Assembly: GCA_965218425.1 (NCBI GenBank)
Contig: OZ244621.1
Span: 576,001 to 640,000, forward strand
Direction of reading: 5' to 3'
DNA from: an uncultured Candidatus Binatia bacterium
GTDB lineage: Bacteria > Desulfobacterota > Binatia > UBA9968 > CAXXLF01
DNA length: 64,000 nt
Shown: piece after piece, positions 1-64,000 of the stretch
How the letters are laid out: each line of letters starts with the position of its first letter
Numbering within the stretch: position 1 is the stretch's first letter
Notes under the pieces: generated by a model
Told to the model about the DNA's origin: nothing
Seen by the model: only the letters and a program-made list of their open reading frames with translations
The model's database searches: none
Made by a program: the position numbers and the translations under genes

Positions 1-1
1 G

Positions 2-853
2 GATTCTCTTGTGGGTGTGAGCCACGAGTGTGGCTTCCTCCTGGAGGCCAAAGAAAAAACCGTGGTCGCAACAAGCAAGGTGGATCCCCACCGAAACAGC
101 AGCGGTGAGATCCACAAGATCGTCGCGGAAACGGTGAAGGCTAATCAGAGCATCCACAACATCGATCTCAACCTGTTTCAACAAGCCAACCCAGATCTTA
201 TTTTGACCCAGGGACTCTGTGACGTTTGTGCCCTTGATTATGACCAGGCGGTGGAGGCGGCGCAATCTCTTACTAAACCACCCCAAATCATATCCCTCAA
301 CCCTTCCACCCTCTCCGAGGTACTCGGCGACATTTCCCACGTAGGGCAAAACACAGGAAAAACAGAGGAAGCAGAACTCTTTGTGACCGGCCTATCTCAA
401 CGGATCGACAGCGTTAAGCAGCGTGCCGCATCCTCAGACCTTCGACCGAAGGTGGCCTGCCTGGAGTGGTTGGATCCAGTTTACAGCGCGGGTCATTGGG
501 TACTCGAGATGGTAGATAGCGCAGGTGGGACCGATGGATTGGCAAAGGTAGGACAGGTTTCGAAAAGACCTTCCTGGAACGGGATGCGGCAATACCAACC
601 CGAGATTATCATTTTAATGCCCCGCGGTTTTACGGTTGAACGAACCATAGAAGAGGTGGATCAGTTACACAAGATTCCAGGATGGAATGAGTTGCCCGCC
701 ATAAAACACGGACAGCTATTCGCCGTGAACGGCCACGCTTATTTCAACCGTTGCGGCCCTTGTCTGGTTGATGGCTTAGAAATCCTTGCTCAAATCATTC
801 ACCCGGAAATTTTTTCCTGGAACGCTACTCCCGACACCGCACGGAGACTGTGA
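2..853 (+). CDS. BtuF/cobalamin-binding-like periplasmic binding protein, 5' end outside the window
   Basis: Frame is open from the window edge (DSLVGVSHEC). Motifs TQGLCDVCA, CLEWLDP, GHWV and YFNR are typical of this family. Confidence 0.8.
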   Translation, partial: DSLVGVSHECGFLLEAKEKTVVATSKVDPHRNSSGEIHKIVAETVKANQSIHNIDLNLFQQANPDLILTQGLCDVCALDYDQAVEAAQSLTKPPQIISLNPSTLSEVLGDISHVGQNTGKTEEAELFVTGLSQRIDSVKQRAASSDLRPKVACLEWLDPVYSAGHWVLEMVDSAGGTDGLAKVGQVSKRPSWNGMRQYQPEIIILMPRGFTVERTIEEVDQLHKIPGWNELPAIKHGQLFAVNGHAYFNRCGPCLVDGLEILAQIIHPEIFSWNATPDTARRL

Positions 854-862
854 CGAAACCAG

Positions 863-1279
863 ATGATCGCAAAGCTCTTTTTGCTCTTCACCCTCGTCCC
901 CCTCACGGAACTCTATATTCTGCTGGAGATCGGCTCGTATCTCGGCGCACTCAATACGATCCTGCTGATAGTCTTCACGGGCATTCTGGGGGCTTATCTG
1001 GCCCGGATGGAAGGGATCAGGACAATCCATCAAATATCACAAAACCTTGCCACGGGGAGCGTTCCGGCCGAGGAGTTGATGGACGCGGTGTTGATCTTTG
1101 TCGCCGGCGTCGTCCTTGTCACACCGGGAGTGATAACCGATGTGGCAGGGTTCTTGTTGCTTATTCCCTACACGCGCACCCTGTTCAAGCGCTGGCTGAG
1201 AAGAAAATTCGATCGCATGGTTGCCACAGGTGATTTTCAAGTTCGGTACCGCGGCTGGGGGGACGACGATAAGTACTAA
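863..1279 (+). CDS. fxsA: FxsA family membrane protein
   Basis: LFTLVPLTELYILLEIG...AGVVLVTPGVITDVAGFLLLIP signature. Confidence 0.9.
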   Translation: MIAKLFLLFTLVPLTELYILLEIGSYLGALNTILLIVFTGILGAYLARMEGIRTIHQISQNLATGSVPAEELMDAVLIFVAGVVLVTPGVITDVAGFLLLIPYTRTLFKRWLRRKFDRMVATGDFQVRYRGWGDDDKY

Positions 1280-1404
1280 CTGAACGACTTCTACCCATTG
1301 TCACAACTACTTGACAGTTCAAGGCCTAGTATGCGATTAAGACAAAGTTCAAGAAGAGCTTAAATTTGTCACCGCCAAACATACCTGCTTAGGAGGAAAT
1401 GAAC

Positions 1405-2913
1405 ATGGCCAAGACCGAAGCTAAAGCGCCAGTAGGCGAATCTGATGTGAACGGACAGTTCCCCTTTGACGATCTTCGTTCCTTCATCGAAACGGCAAAA
1501 GAGATCGACAATTACCGCGAGATCGATGGGGCCGATTGGAATCGCGAAATCGGCGCTCTCACTGAGGCGGCAGCCGAATTGATCACCGACCCCCCAATGC
1601 TGATCTTCGACAATATCAAAGGATACCCACCCGGGTTTCGAGTCGTCAGTCTTTCCATTGCTTCCGTCAAACGCGCGGCCTTGGCCTGGGGACTTCCCAT
1701 CGACAAGCCCAAGCTGGAACTGATTCGCCTGGGCACGAAAAAGCTAGGGACGGCAAGGACCAAACTTACCCCACCCAAGAAGGTCAAAACAGGGCCTGTC
1801 ATGGAGAACGTCTTGACGGGAGACAAGGTGGACATGTGGAAGTTTCCAAGCCCTCAATTCCACCTTCAAGACGGTGGACGCTATATCGGCACGGGGGACA
1901 TCATAACGATCCGGGATCCGGACTCAGGTTACCTTAACACGGGGACCTACCGTATGCAGGTGCACGAGAAGGATCTGCTGGGCTTATGGATCAGCCCAGG
2001 CAAACACGGGCGACTGATCCTCCAGCGCTACTGGGAACAAGGAAAGAGCGCCCCCATCGTGGCGTCCTTTGGCCATGACCCACTAACCTTTTTGGCATCC
2101 ACGGCATTTCTGCCCTGGGGCAAATCGGAATTGGATCTCCTGGGCGCGGTGCGTGGCAAGCCCATTGAGGTCATTGAGGGACCTATCACGGGTCTCCCCA
2201 TTCCGATCCACTCCGAGATAGCCATTGAAGGTGAGGTTCCCCCTCCGTCCGAGCAAGCGCGGGACGAGGGACCCTTTGGTGAGTGGCCGGGTTATTACTC
2301 CGGTGGTACCATCGGCACCGGCGAACCCCAGCCGGTGGTCCGCGTCAAGGCCGTCTATCATCGCAACAACCCCATCATTTTGGATTCAACGCCTCTGTGG
2401 CCCGGTGCATGTAAATACGCCATACCATTCATGGCGGGAGTGTTCTGGGATCAGTTGGAGAGCGCTGGTATTCAGGACATCAAAGGGGTCTGGCAGCACA
2501 CATCCTATTGGATCGTGATTTCGATTCGCCAGCGCTTTGCCGGACACGCCAAGCAGGCTGGTCATGCAGCACTTGGCGCACGGCAAGGGGCATACAATGG
2601 GCGTTATATCGTAATCGTAGATGAGGACATCGACCCAAGTGACATGAAGGAAGTGGAATGGGCCATGATGACCCGGGTGAACCCGGCCACGGACATTGAG
2701 TTAATCGATGGAACCTGGAGCACGCCCCTGGATCCCCGCATGACACCTGAGCAGCGGGAGAGCGGCGACCATACCAATAGCCGGGCAATCATTTATGCCG
2801 TGCGACCATGGACCTGGAGGGACAAGTTCCCGCAGGCAAGCAGAACGGAAAAGAACCTCCGGGCGGAGATCGTGGCAAAATACAAGTCGATTTTGCCGTT
2901 TCCGAATCTTTAA
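1405..2913 (+). CDS. UbiD family (prFMN-dependent) decarboxylase, copy 1
   Basis: DLRSFI start, GTYRMQVH, EGPFGEWPGYY and VDEDIDP motifs. AGGAGG RBS at 1391 favours ATG 1405 (ORF opens at 1399). Confidence 0.92.
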   Translation: MAKTEAKAPVGESDVNGQFPFDDLRSFIETAKEIDNYREIDGADWNREIGALTEAAAELITDPPMLIFDNIKGYPPGFRVVSLSIASVKRAALAWGLPIDKPKLELIRLGTKKLGTARTKLTPPKKVKTGPVMENVLTGDKVDMWKFPSPQFHLQDGGRYIGTGDIITIRDPDSGYLNTGTYRMQVHEKDLLGLWISPGKHGRLILQRYWEQGKSAPIVASFGHDPLTFLASTAFLPWGKSELDLLGAVRGKPIEVIEGPITGLPIPIHSEIAIEGEVPPPSEQARDEGPFGEWPGYYSGGTIGTGEPQPVVRVKAVYHRNNPIILDSTPLWPGACKYAIPFMAGVFWDQLESAGIQDIKGVWQHTSYWIVISIRQRFAGHAKQAGHAALGARQGAYNGRYIVIVDEDIDPSDMKEVEWAMMTRVNPATDIELIDGTWSTPLDPRMTPEQRESGDHTNSRAIIYAVRPWTWRDKFPQASRTEKNLRAEIVAKYKSILPFPNL

Positions 2914-2922
2914 ATAGCGCGG

Positions 2923-3336
2923 CTAATAACCCAGTTCCTTATCGACCCGGTTTTTTAGCGGCTGACCCGAAAGAAAGCGCCCAAGGTTGTCCCTGAAGAT
3001 GGGGTTGACCTTGTCCAATTTCTGCCCCGAGCTGCCCAGCCTTGGAGTCACGATCACATTGTGCAGGTCTCAGAGTTGGGAGCTTTCCGACAGGGGCTGT
3101 TCGGGCGCCGCATTCAGGGCGGCACCCGCAATCCATCCTTCCCTCATGGCCCGGCCTAAAACCTCCTCCTCCATGGCACCTCCCGCCACCAAATTGACAA
3201 GGTAAGCGCTCCCTTTCATGTTGCGGAGTTCTTTCTCGCCAAGGATACTGTCGGTGGACGGGACCGAAGGAAGACACACGACTACGAAGTCCGATTCGGA
3301 AAGCAGCCTTGGAAGAAACTCCGGCGGCAAATTCAT
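2923..3336 (-). pseudogene. C-terminal remnant of a D-2-hydroxyacid dehydrogenase with an in-frame stop
   Basis: SDFVVVCLP...MKGSAYLVN...IAGAAL; TGA at 3070-3072, then the same frame continues DLHNVIVTPR...NRVDKELGY to TAG at 2923. No N-terminal domain. Confidence 0.85.
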
Positions 3337-3415
3337 TTGAAGACGGTACGGTAATCCACGCCGGCTTCGCTATTTAACACGGCAAGCAGTTAAAAGGCGA
3401 TGGCTGCGGGGCGGG

Positions 3416-4594
3416 CTAGGAAGCGGCCTCGTGGAGCTCTTTCTGGGGCTCGGGCCCTGTAGCTGTTGCGGACTTTACTCCACTGGCCTGTCTGGCGGCC
3501 TTGAGGGCAAGGCGGCGATATATGGTCACACCAACGTCGGTGGAACAAAGTGTTTCCGGGACGCGATAGTTTTGCACCTCCATGAGACGCTTGTCCTGGT
3601 AGGTAAAAAACCAGCGGTGGATGTATTTGAAATAGGTTTTCCACCAGATCTTATAAAACAACCGGTGAAGGAAATTCCGTGGGAACGTTATGCTAAGCTC
3701 AAGGATACGGGTCAAGTTTGGTCCCACATAGATTGGCCATTGAAACGTAGAATAAGTAAATCCAAACATTGGCTCCCGCCTCTTCGATAGAATAATGTAA
3801 CCAGGCATGCGCACTTCGGCTCCGACACCTCCGGAGGTCCTTCGCCTTAATATCCGGTACCATATGGCATTCGGATATTTGCCGAGCCCTGGATATTCGG
3901 CTTGCATTTCACGTCCAGGCCCTTGCACAAAGATCCCTTTTCCATCGGGCAAAGGCTTTACGATCATATTGCCCCACGCGGGAATTTGTTGGAGGATTGC
4001 TTCCGGCGAGTTTCGGTGCACAAATATTGCGTGAAGCATGTCGGGATAGTTTTCTGTGACATTTCTCCAATCACAGGGCCAATACTCAAAAACATATTGA
4101 ACGAGGATATTAGGCTCTAAAAATCCCGGCGGCAGGTCTTCCTCCAGTGGAGGCGCTTCGCCTTGCCCCATAAAGGCCCAGACGATCCCGAAACGCTCCT
4201 CGGTGGGATATGCCTTGACGCAAACCTGTCCCGGCACCCGAGATTCCGGCCCCTCCACAATAGCGGCGACGCATTCCCCTCGTTCATTATAGGTCCAACC
4301 GTGGTAACCACAACTTAAAGTGCCGGGAAAAAGAATCCGTCCTCGGGAAAGCTTCGTCCCACGGTGAGGGCAACGATCCACGAGGGCAACTGCCTTTCCA
4401 TTTTTGTCGGGGAACAGAACGATGTCCTCACCAAGGAGGCTGACGGAAACAGGACGCTTTTTCACACGGTGCGCTTCAATGATGGGATACCAGTAGTTTC
4501 TATGGCCAAGTTCAGGCAAGTCCGGTGCTCGGGAGGAATCAGCACCAGCAGATGGAACCCGCTGTTCTCGAATATCACTTTCCGGCTGCGCCAA
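3416..4594 (-). CDS. Rieske non-heme iron oxygenase alpha subunit
   Basis: Rieske CPH-x(n)-CGYH, mononuclear iron motif ENYPDMLHAIFVH, and distal QD. Confidence 0.92.
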   Translation of the reverse strand: MAQPESDIREQRVPSAGADSSRAPDLPELGHRNYWYPIIEAHRVKKRPVSVSLLGEDIVLFPDKNGKAVALVDRCPHRGTKLSRGRILFPGTLSCGYHGWTYNERGECVAAIVEGPESRVPGQVCVKAYPTEERFGIVWAFMGQGEAPPLEEDLPPGFLEPNILVQYVFEYWPCDWRNVTENYPDMLHAIFVHRNSPEAILQQIPAWGNMIVKPLPDGKGIFVQGPGREMQAEYPGLGKYPNAIWYRILRRRTSGGVGAEVRMPGYIILSKRREPMFGFTYSTFQWPIYVGPNLTRILELSITFPRNFLHRLFYKIWWKTYFKYIHRWFFTYQDKRLMEVQNYRVPETLCSTDVGVTIYRRLALKAARQASGVKSATATGPEPQKELHEAAS

Positions 4595-4714
4595 CCTGAT
4601 TACCCCTCTAAGCCCTTACCTTAATAGATAGCATTAGTCAGTTATCTTAAAAATATTAAGGCAGTTTAGCACCCCAACTGTCAAGGCCCCGTCAAGGAGA
4701 GACGTTTCTATATC

Positions 4715-5959
4715 TCAGGTTGCCTGCTCGGTCTCGGTCCCTCGATGGGGAGCGTCGGGTTTGACAAATCCGAGTATGACTACACCTATTATATAGGATA
4801 CGGCCATTACCCCAAGGGCCGGCGCGAGCCCATACCGGTCCACTATCAGTCCGGTGACCAGGATCCACATGGGTCCCGTGATGGCCGAGAGGGTATGAAA
4901 CATGCTCAGTTGAGTGTCCACCCGCGTCTCCTCCGGCGCCACGCTGATGAGCAAACTCTGCAGCAGGGAACCCCGGCCGTAAATGAAAAATCCGGCGAAA
5001 AACGTAATCCCGAACAAACCGATGCCTGCGGTCCGAGGGATTAAAATCAAAAGGGTAAACACAGCAGATAGGACCAGGTCAATACGAATGGCAAGTCGCG
5101 GAGAGGTGCGATCGGAAAACCAACCCAGAACCATGGGACCTGCGACGCCACCGAAGGTGTACATGGCTACAAAGAGCGCGGCATAGGAAACACTGATGCC
5201 GAACCGGTCCACCAGGATCACTGCTAGATAAGTGTTCAGCGCTCCGGTGCCACGACCGGCGGCACCAACCATCATGACACCGGCCAAAAGCAGAGTCCTG
5301 CGGTCCAGCATCAAGACCTTGTATTCACGGAGTCCCAACCTGGTCCTTTGTTTCGTGCCGCCGAAAGCCTCCGTGCGGGGAGACGGTTCCTCCAGAAAAA
5401 AGAAAGAGAAACTCATCAGCATCAAAGGAAGGCTAATGACCATGACCGCCTGGCGCCAATCCAGATAGTAAAGTAAACCGGCGATCACCAACGGGGCAAT
5501 CCAACCGCCTATGTTACCGCTGATATGATGAAAGGCCAGGGCCTTGGCCCTGTCCTGGGGGAAGCTGTAAGCCATGACCGAACCGCCGACCGGGTGATTG
5601 GGACTGGTACCCAGTCCCCGTGTGGCCATACCCACAGCCAAATGGTTAAAGCTATGCGCCAATGACATAACAGCCATCCCAAGAAACGCCACCGCCGTGC
5701 CCACACCAAGGATATGGCTCCTGCGCAGGAAACGGGTCATCACGCCGAAGGTGATCTGCATGGGTCCCTCCACCACCATATTGATCACGGCTAGAAATGC
5801 GATGCCCGTATAACCGAAACTCAACTGATCCCTGATCACCGGATAAAGAACGGACAACCCCTGGGAACCCAAGTGACTGAGACCATGGGTAACGTTGACA
5901 ACTGTCACGGTCAGCCACCGACGAGGCGCACGATCCACGGCTTGACTGGCTTCGATCAT
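4715..5959 (-). CDS. MFS transporter
   Basis: 414 aa with about 12 hydrophobic segments and GWFSDRTSPR loop motif. Confidence 0.9.
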   Translation of the reverse strand: MIEASQAVDRAPRRWLTVTVVNVTHGLSHLGSQGLSVLYPVIRDQLSFGYTGIAFLAVINMVVEGPMQITFGVMTRFLRRSHILGVGTAVAFLGMAVMSLAHSFNHLAVGMATRGLGTSPNHPVGGSVMAYSFPQDRAKALAFHHISGNIGGWIAPLVIAGLLYYLDWRQAVMVISLPLMLMSFSFFFLEEPSPRTEAFGGTKQRTRLGLREYKVLMLDRRTLLLAGVMMVGAAGRGTGALNTYLAVILVDRFGISVSYAALFVAMYTFGGVAGPMVLGWFSDRTSPRLAIRIDLVLSAVFTLLILIPRTAGIGLFGITFFAGFFIYGRGSLLQSLLISVAPEETRVDTQLSMFHTLSAITGPMWILVTGLIVDRYGLAPALGVMAVSYIIGVVILGFVKPDAPHRGTETEQAT

Positions 5960-6070
5960 TTGGGTTGGCTCTCCGATTAAACTTACGCAAGGGAAGTCAA
6001 TGCGTGAGGTGAATCGTAACAGAGTGAGGCGAGAAACAAAACACCCTTCAGCCTCTCCCGTCTAACTGAC

Positions 6071-6099
6071 TTGACAGGAGCGGTTCTCTCAAATACTGT
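6071..6099 (+). promoter_or_regulatory. Putative sigma70 promoter for the MaoC/ABC operon
   Basis: TTGACA-N17-TACTGT, ending about 20 nt before ATG 6119. Confidence 0.55.
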
Positions 6100-6118
6100 C
6101 TAGTTAAGGTACAGCACC

Positions 6119-6640
6119 ATGGAACTGGATCCCAGCTCAGTCGTAACAAGGGAAATGCGAAGTTGGATTGGCCGTAAAACGCCGCCACGATCCATAGAAA
6201 AGAAGACCGCTTCCGACATTCGCCGTTACGTGGACGCCACGGGTGATACCAATCCTCTTTGGCTGAAGGACGATTACGCCGGCACCCATGGGTACCGAGG
6301 CCGCCTCCTCCCTCCCCTTCTCGTTGGCTGGGAACCATTTAGTATAAGAGGATCGGACGGTAAAGAGATCACCGAGGACATCGTAAAACGGATTCCTTTA
6401 CCGCCGGAATATACGGACGCGCGCAATGCCAACACGGAGATTGAATGGCTTAGGCCCGTGTACTTCGGCGAGCAGCTTCAGGCACAGACCTGTATCGTCG
6501 ATATTGTAGCCCGGCAGGGAAAATCAGGCATCGGCATTTATGTTACCCGCGAGGATCGGATCTTAGACAGCAACAGCGAAATCGTTCTCAAGCGCCAGCA
6601 GACAACGGTTCGTTTTCCGAGGAAGGACAAGCCGGAATAA
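6119..6640 (+). CDS. MaoC-like hotdog-fold dehydratase, N-terminal-type subunit
   Basis: DIRRYVDATGDTNPLW and EIEWLRPVYFGEQL. Confidence 0.85.
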   Translation: MELDPSSVVTREMRSWIGRKTPPRSIEKKTASDIRRYVDATGDTNPLWLKDDYAGTHGYRGRLLPPLLVGWEPFSIRGSDGKEITEDIVKRIPLPPEYTDARNANTEIEWLRPVYFGEQLQAQTCIVDIVARQGKSGIGIYVTREDRILDSNSEIVLKRQQTTVRFPRKDKPE

Positions 6641-6652
6641 CGAGTATTTGCC

Positions 6653-7099
6653 ATGGAACAGGCTGGCTTTGAACAGACCCGACTGGGGGACCAAATACCC
6701 GAACGAGAGTTTGGGCCCCTTACCATCCAGGACACGGTCCGATGGGCGGGGTTTCAGGAAAACTCCGCACAACTTCATTATGACCGCGAACACGCCAGGA
6801 GCCATAGTGGCCTTAAGACCTTTATTGCCAGTGGAGAATACCGCCAGGCCCTTTTGATGCGTGTGCTCACAGACTGGATAGGCCCACGAGGGATGATCCG
6901 AAAGTTAAACCTGCGCCAGACGTTTCCCACCTATGAAGGGGACCTCATGCGTTTTTCCGCAAAGGTGATTGAGAAATCCGCCAATGCATCGGACCCTTGG
7001 ATTGTCTGTGAGCTGATAGGGAAAAATCAAGAAGACCGTCAGATACTCACGGGTCGATGTGCTCTGATGCTTTCCAAGCGTTCTCAAATAACGTCATGA
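6653..7099 (+). CDS. MaoC family hotdog-fold dehydratase subunit
   Basis: LHYDREHA...LTDWIGPRG...PTYEGD. Adjacent to the preceding MaoC gene. Confidence 0.85.
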   Translation: MEQAGFEQTRLGDQIPEREFGPLTIQDTVRWAGFQENSAQLHYDREHARSHSGLKTFIASGEYRQALLMRVLTDWIGPRGMIRKLNLRQTFPTYEGDLMRFSAKVIEKSANASDPWIVCELIGKNQEDRQILTGRCALMLSKRSQITS

Positions 7100-7144
7100 A
7101 ACGCCCTGGATGTAAATTTCAATCATTTGAGAGGAGTGACCGTC

Positions 7145-8239
7145 ATGAGAGCTAAAACGCTATTCTTTTCCGCAGCTTTATTTTTTGTAATATGCCTTCT
7201 TCCGCTCTTCCTTAACAAAGCCTCCGCTGCCTCACCCTGGGGCCCCATGAGCGGAATCGAGTCCGCCGCACGCAAGGAAGGTAAACTCGTCATCTATGCA
7301 GCGCCGGGACATGCCAACCGCAAGGCCCAACGCGCCATCGGTAAAGTTTTCCAGGACAAATACGGAATCACCGTCGAATGGACAACCCTGAGCGCCAGGG
7401 ATATCTCGCCCCGCGTTTTTGCGGAGCAGCGGACCCAACAGTACACGGTGGATATTACGATGTCCGGCGTGGCCGGTCATTACGGTCAATTGAAACCAAA
7501 GGGATACGTAATGCCGATCCTCGCGCCTTCTACCTTTGAGAAAGGGGTATGGCGCTTGGACCCCACATCGGTAAAGCCCAAGGCGAGGGACTGGCTATTT
7601 GTGAATATGCCCTTGCGTCCCAGTTTTTTGATCAATACCAATCTGATCCCTCCCGGCCAGGAGCCCAAAAGCTATCAGGATCTCTTAGACCCCAAGTGGA
7701 AGGGCAAGATCGTCTTTCAGACCCCGGGAAGGGGCGGGACCGGGTCCGGCTGGTTCCGAGCCACCCACAGACACCTGGGCCTGAAATACATGAGGGCCCT
7801 GGCAAAGCAAGTAGTGATCGTTGCAAAAGTAAACGACACTCCCCAAGGGGTGGTCAGGGGTCAATATCCCATCGGGCTCGCCGCTTCCACCACGCGCACC
7901 CGGCGACTCATCAATGAGGGGGCTCCCGTGAAGTTTATACAGCCAAAAGAGGGTTCCCATATGGCAAGTCAAGGGACCTGCTTTATTCTCAACGCACCCC
8001 ATCCCAATGCTGCCAAACTCTTTTACCATTGGTTTTATTCAAAAGAGGGCCAGACCATCTACGCTACGAGTACCCAGGCAATCTCTGTTAGGAATGATGT
8101 TTCCCAGGATTTTATTCCGGCTAATGAACGCTATGTTAAGGGGAAACCGTATTTAATGGCGGCCCTGGAGGACCAACAAGGGACAAAACCGAGGGAACTC
8201 TTGAAGCTGGGCAAGCAAATATTCATAGAGGGCAAATAG
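7145..8239 (+). CDS. ABC transporter substrate-binding protein (AfuA/FbpA-like family)
   Basis: Signal peptide ending ASAA; ARKEGKLVIY, PKSYQDLLDPKWKGKI and APHPNAAKLF motifs. GAGGAG RBS before ATG 7145. Confidence 0.9.
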   Translation: MRAKTLFFSAALFFVICLLPLFLNKASAASPWGPMSGIESAARKEGKLVIYAAPGHANRKAQRAIGKVFQDKYGITVEWTTLSARDISPRVFAEQRTQQYTVDITMSGVAGHYGQLKPKGYVMPILAPSTFEKGVWRLDPTSVKPKARDWLFVNMPLRPSFLINTNLIPPGQEPKSYQDLLDPKWKGKIVFQTPGRGGTGSGWFRATHRHLGLKYMRALAKQVVIVAKVNDTPQGVVRGQYPIGLAASTTRTRRLINEGAPVKFIQPKEGSHMASQGTCFILNAPHPNAAKLFYHWFYSKEGQTIYATSTQAISVRNDVSQDFIPANERYVKGKPYLMAALEDQQGTKPRELLKLGKQIFIEGK

Positions 8240-8278
8240 CAGCTCAAAAGCACAGGCCATAGACGACAAGGAGGGGGT

Positions 8279-10015
8279 GTGGAGTCTGTCGCTCGCGCAT
8301 GGGAAGCAACCCAGGAGAAAGGCCGGATCTTCTGGTCGGAAACTTTTCTTGCGCTTCCCCAGTGGTTGCTCCTCGCCCTGGTAGGCATCCTGGTTATCTA
8401 TCCCATGACTATGATCGTCTTCGGTGCCTTCTGGAGTTCCATGCCCGGAGAGCCAGGGCATTTGACCTTCGATGGTTATGTTCAGGCCTTCACTCAACCG
8501 GGGCTTTTGAAAGCCCTGTGGACCACCTATTGGCTCACCTTGCTGGTCAAGTTCATCTCTGTCGTCCTTGCCATTTTCTTTGCCTGGATCATCGCCCGGA
8601 CCGACACACCTGGACGGGACTGGCTGGAGGTGGGCTTTTGGCTTTACTTCTTCATGCCCTTCATGCCACTGGCCATGGCTTGGGTCCTCCTCTTGGCACC
8701 GGATTTTGGACTGATCAACCAGGTCTTGCAGAAGTTTCCCTTCATCAATGGTTCAGTTTTTAACGTCCACTCGTACGGAGGCATCATCTGGGCCAGCACC
8801 TTGACCAGCACATCCTTCATGGTACTTCTTATCACGCCCGCCTTTCGCAGGATGGAGGCAAGCCTGGAGGAAGCATCCACACTGGCCGGCGCCTCCATGT
8901 TCACCACCGTGCGTCAGATCATGATCCCCCTGATGGCTCCCACCATCCTTGGGGTTTTATTCCTGACCTTCATCAGGGGCATCGAGTCCTTCGAGACCCC
9001 GTTGATTTTGGGCTTCCCCGTTGGCATCCACGTCTATGGAACCAAATTATACGACCTGCTGCATGAGGAACCCCCCGCCTTTCCTCCAGCCATGGCGCTG
9101 ACCAACGTTTTTTTGCTTTCCCTGTTTCTAATGGTTTATGTGCAGAATCGTTTCATCAGGGGGAAAACCTATACGACCATAGGGGGCCGGGGTTTTTCTG
9201 TAAGACCCATCCCTCTGGGCCGGTGGAGATATGTTACCTTTGGAGTTTGCCTGATATGGCTGGCCGTGGGAACGCTGCTCCCGGTACTGACCTTACTGTT
9301 CGGCTCTTTCATGAAAATCTTTGGAGTTTTTTTACCCGGCGGCTCCTTCACCATCAATCACTGGGTTTATCTTCTGGAGGACCCGAGCTTCTGGTTCAGT
9401 CTCAAAAACACTCTGCTCATGGGCATGGCAGCGGCAACCATTGGCTTGCTCCTCCATTCCATGATCAGCTATGTGATCATTAAATCGTCCTTTCGCGGTC
9501 GAAAGGCCCTTGAATTTTTTAGTTGGCTCCCCTGGGCAGTGCCAGGGATCGTTTTGGGGTTGGGAATCTTCTGGGCCTATGTGGGTGGGATCCGTCTTCC
9601 CTTCGCGCTATACGGGACCCTGTGGATTTTAGTGATGGCCATGATCATAAAGGAAATGCCCATCGGCATAAGGGCCATGAGCGGTGGCTTGCTGCAACTC
9701 AGTAATGAACTCGAAGAGTCGTCCCGCGTTCACGGGGCTTCTTTCATACGGACGTTTCGATCCATCGTGGCGCCCCTTCTTGCGCCGACTTTCATTGCCA
9801 CATGGATCATCATCTTCCTCGCGGCCGTACGGGATTTAAGCACGGTGATCCTCCTCTACTCGGCAAAATCCAAGGTGTTGTCCGTTTTAAATTACGAGCT
9901 TTGGGCTTCCGGTAGAATGGAATCCGCATTTGCCATTGGGCTGGTAACGACCCTGATCGTTATCGTTGCAGCCATTGCGGCTCGGCTGCTTGGCGGCGGG
10001 CAGGAACTCAACTAG
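8279..10015 (+). CDS. ABC transporter permease (FbpB-type, two repeats)
   Basis: Two EAA loops (LEEASTLAGAS, LEESSRVHGAS) and many TM segments. Confidence 0.92.
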   Translation: MESVARAWEATQEKGRIFWSETFLALPQWLLLALVGILVIYPMTMIVFGAFWSSMPGEPGHLTFDGYVQAFTQPGLLKALWTTYWLTLLVKFISVVLAIFFAWIIARTDTPGRDWLEVGFWLYFFMPFMPLAMAWVLLLAPDFGLINQVLQKFPFINGSVFNVHSYGGIIWASTLTSTSFMVLLITPAFRRMEASLEEASTLAGASMFTTVRQIMIPLMAPTILGVLFLTFIRGIESFETPLILGFPVGIHVYGTKLYDLLHEEPPAFPPAMALTNVFLLSLFLMVYVQNRFIRGKTYTTIGGRGFSVRPIPLGRWRYVTFGVCLIWLAVGTLLPVLTLLFGSFMKIFGVFLPGGSFTINHWVYLLEDPSFWFSLKNTLLMGMAAATIGLLLHSMISYVIIKSSFRGRKALEFFSWLPWAVPGIVLGLGIFWAYVGGIRLPFALYGTLWILVMAMIIKEMPIGIRAMSGGLLQLSNELEESSRVHGASFIRTFRSIVAPLLAPTFIATWIIIFLAAVRDLSTVILLYSAKSKVLSVLNYELWASGRMESAFAIGLVTTLIVIVAAIAARLLGGGQELN

Positions 10016-10033
10016 GAATCTACCGCCATGGGC

Positions 10034-11047
10034 CTAGGGACCGGATGAGCCCTGTGCCACCTTCAACGCATCCAGCCGCAGGGCGCTTTTAAGCTCGAAA
10101 CTTGAAGAGAGCAGTCCGTCCCGTTGGCACTCCTTGACGATCTCAGTCAATCCCTCGATAGGCAAAGTAAAGGTTGGATCGATGCGGCCATAGAGGGAAT
10201 CCATTAACTCGTCAAAGCGGCGCCGATCCTCGGGCTCTTCTGTGGGGAACCCGCTGGCCTGCACTAGTTTGCGAATCGCGTCTCGCTCCCGAGGATCGAT
10301 AACAACCTTCGCAGCATGCATCATTCCACGCAAGCACGACACCACAGCGTCGAATCGTTCCTGCAACGCGTGATCAGAAACAGCGGTAACCCGATCTTGC
10401 CTCGGTGCAAAGAACTGCCCGCCATCCACCAACTGGGGATAGCCCGCTTTGTCCATGTGACGCGCAAAGGAGACGCTCACCATAATGGCCTCTCCCTTCC
10501 CCTCCTCGAGGAGTTTCAAGGTCTGAAGCATGTCGTGCATGGCACCATGGTAAACGAATTCAACGTCTTTATCCGGTTCCATTTCGAATCGGCGCAAGAT
10601 TTCGCGGAACTGGATGTCCGTGGCCCCATTGGGAGTGCCGATAATGACACGCTTGCCCATGAGGTCCTCCATCTGCCGGATGTCCTTGGCACCGTAAAGA
10701 TGGAAGGTATGCCCTTTACGCCTCGAACCGCCGATGTAGACCGGTTTTCCCTGATCATTGGCCGACAAAATCATGGAGGTCAAAGGATCCACTGCGAGAT
10801 CGATCCATCCATGCTCCACCCCGGTTACCTGCGCCTCCTCCTCGCCGGTGGCAAGCAGTTCCACGTGGGAGAGTCCCTCCTGGGCAAAGAAGCCTCTCTC
10901 CATGGCCACCAACGGGATCGCCAGGTGGTTCCATTCATCGTGGGCGGCAGAGATGCAAAAGGGCCTTTGACGGGAGCCTTTTTCACCATCCACCGAATGC
11001 CAGGTTCGATAAGGCCCCTTAATTGACTCGTGTGCTGGGACCGCCAT
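10034..11047 (-). CDS. NMT1/SsuA (PBP2-fold) protein lacking a signal peptide
   Basis: VAMERGFFAQEGL, DLMGKRVIIG and MEPDKDVEFV motifs. N-terminus is hydrophilic. Alternative start at 11065. Confidence 0.8.
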   Translation of the reverse strand: MAVPAHESIKGPYRTWHSVDGEKGSRQRPFCISAAHDEWNHLAIPLVAMERGFFAQEGLSHVELLATGEEEAQVTGVEHGWIDLAVDPLTSMILSANDQGKPVYIGGSRRKGHTFHLYGAKDIRQMEDLMGKRVIIGTPNGATDIQFREILRRFEMEPDKDVEFVYHGAMHDMLQTLKLLEEGKGEAIMVSVSFARHMDKAGYPQLVDGGQFFAPRQDRVTAVSDHALQERFDAVVSCLRGMMHAAKVVIDPRERDAIRKLVQASGFPTEEPEDRRRFDELMDSLYGRIDPTFTLPIEGLTEIVKECQRDGLLSSSFELKSALRLDALKVAQGSSGP

Positions 11048-11061
11048 AGAATTGCTCTTTC

Positions 11062-12219
11062 TCACAACAACCGATCGTCGTAGGGCATATCCGCCATCTT
11101 GACGGCGCCGTCGTCCGTAATCAGGACCTGTTCCTCTAACTTCACGGCGACATCATCCCCCTCTTCACCGATAAAGCAATCCACCGACAGGACCTGACCC
11201 TTCTTGATGGTGTCATCCACGTCTTTTTGATTTTTCATGATACTGGGATACTCGCCTGGTGTGAGTCCGTTGGAGTGAGCGATGTGAAAAGAGTAAAGCA
11301 ATTTGTGAAACTTCTCTGGTACCGGTGGTAGTTTTGACTTGAATTCCGCGATGGGAAGCCCCGGCCTGAGCAAACCGATGACGCCGTTAATGTACTCGTG
11401 GGCGCGCCGGTATCGATCGCGTTGCTTGTCCGATCCCTTGGCGCCACAGAGATAAGTGCGAGATGAGTCGAAGATATAACCGCAGGGACCGTAAACGTGG
11501 AGGTCCAGGCCTGCCAGGTCGCCGTCCTTGAGTTTCCGTTCGGTGGGCCAACGGCGCCACGGGTTCATATTTTCACCCGAGCAAACGTTTATTTGCAAAA
11601 GGCCTTCGGCACCCAGCTCCACAACCCGGGAATAAATGAGGCTGATGAGATCCTCTTCACTTACCCCTGGGGCAAGTTCGTCCCGGAAGGTACGCATGAC
11701 ACTGCTGTAAATCTTGGCCACCTCTTTATAGATGAGTATCTCGTCTTTGGTTTTTACCGTCTTGGAGGGCTCGATGAGTTTTTCGGCGCTCACCAAGGGC
11801 ATCTCGTGATGGCTGAGGGCCATAAACGCTATGGGATCCAAGGTATCAATGCCGAGCTTTTTCCCGGCCACGCCAAACTCCGTCATGAGGTCCTTTAGCT
11901 TATCGGCCCACTTCAAGGCCTTTTGATCCGCTTCGGCGTCTGAGGGGTCCACTCGATAGATAATGGGGCGGACATCCGAATGGGAGAGTTTTACGTACCC
12001 TTCGTCCATGGATCTCACAAAGGCGATGGGTTCGCCCTGTGCAGGTACGAACGCCGTGCCCCCGGGGATGCGCAGGTTCAGCACATACCTCACGTTGATC
12101 CTGTCAGTAAGGAACATGCCACCCACATTTTCCCGCCGCATCACATCCTGGAGATTGCGCACACGATCCCGCTTGAGACGTTGGTCATCCCAGGTTTTCT
12201 CCACTGCGTTCGAGCCCAT
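11062..12219 (-). CDS. M24 (pita-bread fold) protein, DddP-like subgroup
   Basis: SGENMNPW, GPCGYIFDSSRTY, HSNGL, EYP and IGEEG..VKLEEQVLIT. Confidence 0.85.
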   Translation of the reverse strand: MGSNAVEKTWDDQRLKRDRVRNLQDVMRRENVGGMFLTDRINVRYVLNLRIPGGTAFVPAQGEPIAFVRSMDEGYVKLSHSDVRPIIYRVDPSDAEADQKALKWADKLKDLMTEFGVAGKKLGIDTLDPIAFMALSHHEMPLVSAEKLIEPSKTVKTKDEILIYKEVAKIYSSVMRTFRDELAPGVSEEDLISLIYSRVVELGAEGLLQINVCSGENMNPWRRWPTERKLKDGDLAGLDLHVYGPCGYIFDSSRTYLCGAKGSDKQRDRYRRAHEYINGVIGLLRPGLPIAEFKSKLPPVPEKFHKLLYSFHIAHSNGLTPGEYPSIMKNQKDVDDTIKKGQVLSVDCFIGEEGDDVAVKLEEQVLITDDGAVKMADMPYDDRLL

Positions 12220-12421
12220 TTATTTCCTCCTACCGTTTTGCCTCTACTCCAGCGCTACCATCGTGTGAGATGGCATCCTAATTAACACAACACCCCCACC
12301 ATATCAATCAGCGACCGAAGATACCCTGATCCATGATATCTTGAACTAAAATAAGAAAAAGACTATGGTTCGCGATTGTAGCCCCGCAGGGGCAAACAGA
12401 AAACAGCATTGGAGGCAGTCT

Positions 12422-13333
12422 ATGAAAATCCTTCGCTTTAACGATGACAGGATTGGAATCTCAAAGGACGGTAATTCGGTGGCGGACGTCAGTGACGTCA
12501 TAAGCCACAGGACGGAGAAAGGTCCTAATCGAGCCATGGAAGAGTTCATCGAGAGGCTCGGCTCAGGCCGTAGCGAGATCGAGCAGGCCGCAGCGCGGGG
12601 AAAGACGGTCCCGTTGAGCAGCGTGAAACTGCTGGCACCCATCCCGCGACCCAGCAAGGTGCTCGCCGCATTCGTCAACTACCTGGACAGGGCAGGCGCA
12701 GAGCCTGGGAACGTACCCATTGAATTCTTCTACAAGTCCCCTGAGCTGTTGGGACCGCAAGGAACGATTATCATCCCCGACATTCCCCCGGTGACTGTGT
12801 TCCAGCCGGAGGCGGAGCTTGGTTTTGTCGTGGGGAAAAGGGGCAAAGACGTGGCCGAGTCCGCCGCCATGGATTACGTCCTTGGCTACATGCCGTTTGT
12901 CGACGTTTCGTCCCGCGGCATGGTTCGCCGAACTCAGTTCCTAGGCAAAGGGCTGGACACATGGGGACCTTGCGGTCCCTGGATCACCACCGCAGACGAA
13001 GTCGGTGATCCCCACACCCTCCAGGTCAAATCCTGGGTCAACGGGAAGCCGCGCCAGGATTACAACACAAAGGACATGGCTCAGAAAATTCCGAAACTCA
13101 TCGCCTGGGCGACCCGCTTTGTCACCCTCTATCCCGGCGATGTGATTACCACGGGCACCTTTCACGAAGGCCTAGGCCCCATCAATGACGGGGATGTGCT
13201 GGAAATCGAGGTGGAGAAGCTGGGACGGGCAAAGTTTTTCACCAAAGGGTATGGCGAGCGAAAGGAAGGAAACTGGGCGCCCCCCATTCCCCAGCCTGGA
13301 CAAAGGACCGGGCCCGGGATGAGCCGGGTTTAA
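12422..13333 (+). CDS. Fumarylacetoacetate hydrolase family protein
   Basis: FQPEAELGFVVG, DVSSR, GKGLDTWGPCGPW and LYPGDVITTGT. GGAGG RBS before ATG 12422. Confidence 0.92.
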   Translation: MKILRFNDDRIGISKDGNSVADVSDVISHRTEKGPNRAMEEFIERLGSGRSEIEQAAARGKTVPLSSVKLLAPIPRPSKVLAAFVNYLDRAGAEPGNVPIEFFYKSPELLGPQGTIIIPDIPPVTVFQPEAELGFVVGKRGKDVAESAAMDYVLGYMPFVDVSSRGMVRRTQFLGKGLDTWGPCGPWITTADEVGDPHTLQVKSWVNGKPRQDYNTKDMAQKIPKLIAWATRFVTLYPGDVITTGTFHEGLGPINDGDVLEIEVEKLGRAKFFTKGYGERKEGNWAPPIPQPGQRTGPGMSRV

Positions 13334-13343
13334 AACTGCCAAA

Positions 13344-13390
13344 GCAAACCACCGGGGAATACCCAACCGGGTAACCAACCGGTGGTTTGC
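13344..13390. terminator. Long hairpin between convergent genes (terminator or stabilising stem)
   Basis: GCAAACCACCGG pairs with CCGGTGGTTTGC, with an inner TACCC/GGGTA stem. No clear U-tract. Confidence 0.5.
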
Positions 13391-13420
13391 CAATCTTCAC
13401 CTATCTGTCAGGCTGAACGA

Positions 13421-14512
13421 TCAAACGTTGATGACTGCCCCCATATTGACGGGGGTTCCCCGCTTCGCGCACTCAGCGAGGAAGATCTCTTTCACCTCAG
13501 CCATCACTTCGGGCGGGATATCTTCGTAGTTCATCTGGTTCCCACCTCGTTTTGTACTTCTCATGGTATAGAAAGTACTTCGGTCCACTTTATTGGTCCG
13601 GCTGCTGAGCTTCAGGGCCAAATGCTCCGCCGGGCCCTTGCTGATGACGCAGTGCTGGTGCCACCACCAGTTGGGAGGTACGATCATGGTCCCTGGCCCC
13701 CAATACTCCTTGGTCTTATTCTGCTCCCCTCCATCCGGCCACATCAGGGAATAGCCGTCCCCTTTCAACCAGATCACATGGGCGCCGGGCCCATGGCGAT
13801 GGAGTTTGCTGAAAGTGCCGCCGGGGAGCTCTACGATATGCGCCCCGAGGACGCCGTTGGCCATTTCAAAGGAGTATCCTCGTGAATCAACACCGCGATT
13901 GGATTCCTGCAACTCGAGATTGTAAATGTCGGCAAAAAAATTGCTGAAGCTGATGTCCACGGGAATGTCCCAGAGATCAAATTGCTCTTTTCTGATCTTG
14001 CTGGAGAAATAGTTTTCCTCACTGTTGAATCGTTCGGGAAAGACCGCATCGTTGTTAAAGATAAAGTCATCGTTTCGCACCAGGTTCATCATGATGGGTG
14101 CCGTAGTTACCGCCAGATACCGAGCCGGTTCCGTCCCCGATCCATTGAAGTGTTGATAGTGACAATTGAGCGGTATGGCAAAGAGGCTCCCAGCCTGCCA
14201 TTCGAAGAAATTCTTTTTCTTTGGATCCACCCACACGCTGGTGCTACCGCGGCCGCTGAGGATAAAAAGCATCTCTTCGTATACATGGCGCTGCGGTTTC
14301 AATTCACCCCCCACCGGGATCTCGCAGATGTAGGCGCTGTTCATCTCGCCGGTGCCGTCCAGTTGGATCTGCACCGCCTTGCCGCCAGTACGGTCCCAAT
14401 CTTTGAGGGGTTCGGTATAGACATTGTCGATCTTGGCGCCCCGGACCAGATCCAAGCCTTCCTTTTCCACCCACTCGTCATAGTACAAACAGTTCCATTT
14501 CATCTCCGCCAT
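13421..14512 (-). CDS. Bicupin protein, paralog 1
   Basis: N-cupin QRHVYEE...YQHFNG; C-cupin LHRHGPGAH...PPNWWWHQH. Confidence 0.88.
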   Translation of the reverse strand: MAEMKWNCLYYDEWVEKEGLDLVRGAKIDNVYTEPLKDWDRTGGKAVQIQLDGTGEMNSAYICEIPVGGELKPQRHVYEEMLFILSGRGSTSVWVDPKKKNFFEWQAGSLFAIPLNCHYQHFNGSGTEPARYLAVTTAPIMMNLVRNDDFIFNNDAVFPERFNSEENYFSSKIRKEQFDLWDIPVDISFSNFFADIYNLELQESNRGVDSRGYSFEMANGVLGAHIVELPGGTFSKLHRHGPGAHVIWLKGDGYSLMWPDGGEQNKTKEYWGPGTMIVPPNWWWHQHCVISKGPAEHLALKLSSRTNKVDRSTFYTMRSTKRGGNQMNYEDIPPEVMAEVKEIFLAECAKRGTPVNMGAVINV

Positions 14513-14584
14513 TTTAAGTCCTCCTAGACCAAGTCTCGCTTATCCAAGGTAAATTTCTCGTTAAAGAATCAAAGCAGGGACCGT

Positions 14585-15667
14585 TCACATGTCCACCACC
14601 GCGTCATTGATGGGGGTGCCTCGTTTTTCACATTCTTGAGCAAAGAGCTCCTTGAGCTCCGCCATCAACTCGGGGGGAGTATCTTCATAGTTCATCTGAT
14701 TTCCGCCTCGCTTGGTGCTCTTCAGGGTGTTCATGCTGTTTCGGTTAACTTTATTTGTCTTGCTGCTGAGCTTCAACGCTAGATGCCGGGCGGGCTCTTT
14801 GCTCACAATGCAGTGTTGATGCCACCACCAGTCGGGTGGAACCACCATCATGCCTTTCTTCCAGTTTTCTCTGATTTTCTCCCCTCCGTCGGGCCACATG
14901 ATGGTGTAGCCTTCTCCCATCAACCAGATGACATGGGCCCCCGGCCCGTGACGGTGCACCTTGCTGAAGGTGCCGCCGGGAATCTCCAGGAGGTGGCACC
15001 CCAGGACTCCGTTCGCCAACTCAAAATTGTAACCCCGGGTATCCACGCCGCGATTCCACTCCTGCAACTTCACATTGTAAACGTCGGCATAGAAGTTGCT
15101 GAAGTTAACGTTCAGGGGCATGTCCCACAAGGTAAAGAGCTCTGTCTTTATCTTGCCGGAAAAATAATTATCCTCACCCTGGTAACGCTCGGGAAAGACG
15201 GCATCATTGTCAAAAATAAAATCCTCGTTGCGCATGAGGTTCATCATGATGGGTGCTGTAGTCACGGCCAGATAGCGCGCAGGCTCGGAACCGGAACCGT
15301 TGAAATGTTGATAGCGGGCATTTAGCGGAATGGCGAAGAGGCTTCCCGCCTGCCATTCGAAACTGTTTTTGTGCCGCTCATCGTACCAAACGGTGGTGCT
15401 ACCGCGGCCGCTCAGGATAAAAACCATCTCCTCGTACATGTGCTTCTGCGGCGACAACTGCTTCTTGGGAGCAATCTCGCAAATATAGGCCGCGTTCAAC
15501 TCCCCGGTCCCCTGAAGTTGGATCTGGACCGCGTTACCCCCGGTGCGCGCCCATGGCTTCAGGGGTTGGGTAAAGACATCGTCAACCTTGTGGCCACGGA
15601 TGAGATCCAGGCCTTCACCTTTCACCCATTCATCATAATACAGGCAGTTCCACTTCATCTCAGCCAT
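14585..15667 (-). CDS. Bicupin protein, paralog 2 (tandem duplicate of paralog 1)
   Basis: Same start, MAEMKWNCLYYDEWV; motifs VHRHGPGAH and PPDWWWHQH. Confidence 0.88.
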   Translation of the reverse strand: MAEMKWNCLYYDEWVKGEGLDLIRGHKVDDVFTQPLKPWARTGGNAVQIQLQGTGELNAAYICEIAPKKQLSPQKHMYEEMVFILSGRGSTTVWYDERHKNSFEWQAGSLFAIPLNARYQHFNGSGSEPARYLAVTTAPIMMNLMRNEDFIFDNDAVFPERYQGEDNYFSGKIKTELFTLWDMPLNVNFSNFYADVYNVKLQEWNRGVDTRGYNFELANGVLGCHLLEIPGGTFSKVHRHGPGAHVIWLMGEGYTIMWPDGGEKIRENWKKGMMVVPPDWWWHQHCIVSKEPARHLALKLSSKTNKVNRNSMNTLKSTKRGGNQMNYEDTPPELMAELKELFAQECEKRGTPINDAVVDM

Positions 15668-15745
15668 TCGAGCTTCTCCCTCAATACTGCTTCCCGAGCT
15701 TGCATCACCTGGGGGGGCATACAAGGTTTTTTCTGCCGTCTGGAC

Positions 15746-16882
15746 CTATGCCGATTTTTTAAACTCGGGCATATCCGGTGTGATGCCTTTCTTGGCCAGT
15801 GTGGCCTCGAATCGGGTGCGTACCTGTGGATCTTCATCCTCATACTCCAGCAAGGTCCCGCCCTTCTTGATGGAGGTCAGGGTCCCGTCATCGAAGCGCT
15901 TGCCGGCCAGGGCGAATCCCATAGGGTACACCCTTCCGCCGTAGCGAACCGCCAAATGCCGCGCCGGCCCAGCCCCCGTGTTAAAGTGCTGGTGGAACCA
16001 GTTCGCCGGTGGGCAGTATACGCTTCCAGCCTTCCATTCGATCTGATGCACTTTATCCCCGTGACCGCTGGTATAGGGTTGGGGTCCCAGTTCATTGGGC
16101 CAGAGAAGGACGTAACCCTCGGACTGCAAACCGAGCAGAATAGCCCCTGACCCATGATAGTGGGCCTTATGATACCGCCCTATGGGCCAATGGGAGATAT
16201 GCCCGATCAGTGAGTTTCCTCCAATCTGGAACTGGGTGATCCTGACCGCCGCTCCCTTGCTCTCTTCAGACTCCAATTTCGCGGTGCCCACATCGGGAAT
16301 AAAGTTGGTCTCCCAGACATGGGTCATGCCGGTCTCGTAAATCTTATTGGTGACATTGAAATAGCCGTCTTCCCCGGCATATCGATCGGCAAATACCATG
16401 GGACAGTTGAAAACGAACTCGGGTGTGCGGTAGAGGTCTATGACTAGCGGGGCGTTCGTTACCGCCAAAAACTTCACCGGCTCGCGTCCGCCGTTCACCA
16501 ATCGGTGCCAGGTATTCAACGGGTTGGCAAAGACACTCAAAGGACCCCATTCAAACAGATGCTTTTTTCCATCTGATCCTTCCTGCCACACCTCCGTGGC
16601 ACCATTTCCGTCCAAGATACAAATAACCTCTTCAAACATATGCTTTTCAGGTTCCAAGGCGCCTCCCGGAGGGATCTCGGCCACATACATGCCCGTAATA
16701 CCTTCCTGCCCATAGAGATGGATAAAGCTCCCTTTTCCCCCGGTACGCTTCCAAGGTTGCAGTTTTAAGTCCCGCACATCCGAAAGGGCGTAGCCTTCCA
16801 CCATTGGAATTCCCTCAGCCTTCGCCCACTTGAAATACGCTGTCTTCTGCAGTGAAACCATCAATTTATCGAAGTCACCCAT
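15746..16882 (-). CDS. Bicupin protein, paralog 3
   Basis: EKHMFEE, WHRLVNG, KAHYHGSGA and PPANWFHQHFN. Confidence 0.88.
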   Translation of the reverse strand: MGDFDKLMVSLQKTAYFKWAKAEGIPMVEGYALSDVRDLKLQPWKRTGGKGSFIHLYGQEGITGMYVAEIPPGGALEPEKHMFEEVICILDGNGATEVWQEGSDGKKHLFEWGPLSVFANPLNTWHRLVNGGREPVKFLAVTNAPLVIDLYRTPEFVFNCPMVFADRYAGEDGYFNVTNKIYETGMTHVWETNFIPDVGTAKLESEESKGAAVRITQFQIGGNSLIGHISHWPIGRYHKAHYHGSGAILLGLQSEGYVLLWPNELGPQPYTSGHGDKVHQIEWKAGSVYCPPANWFHQHFNTGAGPARHLAVRYGGRVYPMGFALAGKRFDDGTLTSIKKGGTLLEYEDEDPQVRTRFEATLAKKGITPDMPEFKKSA

Positions 16883-17099
16883 TCTAGTCCCTCCTTAAAA
16901 TATTTATGATTCTTGGTTTAGACGCCCCACAGCCCCATCGTCACTCCAGACCTGTATATGCACAATATTTTAATTATTTTCAACCTTAGAAGTGGTACGC
17001 CATTGATGGACTTCATTGACAGTGTCCCCTTCCTTCGGGTATGGGTGGAGCAAATACCGGAAGTGATTGGGTTTTGCCCTTTTCTATGGGAGGACTTGG

Positions 17100-18305
17100 A
17101 TGATCGGCGGGGAACAAAACGAGCGCCTTTGCAGAACGGGACCGGGTAGTCCCTGCGGAGAACTGTTCCGCCGCTATTGGTTGCCTGTGTGTCTCTCTAA
17201 CCAGGTACCGGCAGAAGGGAAACCCTTGCAGGTCAAGGTCATGGGTGAAGACCTGGTTTTATTCCGCGATGACCGGGGATGTCCTGGCCTGCTAGGACTC
17301 AACTGTTCCCATCGTCTGACCTCCCTTGCCTATGGGCGGGTTGAAGATGGGGGAATCCGCTGTCCCTTCCACGGTTGGCTTTATGACCTGGAGGGCAAAT
17401 GCCTGGAGCAGCCTGCCGAACCCAATTCCAACGACAAAGACAAGGTTCGCCACCCCGCCTACCCCTGCCAGGAGCTCGGCGGTTTGATCTTCGCCTACCT
17501 GGGACCAAGGGACAAGATGCCGCTTTTGCCGAGGTATGAGACGCTGGTACGAGAGGATGGGAGTCGCAAAGTAGACTACTACCAGATCAACAGCAACTAT
17601 CTGCAAAACGTCGAAGGGGCCCTGGATACCTCCCACGCCTCATTCCTGCACATCGATAACTGGTCCAAGATGAAGCACAAGCTCGCCGCAATGCCCAAGC
17701 GAGAGATTCAATTCAAAGAAACCGAGTATGGAATCTGGCAAACCGCCACCTCTCATATCCAGGCAGCCACGAAAGGTGAATTGATCCCGGTTTTTGCGCA
17801 CTTTTTCATGCCCACCGGATTCATGAGAATACAGGAGAGCCGGTTTCAGAAAGGCCTGATCCAAAAGTTTCAATCGTGGTATGTCCCCATGGACGATACC
17901 CACACCAAACGATTCCAGGCGGCCTTCTCCCCTCTGTTGGAAAACGGCAAGCCCTACGAGTGGCCGCCGGCTGGGGATTTCATTCAGCCCGGACCCGAAA
18001 ACGACTACTTCAGAAACTATGCGGAAGTAGATACCCTTTCGGGCATCCCGCTCAGGACGTCTCAATCCGCCATCAAAGGCTTCCTTTGCCAGGACAACAT
18101 GGTCAACGAAACCCAGGGGGCCATTGTGGATCGCACCCGGGAGCATTTAGGGGCACTGGATAAAGTGTTGACGGCCATGCGGGTAATGATCCTACTAGCC
18201 ATCGAAGAAGTTCAGAAGGGTCGGGACCCAAAGCATATCATACGAGACGATCACAAAAATGAGATAGTCTATATTAGAGGGGATGAAGAGCAAGAACTCG
18301 CTTAA
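17100..18305 (+). CDS. Rieske oxygenase alpha subunit, LigXa/phthalate 4,5-dioxygenase-like
   Basis: RTGPGSPCGELFRRYW, CSH...CPFH, DTSHASFLH and QD...ETQG..DRTREHLG. GGGAGG RBS before ATG 17100. Confidence 0.92.
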   Translation: MIGGEQNERLCRTGPGSPCGELFRRYWLPVCLSNQVPAEGKPLQVKVMGEDLVLFRDDRGCPGLLGLNCSHRLTSLAYGRVEDGGIRCPFHGWLYDLEGKCLEQPAEPNSNDKDKVRHPAYPCQELGGLIFAYLGPRDKMPLLPRYETLVREDGSRKVDYYQINSNYLQNVEGALDTSHASFLHIDNWSKMKHKLAAMPKREIQFKETEYGIWQTATSHIQAATKGELIPVFAHFFMPTGFMRIQESRFQKGLIQKFQSWYVPMDDTHTKRFQAAFSPLLENGKPYEWPPAGDFIQPGPENDYFRNYAEVDTLSGIPLRTSQSAIKGFLCQDNMVNETQGAIVDRTREHLGALDKVLTAMRVMILLAIEEVQKGRDPKHIIRDDHKNEIVYIRGDEEQELA

Positions 18306-18348
18306 CCTGAACACCCTAATACTGTGAAGATTTAGAGAGGGCACAAAA

Positions 18349-19566
18349 ATGATCAAGGCAAGCGACCTTTCATGGAACGATGTGGTTCGCGTGGGGCCGG
18401 GTACCCTAGGCGGGCAATATCTACGCTCCTTCTGGTGGCCCGTGGCCTTGTCTGATGAGGTGAAAGACATTCCGGTGCCGGTCAAGATATTGGGAGAAGA
18501 GCTCGTGCTGTTCCGAGATCTCTCAGGGCATCTAGTGCTGCTGGACGCCCACTGTCCACACCGCAGAGCCTCGCTGGAGTATGGGAGAATTGAGGATCAA
18601 GGGATTCGGTGCGCCTACCACGGTTGGTACATCAGCCGCCAGGGAACGATCCTAGATCGGCCGGCAGAACCCATCAAGGCAACCGATCAGATCCGCCAGA
18701 ACTGGTACGTGGCCAAGGAGTTGGGCGGCTTTGTCTTCGGCTACCTGGGCCCTGATAAGGAAAGCCCGCCACCTCTTCCCCGGTATGACATCCTGGTACA
18801 GGATGGATTTCGAGTCGCGGAACGCGGAGACACCGAGTTGGGTAAAGCGTACAACTGCAATTGGCTGCAGGGCGTAGAAAACACCACGGACACCACCCAC
18901 CTGGCCTATTTGCATGGGATCTTCGATCGGTGCCCGGTTTTCAAGTCCATTGAGGGAGACTACGGGGTAAAAATCTACATCCTGGACGGGGGAAAAAGCC
19001 CCAACACGGTGCGATTGCGAAAGAGGTCCACGGTGCTCCCAACCATTAATCGAAAGTCCAGGGAGGAAACCGGGGCTAGGTCTACGGGAAGATCCAAGGG
19101 AACCATCCAGCAGGCCATATGGCTCATCCCCATTAACGATACCGAGTGCGGAGAGATGAGGTTGACGGTCTATCCTGAGGAGCCGCCGGAAAAACGGTAT
19201 TACGGAGCAGCCATGGATAAGGCCAAAGGCAGGGAGCGAAAGCCCTACGATCGGCGGTTCTATGGTGACATTCGGGGGAACGTTCCTTTGGAAGACAAGG
19301 CCATGGTGGAAAGCCAAGGACCCATCGTGGATCGAAGCTTGGAGCACACGGGATATGGTGATCGAGTGATTCTAATGCTGCGGAAAATGATCCGTGAGGG
19401 GATTGCCGATGTGGCCAATGGCCGAAGGCCCAAGGGCGTGTTGGAAAAGGAACTGACTCAGATCGATCTGGATATTGGAATTGAAGAGTTTGAGATCAAC
19501 AAATCTCCGGAGGTGGTAAGAGATCTCCTACCGGAACTCCAACACGACCTGAAGGAGGTTGGCTAA
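18349..19566 (+). CDS. Rieske oxygenase alpha subunit, LigXa/phthalate 4,5-dioxygenase-like
   Basis: RVGPGTLGG, CPH...CAYH, DTTHLAYLH and EDKAMVESQG. Confidence 0.92.
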   Translation: MIKASDLSWNDVVRVGPGTLGGQYLRSFWWPVALSDEVKDIPVPVKILGEELVLFRDLSGHLVLLDAHCPHRRASLEYGRIEDQGIRCAYHGWYISRQGTILDRPAEPIKATDQIRQNWYVAKELGGFVFGYLGPDKESPPPLPRYDILVQDGFRVAERGDTELGKAYNCNWLQGVENTTDTTHLAYLHGIFDRCPVFKSIEGDYGVKIYILDGGKSPNTVRLRKRSTVLPTINRKSREETGARSTGRSKGTIQQAIWLIPINDTECGEMRLTVYPEEPPEKRYYGAAMDKAKGRERKPYDRRFYGDIRGNVPLEDKAMVESQGPIVDRSLEHTGYGDRVILMLRKMIREGIADVANGRRPKGVLEKELTQIDLDIGIEEFEINKSPEVVRDLLPELQHDLKEVG

Positions 19567-19593
19567 TTTATTGATCGGCCAACCCCTGCAACT

Positions 19594-20445
19594 ATGATGA
19601 TTCCATCTGAGCACATTGGCTTCATCGGTTTAGGCAATATGGGAGGGGCTATCGCGCTACGTCTATTGCGGGCCGGTTACCGGATGACAGTCCTTGATTT
19701 GGACAATCAAAAGATGGCGCCGCTCCTCAAAGAGGGAGCTTCGCGGGCCTCATCGCCTAAGGAAATAGCCCGGAAATCCAATGTAATTTTAGCTTCGCTG
19801 CAAGCAGATTCCGTAGCAGAAGTGGCCTGTGGTGCCGATGGCATCGCGGCAGGCGGAAAGGCTGGCATGGTTTTCGTGGACCTAAGCAGCACCCCTCCTG
19901 AATTGGCAATCAGGGTCTCCAACGACTTACGGAGTCGAGGGATCGAAATGCTGGATGCACCCGTGAGCGGAGCCGACATCGGCGCCACCAACGGCAACCT
20001 CACCATCTTCGTGGGAGGAAGCTACGAAGCCTACCAACGGTCTCTACCCGTGCTCCAACAGGTGGGGCGCATGGTCACCTACCTTGGAAAGAACGGGAAC
20101 GGACAGTTAGGCAAGCGCATCAATCAAATGATGCAGGCCATGAGTGAGCTGGCGATCCATGAAGGGCTTCAGTTGGCAAAGGAAATGAATTTGCCCCTGA
20201 AAATGTTCGCCCGTGCAGCCTCCGCCGGCTGCGCCCAAACCTGGCGATTGGATGAACTCGTGGATGGCGTGTTTAATCAAGGCGAGACAAAGTACAAACT
20301 CAAGCTTCGCCCAGGTCGGACAGGTACCGCCCTTAAGATGGCAAAGGAAGTGGGGATCACTCTACCCGGGGTCGAGGCTGCACACCGGGTTTTTTCCGAT
20401 CACCAGTGGCGGATCGAGATCGATTTCGAGGAAAAAGACTCCTAG
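19594..20445 (+). CDS. Beta-hydroxyacid (3-hydroxyisobutyrate/tartronate semialdehyde reductase family) dehydrogenase
   Basis: IGFIGLGNMG, LDAPVSG and catalytic Lys in GQLGKRINQ. Confidence 0.88.
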   Translation: MMIPSEHIGFIGLGNMGGAIALRLLRAGYRMTVLDLDNQKMAPLLKEGASRASSPKEIARKSNVILASLQADSVAEVACGADGIAAGGKAGMVFVDLSSTPPELAIRVSNDLRSRGIEMLDAPVSGADIGATNGNLTIFVGGSYEAYQRSLPVLQQVGRMVTYLGKNGNGQLGKRINQMMQAMSELAIHEGLQLAKEMNLPLKMFARAASAGCAQTWRLDELVDGVFNQGETKYKLKLRPGRTGTALKMAKEVGITLPGVEAAHRVFSDHQWRIEIDFEEKDS

Positions 20446-20455
20446 ATAATTCCGC

Positions 20456-21559
20456 TCAGGCGGATTTTTTTCGGATCCCCTTGAGTACTTCATCCATGTG
20501 GCTAGGGGCGCCGATCTTTGCCAACTCCGCCTCAAAAATCCTACGAATCTCCGGGCTCTCGTCTTCATACTCCAGCTGGCTCCCACCCGCTTTCACGTCT
20601 TCTGAAGTACCAAACTGTTTTTTCAGACCCGGGTATTTTCTGCTGGTAAAGGGCTTCAATGCCAGATAACGAGCGGACTCGGCACCCTTATTAAAGTGCT
20701 GGTGATACCACATCTCGGGAGGGACAAATAGGCTCATGTCGTGCCAGTCGTATCTCTTGAAGTTGTCCCCTTCCGGCCACATCATGGAATACCCTTCCCC
20801 CCTAAGCACGATGACATGGGCGCCGGCACCATGGCGATGGGCTTTCTTGTAGGTGCCCACGGGAAATTCCGATATATGAGCCGACATGACGTTATTGGCG
20901 ATCTCTAGCATGATACCCATGCCCCCTGCACCACGGGCGCTTTGGTCTTTCAATTGGAACGCTTTAACATCCTGAATGAAATTACTTTCCCAGAACCTCT
21001 CTGCGAGAAACTTGCCCTTGCCGCTAAAGAAATCATCCTCGCCGGTGTAACGGTCCTTGAAAACATAACCACAATTAAAAATAAAATCCTGGTTATGAAA
21101 CAGGTTCATCACCGTGGGGGCATCGGTCATGCCCAAGAGTCTTACGGACTGGTCCCCCTGGCCGTTGAAGTGCTGGTATGAGGCGTTTAGTGGAGGCGAA
21201 AAGAGGCTCCCCTCTTGCCACTCAAAGGTTTGCTTTTTTCGTTCGTCCGTCCAAACCGTTGTGGCCCCGCGTCCACTCACAACGAAGACCAGTTCTTCAA
21301 ACATATGCTTTTGCGGCTTGGTTGACTTGCCCGGTGGAATCTCCAGAAGATAGCTATCATTGACCCCTTCGCTCCCCTCCAGATTCAGGTAGGCACCCAT
21401 GGCACCCATCCGCTTCCAGGGAGCCAGTTCCACCTTACGCACGTCCTGGATAAAAAACCCTCCAACAACTGGTAGATTCTCCTCTTGTAGAAATTGGGCA
21501 TAAGCGCTGATGCATCCAAGCTCGTTTCCCCTTACCTGTTCAACTGCTGCAGTCGCCAT
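20456..21559 (-). CDS. Bicupin protein, paralog 4
   Basis: QKHMFEE, YQHFNG, KAHRHGAGAH and PPEMWYHQHFN. GGAGG RBS before ATG 21559. Confidence 0.88.
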   Translation of the reverse strand: MATAAVEQVRGNELGCISAYAQFLQEENLPVVGGFFIQDVRKVELAPWKRMGAMGAYLNLEGSEGVNDSYLLEIPPGKSTKPQKHMFEELVFVVSGRGATTVWTDERKKQTFEWQEGSLFSPPLNASYQHFNGQGDQSVRLLGMTDAPTVMNLFHNQDFIFNCGYVFKDRYTGEDDFFSGKGKFLAERFWESNFIQDVKAFQLKDQSARGAGGMGIMLEIANNVMSAHISEFPVGTYKKAHRHGAGAHVIVLRGEGYSMMWPEGDNFKRYDWHDMSLFVPPEMWYHQHFNKGAESARYLALKPFTSRKYPGLKKQFGTSEDVKAGGSQLEYEDESPEIRRIFEAELAKIGAPSHMDEVLKGIRKKSA

Positions 21560-21681
21560 AGAGCACCTCCGTTGCGCGGACATCTAACAATGATTTAATG
21601 CAAAATGATAGCATAAAGGAATATCGTTCTCAACCAAACCCTAACCACAAGACGACGCAGGAGAGCTTGGGCTCGCGGGCC

Positions 21682-21922
21682 TGCCCCTCGGCGGGAGCCG
21701 ATGGGTTTAAACCTCGAGGCCCCGCCCTTTGATTCGGCAGGTCAAATTGGCATGAGCGTACAGCATCGGACGTCTCCCTTCCTTCGGTGCATGCCCCCCC
21801 CCACCCTACACTCGCGAGGCCACGAGGGGAATGAGGATGAAGGGCGTGGGCATCGAATGTGGCGTTTCGAATATCCACTGCCGTATTGCCCACGACCTGA
21901 GGACTCGTTCCCCGAAGAGACT
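21682..21922. repeat. Dispersed degenerate intergenic element, copy A
   Basis: Aligns by eye with the reverse complement of 50653-50890. Confidence 0.75.
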
Positions 21923-21990
21923 ACGCAGGTCCTACCGCAGCGCGATATGTGACGAGTATTGGCCCGAAGGACAAGGACGGAACTGGATTT

Positions 21991-22737
21991 TTAATAGGCG
22001 GGAAGCGATCTGCCGGCATCCAGGGGTAATAGAACGCCGGTGATGTTCCTGGCATCCTGCGAGGTTAAAAACAAAACGGCGGCGCCCACGTCTTCAGGCG
22101 TATGGAGTCTCTTAAGCACCGCGTCCTCCTGAAGCTGCTTGAGCTGCTCCGGTCTCTGCCGGATGGGTGCGGTGAGAGTCGGTCCAACCAGGACCGCATT
22201 GACCCTGATATTTTGATGCCCGTGGTCGGAAGCCATGGCTACCGTAAGGGCGTTCATCGCCGCCTTGCTCGCGGATCGAAGGGCTCGACCTTTAACTCCC
22301 GAGCCGGCAATGGAAGATAGGTTAACGATGGCACCCCCACCCCCATTGGCCATTACGGGGATTGCCGCGCGGGAAAGAGTGATGAGACCTTTGAGATCCG
22401 CTGTCATCTCCTCATCAAAATCTTTTTCCGAGATGTCCATCACCGAGCCCACCACACGCCGAGCGGCCCCGTAGTTCACCAAAATATCGATCCGGCCATA
22501 CTGCCCAACCGTATTTTTGACGATGGATTCCGCATCCTCTGGGCGGCTCACTTCTCCTGCCAATAGCCTGCAGTTTCCTCCCAAGGCCTCGATTGAGCGA
22601 AGGGTCTCCTGCGCCTGCTCCGACGCTTTGTAACATCCAGCAACCTTGGATCCTTCGCGAGCAAGAGCTTCAGCAATGGCCCCCCCTATTTCGGAATCAA
22701 CACCGGTGACCAGGGATACCTTGTTTTCTAATCTCAT
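21991..22737 (-). CDS. Short-chain dehydrogenase/reductase with atypical active site
   Basis: LENKVSLVTG, GRIDILVN, NIRVNAV and ITGVLLPLDAG. YxxxK reads RSASK. Confidence 0.88.
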   Translation of the reverse strand: MRLENKVSLVTGVDSEIGGAIAEALAREGSKVAGCYKASEQAQETLRSIEALGGNCRLLAGEVSRPEDAESIVKNTVGQYGRIDILVNYGAARRVVGSVMDISEKDFDEEMTADLKGLITLSRAAIPVMANGGGGAIVNLSSIAGSGVKGRALRSASKAAMNALTVAMASDHGHQNIRVNAVLVGPTLTAPIRQRPEQLKQLQEDAVLKRLHTPEDVGAAVLFLTSQDARNITGVLLPLDAGRSLPAY

Positions 22738-22770
22738 AAGGTTTGTCCTCTTATATGATTGACGTTCACC

Positions 22771-25023
22771 TCAATAGGAGGCCCTTCGCCGGTTGAGAGC
22801 CTCGGCGATCTTTTCGGGTGTAATCGGAGCGTCCATGATTCTCACACCCGTGGCATTGTACACGGCATTGGCTATGGCTGGAGCTATGACACTGATGCCG
22901 CATTCGGCGACTGCCTTGGTACCGAAAGGTCCCGGTCCGGCATTTGCGATCACATGGGACGTGGCCAATCTTGGGACGTCACGAATGTTGGGAATCTTGT
23001 AGTCGCCCAAATGAAGAGTTGTGATCCGACCGTCATCCACCTCCAGGCCTTCCATTAGGCTAAAGCCCACACCTTGCATTATTCCACCGTCGATCTGTCC
23101 CTGATGGATAATGGGGTTTATAATTTTCGTCACGTCAATGACAAAATAGATCCGCTCAGGCCTTACCTGGCCGGTCTCTGAGTCAACTTCCACGTCAACC
23201 ACCACGGCATAGAAAGAATACAGATCGGAGGCCCCATCCTTGCAATATCCAACTCCTTTAAGTGAAGCTTCCCCAGATTGGCCTGCCAGCTCCTGTAGAG
23301 TCAAGAATCTTTTTGTTGAGCCCGTAACCCACGCTCGACCTCTTTCCCACCGCACTCTATCAACCTCAACCTTCCAGATGGCGGCGGCCAAATTACGCAA
23401 CTGGTCGATCATGGACTCGGCAGCCCAGGCTACTGCCCGCCCTTCAATGTGCACTCCCCTCTGCGCTCGTATTCCCTCGTCGTAGACCCCGCCGTCGGTG
23501 CCCTGGAGGTCGATTTGAACCATGTCCGGATCCACGCCCATGGCTTCCGCCGCCACCTGCTTGTGCATCGTGTGGGCACCCACCCCCACATCCCGAACCG
23601 AAGTTACCAATCGCAGGGAGCCATCGGGTTGGAGAAAAAGTTCCGCCGAGGATTCACCCGGTCCAATGTGGTGGTTTCCCATGCTCAAACCACATCCCAT
23701 AAGAACATGGGACCGATCCTTGGACCGACGAGGTTTAGTCTTGCGCCATCGCGTGAGTTCGGCAACTCGCTCGAGAACCTCCCGGCCCTGGGGATCACGC
23801 AGAGGTCGTTCACTGGGCTGACTGTCACCTTCCTGGAGAACGTTGCGCAAGCGGAACTCCAGAGGATCCATCCCCAGCTTCTCCGCCATCATGTCCATGT
23901 GGCTCTCGACGGCAAACAGAGACTGCACCTCTCCTGGCGCTCTAAAATAGCCGCAGGGGACCTGATTGGTGTAGACGATCAATCCCTCCATGCGCACGTG
24001 AGGCGTGCGATAGGAGCCTGCCAGCATGAATGTCCCGGTCATGGCGTTTTGCGGATTACGCGACCCGTAAGCACCCCCGTTGTAGACGATTTGGCCATCC
24101 CAGGCCCACAATCGTCCGTCGCTCTTCACACCGGTACGGAGTTTGACCACACCCGCATGCCGGGGTTCGCCGTCCAAAAGGTCTTCCGAATAATGATTCA
24201 CAACCTTGACCGGCTTACCGGTGGCCCGGGCCAGATAATAGATGTAAAGGACATCGTCGTAGCCCAATTTCCCCCCGAAGGAACCCCCAGTCGATACGGG
24301 ATGGACCACGATCCTCTCTTCGGGGATATCCGTATGGGCGGCTAGCCATCTGCGAACGAGGAAGGGCGCTTGATGGCAATGCCAGACAGAGACCCGGCCC
24401 TGGGAATCCAACTCTACGACGCCGGCTCGAGGTTCAATATAACCCTGATGAACCATCTGGGTGCGGAAGGTATTCTCAAAGATATGGTCCGATTCTTTGA
24501 AACCTTCTTCGATGTTGCCCTTGTTCGACCGGTGAGCGGATCGCACGTTTCGGAACGAAGGCTCTTTGAAAGGACCCTTATAGCTCTCGTAATCGGGATG
24601 GAGAATGGGAGAGTCCGGTGCCATGGCCTCAAAGGGGTCGAATACAGCCGGTAGCTCCTCGTAGTCCACCGCAATGAGCTGCAAAGCCTCCTCGAGGGTT
24701 TCCCGATCCACCGCTGCGACACCCGCCACCTTTTCACCGATATAGCGTACCCGGTCCCTGGCAAATATGGGTTGGTCCCGCAGAGCAAACCCCTCGAGCC
24801 GTTCAGATACATCACCAGCGGTGAGCACCACCGCCACGCCGTTCAGTTTCTGGGCCTTGCTCACATCAACATTCAAGATGCGGGCATGGGGGTATGGACT
24901 CCGCAGGAACCCTCCCCAGAGAGCGCCCGGGCGGTGGATGTCCGCCGAATACCGGCAAGACCCGGTCACTTTACTAACTCCCTCCACACGGGCAATAGCT
25001 TGTCCGAGCACTGTTTTCTTCAT
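22771..25023 (-). CDS. Xanthine dehydrogenase/CoxL-family molybdopterin-binding large subunit
   Basis: LRSPYPHARI, GGSFGGK, FRAPG, GQIDGG and GPFGTKAVAE. Confidence 0.93.
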   Translation of the reverse strand: MKKTVLGQAIARVEGVSKVTGSCRYSADIHRPGALWGGFLRSPYPHARILNVDVSKAQKLNGVAVVLTAGDVSERLEGFALRDQPIFARDRVRYIGEKVAGVAAVDRETLEEALQLIAVDYEELPAVFDPFEAMAPDSPILHPDYESYKGPFKEPSFRNVRSAHRSNKGNIEEGFKESDHIFENTFRTQMVHQGYIEPRAGVVELDSQGRVSVWHCHQAPFLVRRWLAAHTDIPEERIVVHPVSTGGSFGGKLGYDDVLYIYYLARATGKPVKVVNHYSEDLLDGEPRHAGVVKLRTGVKSDGRLWAWDGQIVYNGGAYGSRNPQNAMTGTFMLAGSYRTPHVRMEGLIVYTNQVPCGYFRAPGEVQSLFAVESHMDMMAEKLGMDPLEFRLRNVLQEGDSQPSERPLRDPQGREVLERVAELTRWRKTKPRRSKDRSHVLMGCGLSMGNHHIGPGESSAELFLQPDGSLRLVTSVRDVGVGAHTMHKQVAAEAMGVDPDMVQIDLQGTDGGVYDEGIRAQRGVHIEGRAVAWAAESMIDQLRNLAAAIWKVEVDRVRWERGRAWVTGSTKRFLTLQELAGQSGEASLKGVGYCKDGASDLYSFYAVVVDVEVDSETGQVRPERIYFVIDVTKIINPIIHQGQIDGGIMQGVGFSLMEGLEVDDGRITTLHLGDYKIPNIRDVPRLATSHVIANAGPGPFGTKAVAECGISVIAPAIANAVYNATGVRIMDAPITPEKIAEALNRRRASY

Positions 25024-25231
25024 TGTCTCATTCCCGCAAGGGATGGTAGCAAACCAGAGTTTCCATGGTCAACGGGAATCTGCTGCAGCTCACGGAAGAA
25101 CAACTAACCTAAAAAAGCATACCTATTTGCCAGGTATAGTCAGATAACCATGTTTCTTGACAAAACCCGGTGACCCAGATAGAAGCACCTTAGTATCACA
25201 TCACTTTCAGATTGACGAAAGGAGACTGTCG

Positions 25232-26317
25232 ATGTTTTACAAACACCTCAGATTTTTCGTTCTGGCCGCACCCCTCTGGCTTGTGGGTCTCAACCAAGCA
25301 CCCACTGCCCACGCATCGGAAGTTAAAAACCTTTTGGAGGCGGCAAAGAAAAACGGTGAGACCAAGTTGAATCTCTCCTGGGGTCAGGTTTCCTTGGGCG
25401 GACCCAAGGGAGCTAAGATGTTCGAGGCCCTTTTTAACCAGATGTATGGCACCGACATCAAGTTGGTCTTTACACCAGGTCCATCCATGCCCCGAATGGC
25501 CGGGAAAATTATCCAGGAAGTAACGGCTGGCCGCAAGCCTTCAACGGACGTATTGATCGGCATGGTGGACCACTATGCAGGACTGGTGGATCGGAACGTA
25601 CTGGAATCGTACCCGTACACCAAGCTGTCTTCACGGATTACGGAGGATCTGATGGCGCCCAAAAACATCGGCGTTGAAGTCTACACCTCCATTCCTGGAA
25701 TCCTCTACAATACCAATCTCGTCTCCCCCGCCGAGGTTCCAAGAAAGAGTCTGACCGGAGTTCTCAAACCAAAATGGAAAGGTAGAATCGCCTCAACCCC
25801 ATATGCAGCTTACTTTGACCGCGTTGCCATGCGACCTGAGTGGAGCATTGAAAGGATGAAAGCCTTCGGAGTCGAACTGTCAAAGTACGTAGGCGGGTTG
25901 CTGCGCGTCGGCGAAGACCAGCGTATCGGCAGCGGTGAATTTGCTTTGTTCGTCATGGCCCCCTTCCAGGGTGCACTCAAACACCAGTCCAGAGGTGCCC
26001 CCTTGGGTTTTGTAATTCCCGAGGATAGCGCCACCGTCAATTTTGCACATCTTGGGGTCCCCCGCAACGCTGTTGCGCCTAACCTGGCCAAGCTTTTCAT
26101 CAACATGGTGGTAAGCAAACAGGGGCAGAAAATCATCTACAAGACCTATTACACCGATCATCACAAGCTAGCAGGCTCCCAGTCGGCCGAAGCATTAAAA
26201 AAGGTAAAATCCGCAAGAGCAAGCATCATGGAGATCAACGCCCAATTTGTCTACGATCACCCCGAAATGAAGAAGCTTCAACGCGCATTTTCAAAAATAC
26301 TCAGGAAGAAGAATTAA
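25232..26317 (+). CDS. ABC transporter substrate-binding protein
   Basis: Signal peptide (AHA), PKWKGRIAS and APNLAKLFIN. AGGAG RBS before ATG 25232. Confidence 0.88.
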   Translation: MFYKHLRFFVLAAPLWLVGLNQAPTAHASEVKNLLEAAKKNGETKLNLSWGQVSLGGPKGAKMFEALFNQMYGTDIKLVFTPGPSMPRMAGKIIQEVTAGRKPSTDVLIGMVDHYAGLVDRNVLESYPYTKLSSRITEDLMAPKNIGVEVYTSIPGILYNTNLVSPAEVPRKSLTGVLKPKWKGRIASTPYAAYFDRVAMRPEWSIERMKAFGVELSKYVGGLLRVGEDQRIGSGEFALFVMAPFQGALKHQSRGAPLGFVIPEDSATVNFAHLGVPRNAVAPNLAKLFINMVVSKQGQKIIYKTYYTDHHKLAGSQSAEALKKVKSARASIMEINAQFVYDHPEMKKLQRAFSKILRKKN

Positions 26318-26406
26318 CCAGACCCATAAGCTCATCAATGTCCATTCAGAAACTATGCTTGCGGCCCACACGGGCCCCAAGTCTCAAAAGGGGAAGGAGA
26401 CCGAAG

Positions 26407-27489
26407 ATGACTAGACTGCAACTTTCGCTGATTTTCACCGCTTTTACGTTACTGGCGGCAGGCCTTCAGGTATCGAACGCCGCGGCTTCGGAAGTCCAGC
26501 GCCTCTTGGCGGCTGCGAAGGAGAAAGGTGAGACAGTTCTCAACGTCTCTTGGGGCGCGCAATCCATGGGCGGCAGCAAGGGCGCCAAAAGGTTCGAGGC
26601 CCTCTTCAATCGAATGTATGGTACCAACATCAAGGTTAACTTTACCCCCGGACCGTCAATGCCGCGCTTGGTGGGCAAAGTAACCCAGGAAGTGGCCGCC
26701 GGTAACCAGGCCTCCACGGACGTGTTGCTGGGAACCGAATCACACTATGGTTCGCTCATGAAAAGATCCGTGCTGGAGCAATACGACTATAGAAAATTGT
26801 CCCCGCGTATCACGGACGAGGTCATGGCTCCCAACAATATCGGCGTCGAAGTCGCCACGTTCATCTCCGGCATCGTCCATAACACAAAATTGGTCCCACC
26901 ATCGGAGGCGCCAAAAAAACTCGAGGATACGCTGAATCCCAAGTGGAAGGGGAAAATTGCCTCCACCCCCTATGCGGCCCAATTCGACCGGGTGGCCCTG
27001 CTTCCTGGCTGGGGGGACGAAAAGATGAAGACCTATATTACCAAGCTCTCGACGAACGTCGGAGGCTTGATTCGCTGCGGTGAACTTTCACGTATCACCA
27101 GCGGCGAGTTCGTGATGATGGTCATGGGCTGCGGCAGCTACGCTGTACGTTTGGAGCAGGCCAGGGGCGCGCCCGTGGGCCATGTCATCTTGCAAGACGG
27201 CGGCACCATATCCTTCTTCTACTGGGGAGTCCCGCGCAATGCCGCCGCCCCAAATCTGGCAAAGCTTCTTATCAACATGGCCTTGAGCAAAGAGGGTCAA
27301 AAGGTGGTTTATAAGAATTATGCCACGGATCACCACGCGTTGCCCGGTTCGCAATGGGCGGCGGAGCTGAAAGAGTACAAGGCTAGGGGAATTCCCATCT
27401 TAGAAGTGGATGCCCAATACATCGCCGACCATCCCGAGCAACGCAAGCTCGGTCGGGCGCTATCCAAGATACTCAGGAAAAAGCGTTGA
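26407..27489 (+). CDS. ABC transporter substrate-binding protein (paralog of the preceding gene)
   Basis: Shares FEALFNxMYGTxIK, FTPGPSMPR and STPYAA with the preceding protein. Confidence 0.88.
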   Translation: MTRLQLSLIFTAFTLLAAGLQVSNAAASEVQRLLAAAKEKGETVLNVSWGAQSMGGSKGAKRFEALFNRMYGTNIKVNFTPGPSMPRLVGKVTQEVAAGNQASTDVLLGTESHYGSLMKRSVLEQYDYRKLSPRITDEVMAPNNIGVEVATFISGIVHNTKLVPPSEAPKKLEDTLNPKWKGKIASTPYAAQFDRVALLPGWGDEKMKTYITKLSTNVGGLIRCGELSRITSGEFVMMVMGCGSYAVRLEQARGAPVGHVILQDGGTISFFYWGVPRNAAAPNLAKLLINMALSKEGQKVVYKNYATDHHALPGSQWAAELKEYKARGIPILEVDAQYIADHPEQRKLGRALSKILRKKR

Positions 27490-27531
27490 GGCTGAGACAT
27501 ATCTCTACCGTGTAGAGCGGGGCATGAGACC

Positions 27532-29304
27532 TTGAAATCCGAAGCGACTATTCAAGCTTCTGCAAGAATGCAGGGGCTTAGTGAACGGTGGAGTGCCCTC
27601 TCTAGAGCCTATTGGCGCCTTGGAATTAGCCCGTTGTGGCTCCTGGTGGGGCCCATGGTGCTCACCATCGTCGTACTGCTGGTCACCATCTTCTGGATGA
27701 GTTTTATCGTGGGCCTCCCGGGCACCCCCGAGGCCCACTTTTCCGTCGTAAACTACATCACATTGTACGCGGATCCTTTTGTTGTCACTGCTCTGGTAAA
27801 TACCCTCGGGTTTGCAGTGACCACGATGTTTGTCGCTCTTTTTTTTGGCGTATCCATTGCCTGGTTTGTGGAACGAACCGATCTTCCGGGAAAATCCTCC
27901 ATCTACACGGTAATGAGCCTCGGCATCCTCTTGCCCGGCTTCTTTACAGCCATGGGTTGGCTCTTCCTGCTACATCCGCGCATTGGGATGGTCAATCGTT
28001 GGATCATGGACATCACGGGTCTCACCACAGCGCCCCTGAGCATTACCAACCTGATAGGCATGGGATGGGTACAGGGGCTTAATCTCACCGCCCTCGCCTT
28101 CATCATGACCACGGCAAGTTTTCGCTCCATGGACCCGGCGTTGGAAGAAGCCGCCACGGTCCACGGGGCCAGTTTCAGCCAGATGTTACGGTCCGTGTTT
28201 GCACCCCTGATGCTTCCGGGTTTAGCGGCCAGCGCCATTTATATATTCACCATCAGCATAGGGGTCTTCGACACCCCCGCGATCATTGGCTTGAGTAACC
28301 GGATCTTTACCTTTAGCACCTATGTCTACACCCAGAGCATCACCGAGGACGCCCTGCCCAATTATGGCGCCGTTGCCGCTATGAGTGCGCTCATGACATC
28401 TTTAGCGCTCCTGTTGGCATATTTTTACAGCGGCGTGATCAACAAGAGCTACCAATATCAGGTGGTGACAGGTAAAGGCTACCGGCCGAATCTATACAAA
28501 TTGGGGGGCTGGACGGGGCCGGTTTGGTGCTTCATCGGATTGTACTTTTTCTTGAGCAAGTTGCTTCCTTTATTACTGTTGATCTGGGCATCGCTGCTCC
28601 AATATTTCCAGCCGCCGTCGATGCAGGCCTTTAACAGTGTCTCGCTGCAAAACTTTCGCGACATTCCCTTCGACTTGCTAGCCCGAGGCGGGCTGAACAC
28701 GGCCATACTCATGGTCACAGTACCCACTGTAGCCGTGGTCATAAGTTTCGGTTTTTCCTGGATGGTCGTCCGTTCTAACTTTCGCTTCCGGGCGATTCTA
28801 GATTTCTTCGCATTTCTGCCCCATGCCGTTCCAGGTATTATATTCGGCGTGGGCGCTCTCTTTGTGGCTCTATTTATTCTAAAGGGAATACCGTTGTACG
28901 GTTCGCTGACGCTGTTGGGGATTGTCTACGTTGTGGATCGACTGACCTTTGGAACGCGGCTGTTAAACTCAGCGTTGATACAAGTGCACCACGACCTTGA
29001 GGAGGCTGCCACCGTTTGCGGAGCCACTGGGATCAAAGTGGCTCGTAGTGTCTTGGCACCATTGGTCTGGCCCGCGATCCTGAGCGGTTGGTTGTGGATG
29101 GGTCTCCTAACGCTACGCGAGCTTACCCTGGCAACCATCCTATTTACCCCCAATAACGTTACCATGCCCGTGGTGATATGGAGCATCTGGAGCAGCGGCA
29201 ATTATGGAGTCGCCTCCTCCATTACGCTGGTTCTATTGCTTTGTTTAGCGCCACTGGTCCTACTTTATTGGATCATCGGTAGGCGAACAATGCTGGGCAA
29301 CTAA
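27532..29304 (+). CDS. ABC transporter permease (FbpB-type)
   Basis: Two EAA loops (LEEAATVHGAS, LEEAATVCGAT). Confidence 0.92.
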   Translation: MKSEATIQASARMQGLSERWSALSRAYWRLGISPLWLLVGPMVLTIVVLLVTIFWMSFIVGLPGTPEAHFSVVNYITLYADPFVVTALVNTLGFAVTTMFVALFFGVSIAWFVERTDLPGKSSIYTVMSLGILLPGFFTAMGWLFLLHPRIGMVNRWIMDITGLTTAPLSITNLIGMGWVQGLNLTALAFIMTTASFRSMDPALEEAATVHGASFSQMLRSVFAPLMLPGLAASAIYIFTISIGVFDTPAIIGLSNRIFTFSTYVYTQSITEDALPNYGAVAAMSALMTSLALLLAYFYSGVINKSYQYQVVTGKGYRPNLYKLGGWTGPVWCFIGLYFFLSKLLPLLLLIWASLLQYFQPPSMQAFNSVSLQNFRDIPFDLLARGGLNTAILMVTVPTVAVVISFGFSWMVVRSNFRFRAILDFFAFLPHAVPGIIFGVGALFVALFILKGIPLYGSLTLLGIVYVVDRLTFGTRLLNSALIQVHHDLEEAATVCGATGIKVARSVLAPLVWPAILSGWLWMGLLTLRELTLATILFTPNNVTMPVVIWSIWSSGNYGVASSITLVLLLCLAPLVLLYWIIGRRTMLGN

Positions 29305-29420
29305 TCCGCGGCTTGCTTCCAACTATCGAGGTAGTGCAGGTCATGGAAGAGACACTTGACCGCTACACTTCAGACGCAAAAAGTCAGCACGGCTAACCCC
29401 CAGCTTTGTGGGACCCGGGG

Positions 29421-29449
29421 TTGACAGAGATCGCGTCATCCAATACTTT
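29421..29449 (+). promoter_or_regulatory. Putative sigma70 promoter for UbiD copy 2
   Basis: TTGACA-N17-TACTTT, upstream of the AGGAG RBS and ATG 29497. Confidence 0.55.
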
Positions 29450-29496
29450 GCGGTCTAGTTCTGTGGACAATGTCGCGAAGATGAAAGGAGTATCCG

Positions 29497-30951
29497 ATGG
29501 GTTGGTATGATTTTCGTGCGCTGTTGGCCGAGTTTGAACGACGCGGAGATGTCACGCATGTTGAGGGAGCCGATTGTCACCTGGAAATCGGGACCTTGAC
29601 CGAACTCATGGCCGAACGGAATGGTCCCATGCTGCTCTTTGACCGAATAAAAGGCTATCCAAATGGCTATCGAATTGCTGCCAAACCCTATTCGACGCCG
29701 GCACGGGGCGCGGTTGCCTTGGGCCTTCCGCAAGACGTGTCTCCGTTTGAAATGTTCATGGCCTGGCGAGACAAATTCAAGAGTTATCAGCCCATCAAAC
29801 CGGTGCAGGTTTCGTCAGCCCCGGTGATGGAAAACGTCCTGGAGGGTTCCGCCATCGATTTCCAAAAGTTTCCTATCCCCAGATGGCACGAGCAAGACGG
29901 CGGTCTGTACATAGGGACCGGTTGTGCCATCGTCACAAAAGATCCGGATGAGGGATGGGTCAACGTGGGTACCTACCGTGTCATGGTGCATGACAATCAG
30001 ACCCTCGGTTTTCAGATAGCCCCCTATCATCATGGTAATCTAATGATGAAAAAATATTGGTCGCAGGGAAAGAACTGTCCTATCGCATTGGCGATATCGC
30101 CGGATCCGTATCTCTTTTGGGCTTCCACCAGCGGAGCCCCATGGGCCACTTCGGAGTATGAACTGGCAGGTTTCATCAAGGGAGAGGCCGAACCCATCAT
30201 GACCGGACCGAGAACGGGACTCCCCTTGCCTGCCAATGCGGAAATGATCATTGAAGGCGAGGTCCCTCCCCTCACCGAAGAGCAGAGAATCGAAGGGCCC
30301 TTCGGCGAATACACCGGCTACTACGCGGGTGGAGAAAGAATGAGGCCGGTTATTCGGGTTCGGGCGCTGTACCATCGCAACAATCCAGTCTTTCACGGCG
30401 AGCCTCCCATGAAACCGCCTGTCGAGAATTGGGCATGCCTCCCTTCCGGGAGTATCCTCGCGGTTTGGGAGGGACTCGAACGGTCAGGCGTGCCGGGGGT
30501 CAAGGGAGTTTATTCCCTCAACGCGGGTGGCGGCCTTGTCACAGTGGTGTCGGTGAAACAGCAATATTCGGGGCACGCAAGGCAGGTGGGTAGGGTTGCC
30601 TCTGGACTGATGCACAGTATGTGCCGGCTCATGGTGGTAGTCGATGATGATATCGATCCCTCCAATTCCGGCGAGGTCCTCTGGGCCATCGCCACGCGGA
30701 GCGACCCGGGAACGACTTTCGAAATTCAGCGGGATTGTCCCTCCACCTGGCTTGATCCGATGATGCCACCGGAGCAGAAGAATCGTGGTGAGCTAAAGGC
30801 CAGCCGCGCTTTGATCGTTGCCTGCCGCCCCTGGGAATGGATGAAGGACTTCCCAGCGGTGAGCCGGGCCAGTGATGAACTGAGGAATCGAACCTACCAG
30901 AAGTGGAAGGATCTTTTCAAGCACGAAGCAAAAAAACCCGTCGGCTGGTAA
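29497..30951 (+). CDS. UbiD family decarboxylase, copy 2
   Basis: GTYRVMVH, EGPFGEYTGYY and VVDDDIDP motifs. Confidence 0.93.
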   Translation: MGWYDFRALLAEFERRGDVTHVEGADCHLEIGTLTELMAERNGPMLLFDRIKGYPNGYRIAAKPYSTPARGAVALGLPQDVSPFEMFMAWRDKFKSYQPIKPVQVSSAPVMENVLEGSAIDFQKFPIPRWHEQDGGLYIGTGCAIVTKDPDEGWVNVGTYRVMVHDNQTLGFQIAPYHHGNLMMKKYWSQGKNCPIALAISPDPYLFWASTSGAPWATSEYELAGFIKGEAEPIMTGPRTGLPLPANAEMIIEGEVPPLTEEQRIEGPFGEYTGYYAGGERMRPVIRVRALYHRNNPVFHGEPPMKPPVENWACLPSGSILAVWEGLERSGVPGVKGVYSLNAGGGLVTVVSVKQQYSGHARQVGRVASGLMHSMCRLMVVVDDDIDPSNSGEVLWAIATRSDPGTTFEIQRDCPSTWLDPMMPPEQKNRGELKASRALIVACRPWEWMKDFPAVSRASDELRNRTYQKWKDLFKHEAKKPVGW

Positions 30952-31000
30952 GTCAAAGAGTAGTCGGATTTAGCTCCGAGCGCGGGGTGAACTAACCGAA

Positions 31001-31957
31001 TTATGTCCAGTAGGCAAAGGCCATGCCACAGCCGGTTGCGGCTGGAGAACGGTAGGTTGGCACATAATCGATCAATTTCATCGGACTCCGTTCCATCACT
31101 CCTGCCAACGCCACCCAATTGAGAATCTCGGAAGTGCCCCCGCGCAGCTTCTCCCTCGGCAAACGGTACAGTCCTTCCTTATCCTGAGTCGTTAACGCCT
31201 TGATGGTTATCTGGTCCAAGTCCTCGTCGATAATGGTATGACTCAAGCCCCCAGAGGCGATCACGGCCACACGACTATCACCGTCCCAGGATTCGATGGC
31301 CTGGCGCACCGACTGTCCCAGAGCATAACACCGCCTGGGCGTCGGTTGGTTGGGCGGATAGTAGGTGTTCACCATCACCGGAACCATTGGCAGGTGACAC
31401 CCCGGCAGTATTCGGCGGTAAAGAAAACTGAATGCGTGTCCTACCCCGATCTCCTCGCGCAAACGATTGCAACGAGTTACATCAAATTCGTTATCCGCCA
31501 GCGCTTTGATCATGTGTTCCGCCAACTCTGAGCACCCGGGATACTCCGGCTCCGTTTCGGCCCAACCCTTTATTTCCTCAGCCTTCCAGTCGGATGTGTT
31601 TCGTCCCGAATGCCTTACCACCGGAATCGATTTACCGTGGTAGACGGCAAACGTCGGCATATTGTCGTCATAGAATTGTTCCTTCTGGTCGTCACCGAAA
31701 ATAACCACCACATCAGGGCGAGCCTCCTCTAGCATACGACCCAGCTCACCGATGGCCTTAAGGCAAGCGTCATCGCGCTCCTGCATCTTGCTTTGCGTAA
31801 GGTCCTGGTCAATTCCAGCCTTAGCGCGTTCAAGCAGTCCTCGGTAATCCATTCGTGGATCCCGCTCATCCTTTTCTCTCATCAAGGACCACCGCGTTGC
31901 TCGAACGCTCAACTGGGGGCTATGGGAGGTACCCAGCCCGAGAACAATTTTTGCCAT
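31001..31957 (-). CDS. LigB-superfamily extradiol dioxygenase, DesZ/LigZ-like
   Basis: MAKIVLGLGTSH, GDDQ, HAFSFLYRRI, VNTYYPPNQPTPRRCY, SGGLSH, GTSEILNW and DYVPTYRS. GGAGG RBS. Confidence 0.9.
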   Translation of the reverse strand: MAKIVLGLGTSHSPQLSVRATRWSLMREKDERDPRMDYRGLLERAKAGIDQDLTQSKMQERDDACLKAIGELGRMLEEARPDVVVIFGDDQKEQFYDDNMPTFAVYHGKSIPVVRHSGRNTSDWKAEEIKGWAETEPEYPGCSELAEHMIKALADNEFDVTRCNRLREEIGVGHAFSFLYRRILPGCHLPMVPVMVNTYYPPNQPTPRRCYALGQSVRQAIESWDGDSRVAVIASGGLSHTIIDEDLDQITIKALTTQDKEGLYRLPREKLRGGTSEILNWVALAGVMERSPMKLIDYVPTYRSPAATGCGMAFAYWT

Positions 31958-32123
31958 CTTTGAAAACCTCCTGCCATCGAAATGAGTGGAGCAACGGCCA
32001 ACCGAAGCCGGTCTCGAAGACACCCAATCTTGTCCGAGAACCGGAAAGTTGTCAATAGGAGTAGCGACGTCGACTGGTTAGCCTAATATAAACGTGGTAG
32101 GACCTTTACGGGTCGAATCCCAT

Positions 32124-32669
32124 TCATGGTTTGTACTTATAAAGGAGAAATCGGAGCGCCACGTAATCATACAGTGCATGGGTAACCATAGCCGCAAGGA
32201 GATTTTCGTGGGCAAGGGAGAGCCAACCCATGTAGAAACCGAGCAGCCCTGCCAGAACTGCGTACGTTGGGGTGATGAAATGCCCCAATCCGAATAAGGC
32301 GCTGGTCAACATCAACGCTACGCCAGGGTTTAACAATTCAGCGAGCAGGCTTTGCATAACCCCCCGGAACAATGCCTCTTCTCCGATTCCCGCCAATACA
32401 CAGATCAAGATCAGGTCAAATTGTGAACAGCCTGCAAAAAGCGGTAGGATCTTGTGCTCGATTTCAAACATCAGGCCCCGAAAAGGACCCCACTCGGTTC
32501 GTGAACACCACCACATTGCCAGTAGCAGTGGACCTGTGGCTGCCATTCCCAAGACGACGGCCCGCCATTTTAGCTGCACCAGCTCAAATGGCGGGGCACC
32601 AACCAACCAGCCCAACCCCCAGGCCAGCACTAGGATGGAGCTCTCTACAGCGATGGCGAGCTTTACCAT
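32124..32669 (-). CDS. CPBP (CAAX/Abi) intramembrane protease family protein
   Basis: EEALFRG, FGLGH and HALYD motifs. Confidence 0.9.
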   Translation of the reverse strand: MVKLAIAVESSILVLAWGLGWLVGAPPFELVQLKWRAVVLGMAATGPLLLAMWWCSRTEWGPFRGLMFEIEHKILPLFAGCSQFDLILICVLAGIGEEALFRGVMQSLLAELLNPGVALMLTSALFGLGHFITPTYAVLAGLLGFYMGWLSLAHENLLAAMVTHALYDYVALRFLLYKYKP

Positions 32670-33014
32670 AATTCCTTCACTGCTAACAAACTATAAACCC
32701 GCGAAAATTCAAAATTGGAACAAACTTTACCGGGCGTTTGACTCTTTCACATAGTTCCAATTAATTAGAGCGTCAAAATACAAGGGTTTGCCGTCGAGGG
32801 CGCTGGGCACCTGGCAAACCTCGACTCCCCTGTAAAACCAACTGGAATATCAACGGGTTACCAGCTTTGCGGTCCATAGCGAAAATGAATTATAACTCCC
32901 GTACCACCAACACGCCCTGCCATCCTTCAAGCTGTTACTCGTAAAGGGAATCCATGGACTCAAAATATTAAGGAAGAAGAGCCGGGAAAAGGCCCAATTC
33001 AACTTGATGACGAG

Positions 33015-33710
33015 TTAAAATTGCGATGGAAGACGCTCTATAATGGATATCTCCTTTGGATTGACCCGTGCGCGATAAGGCAAGACATCTACCCCAGCCT
33101 TTTGAGCCTTGCGGAGCCAGTTGCCATACTCCTTGTCAATTTCATCGGCTGGCCTAAATGCATCACAGTCCCCCCTCTGAACCACAAACACCAAGGCAGC
33201 CCTTTCCCCCTTACGCCGCAAACGAATCAGCTCTCTCAAGTGTTTGGTTCCGCGCTTCGTCACTGCGTCGGGAAACGCCGCGATTCCTTGAAAGGCCAGG
33301 GTTACATTCTTGACCTCTACGTAGCAACGTCTCCCGGATTGCTCGAGACAGAGATCCAAACGGGTGCCGGGGCCCACCTGCACTTCCCTTCGAATTCGTT
33401 GGTAGCCCTGGAGTTCCGTGATGACTCCGGACTCAATCGCCTCGGCCACCAAACGATTGGGTATGATGGTATTGATCCCAACCCAGGTGCGACGCACGCG
33501 AACCAGCTCCCACGTATAAGCAAGACGCCTTTTCGGGTTCTTGGCCTGGGATACATAAACCGCACTTCCCGGCTCCTGACAGCCCATCATGCTACCGGTG
33601 TTGGCACAATGAGACGTAACCACCCGACCGTTGAGGAGTCGAACGTCCGCCAGAAAACGCTTGTAACGCCTAATCAGCTTCCCACGCAGCAATCGAGAAG
33701 TGAACACCAT
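33015..33710 (-). CDS. sfsA: DNA/RNA nuclease SfsA
   Basis: RRYKRFLADV, HCANTGSM, YVEVKNVT and FPDAVTKRGTKHL. Confidence 0.95.
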   Translation of the reverse strand: MVFTSRLLRGKLIRRYKRFLADVRLLNGRVVTSHCANTGSMMGCQEPGSAVYVSQAKNPKRRLAYTWELVRVRRTWVGINTIIPNRLVAEAIESGVITELQGYQRIRREVQVGPGTRLDLCLEQSGRRCYVEVKNVTLAFQGIAAFPDAVTKRGTKHLRELIRLRRKGERAALVFVVQRGDCDAFRPADEIDKEYGNWLRKAQKAGVDVLPYRARVNPKEISIIERLPSQF

Positions 33711-33878
33711 AACCACGCAACCTAAATCCACGGGCACCAAGGCCTTCTAACCAATTTTGTGTTGAATGTCCATTACAAGTCTGTTCTTTGTTGACAGAAG
33801 GCTCACTTTTTCGCTATGAGTTCCGGTCGAGAAATTTTTAAAAAGCCTGAGAAGCCCGTCAAACGAAGGGAGGACCCT

Positions 33879-34724
33879 ATGGCGGATCTTCGCGGGGTAG
33901 GAACACCCATTGCCCATTCAGACGACAATCCAGTTTCGGATTGGATTGATGGACTTCGGAAAAAGCTCAACTTTCAGAAACGCAAGCCCAAGGACGATGC
34001 AGAGCGAGAGCTCCTTGCAAGGTGGTTGGGGTATCGAGGGCGAGATGAGTTGGAAAACATCGTGGGCACAGCCTGCTACGCCTATTCCCACTTCGAAATG
34101 GATGCCGAGTGGCGTTACCATCTCACGGATCACATCAGGACGGAGGCGGGGCACGGATGGGGCTACATCCGGCAAGGGAACGCCATCTTCCCGGGGCGAG
34201 ATCAGACGAAGCCTGATCCGGATTTCGTGCGGGAACGCGGTCTTGCACCACGTGTGGAGCATATAGAGCTAATGAAACGAGACTTTTTGAGTTATCTGTT
34301 ATCCGGCAATCTCTGGCCGTACGGACATTGCACGGCAGTATCGATACAAGGAGTCGATATAAGCACGCCGCAGGTATTGGATTTCGAAGAACGTGTGGTA
34401 CATGCCGAAGAGCGGGGACATCACAACGCAATCCTTCAGAAACTCCATGACTACGTGTGGGAGTTGATCGAAAAGGAGGGCGAGGGTCCGGTCCGACGTC
34501 GCATCGCTGAGATCGACGCCAAGGCTCTAAACAGTCGCTGCCGAACCATATTCGACCCGCCACGCCGGGAATTTCTGCGCAGGACCTTTAACGCGCCGGT
34601 GGAGAACGTGAAAAAATTTCCCGAGTGGAGGGAATATCTCTATCTCAACGTGCTGGGCTTCCCGCCCGAGCCCGTGGCCATTGCCAACTGGCCCGAGGAT
34701 GTTCCCCGACCCAAGGCGGCCTAG
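33879..34724 (+). CDS. Ferritin-like di-iron carboxylate protein of unknown function
   Basis: Two ExxH motifs (TEAGHG, EERGHH) plus an upstream ELE. GGAGG RBS before ATG 33879. Confidence 0.7.
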   Translation: MADLRGVGTPIAHSDDNPVSDWIDGLRKKLNFQKRKPKDDAERELLARWLGYRGRDELENIVGTACYAYSHFEMDAEWRYHLTDHIRTEAGHGWGYIRQGNAIFPGRDQTKPDPDFVRERGLAPRVEHIELMKRDFLSYLLSGNLWPYGHCTAVSIQGVDISTPQVLDFEERVVHAEERGHHNAILQKLHDYVWELIEKEGEGPVRRRIAEIDAKALNSRCRTIFDPPRREFLRRTFNAPVENVKKFPEWREYLYLNVLGFPPEPVAIANWPEDVPRPKAA

Positions 34725-34841
34725 GAAAGATGAGACAATGAAATGGAAGGTTGAATTACAACGTCAATTTCTTTTGGTGTTTTGCCGCCATGACAAAACA
34801 CCTTAAACAAAACTATATAAACGATCGTGCAATCGAGCGGG

Positions 34842-35078
34842 GTGAAAAACTCTGAGTTAGAGACGGGGAAAATACAACACAGAAACAACCTAGGGAAAAT
34901 TCGCCTGGCAATGCCGCTGGGGAAAACGGAACTGGCCCGACTGAGCGGGCTTTCACTCTTAACCATTGATAGGATTGAAAAGGGCATGAAGGGTCGAATG
35001 GAAACCCAACGAAAAATCCTCCTGGCCCAGGGAATAAAGTTCAATCAAAAGCACGGAGTGTTTAAACAATTACGCTAG
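34842..35078 (+). CDS. Small XRE-type HTH protein
   Basis: NNLGKIR...KTELARLSGLSLLTIDRIEKG...RMETQRKIL. Start uncertain. Confidence 0.75.
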   Translation: MKNSELETGKIQHRNNLGKIRLAMPLGKTELARLSGLSLLTIDRIEKGMKGRMETQRKILLAQGIKFNQKHGVFKQLR

Positions 35079-35491
35079 GGCTCCCCTTCCCTAAAATACT
35101 TTCCGGCCTCGCCATCAGGCATGCCAAAGGTGAAAACAAATCGGGTCCCGTCTTGGTCGGTTCCACTGCCGTATCCTTTGCCCCAGGCGATGACTCTATA
35201 AATGGTGAGGATTCGTTTGCCATCCTGACAGGCAAAAGCTACGCGGCCTTCTTTCCCGGGCGGAGCAATATTCATCATCGACCTACCAACACATTTGACC
35301 TCATTCACCTGTCCCTTTATCTCTATGGATCCTTTCTCGGGATGAGAGCGTGCAATAAGATCCCCTCTAAAGACTTCACCAGAGTCGACGAACTTGCCCA
35401 CCACGGGGTATTTGACAACGCAACCCGACAACCAGACCCCCCCGGTTAAAACAATAAGCGCCGTGAGCCACCCTCTCCTGTCAATCATCAT
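35075..35491 (-). CDS. Hypothetical lipoprotein
   Basis: RR, hydrophobic stretch and LSGC lipobox. Start uncertain. Confidence 0.65.
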   Translation of the reverse strand: MMIDRRGWLTALIVLTGGVWLSGCVVKYPVVGKFVDSGEVFRGDLIARSHPEKGSIEIKGQVNEVKCVGRSMMNIAPPGKEGRVAFACQDGKRILTIYRVIAWGKGYGSGTDQDGTRFVFTFGMPDGEAGKYFREGEP

Positions 35492-35703
35492 AACATTAGA
35501 AACTCCAAACACATAGGATAGACCTGTTAGGTTGATTTGTGCCATATGGACTCGCGTGAACCTCAACAGGGTGGGTCAGGGTTCTACCACATCGTCGTTA
35601 TTGATACATCAGGTGCTAACTTCTATCTGGAACATGCGCGTTAGCGGCGCTGGAGTTTGACATATCCAGACAAAACGCAATAGATACAAAGTCGAGTACA
35701 CAC

Positions 35704-36915
35704 ATGTTTGTAGAATCCGGCCCAGGCATCAGCTCAGGTTTACGTAATCTGCCAAAACACCTAACGCTCCTCACGGTTTCCCATGGATTTATGGGATGGG
35801 TGTTCAGCATCACCGGCCCCTTGTTAATACTGCTGAGCGCGGCGGAACAGGGAAAGCTCTCCACGGAAGCCACTGTTTCTTGGATCACTATCGGATACTC
35901 GGTGGGTGGAATCACAAGCTGGATCTTGTCGCTTCGCTACCGTCAGCCGCTAACAGCAGCCGTAACGATTCCGGGGATGGTCTTAGTGGGAACCGCATTG
36001 AACCACGTGACCTTTCCAGAGGTAATCGGTGCGTATCTTGTCACCGCAGCTCTCCTCATCCTCATTGCGGTGAGCGGAAAAATCAACGTGGTGATGAATC
36101 GGTTTCCTCTACCCATAGCTATGGCAATGGTGGCCGGAGTTTTCTTACCCTTCGGATCGAATATCATCACCGCATGGGCAAAAGACCCATGGTTATCGAT
36201 CCCGACAACACTCACTTTTTTAGTCATCTCATTGCTCCCAAGTTCCACCAGGACCTTTCCACCAATCTTAGGTGCCATTTTAGCAGGACTTCTTATGGCT
36301 TTTTCAACCGGACAAACCCATGGAGAGCTGTTTCAGCTAAAGTTCGGTGCACTTTCGTGGGTGAGCCCCGCCTGGAGCTTATCAGCCATCACGGAACTCA
36401 GTATTCCTCTTCTTCTCAGCGTGGTGGCGGTGCACAATGCTCAAGGGACCATGGTTCTGCGCATGGCCGGTTACGCTCCCCCCGTAAACGCCATGACCTG
36501 GGCCTGTGGTCTCGGAACAGTGATCAGCGCCGTTTTTGGATCCGCCCCCACCTGTATTACCGGACCGGTGACTGCAATCATATCTCCGCCGTCGGCTGGG
36601 CCGTCCGAAGGACGTTATGCAGCAGGTATCGTTACCGGAACCCTTTGGCTATTATCCGCACTGTTAGCTCCCGTGGTGGTACTGGGCAAGGAGATTTTTC
36701 CGGTTATATTAATCAACCTGCTGGCGGGGCTCGCGTTGTTTCCCGTTTTGGGCAATGCTTTCGTGGAGGCCTTTAAGGGCCGACATCGATTTGGGGCGCT
36801 CGTCTGCTTCATGGTAACCGTATCACGGATCACCCTCTTGAACGTAGGGGCTCCCTTCTGGGGATTGGTTACGGGACTCATGGTGTCAATCTTCCTGGAA
36901 CCCAAAGACTTTTAA
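35704..36915 (+). CDS. benE: BenE family benzoate/H+ symporter
   Basis: LRYRQPLTAAVTIPG, AMAMVAGVFLPFG, NAQG and GAPFWGLV. Confidence 0.88.
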   Translation: MFVESGPGISSGLRNLPKHLTLLTVSHGFMGWVFSITGPLLILLSAAEQGKLSTEATVSWITIGYSVGGITSWILSLRYRQPLTAAVTIPGMVLVGTALNHVTFPEVIGAYLVTAALLILIAVSGKINVVMNRFPLPIAMAMVAGVFLPFGSNIITAWAKDPWLSIPTTLTFLVISLLPSSTRTFPPILGAILAGLLMAFSTGQTHGELFQLKFGALSWVSPAWSLSAITELSIPLLLSVVAVHNAQGTMVLRMAGYAPPVNAMTWACGLGTVISAVFGSAPTCITGPVTAIISPPSAGPSEGRYAAGIVTGTLWLLSALLAPVVVLGKEIFPVILINLLAGLALFPVLGNAFVEAFKGRHRFGALVCFMVTVSRITLLNVGAPFWGLVTGLMVSIFLEPKDF

Positions 36916-37297
36916 ACAAGCATCCCAGTGTGCCATTCTCGACCATTCGACATGGCACGGTCACGGCCTTATCCACCGACCCTGCGGCATCGGATAAAAA
37001 CCCGACCATTTTATACGAACATCATCAAAACTCACTGTAAATACTTATATTTATTTAGATAGAAAAAAAGTAAATTTGGAGGAATCTGAATCTCAAAAGT
37101 GAGAGCCTCATTTCACCCCGGCTGACCCTTTCTGGTCATCAGTTCAACTTTTGACACTTATCCACACAACTTCACAATCCGTCAGAGGATTGCCGCAGGC
37201 CCTGCCCCTATTGGATATTTCCCTTGATTCAGGATACTTAGTATTATAACTCAAGTTGCGAGATAGGTTTGGTGAGTTAGCGCTGAAGGGTAAACGT

Positions 37298-38050
37298 TCA
37301 CCATATGCTTCTGGCCAAGGTAAGAATGAAAACCGCCTTCGCACCGCCGCGAATTAAGGTCCGGCTGCATTCGTTAGCGGTTGCGCCGGAAGTGTAAACA
37401 TCATCAACAAGCAGAATTCTCTTTCCCCGAATGGATTGCTTTTGATCTAAAGTAAAGGCGCCTCGTACGTTCTTCCTTCGAGCCTCTTCGGAAAGCTGCG
37501 TCTGCGGTTCCGTTACCGTAGACCTGAGAAGGATAAATGGGTTCATGGGAATCCTTCGCGAACGGCTGACTTGCTTGCCCAAGATGACTGCTTGATTAAA
37601 CCCCCGCCAGCGGAGTCTTTTGGGATGAAGAGGAACAGGAACGATCAAATCCAAGGGGAATTCCCTGAATAAGCCACTGCACCCTTTGGCCAAAAGTCTA
37701 CCCAAAGGTTTTCCTAAGGACGCCTTGCGTCCATACTTGAACTGCCGCAATACGGAGCGAAGCGGATCCATATTCTCGTCCCCCCGGGGATAGCACGCCC
37801 AGGCACGGGCCTGGATAAACAAAGGTGGTCGAACCAGGCATGCCCCACATAGGTGATCCTCTCCAGGAGTGTTTAGAAAAGGGTAGCCACAGGCAATGCA
37901 GAAAGGATGGGAAACCTCTCTAATCCTTTGCCGGCACTTCGAGCAAAAGCACAATTCATCCGGACCCGAGATTACATCTTTGCAAAATCGACAACGAGGT
38001 GGATAAAACAGATCAAGTAACGATTCGAGAGCAAATGCCATTTGCGTCAT
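37298..38050 (-). CDS. comF: ComF family protein (zinc ribbon plus PRTase)
   Basis: CxxC pairs, VPVPLH...RGFNQA and LLVDDVYTSGAT. Confidence 0.92.
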   Translation of the reverse strand: MTQMAFALESLLDLFYPPRCRFCKDVISGPDELCFCSKCRQRIREVSHPFCIACGYPFLNTPGEDHLCGACLVRPPLFIQARAWACYPRGDENMDPLRSVLRQFKYGRKASLGKPLGRLLAKGCSGLFREFPLDLIVPVPLHPKRLRWRGFNQAVILGKQVSRSRRIPMNPFILLRSTVTEPQTQLSEEARRKNVRGAFTLDQKQSIRGKRILLVDDVYTSGATANECSRTLIRGGAKAVFILTLARSIW

Positions 38051-38166
38051 GCTTGCATCAGCACAAGGCCGATTGAAAATAGTCCGCCGAATGCACCGTT
38101 ACGCTATGGCCTATATTGCACCATACCCCGACACCTGAGATTCTTCGTTCAAAGGATCGTAGGCTG

Positions 38167-39714
38167 TCAATGAAATTTTTCGATGAGGCAGTGCCCCGTC
38201 ATTTCAGTCGGTTGAGGGATTCCAAAAAGCTGGAGAATGGTGGGGGCAACATCAACGGCCGTTCCGGGGCGTAGTTGATTGATCTTGATCTGGTCATCCA
38301 CCAATATCAACGGAACCGGGTTACTGGTATGGGCCGTGTGAACGGAGCCAGTGTCGTAATCAATCATTTGTTCAGCATTGCCGTGATCCGCCGTGATAAC
38401 CAATCGACCCTTTTTCTGCAGCACAGCTCTCACTACTCTACCGACACATTCATCCGCCACCTCGCATGCGCGCAAGGTAGCCTTGAAGTCACCCGAATGC
38501 CCCACCATATCGCTGTTAGCAAAGTTAAGGATCACAAGCCCGTAGGAATCACCCGAAATCTCTTTCAGCAAAGTATCTGTGATTTCGTAGGCGCTCATTT
38601 CCGGTTTTAGATCATAGGTAGGGACTTCTTTCGCTGAAGGGACAAGAATCCGATTTTCAAGCGGAAAGCCTTGCTCCTCTCCGCCGTTGAAAAAATAGGT
38701 GACATGGGCGTATTTTTCAGTTTCCGCCAGGCGGAGCTGGGAAATGCCGCGACGACTGGCAACCTCGCCCAAAGTGTGAACCAGCTTCCGGGGCGGGAAG
38801 GCCACCGGGAGTTCAAAGGCACTGTCGTATTCCGTCATGGTCACAAAGGAAGATAGCGGGATTCGGCGCCAACGCGAGAACTCCTCAAATGCCGTCTGGG
38901 TAAAGGCCCTGGTCAACTGGCGAGCCCGGTCGGCCCTGAAATTGAAGAAAACCACGGAGTCTGCTTCCCGAATGGTCCCATTGGGATGGCAATCCTCAAT
39001 CAGGGTAGGGAGCACAAACTCGTCGGTGAGATCCTGCTGGTAGCTTTTACGGATCGCCTCCATAGCTGATGGAGCCCTGGATCCTATACCCTCTGTGAGG
39101 GCCAGATAGGCCTTTTCAATCCGATCCCAACGCTTGTCCCGATCCATGGCATAGTAGCGGCCGCTAAGGGATGCAATCTTCACTCCAGGAAAGGAAGGGA
39201 GTTTTTCGTTCAGTTCGCGCAAAAAACTCTCCCCGCTGGTGGGGGAAGTATCCCTGCCATCTAGAAAGAGATGGAGATAGACGTCCTCGACTTTCTGCAG
39301 CTTTGCCAACTCGAGGATAGCCTCAAGATGGCGCTGGTGGGCGTGGACACCTCCGTCCCCCAGAAGACCCAGGAGATGGAGTCTTGCGCTGGATTGCTTC
39401 ATGTGCTTCACCGCATCGATCAATACCTGGTTGGAAAAAAAACTGCCGTCATCAATGGCACGGTGAATGAGGGTAAGGCCCTGGTAGACAACCCGGCCCG
39501 AACCCAAATGCATGTGGCCCACCTCGGAATTACCCATTTGGCCCTCGGGAAGCCCTACGTGGAGCCCAGAAATTGAGATTAAGCTGGAAGGGCGAGATGC
39601 CACCAGCTCATCCATGTTCGGCGTAGCGGCCTGAAAAATGGCATTGCCCTCAGTTTTAGGGTTCACTCCCCACCCGTCGAGGATGACTAGGACAAGAGGT
39701 CGTTGATCTTGCAA
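38167..39714 (-). CDS. gpmI: 2,3-bisphosphoglycerate-independent phosphoglycerate mutase
   Basis: ILDGWG, GQMGNSEVGH, AETEKYAHVT and TADHGNAE. Confidence 0.97.
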   Translation of the reverse strand: MQDQRPLVLVILDGWGVNPKTEGNAIFQAATPNMDELVASRPSSLISISGLHVGLPEGQMGNSEVGHMHLGSGRVVYQGLTLIHRAIDDGSFFSNQVLIDAVKHMKQSSARLHLLGLLGDGGVHAHQRHLEAILELAKLQKVEDVYLHLFLDGRDTSPTSGESFLRELNEKLPSFPGVKIASLSGRYYAMDRDKRWDRIEKAYLALTEGIGSRAPSAMEAIRKSYQQDLTDEFVLPTLIEDCHPNGTIREADSVVFFNFRADRARQLTRAFTQTAFEEFSRWRRIPLSSFVTMTEYDSAFELPVAFPPRKLVHTLGEVASRRGISQLRLAETEKYAHVTYFFNGGEEQGFPLENRILVPSAKEVPTYDLKPEMSAYEITDTLLKEISGDSYGLVILNFANSDMVGHSGDFKATLRACEVADECVGRVVRAVLQKKGRLVITADHGNAEQMIDYDTGSVHTAHTSNPVPLILVDDQIKINQLRPGTAVDVAPTILQLFGIPQPTEMTGHCLIEKFH

Positions 39715-39787
39715 GGGCGGTCTCTCCTGGTTTACGGTGAGGCTTTTCTGGGACTAAAGGACCCTCCAAGGGCTCGTTTTTTAACCG

Positions 39788-40192
39788 TTAGGTGGTGGAT
39801 TCAGTCCTAAAACTGAACTGGTTAACCAGGGTCGAATAGGGCTCCGGCAGGCTTACTCGAGTTGCGTGTGACCAGAGTCCTTCCAGGTCATAAAATTCCC
39901 GCACCGGTTGATAGAAGACATGAACAATGACGTCGTCAAAATCCATCAAAACCCATTGCCCCCGGGTTCGCCCCTCCACGGAAAGCGGCTTAACGCTCTG
40001 TTTCCCTAGGTCTTCTTCGATGCCCTGCGCTATGCTTTGAACCTGCCGGTCAGAACGCCCGGAGCAAATAATGAAATAGTCGGCAATGGAGGTAACTTCG
40101 TTGACCTCTAACAAAACCAGATCGTTGGCTTTTTTATCCAGGGCAAAACGGCTTATGAGAAGGGCCTTATCCCAGGATTCCATCGAAGTCAA
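39788..40192 (-). CDS. rsfS: Ribosome silencing factor
   Basis: DKKA, DYFIICSG and WVLMD..DVIVHVF...FYDLEGLW. Confidence 0.95.
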   Translation of the reverse strand: MTSMESWDKALLISRFALDKKANDLVLLEVNEVTSIADYFIICSGRSDRQVQSIAQGIEEDLGKQSVKPLSVEGRTRGQWVLMDFDDVIVHVFYQPVREFYDLEGLWSHATRVSLPEPYSTLVNQFSFRTESTT

Positions 40193-40860
40193 TCTTTTGA
40201 TCGTCCCTCCCGGGGCACCTGATACAGCGCCTTTTTATCTATATAGGATTCAACCTTTTGCGGCAGTAAATACCGAATTGACTTCCCCTTAGCTAACCGT
40301 TTTCTGATCTCAGAGGCAGAGATCCCAAGATCCGTAAGCCTACAAAAACAAAGATGTTTTCCACTTTCGTGACGAATGCTGTCGTTGCCTGGATCATAAC
40401 AAAATCCCCCCCGCACCGCAACGGGTATGGTCTTCAACGACAGGGCGTCGCCGGACCCAGGCCGGGAAGTCACGATGAGGTTGCACAGAGGGAATATCTC
40501 ATCCACGTTTTTCCAGGAATCAATGGCCATAAAGGTGTCCAGACCGAGAATAAAATAGAGCGAGTCCTTTGCCAATTGCTTCCTGGTAAAATAGCGGATT
40601 GTATCGATGGAATAGGACTTGCCAGGCCGTGACAGCTCTACGGCTGAGACGCCAAAGTGTCGGTTGCCGCCAACGGCCAAACGAACCATTCGCAATCGCT
40701 CTTCAGCCGATGTGGTCGGCCTTCTTCTTTTATGAGGAGGCGTGGAAGCGGGAATAAATATAATTCGATCCAGAGAAAAGGTCTCTCGAACCTCCTCGGC
40801 GCTTCTGAGGTGACCCCAGTGAATCGGATCGAAGGTGCCGCCAAATAGGCCGATCCTCAT
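40189..40860 (-). CDS. nadD: Nicotinate-nucleotide adenylyltransferase
   Basis: GGTFDPIHWGHL, PPHK and ISASEIR. Confidence 0.96.
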   Translation of the reverse strand: MRIGLFGGTFDPIHWGHLRSAEEVRETFSLDRIIFIPASTPPHKRRRPTTSAEERLRMVRLAVGGNRHFGVSAVELSRPGKSYSIDTIRYFTRKQLAKDSLYFILGLDTFMAIDSWKNVDEIFPLCNLIVTSRPGSGDALSLKTIPVAVRGGFCYDPGNDSIRHESGKHLCFCRLTDLGISASEIRKRLAKGKSIRYLLPQKVESYIDKKALYQVPREGRSKD

Positions 40861-42137
40861 TCTCGTATCTGCCCGTCGCCAAAGACTATGAACTTTGTTG
40901 TAGTGAGCTCCTCCAGACCCATGGGACCAAAGGCATGGATCTTGCTCGTACTGATGCCGATCTCAGCGCCCAATCCTAACTCTCCCCCGTCATTAAAACG
41001 GGTGGAGGCGTTGACAAGCACCGCCGAGGAATTAACCCGGTTTACAAACTGCCTGGATTTTTCATAGTCAGAGGTTAATATGGTTTCCGTGTGCTGCGAG
41101 CCGTATTGCTCGATATGCTCGACGGCTTCGTTCATGTCGTCCACCACCCGAACCGCCAGAACCAAGTCGAGATATTCAGTTGTCCAGTCCTCGTCCCTGG
41201 CGGCTTTGACACCCGGCGCCAACAATTGCGTCCTTTTACAACCGCGAATCTCCACACCGGACTGCTGAAATTTGACGATCATGTTTGGTAAGAACTTGGG
41301 CGCAATGGACTCATGAACTAACAGGGTCTCCATGGCATTGCAGACGGATGGACGCTGAACTTTGGCGTTCATACAAACCCGCTCGGCCATTTCCAAGGAG
41401 GCATCGGACTCCACGTAAACGTGGCAGACTCCCTTGTAGTGTTTGACCACGGGAACTCGTGAGTTTCCCGCCACCCGACGAATCAATTCTTCTCCGCCCC
41501 GGGGAATAATCAGATCGATGTATTCCTCCAACTGAAGCAGTTCATCCACCATTTCCCGGTCCTTGGACTTCACCACCTGAACCGTCCCCTTTGCCATGTG
41601 GGCCTCTATGCAGGCCTCCTCGAGCACCGCACCGATGGCCTGGTTTGAATGATAGGCCTCGCTACCCCCACGTAGAATGACGGCGTTCCCCGATTTGAGA
41701 CATAGAGCCGCGGCATCGGCGGTCACATTGGGCCGAGCTTCGTAAATCATGGCGATGACGCCAAGGGGGATACGCATACGCCCCACCTGGAGACCGTTGG
41801 GGCGGCGCCACATCTTAACCACCTCACCCACCGGATCGCCCATGGCGGCCACCTCTCTGATTCCATTGGCCATGGCCTGGACGCGACCCGCATCGAGGGC
41901 GAGCCGATCCAGCAAGGCTTCTGAAACGCCCGCCTTGCGCGCCGACTTCAGGTCCTTGGCGTTCTCCTTCAGCAAAAGATCCTTCTTTTTCTCCAACTCT
42001 TCCGCCATAAGAAAAAGAGCCCGGCTCCTCACCCCTGAAGAAACCTCGGCCAGCCGGCTTGCAGCCTTCTTTGCATTTTGTCCTAACCGGACAGCTTCCT
42101 CTCTTAAAGACATCTTTTGCGCTTGCACTTTAGCCAT
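40857..42137 (-). CDS. proA: Glutamate-5-semialdehyde dehydrogenase
   Basis: IYEARPNVT, IIPRGG, VCNAMETLL and NASTRFNDG. Confidence 0.97.
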   Translation of the reverse strand: MAKVQAQKMSLREEAVRLGQNAKKAASRLAEVSSGVRSRALFLMAEELEKKKDLLLKENAKDLKSARKAGVSEALLDRLALDAGRVQAMANGIREVAAMGDPVGEVVKMWRRPNGLQVGRMRIPLGVIAMIYEARPNVTADAAALCLKSGNAVILRGGSEAYHSNQAIGAVLEEACIEAHMAKGTVQVVKSKDREMVDELLQLEEYIDLIIPRGGEELIRRVAGNSRVPVVKHYKGVCHVYVESDASLEMAERVCMNAKVQRPSVCNAMETLLVHESIAPKFLPNMIVKFQQSGVEIRGCKRTQLLAPGVKAARDEDWTTEYLDLVLAVRVVDDMNEAVEHIEQYGSQHTETILTSDYEKSRQFVNRVNSSAVLVNASTRFNDGGELGLGAEIGISTSKIHAFGPMGLEELTTTKFIVFGDGQIRE

Positions 42138-42261
42138 CAGGTAACAGCATTCACTCTTATATTCAACCTAACGTTGAATCCGACCTCCGTCTCTGATTTC
42201 CGATTCCCGACTTTTCACTTCCAAGCAAGCCACGGCTGAAAGCAAATCGCTGAAAAGCAAT

Positions 42262-43413
42262 CTAGAGCAGCACCAGGTCATCGCGATGGATGATTTCGTC
42301 GTAGGCCTTATAGCCAAGCGTTTTTTCGATCCCTGAAGTGTGCATTCCCTTGATTTGGTTCAGCTCCGGGGCACTGTAGTTGACCAGCCCCCGGGCAAAC
42401 TCTCGTCCGTCGGTATCCAGGCAACGCACGCAATCCCCAACTCCAAAGGAGCCTCGAACCTCCCTCAATCCTGACGGAAGGAGACTCTTTCCCTTCTTGA
42501 CCAGAGCTTCATAGGCTCCATGGTCAACCACAATCTCCCCCAACGGTCGAAGGTTATGAGCGATCCAATGCTTGCGATTGGCAAGTCTACTCTCTTCCGG
42601 AAGAATCAGAGTGCCCACGTCTTCCTTGGCATTGAAGACTCGATGCAAGATTCCATCTTCCATACCGTTGGCAATGATGGTGGGGATACCAGATGACGCC
42701 GCCTTCTCCCCCGCCTCGATCTTTGAGGATATGCCTCCCGTCCCATAAGGGCCCCGGCCGCTGTCACCGGGCTTTTCCTTGAATTCCTTGAGATCGGAGA
42801 TTAAAGGGATCAACCGCGCCTTTGGATGATTGCGCGGGTCCTGATCATAAACGCCATTGACATCGCTCAACATCACCAACAAGTCAGCCTCCAGGAGGGT
42901 CGCCACTAAGGAAGACAAATGATCGTTATCGCCAAATTTCATTTCTTCAACGGCAACGGTGTCGTTTTCATTCACAATGGGTGTGATCTTTGACTCTAAG
43001 AGAGTGAACAGAGTATGTTTAGCGTTCAAATAGCGGTGACGATCGGACAAATCTTGGTGTGTGAGCAGGACCTGTGCAACGCTCTTGTTAAATTCAGAGA
43101 AAAGCCTCTCGTAGAGGGCCATGAGTTTGATCTGCCCCACCGCCGCCAGGGCCTGCTTGTGTGGGATCGTCTTGGGTCTCTCTCTCAAACCAAGGCGTGC
43201 CATGCCCGCCGCTACGGCTCCCGATGAGACCACCACCACCTCTTTTTTTTGATCGTGGAGGACCGCGAGATCCGACACCAGAACTCGAATTCTCTCCTCC
43301 TCCACTCCATTGAACGAAGAGAGTATCTGACTCCCGATCTTGATAACCACACGACGGGTCTTAGGCAAAAGGCGTTTCTTAAAGTCCTCTTGTGACACCG
43401 GTAGTACCCTCAA
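42262..43413 (-). CDS. proB: Glutamate 5-kinase
   Basis: VIKIGS, VSSGAV and NENDTV...FGDNDHLS; PUA domain with SLLPSG. Start may be a few codons downstream. Confidence 0.97.
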   Translation of the reverse strand: MRVLPVSQEDFKKRLLPKTRRVVIKIGSQILSSFNGVEEERIRVLVSDLAVLHDQKKEVVVVSSGAVAAGMARLGLRERPKTIPHKQALAAVGQIKLMALYERLFSEFNKSVAQVLLTHQDLSDRHRYLNAKHTLFTLLESKITPIVNENDTVAVEEMKFGDNDHLSSLVATLLEADLLVMLSDVNGVYDQDPRNHPKARLIPLISDLKEFKEKPGDSGRGPYGTGGISSKIEAGEKAASSGIPTIIANGMEDGILHRVFNAKEDVGTLILPEESRLANRKHWIAHNLRPLGEIVVDHGAYEALVKKGKSLLPSGLREVRGSFGVGDCVRCLDTDGREFARGLVNYSAPELNQIKGMHTSGIEKTLGYKAYDEIIHRDDLVLL

Positions 43414-44404
43414 CCGATTTGTTTTGTTCCAGCTTGGTCCCGATCAATCCCTTGAGTTCGTCCAATCCCTCGTGGGTGGCCGCAGATATGGCACAAAAAG
43501 GAATTTTCCCTTCCAGAAGCTTGAGATTCTCCCTGGCCCCAGGCAAATCAATCTTGTTGACCACCACGAGCTGTGGCTTAAGAACCAGGTTAAGACCCGA
43601 CAGCTCCAGCTCGCGATTGACGGCAATATAGTCAGCCAGAGGATCTTCTTCCACAATGTTCGACCCATCCAACAAATGAATTAACAGGCTGGTACGGCTC
43701 ACATGCCGCAAAAACCTATCTCCAAGCCCCTCTCCTCGATGGGCGCCCTCGATGAGCCCAGGAATATCCGCAAGGACAAAACTGCCATCGTCGCCATAGG
43801 AAACCACCCCGAGGTTGGGCACGAGTGTCGTAAAAGGATAATCAGCAATCTTCGGTCGCGCGGCTGACACGGCAGCGATCAAAGTAGACTTCCCCACGTT
43901 GGGAAGCCCAACGATCCCCACATCAGCCAGGAGCCTAAGCTCCAGATGGAGTTCCTTCTCTTCTCCCGCAAGTCCCGGCTGAGCGCGACGTGGACTGCGG
44001 TTCGTAGATGAAACGAAATGCGCATTTCCTTTTCCCCCCAATCCTCCTGCCGCCACCACCACCCGATCCATCGGCGTCTCGAGGTCGGCCATGAACTCAC
44101 CCGTTTGTACGTTTCGAATGATGGTACCCACTGGAACGGCGACGGTCCTGTCCTCTCCGCTTTTTCCATGTTGATCTTTTCCCCTGCCGTGCTCACCCCT
44201 GTCGGCCCGATACAGCTTCTGAAAGCGTAAATCCAACAAGGTAGAGAGCTGAGGATTTGCCACAACACAAACGTCTCCTCCCTTCCCACCGTTGCCGCCG
44301 TTGGGTCCTCCCCGGGCTTCAAACTTCTCCCTTCGAAAACTCACACACCCGCGACCCCCATCACCAGCCCTCACTTTGATTTTTACCTCATCCACAAACT
44401 TCAT
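43379..44404 (-). CDS. obgE: GTPase ObgE
   Basis: FVDEV, SFRREKF, GLPNVGKST, DIPGLIEGA and NKID. Confidence 0.97.
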   Translation of the reverse strand: MKFVDEVKIKVRAGDGGRGCVSFRREKFEARGGPNGGNGGKGGDVCVVANPQLSTLLDLRFQKLYRADRGEHGRGKDQHGKSGEDRTVAVPVGTIIRNVQTGEFMADLETPMDRVVVAAGGLGGKGNAHFVSSTNRSPRRAQPGLAGEEKELHLELRLLADVGIVGLPNVGKSTLIAAVSAARPKIADYPFTTLVPNLGVVSYGDDGSFVLADIPGLIEGAHRGEGLGDRFLRHVSRTSLLIHLLDGSNIVEEDPLADYIAVNRELELSGLNLVLKPQLVVVNKIDLPGARENLKLLEGKIPFCAISAATHEGLDELKGLIGTKLEQNKSVEGTTGVTRGL

Positions 44405-44482
44405 AAGCACACGGGCCAGCTACATCCCGCAATCCATCTTCATTCTTCATTGCCTATCGTTCATCATTGCCCTTTCGTTGGC

Positions 44483-44509
44483 AAAAAAAAAGCCCCGAAC
44501 GGGGCTTTT
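44483..44509 (-). terminator. Intrinsic terminator after rpmA
   Basis: Minus strand AAAAGCCCC-GTTC-GGGGC followed by a T9 tract. Confidence 0.85.
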
Positions 44510-44527
44510 GGGCCAGGTGACGTAAAA

Positions 44528-44782
44528 CTAAGCCGGCACGACGCTCACCTTTTTTCTCTCTCTATCCAGCCTTTCATAAAGCACCGATCCGTCGATTTTA
44601 GCAAATAAGGTGTAATCTCGACCCATGCCGACATTTTTTCCCGGGTGAATACGCGTCCCTAACTGACGCACGATGATGTTGCCGGAACGAACCTGCTGGC
44701 CGCCGTATATCTTCACACCCCGTCTCTGTCCCTTGCTGTCCCTACCGTTTCGTGAACTTCCACCTGCTTTTTTATGAGCCAT
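44528..44782 (-). CDS. rpmA: 50S ribosomal protein L27
   Basis: [16 protein letters not shown]. Confidence 0.99.
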
Positions 44783-44793
44783 GAGCTTCGCCT

Positions 44794-45105
44794 CTACGCC
44801 TGAATATCTAGAATCTTCAACTTTGTTAACCTTTGCCTATGTCCTTGTTTGCGGCTGTAAGCCTTACGTCTCTTCTTTTTAAAAACGATTATCTTTTTAG
44901 CGAGTGTCTGTTCAACAATTTCCGCGGTAACTCTCACATCCGCCAAAACGGGAGTGCCAATCTTGACCTCTTCGTTTCCTCCAATCAAAAGCACTGGTTC
45001 CAGAACAACCTGCTCCCCCACCTCGCCGGTCAGCAACTCCACATCAACGGTGTCCCCCTGGGACACCCGATACTGCTTTCCACCTGTCTTTACCACCGCA
45101 TACAT
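44794..45105 (-). CDS. rplU: 50S ribosomal protein L21
   Basis: [12 protein letters not shown]...GHRQ. Confidence 0.99.
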
Positions 45106-45232
45106 GGTTCAACTCCCTTAAGTCGGCATTTTTAATGGAAATTACCTTCAATGTCAACTAACGCGATAAAGGCCGGGCCATCTCAAAACAAGGATAATCA
45201 CCGCATCCTTGCGAAAAGGAAGCCTAAGTACC

Positions 45233-45787
45233 TTAAACCCTTGTAATTAAAGGATTCCGGCAGCTGGTGGCGTTTTGAGAATGAAACAAGCCGTACCAGT
45301 AAAGGCCAAGGGTCGGGGTCGACAGCACAAGAGCCAGGAGAAAGCTGCCGAATAGATCCCTTCCGCTGCCGTTGAATTGGAATTCTTCGTTGCCGAAATA
45401 GGAACGGGACGTCATGAGCAGGTACTTCTTCGTTGTAAAAAAAGATAGTATAGGCCTAGGGTGACCGTGGAAAGGAGCGATCCGCCCATAAAGACCTTGA
45501 AGAAATCCCACACCCGTCCGCGGAACGAGAAGCGGGTTCCCCGCCAGGAGGTTCGACTCATACGGTAGCGACGGGAGGCCACGGTGACGAAAGGAATTAG
45601 AAAGATGAGGAAGTATACCACCAACCCCGTGGAGACCTTGATCAGCTCCCCTACGTCAAGAACATCGAGAACCACGGTCAATAGGGTCAGGAGGGCCAGG
45701 GGGATCCCGAACACGACCATGGCCTTAAGGAAACCGAAGCGGGCTTGCTTCAGGCCACATATTTGTCCAAAGACATCCAGGAGAAAA
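45233..45787 (-). pseudogene. YjgN/DUF898 membrane protein fragment, frameshifted and truncated
   Basis: RRYRMSRTSWRGTRFSFRG...TLGLYY, then a frame switch near the T7 run at 45437-45443 to SYFGNEEFQFNGSG...TLGLYW. No start codon or N-terminus. Confidence 0.75.
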
Positions 45788-47074
45788 TCAGGAATTCTCC
45801 GACAGGGGGCTTGCTTTCCGAGCACCCACCAGAGCCAAAAGCACCATCCCCGCAAGGTATGAGGCACCGGCCAGGTAAAATGCCGGGGTGAAACCATACC
45901 GATCCAAGACAAACCCAGACAAGAGGGTCCAGAAAGGACCAGACATGAAACCGATAAAGTAGTAGAGAGAGAATGCCGCATCAGCGATATCGTCGGTGGC
46001 AAAATCACCAATCATGGCCTGGGTCAAGGTGCCCCTTGCCTGGACAAAGGTCCCGTAGAGCAGGAGATTTATGAAAAGTAAGAGGCCCATTGAGGTTTGG
46101 TGGGCGAGCCAGAAGGTACAGACTGCCGACAGCAGCAACGTGCTCTGAACCACCAGCGCCCTTCGTCCCACCCGGTCGGAAATCCAAGCCACGGCCAACG
46201 GACCCGCTACTCCAGCCGCTTCAAGAACCATAAGCAAAAAACCCGCTTGCGAAACGGTGAGATGGAATCTCTCCATAAAGTACGGGACGAGATAGGCCGT
46301 GTTAAATCCCGTGCCACGACCAGCCGCTCCCACCATCAAGATCAAAGATGTAAAAACGATATTACGATTTTTGAGGCACTGCCAATAGGCATCCAAACCA
46401 GCTTGCGCGGCCTTCTTCTTGCCCATTCTCGCGCTGCTCGGCACCCGATCGCGCAGCAAAAAGTAGCACACACCCATCAGGATGCTCGGAACTCCAAGGA
46501 TGAGAAAGACCTGCCTCCATCCCATAACGAGAAGTAGCGAGGCGGCAACGGCGGGGGCAAGAAAAGAACCGATATTGCCGGCGGTATGATGAAGCATCAA
46601 AGCCCGGCCGCGAGCCTTGGGAAAATAGCCTGACAAAATGCTGGCCCCCATGGGATTTTGCGCGCTTGCGCCAAGGCTGGAAAAAACACGGGCCCCCAAT
46701 AGCTGGCCATAGTTGCCAAGAAAGGCATGAACAATCACCGACACACCCAGGATCGTGTTTCCTACCCCGAGAATCACTGCTCGCTTCATGAAGGCCGCCA
46801 GAAAACCATAAATCACCTGAAGGCCCTGAGCGGCGAAGTGGTGCGCCGCGGAAAGGATTCCGAGCTGAAGATAACCAAAGCCAAGCTCCTTCATCATGGC
46901 GGGGAAAAGCACCGATGTAACACCTGACTGGATGTGATTAAGTGTATGGGAAGAACAGACAAGCCCCAGGACAAAGGATTTCTGCGCCTGGCTCACTTCA
47001 TCAGCTTGGGCTCCAGTAGCAGCGGATGAAACCGCCGCTTCCGAAGCTCCTACCGTTACTTCGTTTTGAGCCAT
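45788..47074 (-). CDS. MFS transporter (paralog of 4715-5959)
   Basis: About 12 TM segments, AWISDRVGRR, and shared MVGAAGRGTG motif. Confidence 0.9.
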   Translation of the reverse strand: MAQNEVTVGASEAAVSSAATGAQADEVSQAQKSFVLGLVCSSHTLNHIQSGVTSVLFPAMMKELGFGYLQLGILSAAHHFAAQGLQVIYGFLAAFMKRAVILGVGNTILGVSVIVHAFLGNYGQLLGARVFSSLGASAQNPMGASILSGYFPKARGRALMLHHTAGNIGSFLAPAVAASLLLVMGWRQVFLILGVPSILMGVCYFLLRDRVPSSARMGKKKAAQAGLDAYWQCLKNRNIVFTSLILMVGAAGRGTGFNTAYLVPYFMERFHLTVSQAGFLLMVLEAAGVAGPLAVAWISDRVGRRALVVQSTLLLSAVCTFWLAHQTSMGLLLFINLLLYGTFVQARGTLTQAMIGDFATDDIADAAFSLYYFIGFMSGPFWTLLSGFVLDRYGFTPAFYLAGASYLAGMVLLALVGARKASPLSENS

Positions 47075-47201
47075 GGGGTGCTTTGATTCCCCCGAAACCT
47101 ACTTCGGCTTAGATACTTTGATTTATGGTAAATTTGGAATGAGACAAACAATACAAACAGGAGGATTCATCATCTTCGTACAACCACTCACCGCTCTCCC
47201 C

Positions 47202-47696
47202 CTAAAGCGGTGTCAACCAATTCTCAAGGGCGCCGGGAGCCCACTGCATTCCCAGATAGTATTCGAAAAGGCCCCAAAGCAACCCCGCTGTGCCTGCGGT
47301 CATCGCCAGGGAAAAGACCCAACTCTCCCGCGCCTCGACTTTTGTGTATAAGAAAACAAAGAGAGAAACTGAGTATGCAAAACCCAAAAGCCACACTCCT
47401 AGCGCAATGCCGGCCATCCAACCGAAAAATCCAAGAGTACGAACTATCTCCAACCTGGGCGGAACTGTACGCTCGTAGACCTCGTCCACCTGGGTCCCCT
47501 GTCCCCGGCTAGAATCCTTTTCCAACCATCCGGTGGAGTCCCGCCAGAACTGGACCAGGGACAAGGCCAGTCCCGGGAACCCTATGGACCATGGAAACAG
47601 ACTTGCCTGGAGGAGCCAATCCCGGGACAAAATAATCGTCCCAGCGAAGAAAATCACGAACGACAGGCTCACCAAATTCTCCGGCTTGAAGCTCAT
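47202..47696 (-). CDS. tctB: Tripartite tricarboxylate transporter TctB-like subunit
   Basis: Small protein with about 4-5 TM segments (ASLFP...GLFEYYLG), overlapping the tctA stop. Confidence 0.75.
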   Translation of the reverse strand: MSFKPENLVSLSFVIFFAGTIILSRDWLLQASLFPWSIGFPGLALSLVQFWRDSTGWLEKDSSRGQGTQVDEVYERTVPPRLEIVRTLGFFGWMAGIALGVWLLGFAYSVSLFVFLYTKVEARESWVFSLAMTAGTAGLLWGLFEYYLGMQWAPGALENWLTPL

Positions 47697-49177
47697 GATT
47701 CTTCCGACTCTCCCCCTGACCTGCGAGCTCGAAGAGAAACGATCAGTCCCACTACGATGAGAGGTAACAGGATCATAACCCCGGGGCGCACTAGGAATCC
47801 CGCCCCATAGGCTGCTACTGATATAAACAGGTACTTCTCCATGAGCCTCCCCAGCACTGCTCCCAGGACCAACGGCGGCCTCGGATAGCCATAACGCTTC
47901 ATGATGACACCGATCACGCCGAATAAGCAGAGGAGGATCACATCCATCATGTCCCGAGTTGCCATATAGGCGCCCAGGAAGCTAGCGCCCAGGATGATGG
48001 GTACCAGGACCGAATATCGCAACGAGGCTATCTTCGACAACTGGGGGATAAAGGCAAGACAAATCACACCGCCTATCAGGGAAGAAAAGGTCATCACCCA
48101 TAGCATATAGAAGACGAGGTCCATCCTGTTCTCCAACAGGCTGGGACCCGGAGTGATCCCCATGATAATAAGGGCGAGCATGAAAAGGGCATTGGTGGTG
48201 CTCCCTGGTACGCCAAAGGCAAGGGTGGGAATCAACTCTCCACCATCTTTGGAGCTGTTTGTCGTATCTGGAGCAATGACCCCGCGGACGTCCCCTTGAC
48301 CGAAGTTCGTTTTCCCCTTGCTGGTCTGCACCGCATGGGCATAGGCGAGCCAATCAGCCACCTGAGAACCCAAACCGGGGGTCGCGCCGATGATGACCCC
48401 GAGGACACTGCAACGCAGGACCAGCCACCAATTGTGAAGGGTGTCTTTGATTCCCTGAAGCATACCAGTCCCCAAGGGAGCGCTGTGTTGCTCCACGCCC
48501 ATCCTGCGAACCGCAAGATCCAGGCAGGCGGGCACAGCGAAAACACCCAAAGCGATAATCGTCAGGGGGATTCCATCAATGAGGTAGGGCAGCCCCAGCA
48601 TGAATCTGGGGACTCCAACGTTCAAATCCATTCCGACCATGGTAACGCTTAGACCAAAGGCGGCCGAAATCAATCCCTTGATGGGTTGTGGTCCGGCCAA
48701 CAGTGAGACCGTACTGATCCCCCAAATAACGAGAACCAGGAGTTCCGGGGCACCGATCAAAAGGATCAGGGGTCTCAACAGCGGGATGGTAATGCCCATC
48801 ACCACGATGCCAAAGAGACCACCCAGAATGCTCGCGCTGAAACCCGCGGCCAGGGCCCGTTTAGCCTCCCCCTTCTGCCCCATAGGGTATCCGTCCAAGA
48901 TGATGGCCTGTGCCCCTGCCCCGCCGGGTATGGAGAAAAGAACGGGAAGGAAGGTATTTCCCGTGTTGGTTACCGTGTCCATTCCCAGCAATAGGGCAAT
49001 GGCAATATAAGGATCGAACTGGACTACGATGGGAATGAGCAGCGAATAGGCCAGCGGCAGCCCCAGACCTTGAGGGGTCACGGCGATAAAGGTGCCTATA
49101 CCGATTCCCACGAGCATGGCACCGAAGAGCGTCGGTTGTAGGACTGTTAGCGGTCCCTGAAGGAATGCTTCCAACAT
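47693..49177 (-). CDS. tctA: Tripartite tricarboxylate transporter permease TctA
   Basis: DGYPMGQKG, RGVIAPD...IPTLAFGVPGS and GITPGP. Confidence 0.93.
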   Translation of the reverse strand: MLEAFLQGPLTVLQPTLFGAMLVGIGIGTFIAVTPQGLGLPLAYSLLIPIVVQFDPYIAIALLLGMDTVTNTGNTFLPVLFSIPGGAGAQAIILDGYPMGQKGEAKRALAAGFSASILGGLFGIVVMGITIPLLRPLILLIGAPELLVLVIWGISTVSLLAGPQPIKGLISAAFGLSVTMVGMDLNVGVPRFMLGLPYLIDGIPLTIIALGVFAVPACLDLAVRRMGVEQHSAPLGTGMLQGIKDTLHNWWLVLRCSVLGVIIGATPGLGSQVADWLAYAHAVQTSKGKTNFGQGDVRGVIAPDTTNSSKDGGELIPTLAFGVPGSTTNALFMLALIIMGITPGPSLLENRMDLVFYMLWVMTFSSLIGGVICLAFIPQLSKIASLRYSVLVPIILGASFLGAYMATRDMMDVILLCLFGVIGVIMKRYGYPRPPLVLGAVLGRLMEKYLFISVAAYGAGFLVRPGVMILLPLIVVGLIVSLRARRSGGESEES

Positions 49178-49228
49178 CGGAAAGCAAACTACTCCTTTTT
49201 AGACATATCTCCCTCAGGGGTAGTCTAG

Positions 49229-50308
49229 TTATCGGGACGGGAGCGGCCCCGCTCCTGCTAACTTTTTGTATAACCCCAGCATTTCCGAACTTCTGGGAAT
49301 ACTCCTTACCGCCTCTGCTTGCTCTTGCGGCAATAAGGGATGGTATTCCTCCCCGGTCAGTTGGACCCAAGCCTTTTGCGTTGCGGGATCCTGAAACACC
49401 TTGCGAAAGGCCTGTTTAAGGATCTCTATGCGTTCCTTCGGCACTCCCGGAGGAGCGATATAAGGAGACCCCACCAGCCTGAAGTTGGTCTGCATCTTCA
49501 ATATCAACCTCTCCTGTTTCGTCCTGGTAAAGCTCCTCAGTGTCGGGGGCTTCACAAAAGCCGGATGAGGACTCAAACGAAATCCTTCCGGGATCTCCAT
49601 GACCGAATGAAGGTTCGCCTTCTTTTTCAGAACCCAATCCGGGCTCCGGCGCATCATACTGGCGGGGTTGTTTACGCGGCCGTCCACCTCACCCCGGGTT
49701 ACGGCAAGATCCAACTCCGGCCCGGAGTACCCGGAAACGAATGTAACGTCCTTCAAACCTATAATCCATGAAAAAAGCCGCGCTAAAGTATAGATCTCAT
49801 GGCCCACGGACAAGGTCCCGATCTTTACGGAACCTGACCGTAGCTTCTCTATGGTATCAAAGCCCGCAACGCTCCGGGTGACAAAGACGTAGGTGGTGTT
49901 GCTATTGCCCGAACCGAGAAAGTTAAACTTATCGACGTCATACCTTACCCCGGCCGCCCCCGTTATCCCGTTTGAGACAAAACCTGAGCCGATATTGGCG
50001 AGGGTCAAGCCGTCCCGCCTTGCCTTTAGAAAAAGGTGATTGGCGGCCTTTCTACCGCCGGCACCAGGCATATATTGCGTGACGATGGTGGGATTGCCCG
50101 GTATGTGTTTCGAGAGCCTCGTCATGGCAGCCCGCGTCCGAATGTCTCCCAAGCCACCCGGACGACGCCCTTGAATGATCAAAAGGGTTTTGCCTTTATA
50201 AAAGGAACTTTGAGAAAAGGCGAAATCATCGGCCCAAAAGACTGTTGTCAACAACATGAATAGAACGACCCAGAACCCAGGCCTGAGCACTATTCGCATA
50301 CAATTCAT
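49229..50308 (-). CDS. TctC/Bug-like substrate-binding protein
   Basis: Signal peptide, FYKGKT, HIPGNPTIV..MPGAGG and APPGVPKER. Confidence 0.85.
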   Translation of the reverse strand: MNCMRIVLRPGFWVVLFMLLTTVFWADDFAFSQSSFYKGKTLLIIQGRRPGGLGDIRTRAAMTRLSKHIPGNPTIVTQYMPGAGGRKAANHLFLKARRDGLTLANIGSGFVSNGITGAAGVRYDVDKFNFLGSGNSNTTYVFVTRSVAGFDTIEKLRSGSVKIGTLSVGHEIYTLARLFSWIIGLKDVTFVSGYSGPELDLAVTRGEVDGRVNNPASMMRRSPDWVLKKKANLHSVMEIPEGFRLSPHPAFVKPPTLRSFTRTKQERLILKMQTNFRLVGSPYIAPPGVPKERIEILKQAFRKVFQDPATQKAWVQLTGEEYHPLLPQEQAEAVRSIPRSSEMLGLYKKLAGAGPLPSR

Positions 50309-50540
50309 ACGTACCTCCTAATAATCGTGTTACTCTATCAATTCAAATTCCCTGAAAGAACACAGACTTCTAACCGAAAGGCGGTCTTAAGTCAATCTGA
50401 ATTGGCCTGTCCGTGAAAAATGTGATGCGAGATGTTTCCTTGACCGTATCGACTGAGGCGCGTGAAGTTTACATATTCCCTGTTTCTGTTATTTTGGGCT
50501 TCGGCGACTTCCTTCCCCTTGATCTTCCTCGGGCGAGCAA

Positions 50541-50588
50541 CCCCCTACGAGAGCCTCAGGGCCGTGGGCCCGTCGAATCGGTCGAACC
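50541..50588. repeat. Degenerate REP-like palindrome
   Basis: CCCCTACGAGAGCCTCAGGGCCGTGGGCCCGTCGAA resembles the widespread CCCTTCGACAnGCTCAGG...GTCGAA repeat, recalled from memory. Confidence 0.4.
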
Positions 50589-50652
50589 ACGCCCCACGGG
50601 ACTCCCGCAGCGACCCACCGGGCCTGCGCTCGTATGAACCTCCAGAGCTTCA

Positions 50653-50890
50653 AGGCTCCTCGTGGAGCGAGCCTCCGGCCGCAGGCAATGCCGGTAAATA
50701 TCCGAAGCTGAACGTTCGATACCCATGGCCTTACGTCTCGCTCCCCAGCGTCGCCTTGCGGTTTTGAAGCGCAAGGGGCCTGGACAGAAGAGAGGGAGAC
50801 GTCCGGTACTGGAGGTTCAAGCCGTATTGGCACGTCGGATAAAATTAAGGGGCCTCGTGGCCGAGGTCCATCGGCTCCCGCTGAGGGGCA
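50653..50890. repeat. Dispersed degenerate intergenic element, copy B (inverted relative to copy A)
   Basis: Reverse complement aligns to 21682-21922. Confidence 0.75.
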
Positions 50891-50979
50891 CGTCCCCAAT
50901 CCCTACCTCGCACGGGTAAATGAGCGTTCTCGCCGAGGAACCGCTGAAGCGAAGGCAAGGCATCTCCTGTAAAGGAAGA

Positions 50980-52707
50980 CTATGGCTGGACTGTATCCGA
51001 TAGACGGGCGTCAACGATTCTTAGCTGTGCCGTAGAGGTTCCGTTCCACTCGTTTTCGCCCAAGCTGTAAACCACATCAATCACGGCGCCCTGTTGACCG
51101 GGAAAGTCATCCTTAGGCCCAAAGATGACGGCATTTATCCACTGGTTTCCTTGTCGTAGACGGAAACGCGCCCCACCGTTGAAATCTCTTCGCTCTGAGA
51201 CCTCCACGCCATGGGTCAGGAAAGTGGGCTCGGGATTGCCAATCCCAAAAGGCTGAAGGAGTTGGAGCTGTCGCGCCATTGGCAGGCCAACTTCATGGAA
51301 CTCCACCTTAGCATCCACCTCAAGATAAGGGATCAGATCTTCCGAGGTGAGGCATGTCCGGGCAACCTCTTCAAACCGCTGGGAAAATAGCGGCAACTTT
51401 TCTTGTTTAATGCTGAGGCCCCCGGCGTATTCGTGACCACCAAATTTTTCCAGGAGATCGGCGCAGCGGCGCAGGCCCTCTACCATGTGAAAACCACGAA
51501 TGCTGCGGGCGGATGCTTTCCCCTCTCCATGGCTAAAGCCAACGACCACGGTGGGTCGGTGATACCTTGCAACAATTCGAGAGGCCACAATCCCCAGCAC
51601 ACCAGGATGCCAACCCTCGGACCCCAAGACGATGGAACAGCGATCTCCCTGGTTTGGATCCGTCTCGACTTTCTCCAAGGCTTCCGCCAGTACGCGAGCC
51701 TCCATTTCCTGCCTCTCCCGATTGTTTCCATCCAGTTCTTGTGCTATTCGATTCGCTTCCTCCTCCGACTCGGTGGTTAGCATCTCAACCACCTTAAGCC
51801 CGGCGTCCATTCGACCCGCCGCATTGATCCTGGGACCAAGCCGGAACCCCACCTGCCCCGCACTCACAGCGCCTGCTGGAATACCGGCCACCTGCCTCAA
51901 CGCAACGATGCCGGGACGAGTAGAGGTCGCAAGCTCTAGCAGTCCTCGGCGAACCAGGACACGGTTGACACCCCTTAATGGAACCATATCCGCAATTGTG
52001 CCCAGGGAGATCACGTCCAGATGGCGGCGAATATCAGGCGCGCCTACGCCGCTAAACCACTGGATGTCGCGTAGCTTCGCTCTGAGTCCTATGATCAAGT
52101 AAAACGCAAGTCCGGCACCGCACAGGCCTTTGTCAGGAAACAGGCAGTCAGCCCGGTGAGGATTCAAAACCGCTACCGCTGGAGGGAGGGCCGACGGAGG
52201 TTCATGGTGGTCAACGATCACCACGTCCAACCCAAGGCCCTGGGCGTATTCCACTTCATGGTAATTTGAGATTCCGCAGTCCACGGAAACGACCAGTGTG
52301 ACCCCCTTTTCTCGCAGCCGCTTCAATCCCTGGGCGTTCATCCCGTAGCCCTCATCGATTCGATGGGGGACATAGAACATGGGACTACCACCGATTTCCC
52401 TTAGGAAAGATACCAATGCCGACGTCCCCGTGGTCCCATCCACATCGTAGTCACCCCAGACACAGATGAGCTCTCTACCCTCAAGGGCGCTAACCAAGCG
52501 TGCAACGGCCCGATCCATATCGGCTATCAAAAAGGGAGACGGGAGATCTGTGCTTAGACTGGAGGCAAGAAAAGGTTTGGCCTCGTCGGCCTCATGGAAT
52601 CCGCGATGGGCCAAAATGCGAGCCAGAAGTGGCGGGACTTTTAACCCATGAGATAAACTGGAGACGACCTTTTCATCGGTATCCAGCAAGATCCAGCGCT
52701 TTTGCAT
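50980..52707 (-). CDS. recJ: ssDNA-specific exonuclease RecJ
   Basis: GDYDVDG, VDCGI, DHH, GPRINAAGR and GGH..AGGL. Confidence 0.97.
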   Translation of the reverse strand: MQKRWILLDTDEKVVSSLSHGLKVPPLLARILAHRGFHEADEAKPFLASSLSTDLPSPFLIADMDRAVARLVSALEGRELICVWGDYDVDGTTGTSALVSFLREIGGSPMFYVPHRIDEGYGMNAQGLKRLREKGVTLVVSVDCGISNYHEVEYAQGLGLDVVIVDHHEPPSALPPAVAVLNPHRADCLFPDKGLCGAGLAFYLIIGLRAKLRDIQWFSGVGAPDIRRHLDVISLGTIADMVPLRGVNRVLVRRGLLELATSTRPGIVALRQVAGIPAGAVSAGQVGFRLGPRINAAGRMDAGLKVVEMLTTESEEEANRIAQELDGNNRERQEMEARVLAEALEKVETDPNQGDRCSIVLGSEGWHPGVLGIVASRIVARYHRPTVVVGFSHGEGKASARSIRGFHMVEGLRRCADLLEKFGGHEYAGGLSIKQEKLPLFSQRFEEVARTCLTSEDLIPYLEVDAKVEFHEVGLPMARQLQLLQPFGIGNPEPTFLTHGVEVSERRDFNGGARFRLRQGNQWINAVIFGPKDDFPGQQGAVIDVVYSLGENEWNGTSTAQLRIVDARLSDTVQP

Positions 52708-52711
52708 AGGC

Positions 52712-53635
52712 TCACCTTCTCTTACTCCGCTCGCTGAGAAGGATCACCGGCGTGGCGATGAAAATTGTGGAATAGACACCGGAAATGAATCCCACCAAAA
52801 GGGCGAAGGCAAAGGGCCGGATGACACCTCCGCCCAACACCAGCAAGGCCGAAAGAACCAACAGTGACGTGCCGGTGGTGATAACCGTGCGACTCAGGGT
52901 CTCATTGATGCTTTTGTTGATAATGCTCTCCATCCCTTCTCGGCGAACCTTGCGCATGTTTTCCCGGATGCGATCGGATATAACCACGGTGTCATTGACG
53001 GAATAGCCCGCGATGGTGAGGAGGGCAGCCACAATGGGAAGATCGAACTCATAGTTGGCTAAGACAAGTGCCCCAATGGTAATCGCCACATCATGGATCA
53101 GGGCCGCAACGGCCCCTAAACCGAAGCCAAGTCCAAAGCGGGTTCCAAAACTAGAGCCAAAGCGGATCCAGACATACACGCCCATCATGACGGTGGCGGC
53201 GATGACCGACCATGTTCCCCTCCGACGCAGGTCCTTACCCACCTTGGGTCCCACAAATTCAACTCTACGGATCTCGAACTGATCGGGGCCAAACTGCTCG
53301 GTAAGGCCTCGGCGGATCTCTCCCCCGACAGTTGCCACCTGGTCTCCCGTCTTCTCCAAACGAATGAGAAACTCGCCTGCCCCACCACCGCCAAAATCCT
53401 GAACCACGCTGTCCCCGAAGCCCAAGCCCTCAAGGGATCGGCGGAGCTTATTGATGGTGAGATTCTCGGAAAATTTAACGTGGACCATGGTCCCGCCCGT
53501 AAAGTCCACGCCAAGGTTCGGGCCTTTCACTGCCAGGAGAAGAAAAACACTGAGAACCAGTACTCCTGACACCATGAAGGCTACGTAGCGATAACTAAGA
53601 AATGGGATTTGGGTTCCTGCTTTGATCAGTTCCAT
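52712..53635 (-). CDS. secF: Protein translocase subunit SecF
   Basis: GVDFTGG, VGPKVG and GYSVNDTVVISDRIREN. Confidence 0.96.
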   Translation of the reverse strand: MELIKAGTQIPFLSYRYVAFMVSGVLVLSVFLLLAVKGPNLGVDFTGGTMVHVKFSENLTINKLRRSLEGLGFGDSVVQDFGGGGAGEFLIRLEKTGDQVATVGGEIRRGLTEQFGPDQFEIRRVEFVGPKVGKDLRRRGTWSVIAATVMMGVYVWIRFGSSFGTRFGLGFGLGAVAALIHDVAITIGALVLANYEFDLPIVAALLTIAGYSVNDTVVISDRIRENMRKVRREGMESIINKSINETLSRTVITTGTSLLVLSALLVLGGGVIRPFAFALLVGFISGVYSTIFIATPVILLSERSKRR

Positions 53636-53643
53636 GATTTTTC

Positions 53644-55245
53644 TCAAACACTCAAGCGGGCGAGACTCCTCCCCGACAGTCGGTAGTCGTAATAGATTCT
53701 GGTGCCGAAAACGGCCGTTATTACAGTGGTAAAAATTCCCACACACAGGGTTACGGCGAAACCCTTCACCGGACCGGTGCCGAATTGAAACAGAATCACG
53801 CCTGCCAGGAAAGTCGTAATATTCGAGTCAAAGATAGCCGGCAGGGCCCGCTCATAACCGGATTCCACTGCCGCCCTGGGTGATTTTCCGGTTCTCACCT
53901 CTTCACGGATTCGCTCGTTGATGAGCACGTTGGCATCCACCGCCATGCCCATGGTCAGAATGATCCCGCCGATCCCGGGCAATGTTAAGACGGCCCCAAA
54001 CCCCGCCAATACGGCCATCATGAAAAGGATGTTTGCCACCAGGGCCACATCAGCAAGGAGTCCGGCGCCTTGATAATAGGCAATCATAAAAAGCAGCAGC
54101 AGGGCTCCGCCAATGATAAATGAGGTTACGCCCTGGCGGATGGAGTCGCGTCCCAAGGAAGGACCCACGGTGCGTTCCTCCACGATTTCAACCGGAGCCG
54201 GCAAAGCCCCGGCCCTGAGCACAATGGAGAGATCGTGAGCTTCCTTGAAATCAAAACTTCCAGTGATGGAGGCCACCCCTCCGGCGATCCTCTCTTGAAT
54301 GACCGGCGCCGAATAGACCCGGCTGTCGAGGATAATGGCCAACTGCCGCCTGACGTTTTCCCCGGTAATTCTTTCAAAGATTCTTGCGCCTTCTGAGTTT
54401 AAAGTGAGTTCCACATAAGGACCTTCCAACTGCCCTCCCGGTCGAACCCTGGCGTCCGCGATATACTCTCCTGTCATCAAGGTTTTCGCCTCCAGAAGGT
54501 AGGGCACCTTCTGCACTCCAAGCCCTCCAACCACCCGCGGAGCGGTGGAATAAAGGATCTCCCTTCCAGGTGGAGGACCGTTGGTGACAGCTTCCTGCGG
54601 GTCGTTGACCTCGTCCACCAATTTAAATTCGAGCAAGGCCGTCTTTCCTATCAACTCCTTGGCCCTTTCCGGGTCCTGAATACCCGGCAGCTGAACGAGT
54701 ATGTCACGTCGCCCCTGGCGTTGGATGGTGGGTTCGCTAACGCCAAACTGGTCGATTCGATTTCGGATGGTCTCCAGTGACTGCTCCACGGCATTATCCC
54801 TGATGGTGCGAAGCTCCCTTTCCTGCAGGCCAAGTAAGATTTCCGCTCCCTCGGCACCGGACTGAGCACTCACCACAACGAGATTGGGGGCCTCGCTCCG
54901 AATGAGCTCCCGCACCCGTTGAGAGCTTTGTGATGGAACCCGAACGAGCACCCTGTTGTCCGAAACAAGAGCTATACTCGTCAGGGGGATCCCCCTTTCC
55001 TTGAGAAGATTGGTGAGATCGTCCCTCAACCGTTCCAGGCTGTTTTTCACCGCCTTCTCCACCTTGACTTCCAAAATAAGGTGGGTCCCACCCTGAAGAT
55101 CCAAGCCCAAATGAAGCCCTTCGGCCGGAAAGATTGCAGTCCACCACCCTGGCAGCTTCTCCACGAATGATGGCATCAGATAAACCAGCGAGGTGCAGAT
55201 GGAAATCAACAGGATGGCTACTCGAATGATTAAACCTTGCGACAT
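53644..55245 (-). CDS. secD: Protein translocase subunit SecD
   Basis: LGLDLQGG, RIDQFGVSEP and MAVDANVLINERIREE. Confidence 0.97.
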   Translation of the reverse strand: MSQGLIIRVAILLISICTSLVYLMPSFVEKLPGWWTAIFPAEGLHLGLDLQGGTHLILEVKVEKAVKNSLERLRDDLTNLLKERGIPLTSIALVSDNRVLVRVPSQSSQRVRELIRSEAPNLVVVSAQSGAEGAEILLGLQERELRTIRDNAVEQSLETIRNRIDQFGVSEPTIQRQGRRDILVQLPGIQDPERAKELIGKTALLEFKLVDEVNDPQEAVTNGPPPGREILYSTAPRVVGGLGVQKVPYLLEAKTLMTGEYIADARVRPGGQLEGPYVELTLNSEGARIFERITGENVRRQLAIILDSRVYSAPVIQERIAGGVASITGSFDFKEAHDLSIVLRAGALPAPVEIVEERTVGPSLGRDSIRQGVTSFIIGGALLLLFMIAYYQGAGLLADVALVANILFMMAVLAGFGAVLTLPGIGGIILTMGMAVDANVLINERIREEVRTGKSPRAAVESGYERALPAIFDSNITTFLAGVILFQFGTGPVKGFAVTLCVGIFTTVITAVFGTRIYYDYRLSGRSLARLSV

Positions 55246-55246
55246 A

Positions 55247-55585
55247 CTACTGCGCCTTGACCTCCTTGCCGGCAGCTTTTTCCACTTTGGTCAATTGGGC
55301 GATTTGCGGTCGGTTGACCCGAATCCTCATATTCGGGGCAACTTCCAGGGTCACCACGTTATCCGCTAAAGAGATGACCTTGCCGAAGATACCTCCGGAG
55401 GTGAGAACTTCATCGTTCTTTTTTAGCTGAGCCAGCATATTTCGATGTTCCTTCGACTTTTTCTGTTGGGGACGCACCAGAAGGAAATAAAAAATGACAA
55501 AAATTAGCACCAACGGAAAAAGACTTATCAGGGTGCTGGGTCCCGAAGGTGCCGGCGTGTCCTGGGCAAAAGCTATACCCCACAT
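55247..55585 (-). CDS. yajC: Preprotein translocase subunit YajC
   Basis: FYFLLVRPQQK...DEVLTSGGIFG. Confidence 0.95.
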   Translation of the reverse strand: MWGIAFAQDTPAPSGPSTLISLFPLVLIFVIFYFLLVRPQQKKSKEHRNMLAQLKKNDEVLTSGGIFGKVISLADNVVTLEVAPNMRIRVNRPQIAQLTKVEKAAGKEVKAQ

Positions 55586-55593
55586 AATCGCTC

Positions 55594-56712
55594 CTATTCC
55601 GACTCTGAGTCCTGCACTACAATTTCTGATTCCGAGGGCCAAAGTTCATTCTTGCCCTCCCGAAGGCCCGTACGAATTTTCTCCATAAGACCATAATAAA
55701 AAGTCAGGTTATGCAGAGAATGGAGGCGGGCCGCAAGCATTTCTCCGGCCATATAGAGGTGCCGAAGGTAAGCGCGAGAGAAATGGCCGCAACAATAGCA
55801 ACCACAGGACTCATCCACCGGGCGACGATCGCGGGAGAACTCCGCGCGTTTAATATTGATTTTTCCTTTCGATGTGAACAGGGTCCCGTTCCTCGCATTT
55901 CTCGTCGGAATAACACAGTCAAACAAGTCATAACCGCAACGGGCGGCGAAGACCAGATCCTGCGGTCTTCCGACTCCCATGAGATAGCGGGGCTGATCCT
56001 CAGGTAAAAGGTTTGCCACAAAATCGGTCATTTCGCAAAATTGACTCTCTTCCTCACCCACGCCCAATCCACCTACGGCGAATCCGTCAAAGGGAAAATC
56101 AACGAGATCTTTCAAGCATTGCTCCCGGAGATCTTTGTACACACCCCCTTGGATAATGGCCAGGACGGCTTGCTTCCTTGAGCCGCGGGATTCGAGGGAA
56201 CGACGGGCCCACCTCACGGTTCGATGGGTTGAAGTACGGGCATAGTCCCGGGTCGCAGGGTAAGGAATACATTCATCTAGAACCATCGAGAGATCGCTGC
56301 CCAATGCCTCCTGGATTTCTATGACCTTCTCAGGGGTAAGGATATGTGTGGAGCCATCCAGATGGGACTGGAACCGCACCCCCCCCTCATTAATCTCCCT
56401 CAATCCCCCTATGCTCAACACCTGAAAACCACCGCTATCGGTCAGAATGGAACCTTCCCACCCCATGAATTTATGGAGCCCTCCTAAATCCCGAATCACA
56501 TCCACCCCCGGGCGAAGATACAAATGGTAGGTATTGGACAGGATCATTCGGTAGCCTATTTCCATCAGATCCCTGGGTGAGATGGCCTTCACGCTCCCCT
56601 GGGTCCCAACGGGCATGAAGGCTGGGGTTTCGATGACCCCATGGGCGGTTTCGAGTCGGCCCAGCCTGGCGCCACTGGCCGGGTCCTTTTTACAAACTGT
56701 AAATTTGAGCAT
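55594..56712 (-). CDS. tgt: tRNA-guanine transglycosylase
   Basis: TPAFMPVGT, NTYHL, DSGGFQ and CGCYCC zinc site. Confidence 0.97.
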   Translation of the reverse strand: MLKFTVCKKDPASGARLGRLETAHGVIETPAFMPVGTQGSVKAISPRDLMEIGYRMILSNTYHLYLRPGVDVIRDLGGLHKFMGWEGSILTDSGGFQVLSIGGLREINEGGVRFQSHLDGSTHILTPEKVIEIQEALGSDLSMVLDECIPYPATRDYARTSTHRTVRWARRSLESRGSRKQAVLAIIQGGVYKDLREQCLKDLVDFPFDGFAVGGLGVGEEESQFCEMTDFVANLLPEDQPRYLMGVGRPQDLVFAARCGYDLFDCVIPTRNARNGTLFTSKGKINIKRAEFSRDRRPVDESCGCYCCGHFSRAYLRHLYMAGEMLAARLHSLHNLTFYYGLMEKIRTGLREGKNELWPSESEIVVQDSESE

Positions 56713-56815
56713 CGTTACTGGTTAGTGCTTATGCGTTCATTGTACATTGATTACTCGCAGGATTACTCAATGCGCTCATCACGAATATACGATTTTACGA
56801 TTACACGATTAACCA

Positions 56816-57853
56816 TTAAAGGATTAACATCGCGTCCCCATAACTGTAAAACCGGTATTTCAACCGAACCGCCTCGTCATAGGCCTGTCGAACCAAATCC
56901 AGTCCGGCAAATGCAGCCACCATTAGAAGCGGGGTGGACCCCGGCAAATGAAAATTGGTGATCAATCCACTGATCACCCGAAAAGTAAAACCAGGCCGAA
57001 TGAATATACGGGTGAGACCATGGTCTTCTTCCAAATGTCCCTTTTTTTGTGCGATTCCCTCCAGAGTACGAGTGGAAGTTGATCCCACGGCAATAACTCG
57101 CCTGCCACTTTTTCTTGCCTTCTCAATCTTTTGGGCGGCTTTTTTCCCTAGAGTATAACGCTCTCCCTCCATTCGATGGGACTCCACCTCCACCGATCGG
57201 ATAGGCTGGAAGGTCCCCGGACCCACATGCAAGGTCAAAAACACCCGCTCCACGCCCATGGACGCCAATTTCTCAAAGAGTTCCGGGGTGAAATGAAGAC
57301 CCGCGGTAGGTGCAGCCACAGATCCCGGGCTCGACGCATACACGGTCTGGTACCTCTCCCAATCCGTTTGCTCCAGCTTTCGAGTACGATGGATGTAAGG
57401 GGGAAGAGGCGGCTCCCCCACCTCGGAAAGGACATCCATAAAGTTTCCCTGGTGACGGAACTGCAGACCAAATCGACCTTGCCCCATAACTCCCACCACG
57501 ATGGCGGTGATCCCACGGGAGAACATCAAGCGACTTCCCAAACGCGGTTTTTTGGCCGAATCAACCATTGCAATCCAAAGACTGCTCTGGCCGGGGAAGG
57601 ATTCCAGGAGCAGGACCTCTACCTTTCCTCCTGTTTCCTTCCGTCCAAGAAGCCTAACCGGAAGGACTTCCGAGTCATTGAGCACCAGGAGATCACCTGG
57701 CGATAGAAAGTCCACCAGGGAGGCGAAATCAGTGTGGGTTATTGTTCCGGCATGCCGTTCCAACACCAGGAGGCGTGACCCCGCACGATCTTCACTTGGG
57801 TAGGGTGCGATCAGGGATTGAGGGAGTTCATAGAGGAACTCTCTTAGCTCCAT
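56816..57853 (-). CDS. queA: SAM:tRNA ribosyltransferase-isomerase
   Basis: PLPPYI, YQTVYA, AAPTAGLHF and FYSYGDAMLI. Confidence 0.97.
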   Translation of the reverse strand: MELREFLYELPQSLIAPYPSEDRAGSRLLVLERHAGTITHTDFASLVDFLSPGDLLVLNDSEVLPVRLLGRKETGGKVEVLLLESFPGQSSLWIAMVDSAKKPRLGSRLMFSRGITAIVVGVMGQGRFGLQFRHQGNFMDVLSEVGEPPLPPYIHRTRKLEQTDWERYQTVYASSPGSVAAPTAGLHFTPELFEKLASMGVERVFLTLHVGPGTFQPIRSVEVESHRMEGERYTLGKKAAQKIEKARKSGRRVIAVGSTSTRTLEGIAQKKGHLEEDHGLTRIFIRPGFTFRVISGLITNFHLPGSTPLLMVAAFAGLDLVRQAYDEAVRLKYRFYSYGDAMLIL

Positions 57854-57904
57854 AATAGACTTGCCGGTCTGATGAGTTTATCGAACAAGAGATTGCCCAA
57901 GTCA

Positions 57905-57928
57905 GTAGAGCGAGGCAATGCCTCGCCC
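57905..57928. repeat. GTAG-type REP-like palindrome
   Basis: GTAG followed by the hairpin GCGAGGCA-A-TGCCTCGC. Confidence 0.5.
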
Positions 57929-57985
57929 AAAAAGGGAATGAGAGTTAAAGGATAACCGTCGAACCTCCGGTCCCCAGCGGATCCC

Positions 57986-58750
57986 CTAGGTTTCCGACTC
58001 TGACTTTTTGATGAATGGGGTCAGCAAGTCAATGGGGACGGGAAATATGGTGGTGGAATTTTTTTCCGATGCCACCTCCACCAGACTCTGTAGGAAACGG
58101 AGCTGCAAGGCCATGGGTTGCTTACTGATTACTTCCGCCGCATCCGCCAGCTTTTGCGAGGCCTGGAATTCGCCGTCGGCGTGAATGACTTTTGCCCTTC
58201 GTTCCCTCTCCGCCTCCGCCTGTTTCGCCATGGCACGCTGCATCTCCTGAGGCAGGTCAATATGTTTCAACTCCACCAGTACGACCTTGATTCCCCAGGG
58301 ATCGGTCTGAAGGTCAAGAATTTCCTGGATTCGCCCGTTAATCCTTTCCCGTTCGGCAAGAAGCTCATCCAGCTCAGCCTGTCCACAGACGCTCCTTAAG
58401 GTGACCTGGGCAAGTTGAGAGGTGGCGAAGAGGAAACTCTCCACCTCTCGGATGGCCCTATTGGGGTCCAACACCCTGAAGTACAAGACCGCATTGACCT
58501 TAACGGATACGTTGTCCCGTGTAATGACATCCTGCGGTGGGACGTCCATGGTTACCGTACGTAGATCCACCCGAAGCATTCGCTCAATGACTGGAATCAC
58601 GTAGATGATCCCTGGACCCCGTGGATTCACCATCCGTCCAAGTCTAAATATTACACCGCGCTCAAATTCCCTTAATATCTTTATTCCGGTCACTAGCAGG
58701 ATACCGAGAATAATCAGAAACGTGTATAAGGGACCAAATCCAAAAAACAT
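57986..58750 (-). CDS. SPFH/slipin (stomatin-like) protein
   Basis: [19 protein letters not shown] and [11 protein letters not shown]. Confidence 0.95.
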
Positions 58751-58776
58751 AGCTGCCTCCTATCCCAGATCCTTGG

Positions 58777-60132
58777 CTAACTCTCCGCCCGACTTTTCAC
58801 CTTAAGTATCATCCCATCAAACCCGGCCACTTTGACTTTCTCACCCACGTCGTATTCCCCTCCGTCCCCCTCCGCGTTCCAAAATTCCCCATGAACGAAA
58901 ACTTTCCCATCGGGGTTCAACCTCACCTTGACCTCGGCCAACTCCCCCAACAGGCCCTCCACACCCAAGGTAGGTTTTCTCCGATGCGCCTTCACGACCA
59001 AATACCCGATCACAATCATGAACGCGCTCAAAGTACCAACCGCTGTGAAGACAATTTTCTTGTCCAACACCAAATCAGAGCCCTGGGTGTCAAATAAGAG
59101 AAGGGAACCAAGGGTTAGGGCAATGATCCCCCCAATTCCAAGCACCCCGAAACTTGGCAGAAAGGCCTCCCCCACAAGGAGCGCGAGACCCAATAGGATC
59201 AATGCCAGCCCCGCATAATTGATAGGAATGAGCTGAAACGAGGCGAGGGCCAAAAGGAGGGCTATGCCTCCGGCCACACCGGGGAAAATCACTCCCGGAT
59301 TGGAAAATTCCATATAGAGACCCAGGATGCCGGCCATCAACAGCAAATAGGCGATATTGGGGTCCGAGAGGATGTCGATGATTTTCTGCCTCAGAGCCAT
59401 GTTAAAACTCTGCACTCTCACCCCTTTGAAAGAGACCTTTTGCTTGGTCCCATTGATATCCACCTCACGCCCCTCGGCCTGTTTCAAAAGGTCCCTGATG
59501 TCATTGGCCACGATATCGATCACGTTTTTCTCCAGGGCTTCTTTGTCCGTGATGGAGATGCTGCGCCGCACAGCCTGGATCGCAAACTCCGTGTTTCTCC
59601 CGCGTCTTTCCGCAATGGTCTCGCTGAACGAGGCGGTAAAGTTCTCAATCTTCTCGCCCATCACCCCTTTGATCTCCTGCCCCCCTCCCGCCACGGGATG
59701 GGCAGCACCAATGTTTGTGCCGGGCGCCATGGCGGCGATGTGGGCTGCCAGCGTGATAAAGACTCCCGCCGATCCCGCACCCGCTCCACTGGGTGCCACA
59801 TAGACCAGCACAGGGAGCGGCGCCCCTAAGATCTCCTTAACGATGGATCGTGTGGAGCTGAGCAGCCCCCCCGGGGTATCCAGCTGAATCACCAGGGCCT
59901 TGGCGCCGCTGGCATGGGCCCTGGCAATGTTCTCCTTAATAAAGTCATCCACGGCGGGGTTGATTCCGCCATCCACCACGATCAGGTGCACCTGGGGTGA
60001 AACGGAAACGGGCTCCTTCATCTGAGCCAGGACGGAAAACCCTGCCAGGGCAAGGCCCACGAAAAGCGATCCCCCACTAAACAGCAGGAGAGGCGAGCTC
60101 TTGGAGCACTTTCTTGATATCTTGCCAAACAA
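58777..60132 (-). CDS. nfeD: NfeD membrane-bound serine protease, long form
   Basis: LDTPGG, SAGVFI, MAPGTNIGAAHP and GEFWNA. Paired with slipin; start uncertain because it overlaps udg. Confidence 0.92.
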   Translation of the reverse strand: MFGKISRKCSKSSPLLLFSGGSLFVGLALAGFSVLAQMKEPVSVSPQVHLIVVDGGINPAVDDFIKENIARAHASGAKALVIQLDTPGGLLSSTRSIVKEILGAPLPVLVYVAPSGAGAGSAGVFITLAAHIAAMAPGTNIGAAHPVAGGGQEIKGVMGEKIENFTASFSETIAERRGRNTEFAIQAVRRSISITDKEALEKNVIDIVANDIRDLLKQAEGREVDINGTKQKVSFKGVRVQSFNMALRQKIIDILSDPNIAYLLLMAGILGLYMEFSNPGVIFPGVAGGIALLLALASFQLIPINYAGLALILLGLALLVGEAFLPSFGVLGIGGIIALTLGSLLLFDTQGSDLVLDKKIVFTAVGTLSAFMIVIGYLVVKAHRRKPTLGVEGLLGELAEVKVRLNPDGKVFVHGEFWNAEGDGGEYDVGEKVKVAGFDGMILKVKSRAES

Positions 60133-60838
60133 GCTTCTTATCTCCAGGATTACGCAGCAGGTAGGCAGGGTGGAGTGTGGGCATCAACTTGATGCCGTGG
60201 TAGTCATGCCAGCCCCCGCGCAATTTCATGATTGGGACCTTACTCTTTAACAAAGATTGAACCGCAAATTTTCCCAAGGCCACAACGACCCTGGGCTTGA
60301 TCAATTCAATTTGTCGAACCAAAAAGGGCTCACAGGATTCGATCTCGTCGGACTCAGGATTGCGATTTTCAGGGGGACGACATTTAACCACGTTGGCAAT
60401 GTAGACCTCCGACCTTTCCATTCCCATGCCTTTGGTGATGATGTCCGTTAGGAGTTGCCCCGCACGCCCTACGAAAGGCTCCCCTTTCAAGTCCTCATCC
60501 CTTCCGGGCCCCTCTCCCACAAACATGACCTTTGCCTTTGGGTTTCCCACGCCAAAGACCAAATGAGTCCGCCCCGACGACAGTTTACATCGTTGACAGT
60601 CGCCAATGGCTTCACGCAGCTCCTCCAGCGTCTTGCTTTTATATGCAGAGGTATAATCGGAAAAGAGGTTAACCTCAAGGGCTTGACCGGGAACGGGTTG
60701 ATTCACAGCGTTCAGATTTCCAATCCGTGACTCGTCAATGGACAAATGAGAAATACCAACCTCAACTCGCCGCTCAAGGTGTAAGCGTAGCGAGGCGGCG
60801 ATCCTCTTTACTTCCTCTTGGCTACTCCGTTGGGACAT
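60077..60838 (-). CDS. Uracil-DNA glycosylase family 4 (Fe-S)
   Basis: [20 protein letters not shown] and HPAYLLR. Confidence 0.95.
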
Positions 60839-60888
60839 CCCTATACCAGAAGGAGCATCTTAGCACCATTCTTGAGGTACTATCAACA

Positions 60889-61431
60889 TTATCCGGCATG
60901 TTTTAACTGCTCCATGTATACGGAGCGGAGTGTAGCGAAATAAGAGAGGGTCACATCCCAGCGGTAATCGGGGTAGGTATGGCCATAAGGATGAAACGAC
61001 TCGTGATGATAACTGAGCGTTGCCTCGCCGTAAATTCCGGATCTTAGGTAAATTCGATGAGCGGCATCCTTGGTGGTTGCCAGGACTACTTTATTGGCAT
61101 CCAGATATCCCGGGTCGACGTTGACTCGACGACCCGCCTTGCCGCCTTCATGCCTCAGAAAGTTGTACTCCAATTCCTGTGAGATGGTTTTGATCTCCGC
61201 CAGCCGGTCGGGTTGAATCAAAGGAACATGAGAGACGAATTTGCGTAGAAGCTCCGGGCCCATCTCCTTTTCGTAGAAATCCGTCACCTCCCATGGGAAG
61301 GACGGACTTGCCGATTCCATGGGACCGAAGCGTTCCATCAGGGCGTCTTCCACCACAGGTAACAGCGGCCCGTGATTACAAAGCAGGCCGATAAATAGTT
61401 TGACTGGTTTTGGCTCCCGGGAAATCCCCAT
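60889..61431 (-). CDS. DUF4416 family protein
   Basis: FYEKEMG, RRVNVDPGY, HRIYL..GIY and TYPDY. Confidence 0.85.
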   Translation of the reverse strand: MGISREPKPVKLFIGLLCNHGPLLPVVEDALMERFGPMESASPSFPWEVTDFYEKEMGPELLRKFVSHVPLIQPDRLAEIKTISQELEYNFLRHEGGKAGRRVNVDPGYLDANKVVLATTKDAAHRIYLRSGIYGEATLSYHHESFHPYGHTYPDYRWDVTLSYFATLRSVYMEQLKHAG

Positions 61432-61510
61432 GAATTACCAATGGTAATGACGTCTATGGAGTCGCCATGGATGAACGGCCGGAGATCAACGGAGGGTCCT
61501 TCTCCAGCGG

Positions 61511-62740
61511 CTATTCGTTTTGGGCCCTTTGCCTTCGGCCCTTTAGTGAGAGGAAATGATCCAAGATCCTGTCCGCTAGATCATCTTTGGTCATGAGGGG
61601 AAGAGGATGGGTCCCGCCCTTACGGTCCAGGAGAGTAGCCACGTTGGTATCCGAATCGAACCCGCTGCCTTCCTTGGTAACATCGTTGGCCACAATCAAG
61701 TCGAGGTTTTTCGCTCGGAGTTTTTTCCCCGCATTGGCCACGAGATCCTCCGTCTCGGCGGCAAATCCCACAAGGACCTTCCCGTTTTTTTTGGCGCCCA
61801 ATTCTTTGAGGATATCAACGTTAGGTTTTAGATTCAGCCGAAGGGCGGCGTCCCCTCGTTTGATTTTCCGGGCCACAACCTTTTCGGGTCGAAAATCAGT
61901 CACCGCAGCAGCCATAATAACCGCCGTAGCGCCTGCATACTCCTTGAGGACAGCCTGGCGCATCTCTTCCGCCGTCACCACCGAAATCAAATTCACTCCG
62001 GCAGGCGGTGCAGGGGTCGCCGGGCCACTGATCAGAGTGACTTCCGCCCCGCGTCTGGCGCCTGCGCGGGCCAGGGAATAACCCATCTTTCCCGACGAAC
62101 GATTGGAGATGTAACGAACAGGGTCCAGTGATTCCCGACTCGGGCCAGCAGTTACAACAAGCCGTTCACCCACCAGGTCCTTCTTCCCCAGCAGCCTCTG
62201 AATCTCCTTTAAGATATCCGCCGGCTCCGGTAGCCGTCCCTTCCCTTCATAGCCACAAGCCAGGTAACCATCGGCCGGCTCCATGAGTTCGTATCCGAGC
62301 CCCTTGAGCTTGCCAATATTTTCCTGCAGCACGGGGTTCTGAAACATATTCACATTCATGGATGGGGCAATCAGGACCCGGGCCCGAGTCGCCATGACCG
62401 CCGTAGTCAATAGATCATCGGCTATACCCGTTGCAATTTTTCCTATGAGATTGGCCGTTGCGGGCGCAATGACAAAAAGATCGGCCTGATCGGCAAGGTT
62501 GATATGGCCTATCTCGGATTCCTGAGTCAGATTGAATAAATCTGACGCCACGGGGTGGCCCGAAAGAGTCTGAAAGGTCAAGGGAGCGATAAATTCCATG
62601 GCCCCACGGGTCATGACCACCTGGACATCAATCCCCGCTCGGACTAGCAATCGGACCAGCTCGGCTGCCTTGTAACAGGCAATTCCCCCAGACACTCCGA
62701 GTACCACGTTTTTGCCCTTATTTTCTTCGCCTTGCGCCAC
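61511..62740 (-). CDS. coaBC: Phosphopantothenoylcysteine decarboxylase/synthetase
   Basis: GGIACYKA, APATAN, DPVRYISNRSSGKMG and GFAAET. Confidence 0.97.
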   Translation of the reverse strand: MAQGEENKGKNVVLGVSGGIACYKAAELVRLLVRAGIDVQVVMTRGAMEFIAPLTFQTLSGHPVASDLFNLTQESEIGHINLADQADLFVIAPATANLIGKIATGIADDLLTTAVMATRARVLIAPSMNVNMFQNPVLQENIGKLKGLGYELMEPADGYLACGYEGKGRLPEPADILKEIQRLLGKKDLVGERLVVTAGPSRESLDPVRYISNRSSGKMGYSLARAGARRGAEVTLISGPATPAPPAGVNLISVVTAEEMRQAVLKEYAGATAVIMAAAVTDFRPEKVVARKIKRGDAALRLNLKPNVDILKELGAKKNGKVLVGFAAETEDLVANAGKKLRAKNLDLIVANDVTKEGSGFDSDTNVATLLDRKGGTHPLPLMTKDDLADRILDHFLSLKGRRQRAQNE

Positions 62741-63043
62741 GTTTTTTTAAGATATCCAATCACCTAAGGGTTTGCAATCCCAGAACCTATTGGAATCCAA
62801 ATGATCAAACCTTAACAGCAAGGGCCCCTGGCGTGTCACAAGGTGTGCAAAATTAGTCCAAATCGTACCCGGATCGATCATCCTTAGGATCCTCCCCCAT
62901 GGCCTCCTGATTGCATTAAATTTCAGGAAGCCGTCTCCAGCTCATGCTAGGACGGCCTACCTCGTCGTTCAACGGGGTCTCGACGGGAGAGCTGAAACCA
63001 ACTTGACCTGTCGGAATAAGTCTGTAAAATTATTAAGAGAATT

Positions 63044-63892
63044 ATGGACGCCCGCGTCAAATATTACAGGTTCTTCCTCATGGTGGTCATTGCCGTTGGT
63101 CTCGTGAGCGGCCCGGCTCTGCAATCCAAGGCTCACGCAAATGGGGACCCCGCTCCTCCTGGAGCCGGTGCTGCCACTGACCCCGTGGGAAAGTCACCCG
63201 CTGAAAAATCGTCTGAAAAGAGGCAATCCTCACTGTTCGAGGACCCCTTTGCGGTCGAGGCCGGCAATAGCGCCGCCGCAGGAGACCCATGGGAAAAATT
63301 CAATGAAAAGATGTTCTCGTTCAACCGAGAATTCGATCGCTGGTTTCTGGAACCGGTTGCCGCAGGATACGACTTCGTCCTTCCCGATGTGGCGCAGACC
63401 GGCGTCAGGAACGCCATCAGAAATATCGACGTGGTACACCGACTGGTAAATAGCCTCCTGCAGCTCAAGTTTGAAGGAGCGGCGCGGGAAATCCTTCGCT
63501 TCACCATCAACTCTACTTTCGGTATCGGCGGGCTGATCGACTTTGCAAAAATCTCAGCGGGGATTCCACAAAGCAACGAGGATACCGGACAAACCATGGG
63601 AGTTTACGGCATGAAGCCCGGCCCCTATTTGATCCTTCCCTTTTTTCCTCCCATGACGGTTCGCGACGGCATCGGCGCCATATGTGACCGGGCCATGAAT
63701 CCACTCCTTTACGGTGGTATGTTCGTGGACGGAGCAACCGGCGTAAGCAACGCCGTCTCTATCCTCAACGCCGTCAACGAGCGCTCCTATAACATGGAAA
63801 CCTTTGAGCAGTTTGAGGGCTTGGTCATCGACCCGTACAGCGCCCTGCGCAACGCCTATCTGCAAAACCGGGAAGCCGCCGTCAGAGAATAA
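63044..63892 (+). CDS. mlaA: MlaA/VacJ family protein
   Basis: DPWEKFN..MFSFN, RFTINSTFGIGG, EDTGQT and DPYSALRNAYLQ. Confidence 0.92.
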   Translation: MDARVKYYRFFLMVVIAVGLVSGPALQSKAHANGDPAPPGAGAATDPVGKSPAEKSSEKRQSSLFEDPFAVEAGNSAAAGDPWEKFNEKMFSFNREFDRWFLEPVAAGYDFVLPDVAQTGVRNAIRNIDVVHRLVNSLLQLKFEGAAREILRFTINSTFGIGGLIDFAKISAGIPQSNEDTGQTMGVYGMKPGPYLILPFFPPMTVRDGIGAICDRAMNPLLYGGMFVDGATGVSNAVSILNAVNERSYNMETFEQFEGLVIDPYSALRNAYLQNREAAVRE

Positions 63893-64000
63893 CCGCCCGG
63901 TCATCATATCGACTCGTAGACAAAGGGCGCCCCTTGCGCACGGGGGAAGTGCCATTCTCGCTGCCTCCAAGAAAAAACAATTGATTTCCTCAATTCATTG

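Follow-up and report, generated by a model that had tools for sequence, protein, structure and literature searches.

A gentisate-dioxygenase-related bicupin family with a likely C-terminal metal site and an EutA-like ATPase partner

Our preferred reading, which we put at somewhat less than an even chance, is that the four bicupins of this gene block belong to an uncharacterised family related to the gentisate and salicylate dioxygenases (GDO/SDO), that they likely have a His-rich metal site in the C-terminal barrel, and that they carry out O2-dependent C-C cleavage of hydroxylated aromatic or N-heteroaromatic acids that the cell imports, gentisate and salicylate excepted. That the bicupins help break down aromatic acids is likely. 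The real partner of the family is an EutA-like ATPase, which co-occurs with it in 34 of 34 genomes; the local Rieske, FAH and dehydrogenase genes lie in the same catabolic island, yet they are not dedicated partners.

The gene block and the bicupin family

The window, the whole 64-kb stretch that was analysed, contains a block of eight genes (Table 1) whose strands are those given by the sequence-only reading: three tandem bicupins are divergent from a Rieske pair and a dehydrogenase, and the flanking genes converge. Strand and spacing indicate at least three transcription units. The FAH gene has GGAGG ahead of its ATG and is kept in relatives G061 and G062, and its best NCBIfam subfamily score, 127 bits, is below both cut-offs (276 and 500). 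The first Rieske gene has an ATG start with GGGAGG, the TTG at 17067 being the start of the longest ORF, and the Fe-S and mononuclear-iron His/Asp motifs are intact in both Rieske proteins. Synteny of the block extends to 2 of 20 relatives, one of the same genus and one of the same family, with added duplications and insertions; the dehydrogenase gene is missing in the G062 version.

Table 1. Genes of the bicupin block and its surroundings in the window
Feature	Position	Strand	Remarks
FAH-family hydrolase/decarboxylase	12422..13333	+	PF01557, E 5.7e-50; faces the bicupin triplet convergently
Bicupin 1 (P0001, 363 aa)	13421..14512	-	Putative C-terminal five-His site; N-terminal Q-H-E-Y
Bicupin 2 (P0002, 360 aa)	14585..15667	-	Putative C-terminal five-His site; N-terminal Q-H-E-Y
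Bicupin 3 (P0003, 378 aa)	15746..16882	-	HYH clade; putative C-terminal five-His site; N-terminal E-H-E-H
Rieske oxygenase alpha subunit, LigXa/phthalate-dioxygenase type	17100..18305	+	PF00355 and PF19301
Second Rieske oxygenase alpha subunit, LigXa/phthalate-dioxygenase type	18349..19566	+	Domain match, motifs
3-Hydroxyisobutyrate/tartronate-semialdehyde-reductase family dehydrogenase	19594..20445	+	PF03446; NCBIfam scores below cut-off
Bicupin 4 (P0004, 367 aa)	20456..21559	-	H228, H241, H243, H286, H288; N-terminal Q83-H85-E89-Y128
Short-chain dehydrogenase (SDR) and xanthine-dehydrogenase-type Mo subunit	21991..25023	-	Upstream of bicupin 4, same strand
UbiD-family decarboxylase (+) and LigB-type ring-cleavage dioxygenase (-)	29497..32023		Conserved together with the block

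Pairwise identities among the four bicupins are 36-73% (72-73% for bicupins 1 and 2), and the proteins are spread over three separate clades of the family. Cupin_2 is their sole match in the domain search, and all four carry the motifs read from the sequence at the outset, HxH...PPxxWxHQH (C-terminal barrel) and xHxxEE (N-terminal barrel). The source genome encodes 59 full-length family members, with 63 matches in total, so that the block, holding 4 of the 59 paralogs, is one instance of the family's expansion, and its four-gene arrangement is ordinary for this genome. The same genome has at least 93 Rieske matches and 6 FAH genes. Matches with E up to 1e-30, counting fragments, fall into 705 clusters when grouped at 50% identity, and many uncultured bacteria have 20-60 copies of the family. 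Two-bicupin fusions exist, and we count only P0125-P0127; the apparent binding-protein fusions P0067 and P0090 and the long forms P0128-P0130 were dropped, as their junctions resemble frameshift read-through. The description of the family as uncharacterised holds for the literature searched, in which subscription papers are mostly uncovered and no characterised member was found; matches in the ESM Atlas search were unnamed cupin clusters only. In one RNA run 5% of words were present, with seven short records at low depth, three of them at 99% or better. DNA carry-over may explain these records, and so they are no evidence of expression.

The candidate metal site and the gentisate paradigm

The AlphaFold model of bicupin 4 has a pLDDT of 94.9 and a pTM of 0.93. 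Of the two aligners used, one ranks GDO/SDO narrowly first among the fold matches. Bicupins 2 and 3 are predicted to form a dimer with a largely symmetric interface. The subunits are predicted to pair through the inter-barrel linker helix; if so, co-expressed paralogs could mix.

In the C-terminal barrel the three-His motif is found in 95 of 108 diverse members, and the position of the cupin Glu is occupied by Ala247 in 74 of the 108, both counts being taken from sequence register only. H288, the equivalent of SDO His162, is present in 57 of 57 paralogs and in 101 of the 108 diverse members. The metal ligands, by motif register, would be H241, H243 and H286. Ala247 in place of the Glu would leave coordination sites open, as in GDO, and H288, together with H228 at the position of SDO Gly106, would point into the pocket, serving as acid/base groups or further ligands. 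The metal sites of non-oxygenase cupins generally include a Glu. The N-terminal barrel has E/Q-H-E-H/Y at the corresponding positions, with the first His in 3 of 108 members, indicating that the three-His site is absent there. The sequence-only reading had placed the active site in the domain opposite to that of the gentisate enzymes, and the conserved C-terminal five-His motif, with the apparent loss of the N-terminal three-His site, is consistent with that placement. The N-terminal barrel may serve as a variable second site; for the E-H-E-H of bicupin 3, a second metal site is possible.

Might the bicupins be gentisate/salicylate-type 1,2-dioxygenases after all, sharing a pathway with the neighbouring Rieske pair and an FAH of the fumarylpyruvate-hydrolase type? 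The GDO fold and the three-His motif would fit, and the FAH-bicupin-Rieske order is conserved in two relatives. However, the equivalents of Gln108, Arg127 and Asp174, in a residue register taken from PDB alignments, occur at the conserved C-terminal site in 0 of 108 diverse members each, the family having Ser, Val/Leu/Ile and Ala there and one more His where SDO has Gly106. The absence of these residues argues that the bicupins are not gentisate dioxygenases. As an in-genome control, a separate GDO-like clade in the source genome has all three residues intact (7/7). The bicupins score 15-17 bits with TIGR02272 against a cut-off of 442, and 27-34 with NF049978 (MabB) against 650, bicupin 3 giving no match, and the family is 14-19% identical to GDO/SDO (S. 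pomeroyi 3bu7, P. salicylatoxidans 2phd, E. coli 2d40). The pathway genes are also scarce: the source genome has 6 FAH genes for its 59 paralogs and FAH near a family member at one locus, FAH is found at 1 of 79 outside loci and 0 of 20 further loci, and no maleylpyruvate isomerase, GST-type or other, was recognised among the 50 window proteins scanned. We regard a gentisate/salicylate-type pathway as very improbable.

Loss of such residues is nevertheless compatible with ring cleavage, as 5-nitrosalicylate 1,2-dioxygenase (8ch4), a GDO-class ring-cleaving cupin, lacks Arg127, His162 and Asp174 (PMC10306065). That enzyme differs from the bicupins in being a monocupin and in keeping Gly106 and Gln108, both lost in the family, and it gave no match to the family profile in the PDB search. 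Ureidoglycine aminohydrolase (4e2q), oxalate decarboxylase/MncA and BacB/AerE have Z scores below those of GDO and are 10-16% identical to the family.

Neighbours, the EutA-like partner and nickel

Which genes accompany the family? The proposed co-occurrence with Rieske and FAH genes was not borne out: Rieske genes near family members number 15 against 14.4 expected when labels are shuffled among 772 catabolic-island genes, and the enrichment of Rieske and FAH genes that appears against all genes vanishes under this island null. At outside loci the most frequent neighbours are binding proteins (20/79, and 8/20 in further loci), a result that might suggest that the bicupins are non-catalytic ligand- or metal-binding proteins accompanying transporters, as cytoplasmic acceptors or metal stores. 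In keeping with such a role, auxin-binding protein 1 is the best PDB match of the N-terminal barrel, and MncA and vicilins lead the Foldseek results. Binding proteins are not enriched under the island null, however (15 vs 13.7), and a near-invariant five-His motif amid variable positions across many paralogs resembles an enzyme site, so that we think a non-catalytic role improbable.

The EutA-like ATPase accompanies the family in place of the FAH that goes with GDO/SDO. EutA itself (PF06277) is the reactivase of B12-dependent ethanolamine ammonia-lyase; the partner genes match PF06277, yet they fall under the NCBIfam EutA cut-offs, and many encode His/Asp-rich tails. The source genome has 9 EutA-like ATPases for about 60 bicupins, with none in the 64-kb window. 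A few such ATPases would load or restore metal in many bicupins, and each paralog would serve its own substrate. Some family members are labelled 'ethanolamine ammonia lyase-activating protein' in databases, a misleading name that is likely inherited from the neighbour gene, since the bicupins lack the PF06277 ASKHA ATPase domain.

If metal is loaded, which metal is it? In Phyllobacterium, NixA and NikR lie directly 3' of a bicupin-EutA pair, and the matching Sinorhizobium cluster has a HupE/UreJ transporter that is non-homologous to NixA. NikR is present in the source genome, where no match to the NiFe hydrogenase, urease, LarA or CODH families and no NicO-type transporter was found. The link is patchy: a family member is near 2 of 18 NikR genes, roughly chance level, NikR is present in 10 of 21 relatives while the family is in all 21, and none of the 79 outside loci matched the NixA and HupE queries.

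Oxygen and the reaction

Is oxygen a cosubstrate? In the competing proposal O2 takes no part. Lewis-acid or acid-base catalysis would hydrate, hydrolyse, isomerise or decarboxylate aromatic or N-heterocyclic acids taken up by the cell, or their ring-fission products, at a His-rich site to which the EutA-like ATPase supplies Ni, Co or Mn. We hold this O2-independent chemistry to be a serious contender, and O2-dependent cleavage is barely ahead of it. The lead is slim because three genomes, deposited as Syntrophales, Desulfobacterales and Chloroflexi, have 13-20 family copies and zero LigXa-type Rieske matches, with transporters and UbiD at their family loci; these genomes are, however, MAGs of unstated completeness. 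O2-independent chemistry would also accord with the loss of the GDO second shell and gain of one His, with LigB being often near family members, with the nickel genes and the His/Asp-rich tails, and with the hydrolase and isomerase bicupins at ranks 7-20 of the second fold search. Against it, GDO/SDO are still nearest by fold and sequence, an oxidase-superfamily match (a superfamily that also takes in NO reductases) is found in 33 of 34 genomes and a LigXa-type Rieske match in 26 of the 34, and the family is in none of the 60 other genomes of the phylum examined. A nickel site, moreover, is compatible with a dioxygenase, as in Ni-quercetinase (PMC4019311).

A precedent for an O2-independent cupin is LumY, a hydratase in lumichrome catabolism (PMC12746152). 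LumY was considered as a characterised family member and excluded, being only 16 kDa.

Under either O2-dependent cleavage or O2-independent chemistry, the family's reaction, once found, would explain a major, so far unassigned part of the hosts' aromatic-acid catabolism. The outcome would be a new ring-cleavage site architecture or O2-free chemistry on a GDO fold, possibly with new ATP-dependent metal loading. A bolder and rather unlikely extension is that these are widespread Ni/Co enzymes that arose from gentisate dioxygenase. Their active site would have shifted to the opposite barrel and be loaded by an ATP-driven EutA-like insertase, and dozens of paralogs per genome would mix as homo- and heterodimers to open or modify many different aromatic and N-heterocyclic acids in uncultured bacteria of soil, groundwater and marine habitats. 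If true, the Ni/Co reading would add a new class of nickel enzyme along with a new machine for metal insertion. Since cultured Phyllobacterium and Sinorhizobium strains, such as P. zundukense A18/3m and S. terangae CB3126, have compact clusters, the family is testable now; both of these rhizobial nickel-uptake clusters are plasmid-borne.

The block and the bicupin family

The sequence-only reading described four bicupin genes, two Rieske genes, a dehydrogenase gene and a FAH gene, and gene calls with a domain and motif check bore out all eight, their strands and both bicupin motifs; the dehydrogenase belongs to the 3-hydroxyisobutyrate-dehydrogenase family. Cupin_2 is the sole Pfam domain on the four bicupins, and their NCBIfam matches, to gentisate and 5-aminosalicylate dioxygenase models, are weak and far under cut-off, with none for P0003. 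P0001 and P0002 are 72-73% identical, the remaining pairs 36-46%, and the four belong to three clades. Two of the 20 relatives retain the block, with further duplications: one is from the same genus, the other from the same family.

A profile built from the four picks out 59 full-length paralogs in the 4.46-Mb genome (G000); by a second method the count is 63 matches. Each of the 20 relatives searched has the family, at 4-57 copies, and it is missing from all of a sample of 60 other genomes of the phylum. The nearest named homologues are from Ca. Binatia; others, often at 20-29 copies, lie in records that were deposited under Alphaproteobacteria, Chloroflexota, Acidobacteria and several deltaproteobacterial groups, and a 50%-identity library holds 705 family clusters (E up to 1e-30; fragments counted). 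No literature on the family was found, in a search that left subscription papers and bioRxiv supplements largely uncovered. This is a real, large and uncharacterised family, related to gentisate 1,2-dioxygenase (GDO) and standing outside the gentisate dioxygenases.

Other expansions in G000, counted by clustering and the Pfam labels of cluster representatives, comprise about 123 amidohydrolases, 78 LigXa-type Rieske oxygenases, 78 binding proteins, 71 UbiD decarboxylases, 23 LigB ring-cleavage dioxygenases and 23 GDO-like bicupins. Given such expansions, four bicupins beside two Rieske genes are to be expected. The four-gene arrangement in the window contributes little; what deserves attention is the family as a whole, with its rebuilt site and the ATPase that accompanies it. 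G000 also holds another uncharacterised bicupin clade, with at least five paralogs and HRH motifs in both barrels. By profile (99.6%) it is nearer to the family than the GDO-like clade is, and one of its members is directly followed by a EutA-like gene (L049).

Coordinates of the features discussed
Feature	Location	Remarks
Block	window:12422..21559	
P0001	window:13421..14512 (-)	bicupin
P0002	window:14585..15667 (-)	bicupin
P0003	window:15746..16882 (-)	bicupin
P0004	window:20456..21559 (-)	bicupin
Third Rieske gene	window:3416-4594	PF00355, PF11723; motifs intact; longest ORF split in gene calling; homologues at matching place in both relatives keeping the block (G061, G062)
Hotdog-fold dehydratase-like gene pair	window:6119-7099	PF13452; weak HadB match; head of ABC transporter operon; found in G061, missing from G062 block
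M24/creatinase-family protein	window:11062-12219	divergent from FAH gene; conserved with block; top NCBIfam match DMSP lyase DddP, 131 bits vs cut-off 600
EutA-like gene, one of nine	G000:1738881-1740155	N-terminally shorter; covers model positions 48-474
HRH-both-barrels clade	L045:5001-6041	alignment A6
Split family member L005	G000:263378-264764	two fragments
Split family member L001	G000:55722-58094	two fragments, IS-type transposase gene in between
Rhizobial clusters L153, L155	NZ_CP104971.1, ~441-481 kb	
Rhizobial clusters L154, L156	NZ_CP121660.1	

Genomic partners, metal and oligomers

Which genes accompany the family? Labels were shuffled 1000 times among 772 catabolic-island genes of G000, with neighbours taken within three genes; 30 families were covered and p values are uncorrected. 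The Rieske and FAH linkage anticipated from the window did not materialise: Rieske genes stand at 15 against 14.4 expected, and FAH, with six genes in G000, at 3 against 1.0 (p 0.085), all three from the window locus. Binding proteins are likewise near expectation (15 against 13.7), LigB reaches 10 against 4.7 (p 0.023), and EutA-like ATPase genes (PF06277) directly adjoin bicupins five times against 0.7 (p 0.002). At 79 loci of other genomes, labelled by best BLAST match to G000 proteins and some shortened by contig ends, we count FAH 1, LigB 3, EutA 11, UbiD 11, Rieske 18 and binding proteins 20. G000 has at least 93 Rieske-domain matches, mostly oxygenase alpha subunits of 380-480 aa, and no FNR-type reductase match (PF00175; genome 97% complete).

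A EutA-like gene is present in all of 34 bicupin-carrying genomes chosen from the 79-locus set for titles without the Binatia name, in 0 of 60 phylum genomes without the bicupin and in 1 of 14 controls, a pattern rather than a statistic because kin are not independent. Many of these partners carry His/Asp-rich tails, which resemble nickel chaperones.

The family occurs on 4 of 72,556 plasmid records, two members per record. On the Phyllobacterium plasmid each bicupin is followed by EutA, and NixA and NikR come after one such pair; a HupE/UreJ transporter lies within the Sinorhizobium cluster, and in G000 a NikR gene lies 12 kb from a bicupin-EutA pair. The nickel-enzyme families searched for in G000, namely NiFe hydrogenase, urease, LarA and the CODH family, have no match there. 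Of 18 NikR genes, several of them on short contigs, only 2 have a family member nearby, and NikR is missing from 11 of 21 relatives carrying the family. Nickel at the bicupin site is a lead, not a result. The compact clusters in cultured rhizobia (L153-L156) offer the best starting point for experiments: they combine two bicupin-EutA pairs and a Rieske system with aldolases, candidate decarboxylases and genes for nickel uptake.

It had also been proposed that the paralogs may act as hetero-oligomers. The predicted P0003-P0002 complex scores 0.85 against 0.00 for the best control, with contact agreement of at least 75% and partner pLDDT of at least 87. Of 157 solved complexes 116 reach the mark, as do 2 of 215 mismatched pairs; these counts are only roughly valid here (own alignments, iron included in the prediction), and close cousins of true partners pass too. 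Since 26 of the 42 interface residues in one chain correspond to interface residues in the other, what the model shows is a dimer interface common to the family rather than a preference for mixed pairs. Three of seven long homologues (P0125-P0127; 709-730 aa, four barrels) are clean, natural two-bicupin fusions with the C-terminal His motifs kept in both halves, which modestly supports the idea that paralogs work in pairs. Of the 59 G000 paralogs just 10 adjoin another, so obligatory local hetero-oligomers are unlikely.

Oxygenase or O2-independent chemistry

What reaction might the family catalyse? We lean, tentatively, toward the family using O2 to cleave other aromatic or heteroaromatic acids. 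Kinship to GDO counts in favour of this; a match to the heme-copper oxidase superfamily, which takes in NO reductases too, is present in 33 of the 34 bicupin-carrying genomes, and a LigXa-type match in 26. The Phyllobacterium cluster includes a LigXa-type Rieske oxygenase accompanied by a ferredoxin and a reductase, along with candidate decarboxylases, aldolases and transporters. A search confined to the plasmids gave no LigB or intradiol dioxygenase match for Phyllobacterium and a single VOC match roughly 60 kb from the cluster, and for Sinorhizobium three intradiol matches some 30-50 kb off the bicupin cluster. In 5-nitrosalicylate dioxygenase, ring cleavage persists without Arg127, His162 and Asp174 (PMC10306065).

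O2-independent chemistry, a serious possibility that follows close behind, has to be set against that kinship, the oxidase and LigXa-type matches and the Phyllobacterium Rieske system. In its favour, three genomes labelled by their depositors Chloroflexi, Syntrophales and Desulfobacterales (G094, G103 and G105; completeness not given) carry 17, 13 and 20 family copies and zero LigXa-type matches, and the first also has no heme-copper oxidase superfamily match. Twenty of their loci, labelled only by families present in G000, hold no Rieske, LigB or FAH, with binding proteins at 8, UbiD at 4 and EutA at 3. There is precedent for a cupin hydratase acting on an aromatic fission product (LumY, PMC12746152), and the window has a LigB gene, at 9.4 kb from P0004, that is conserved along with the block.
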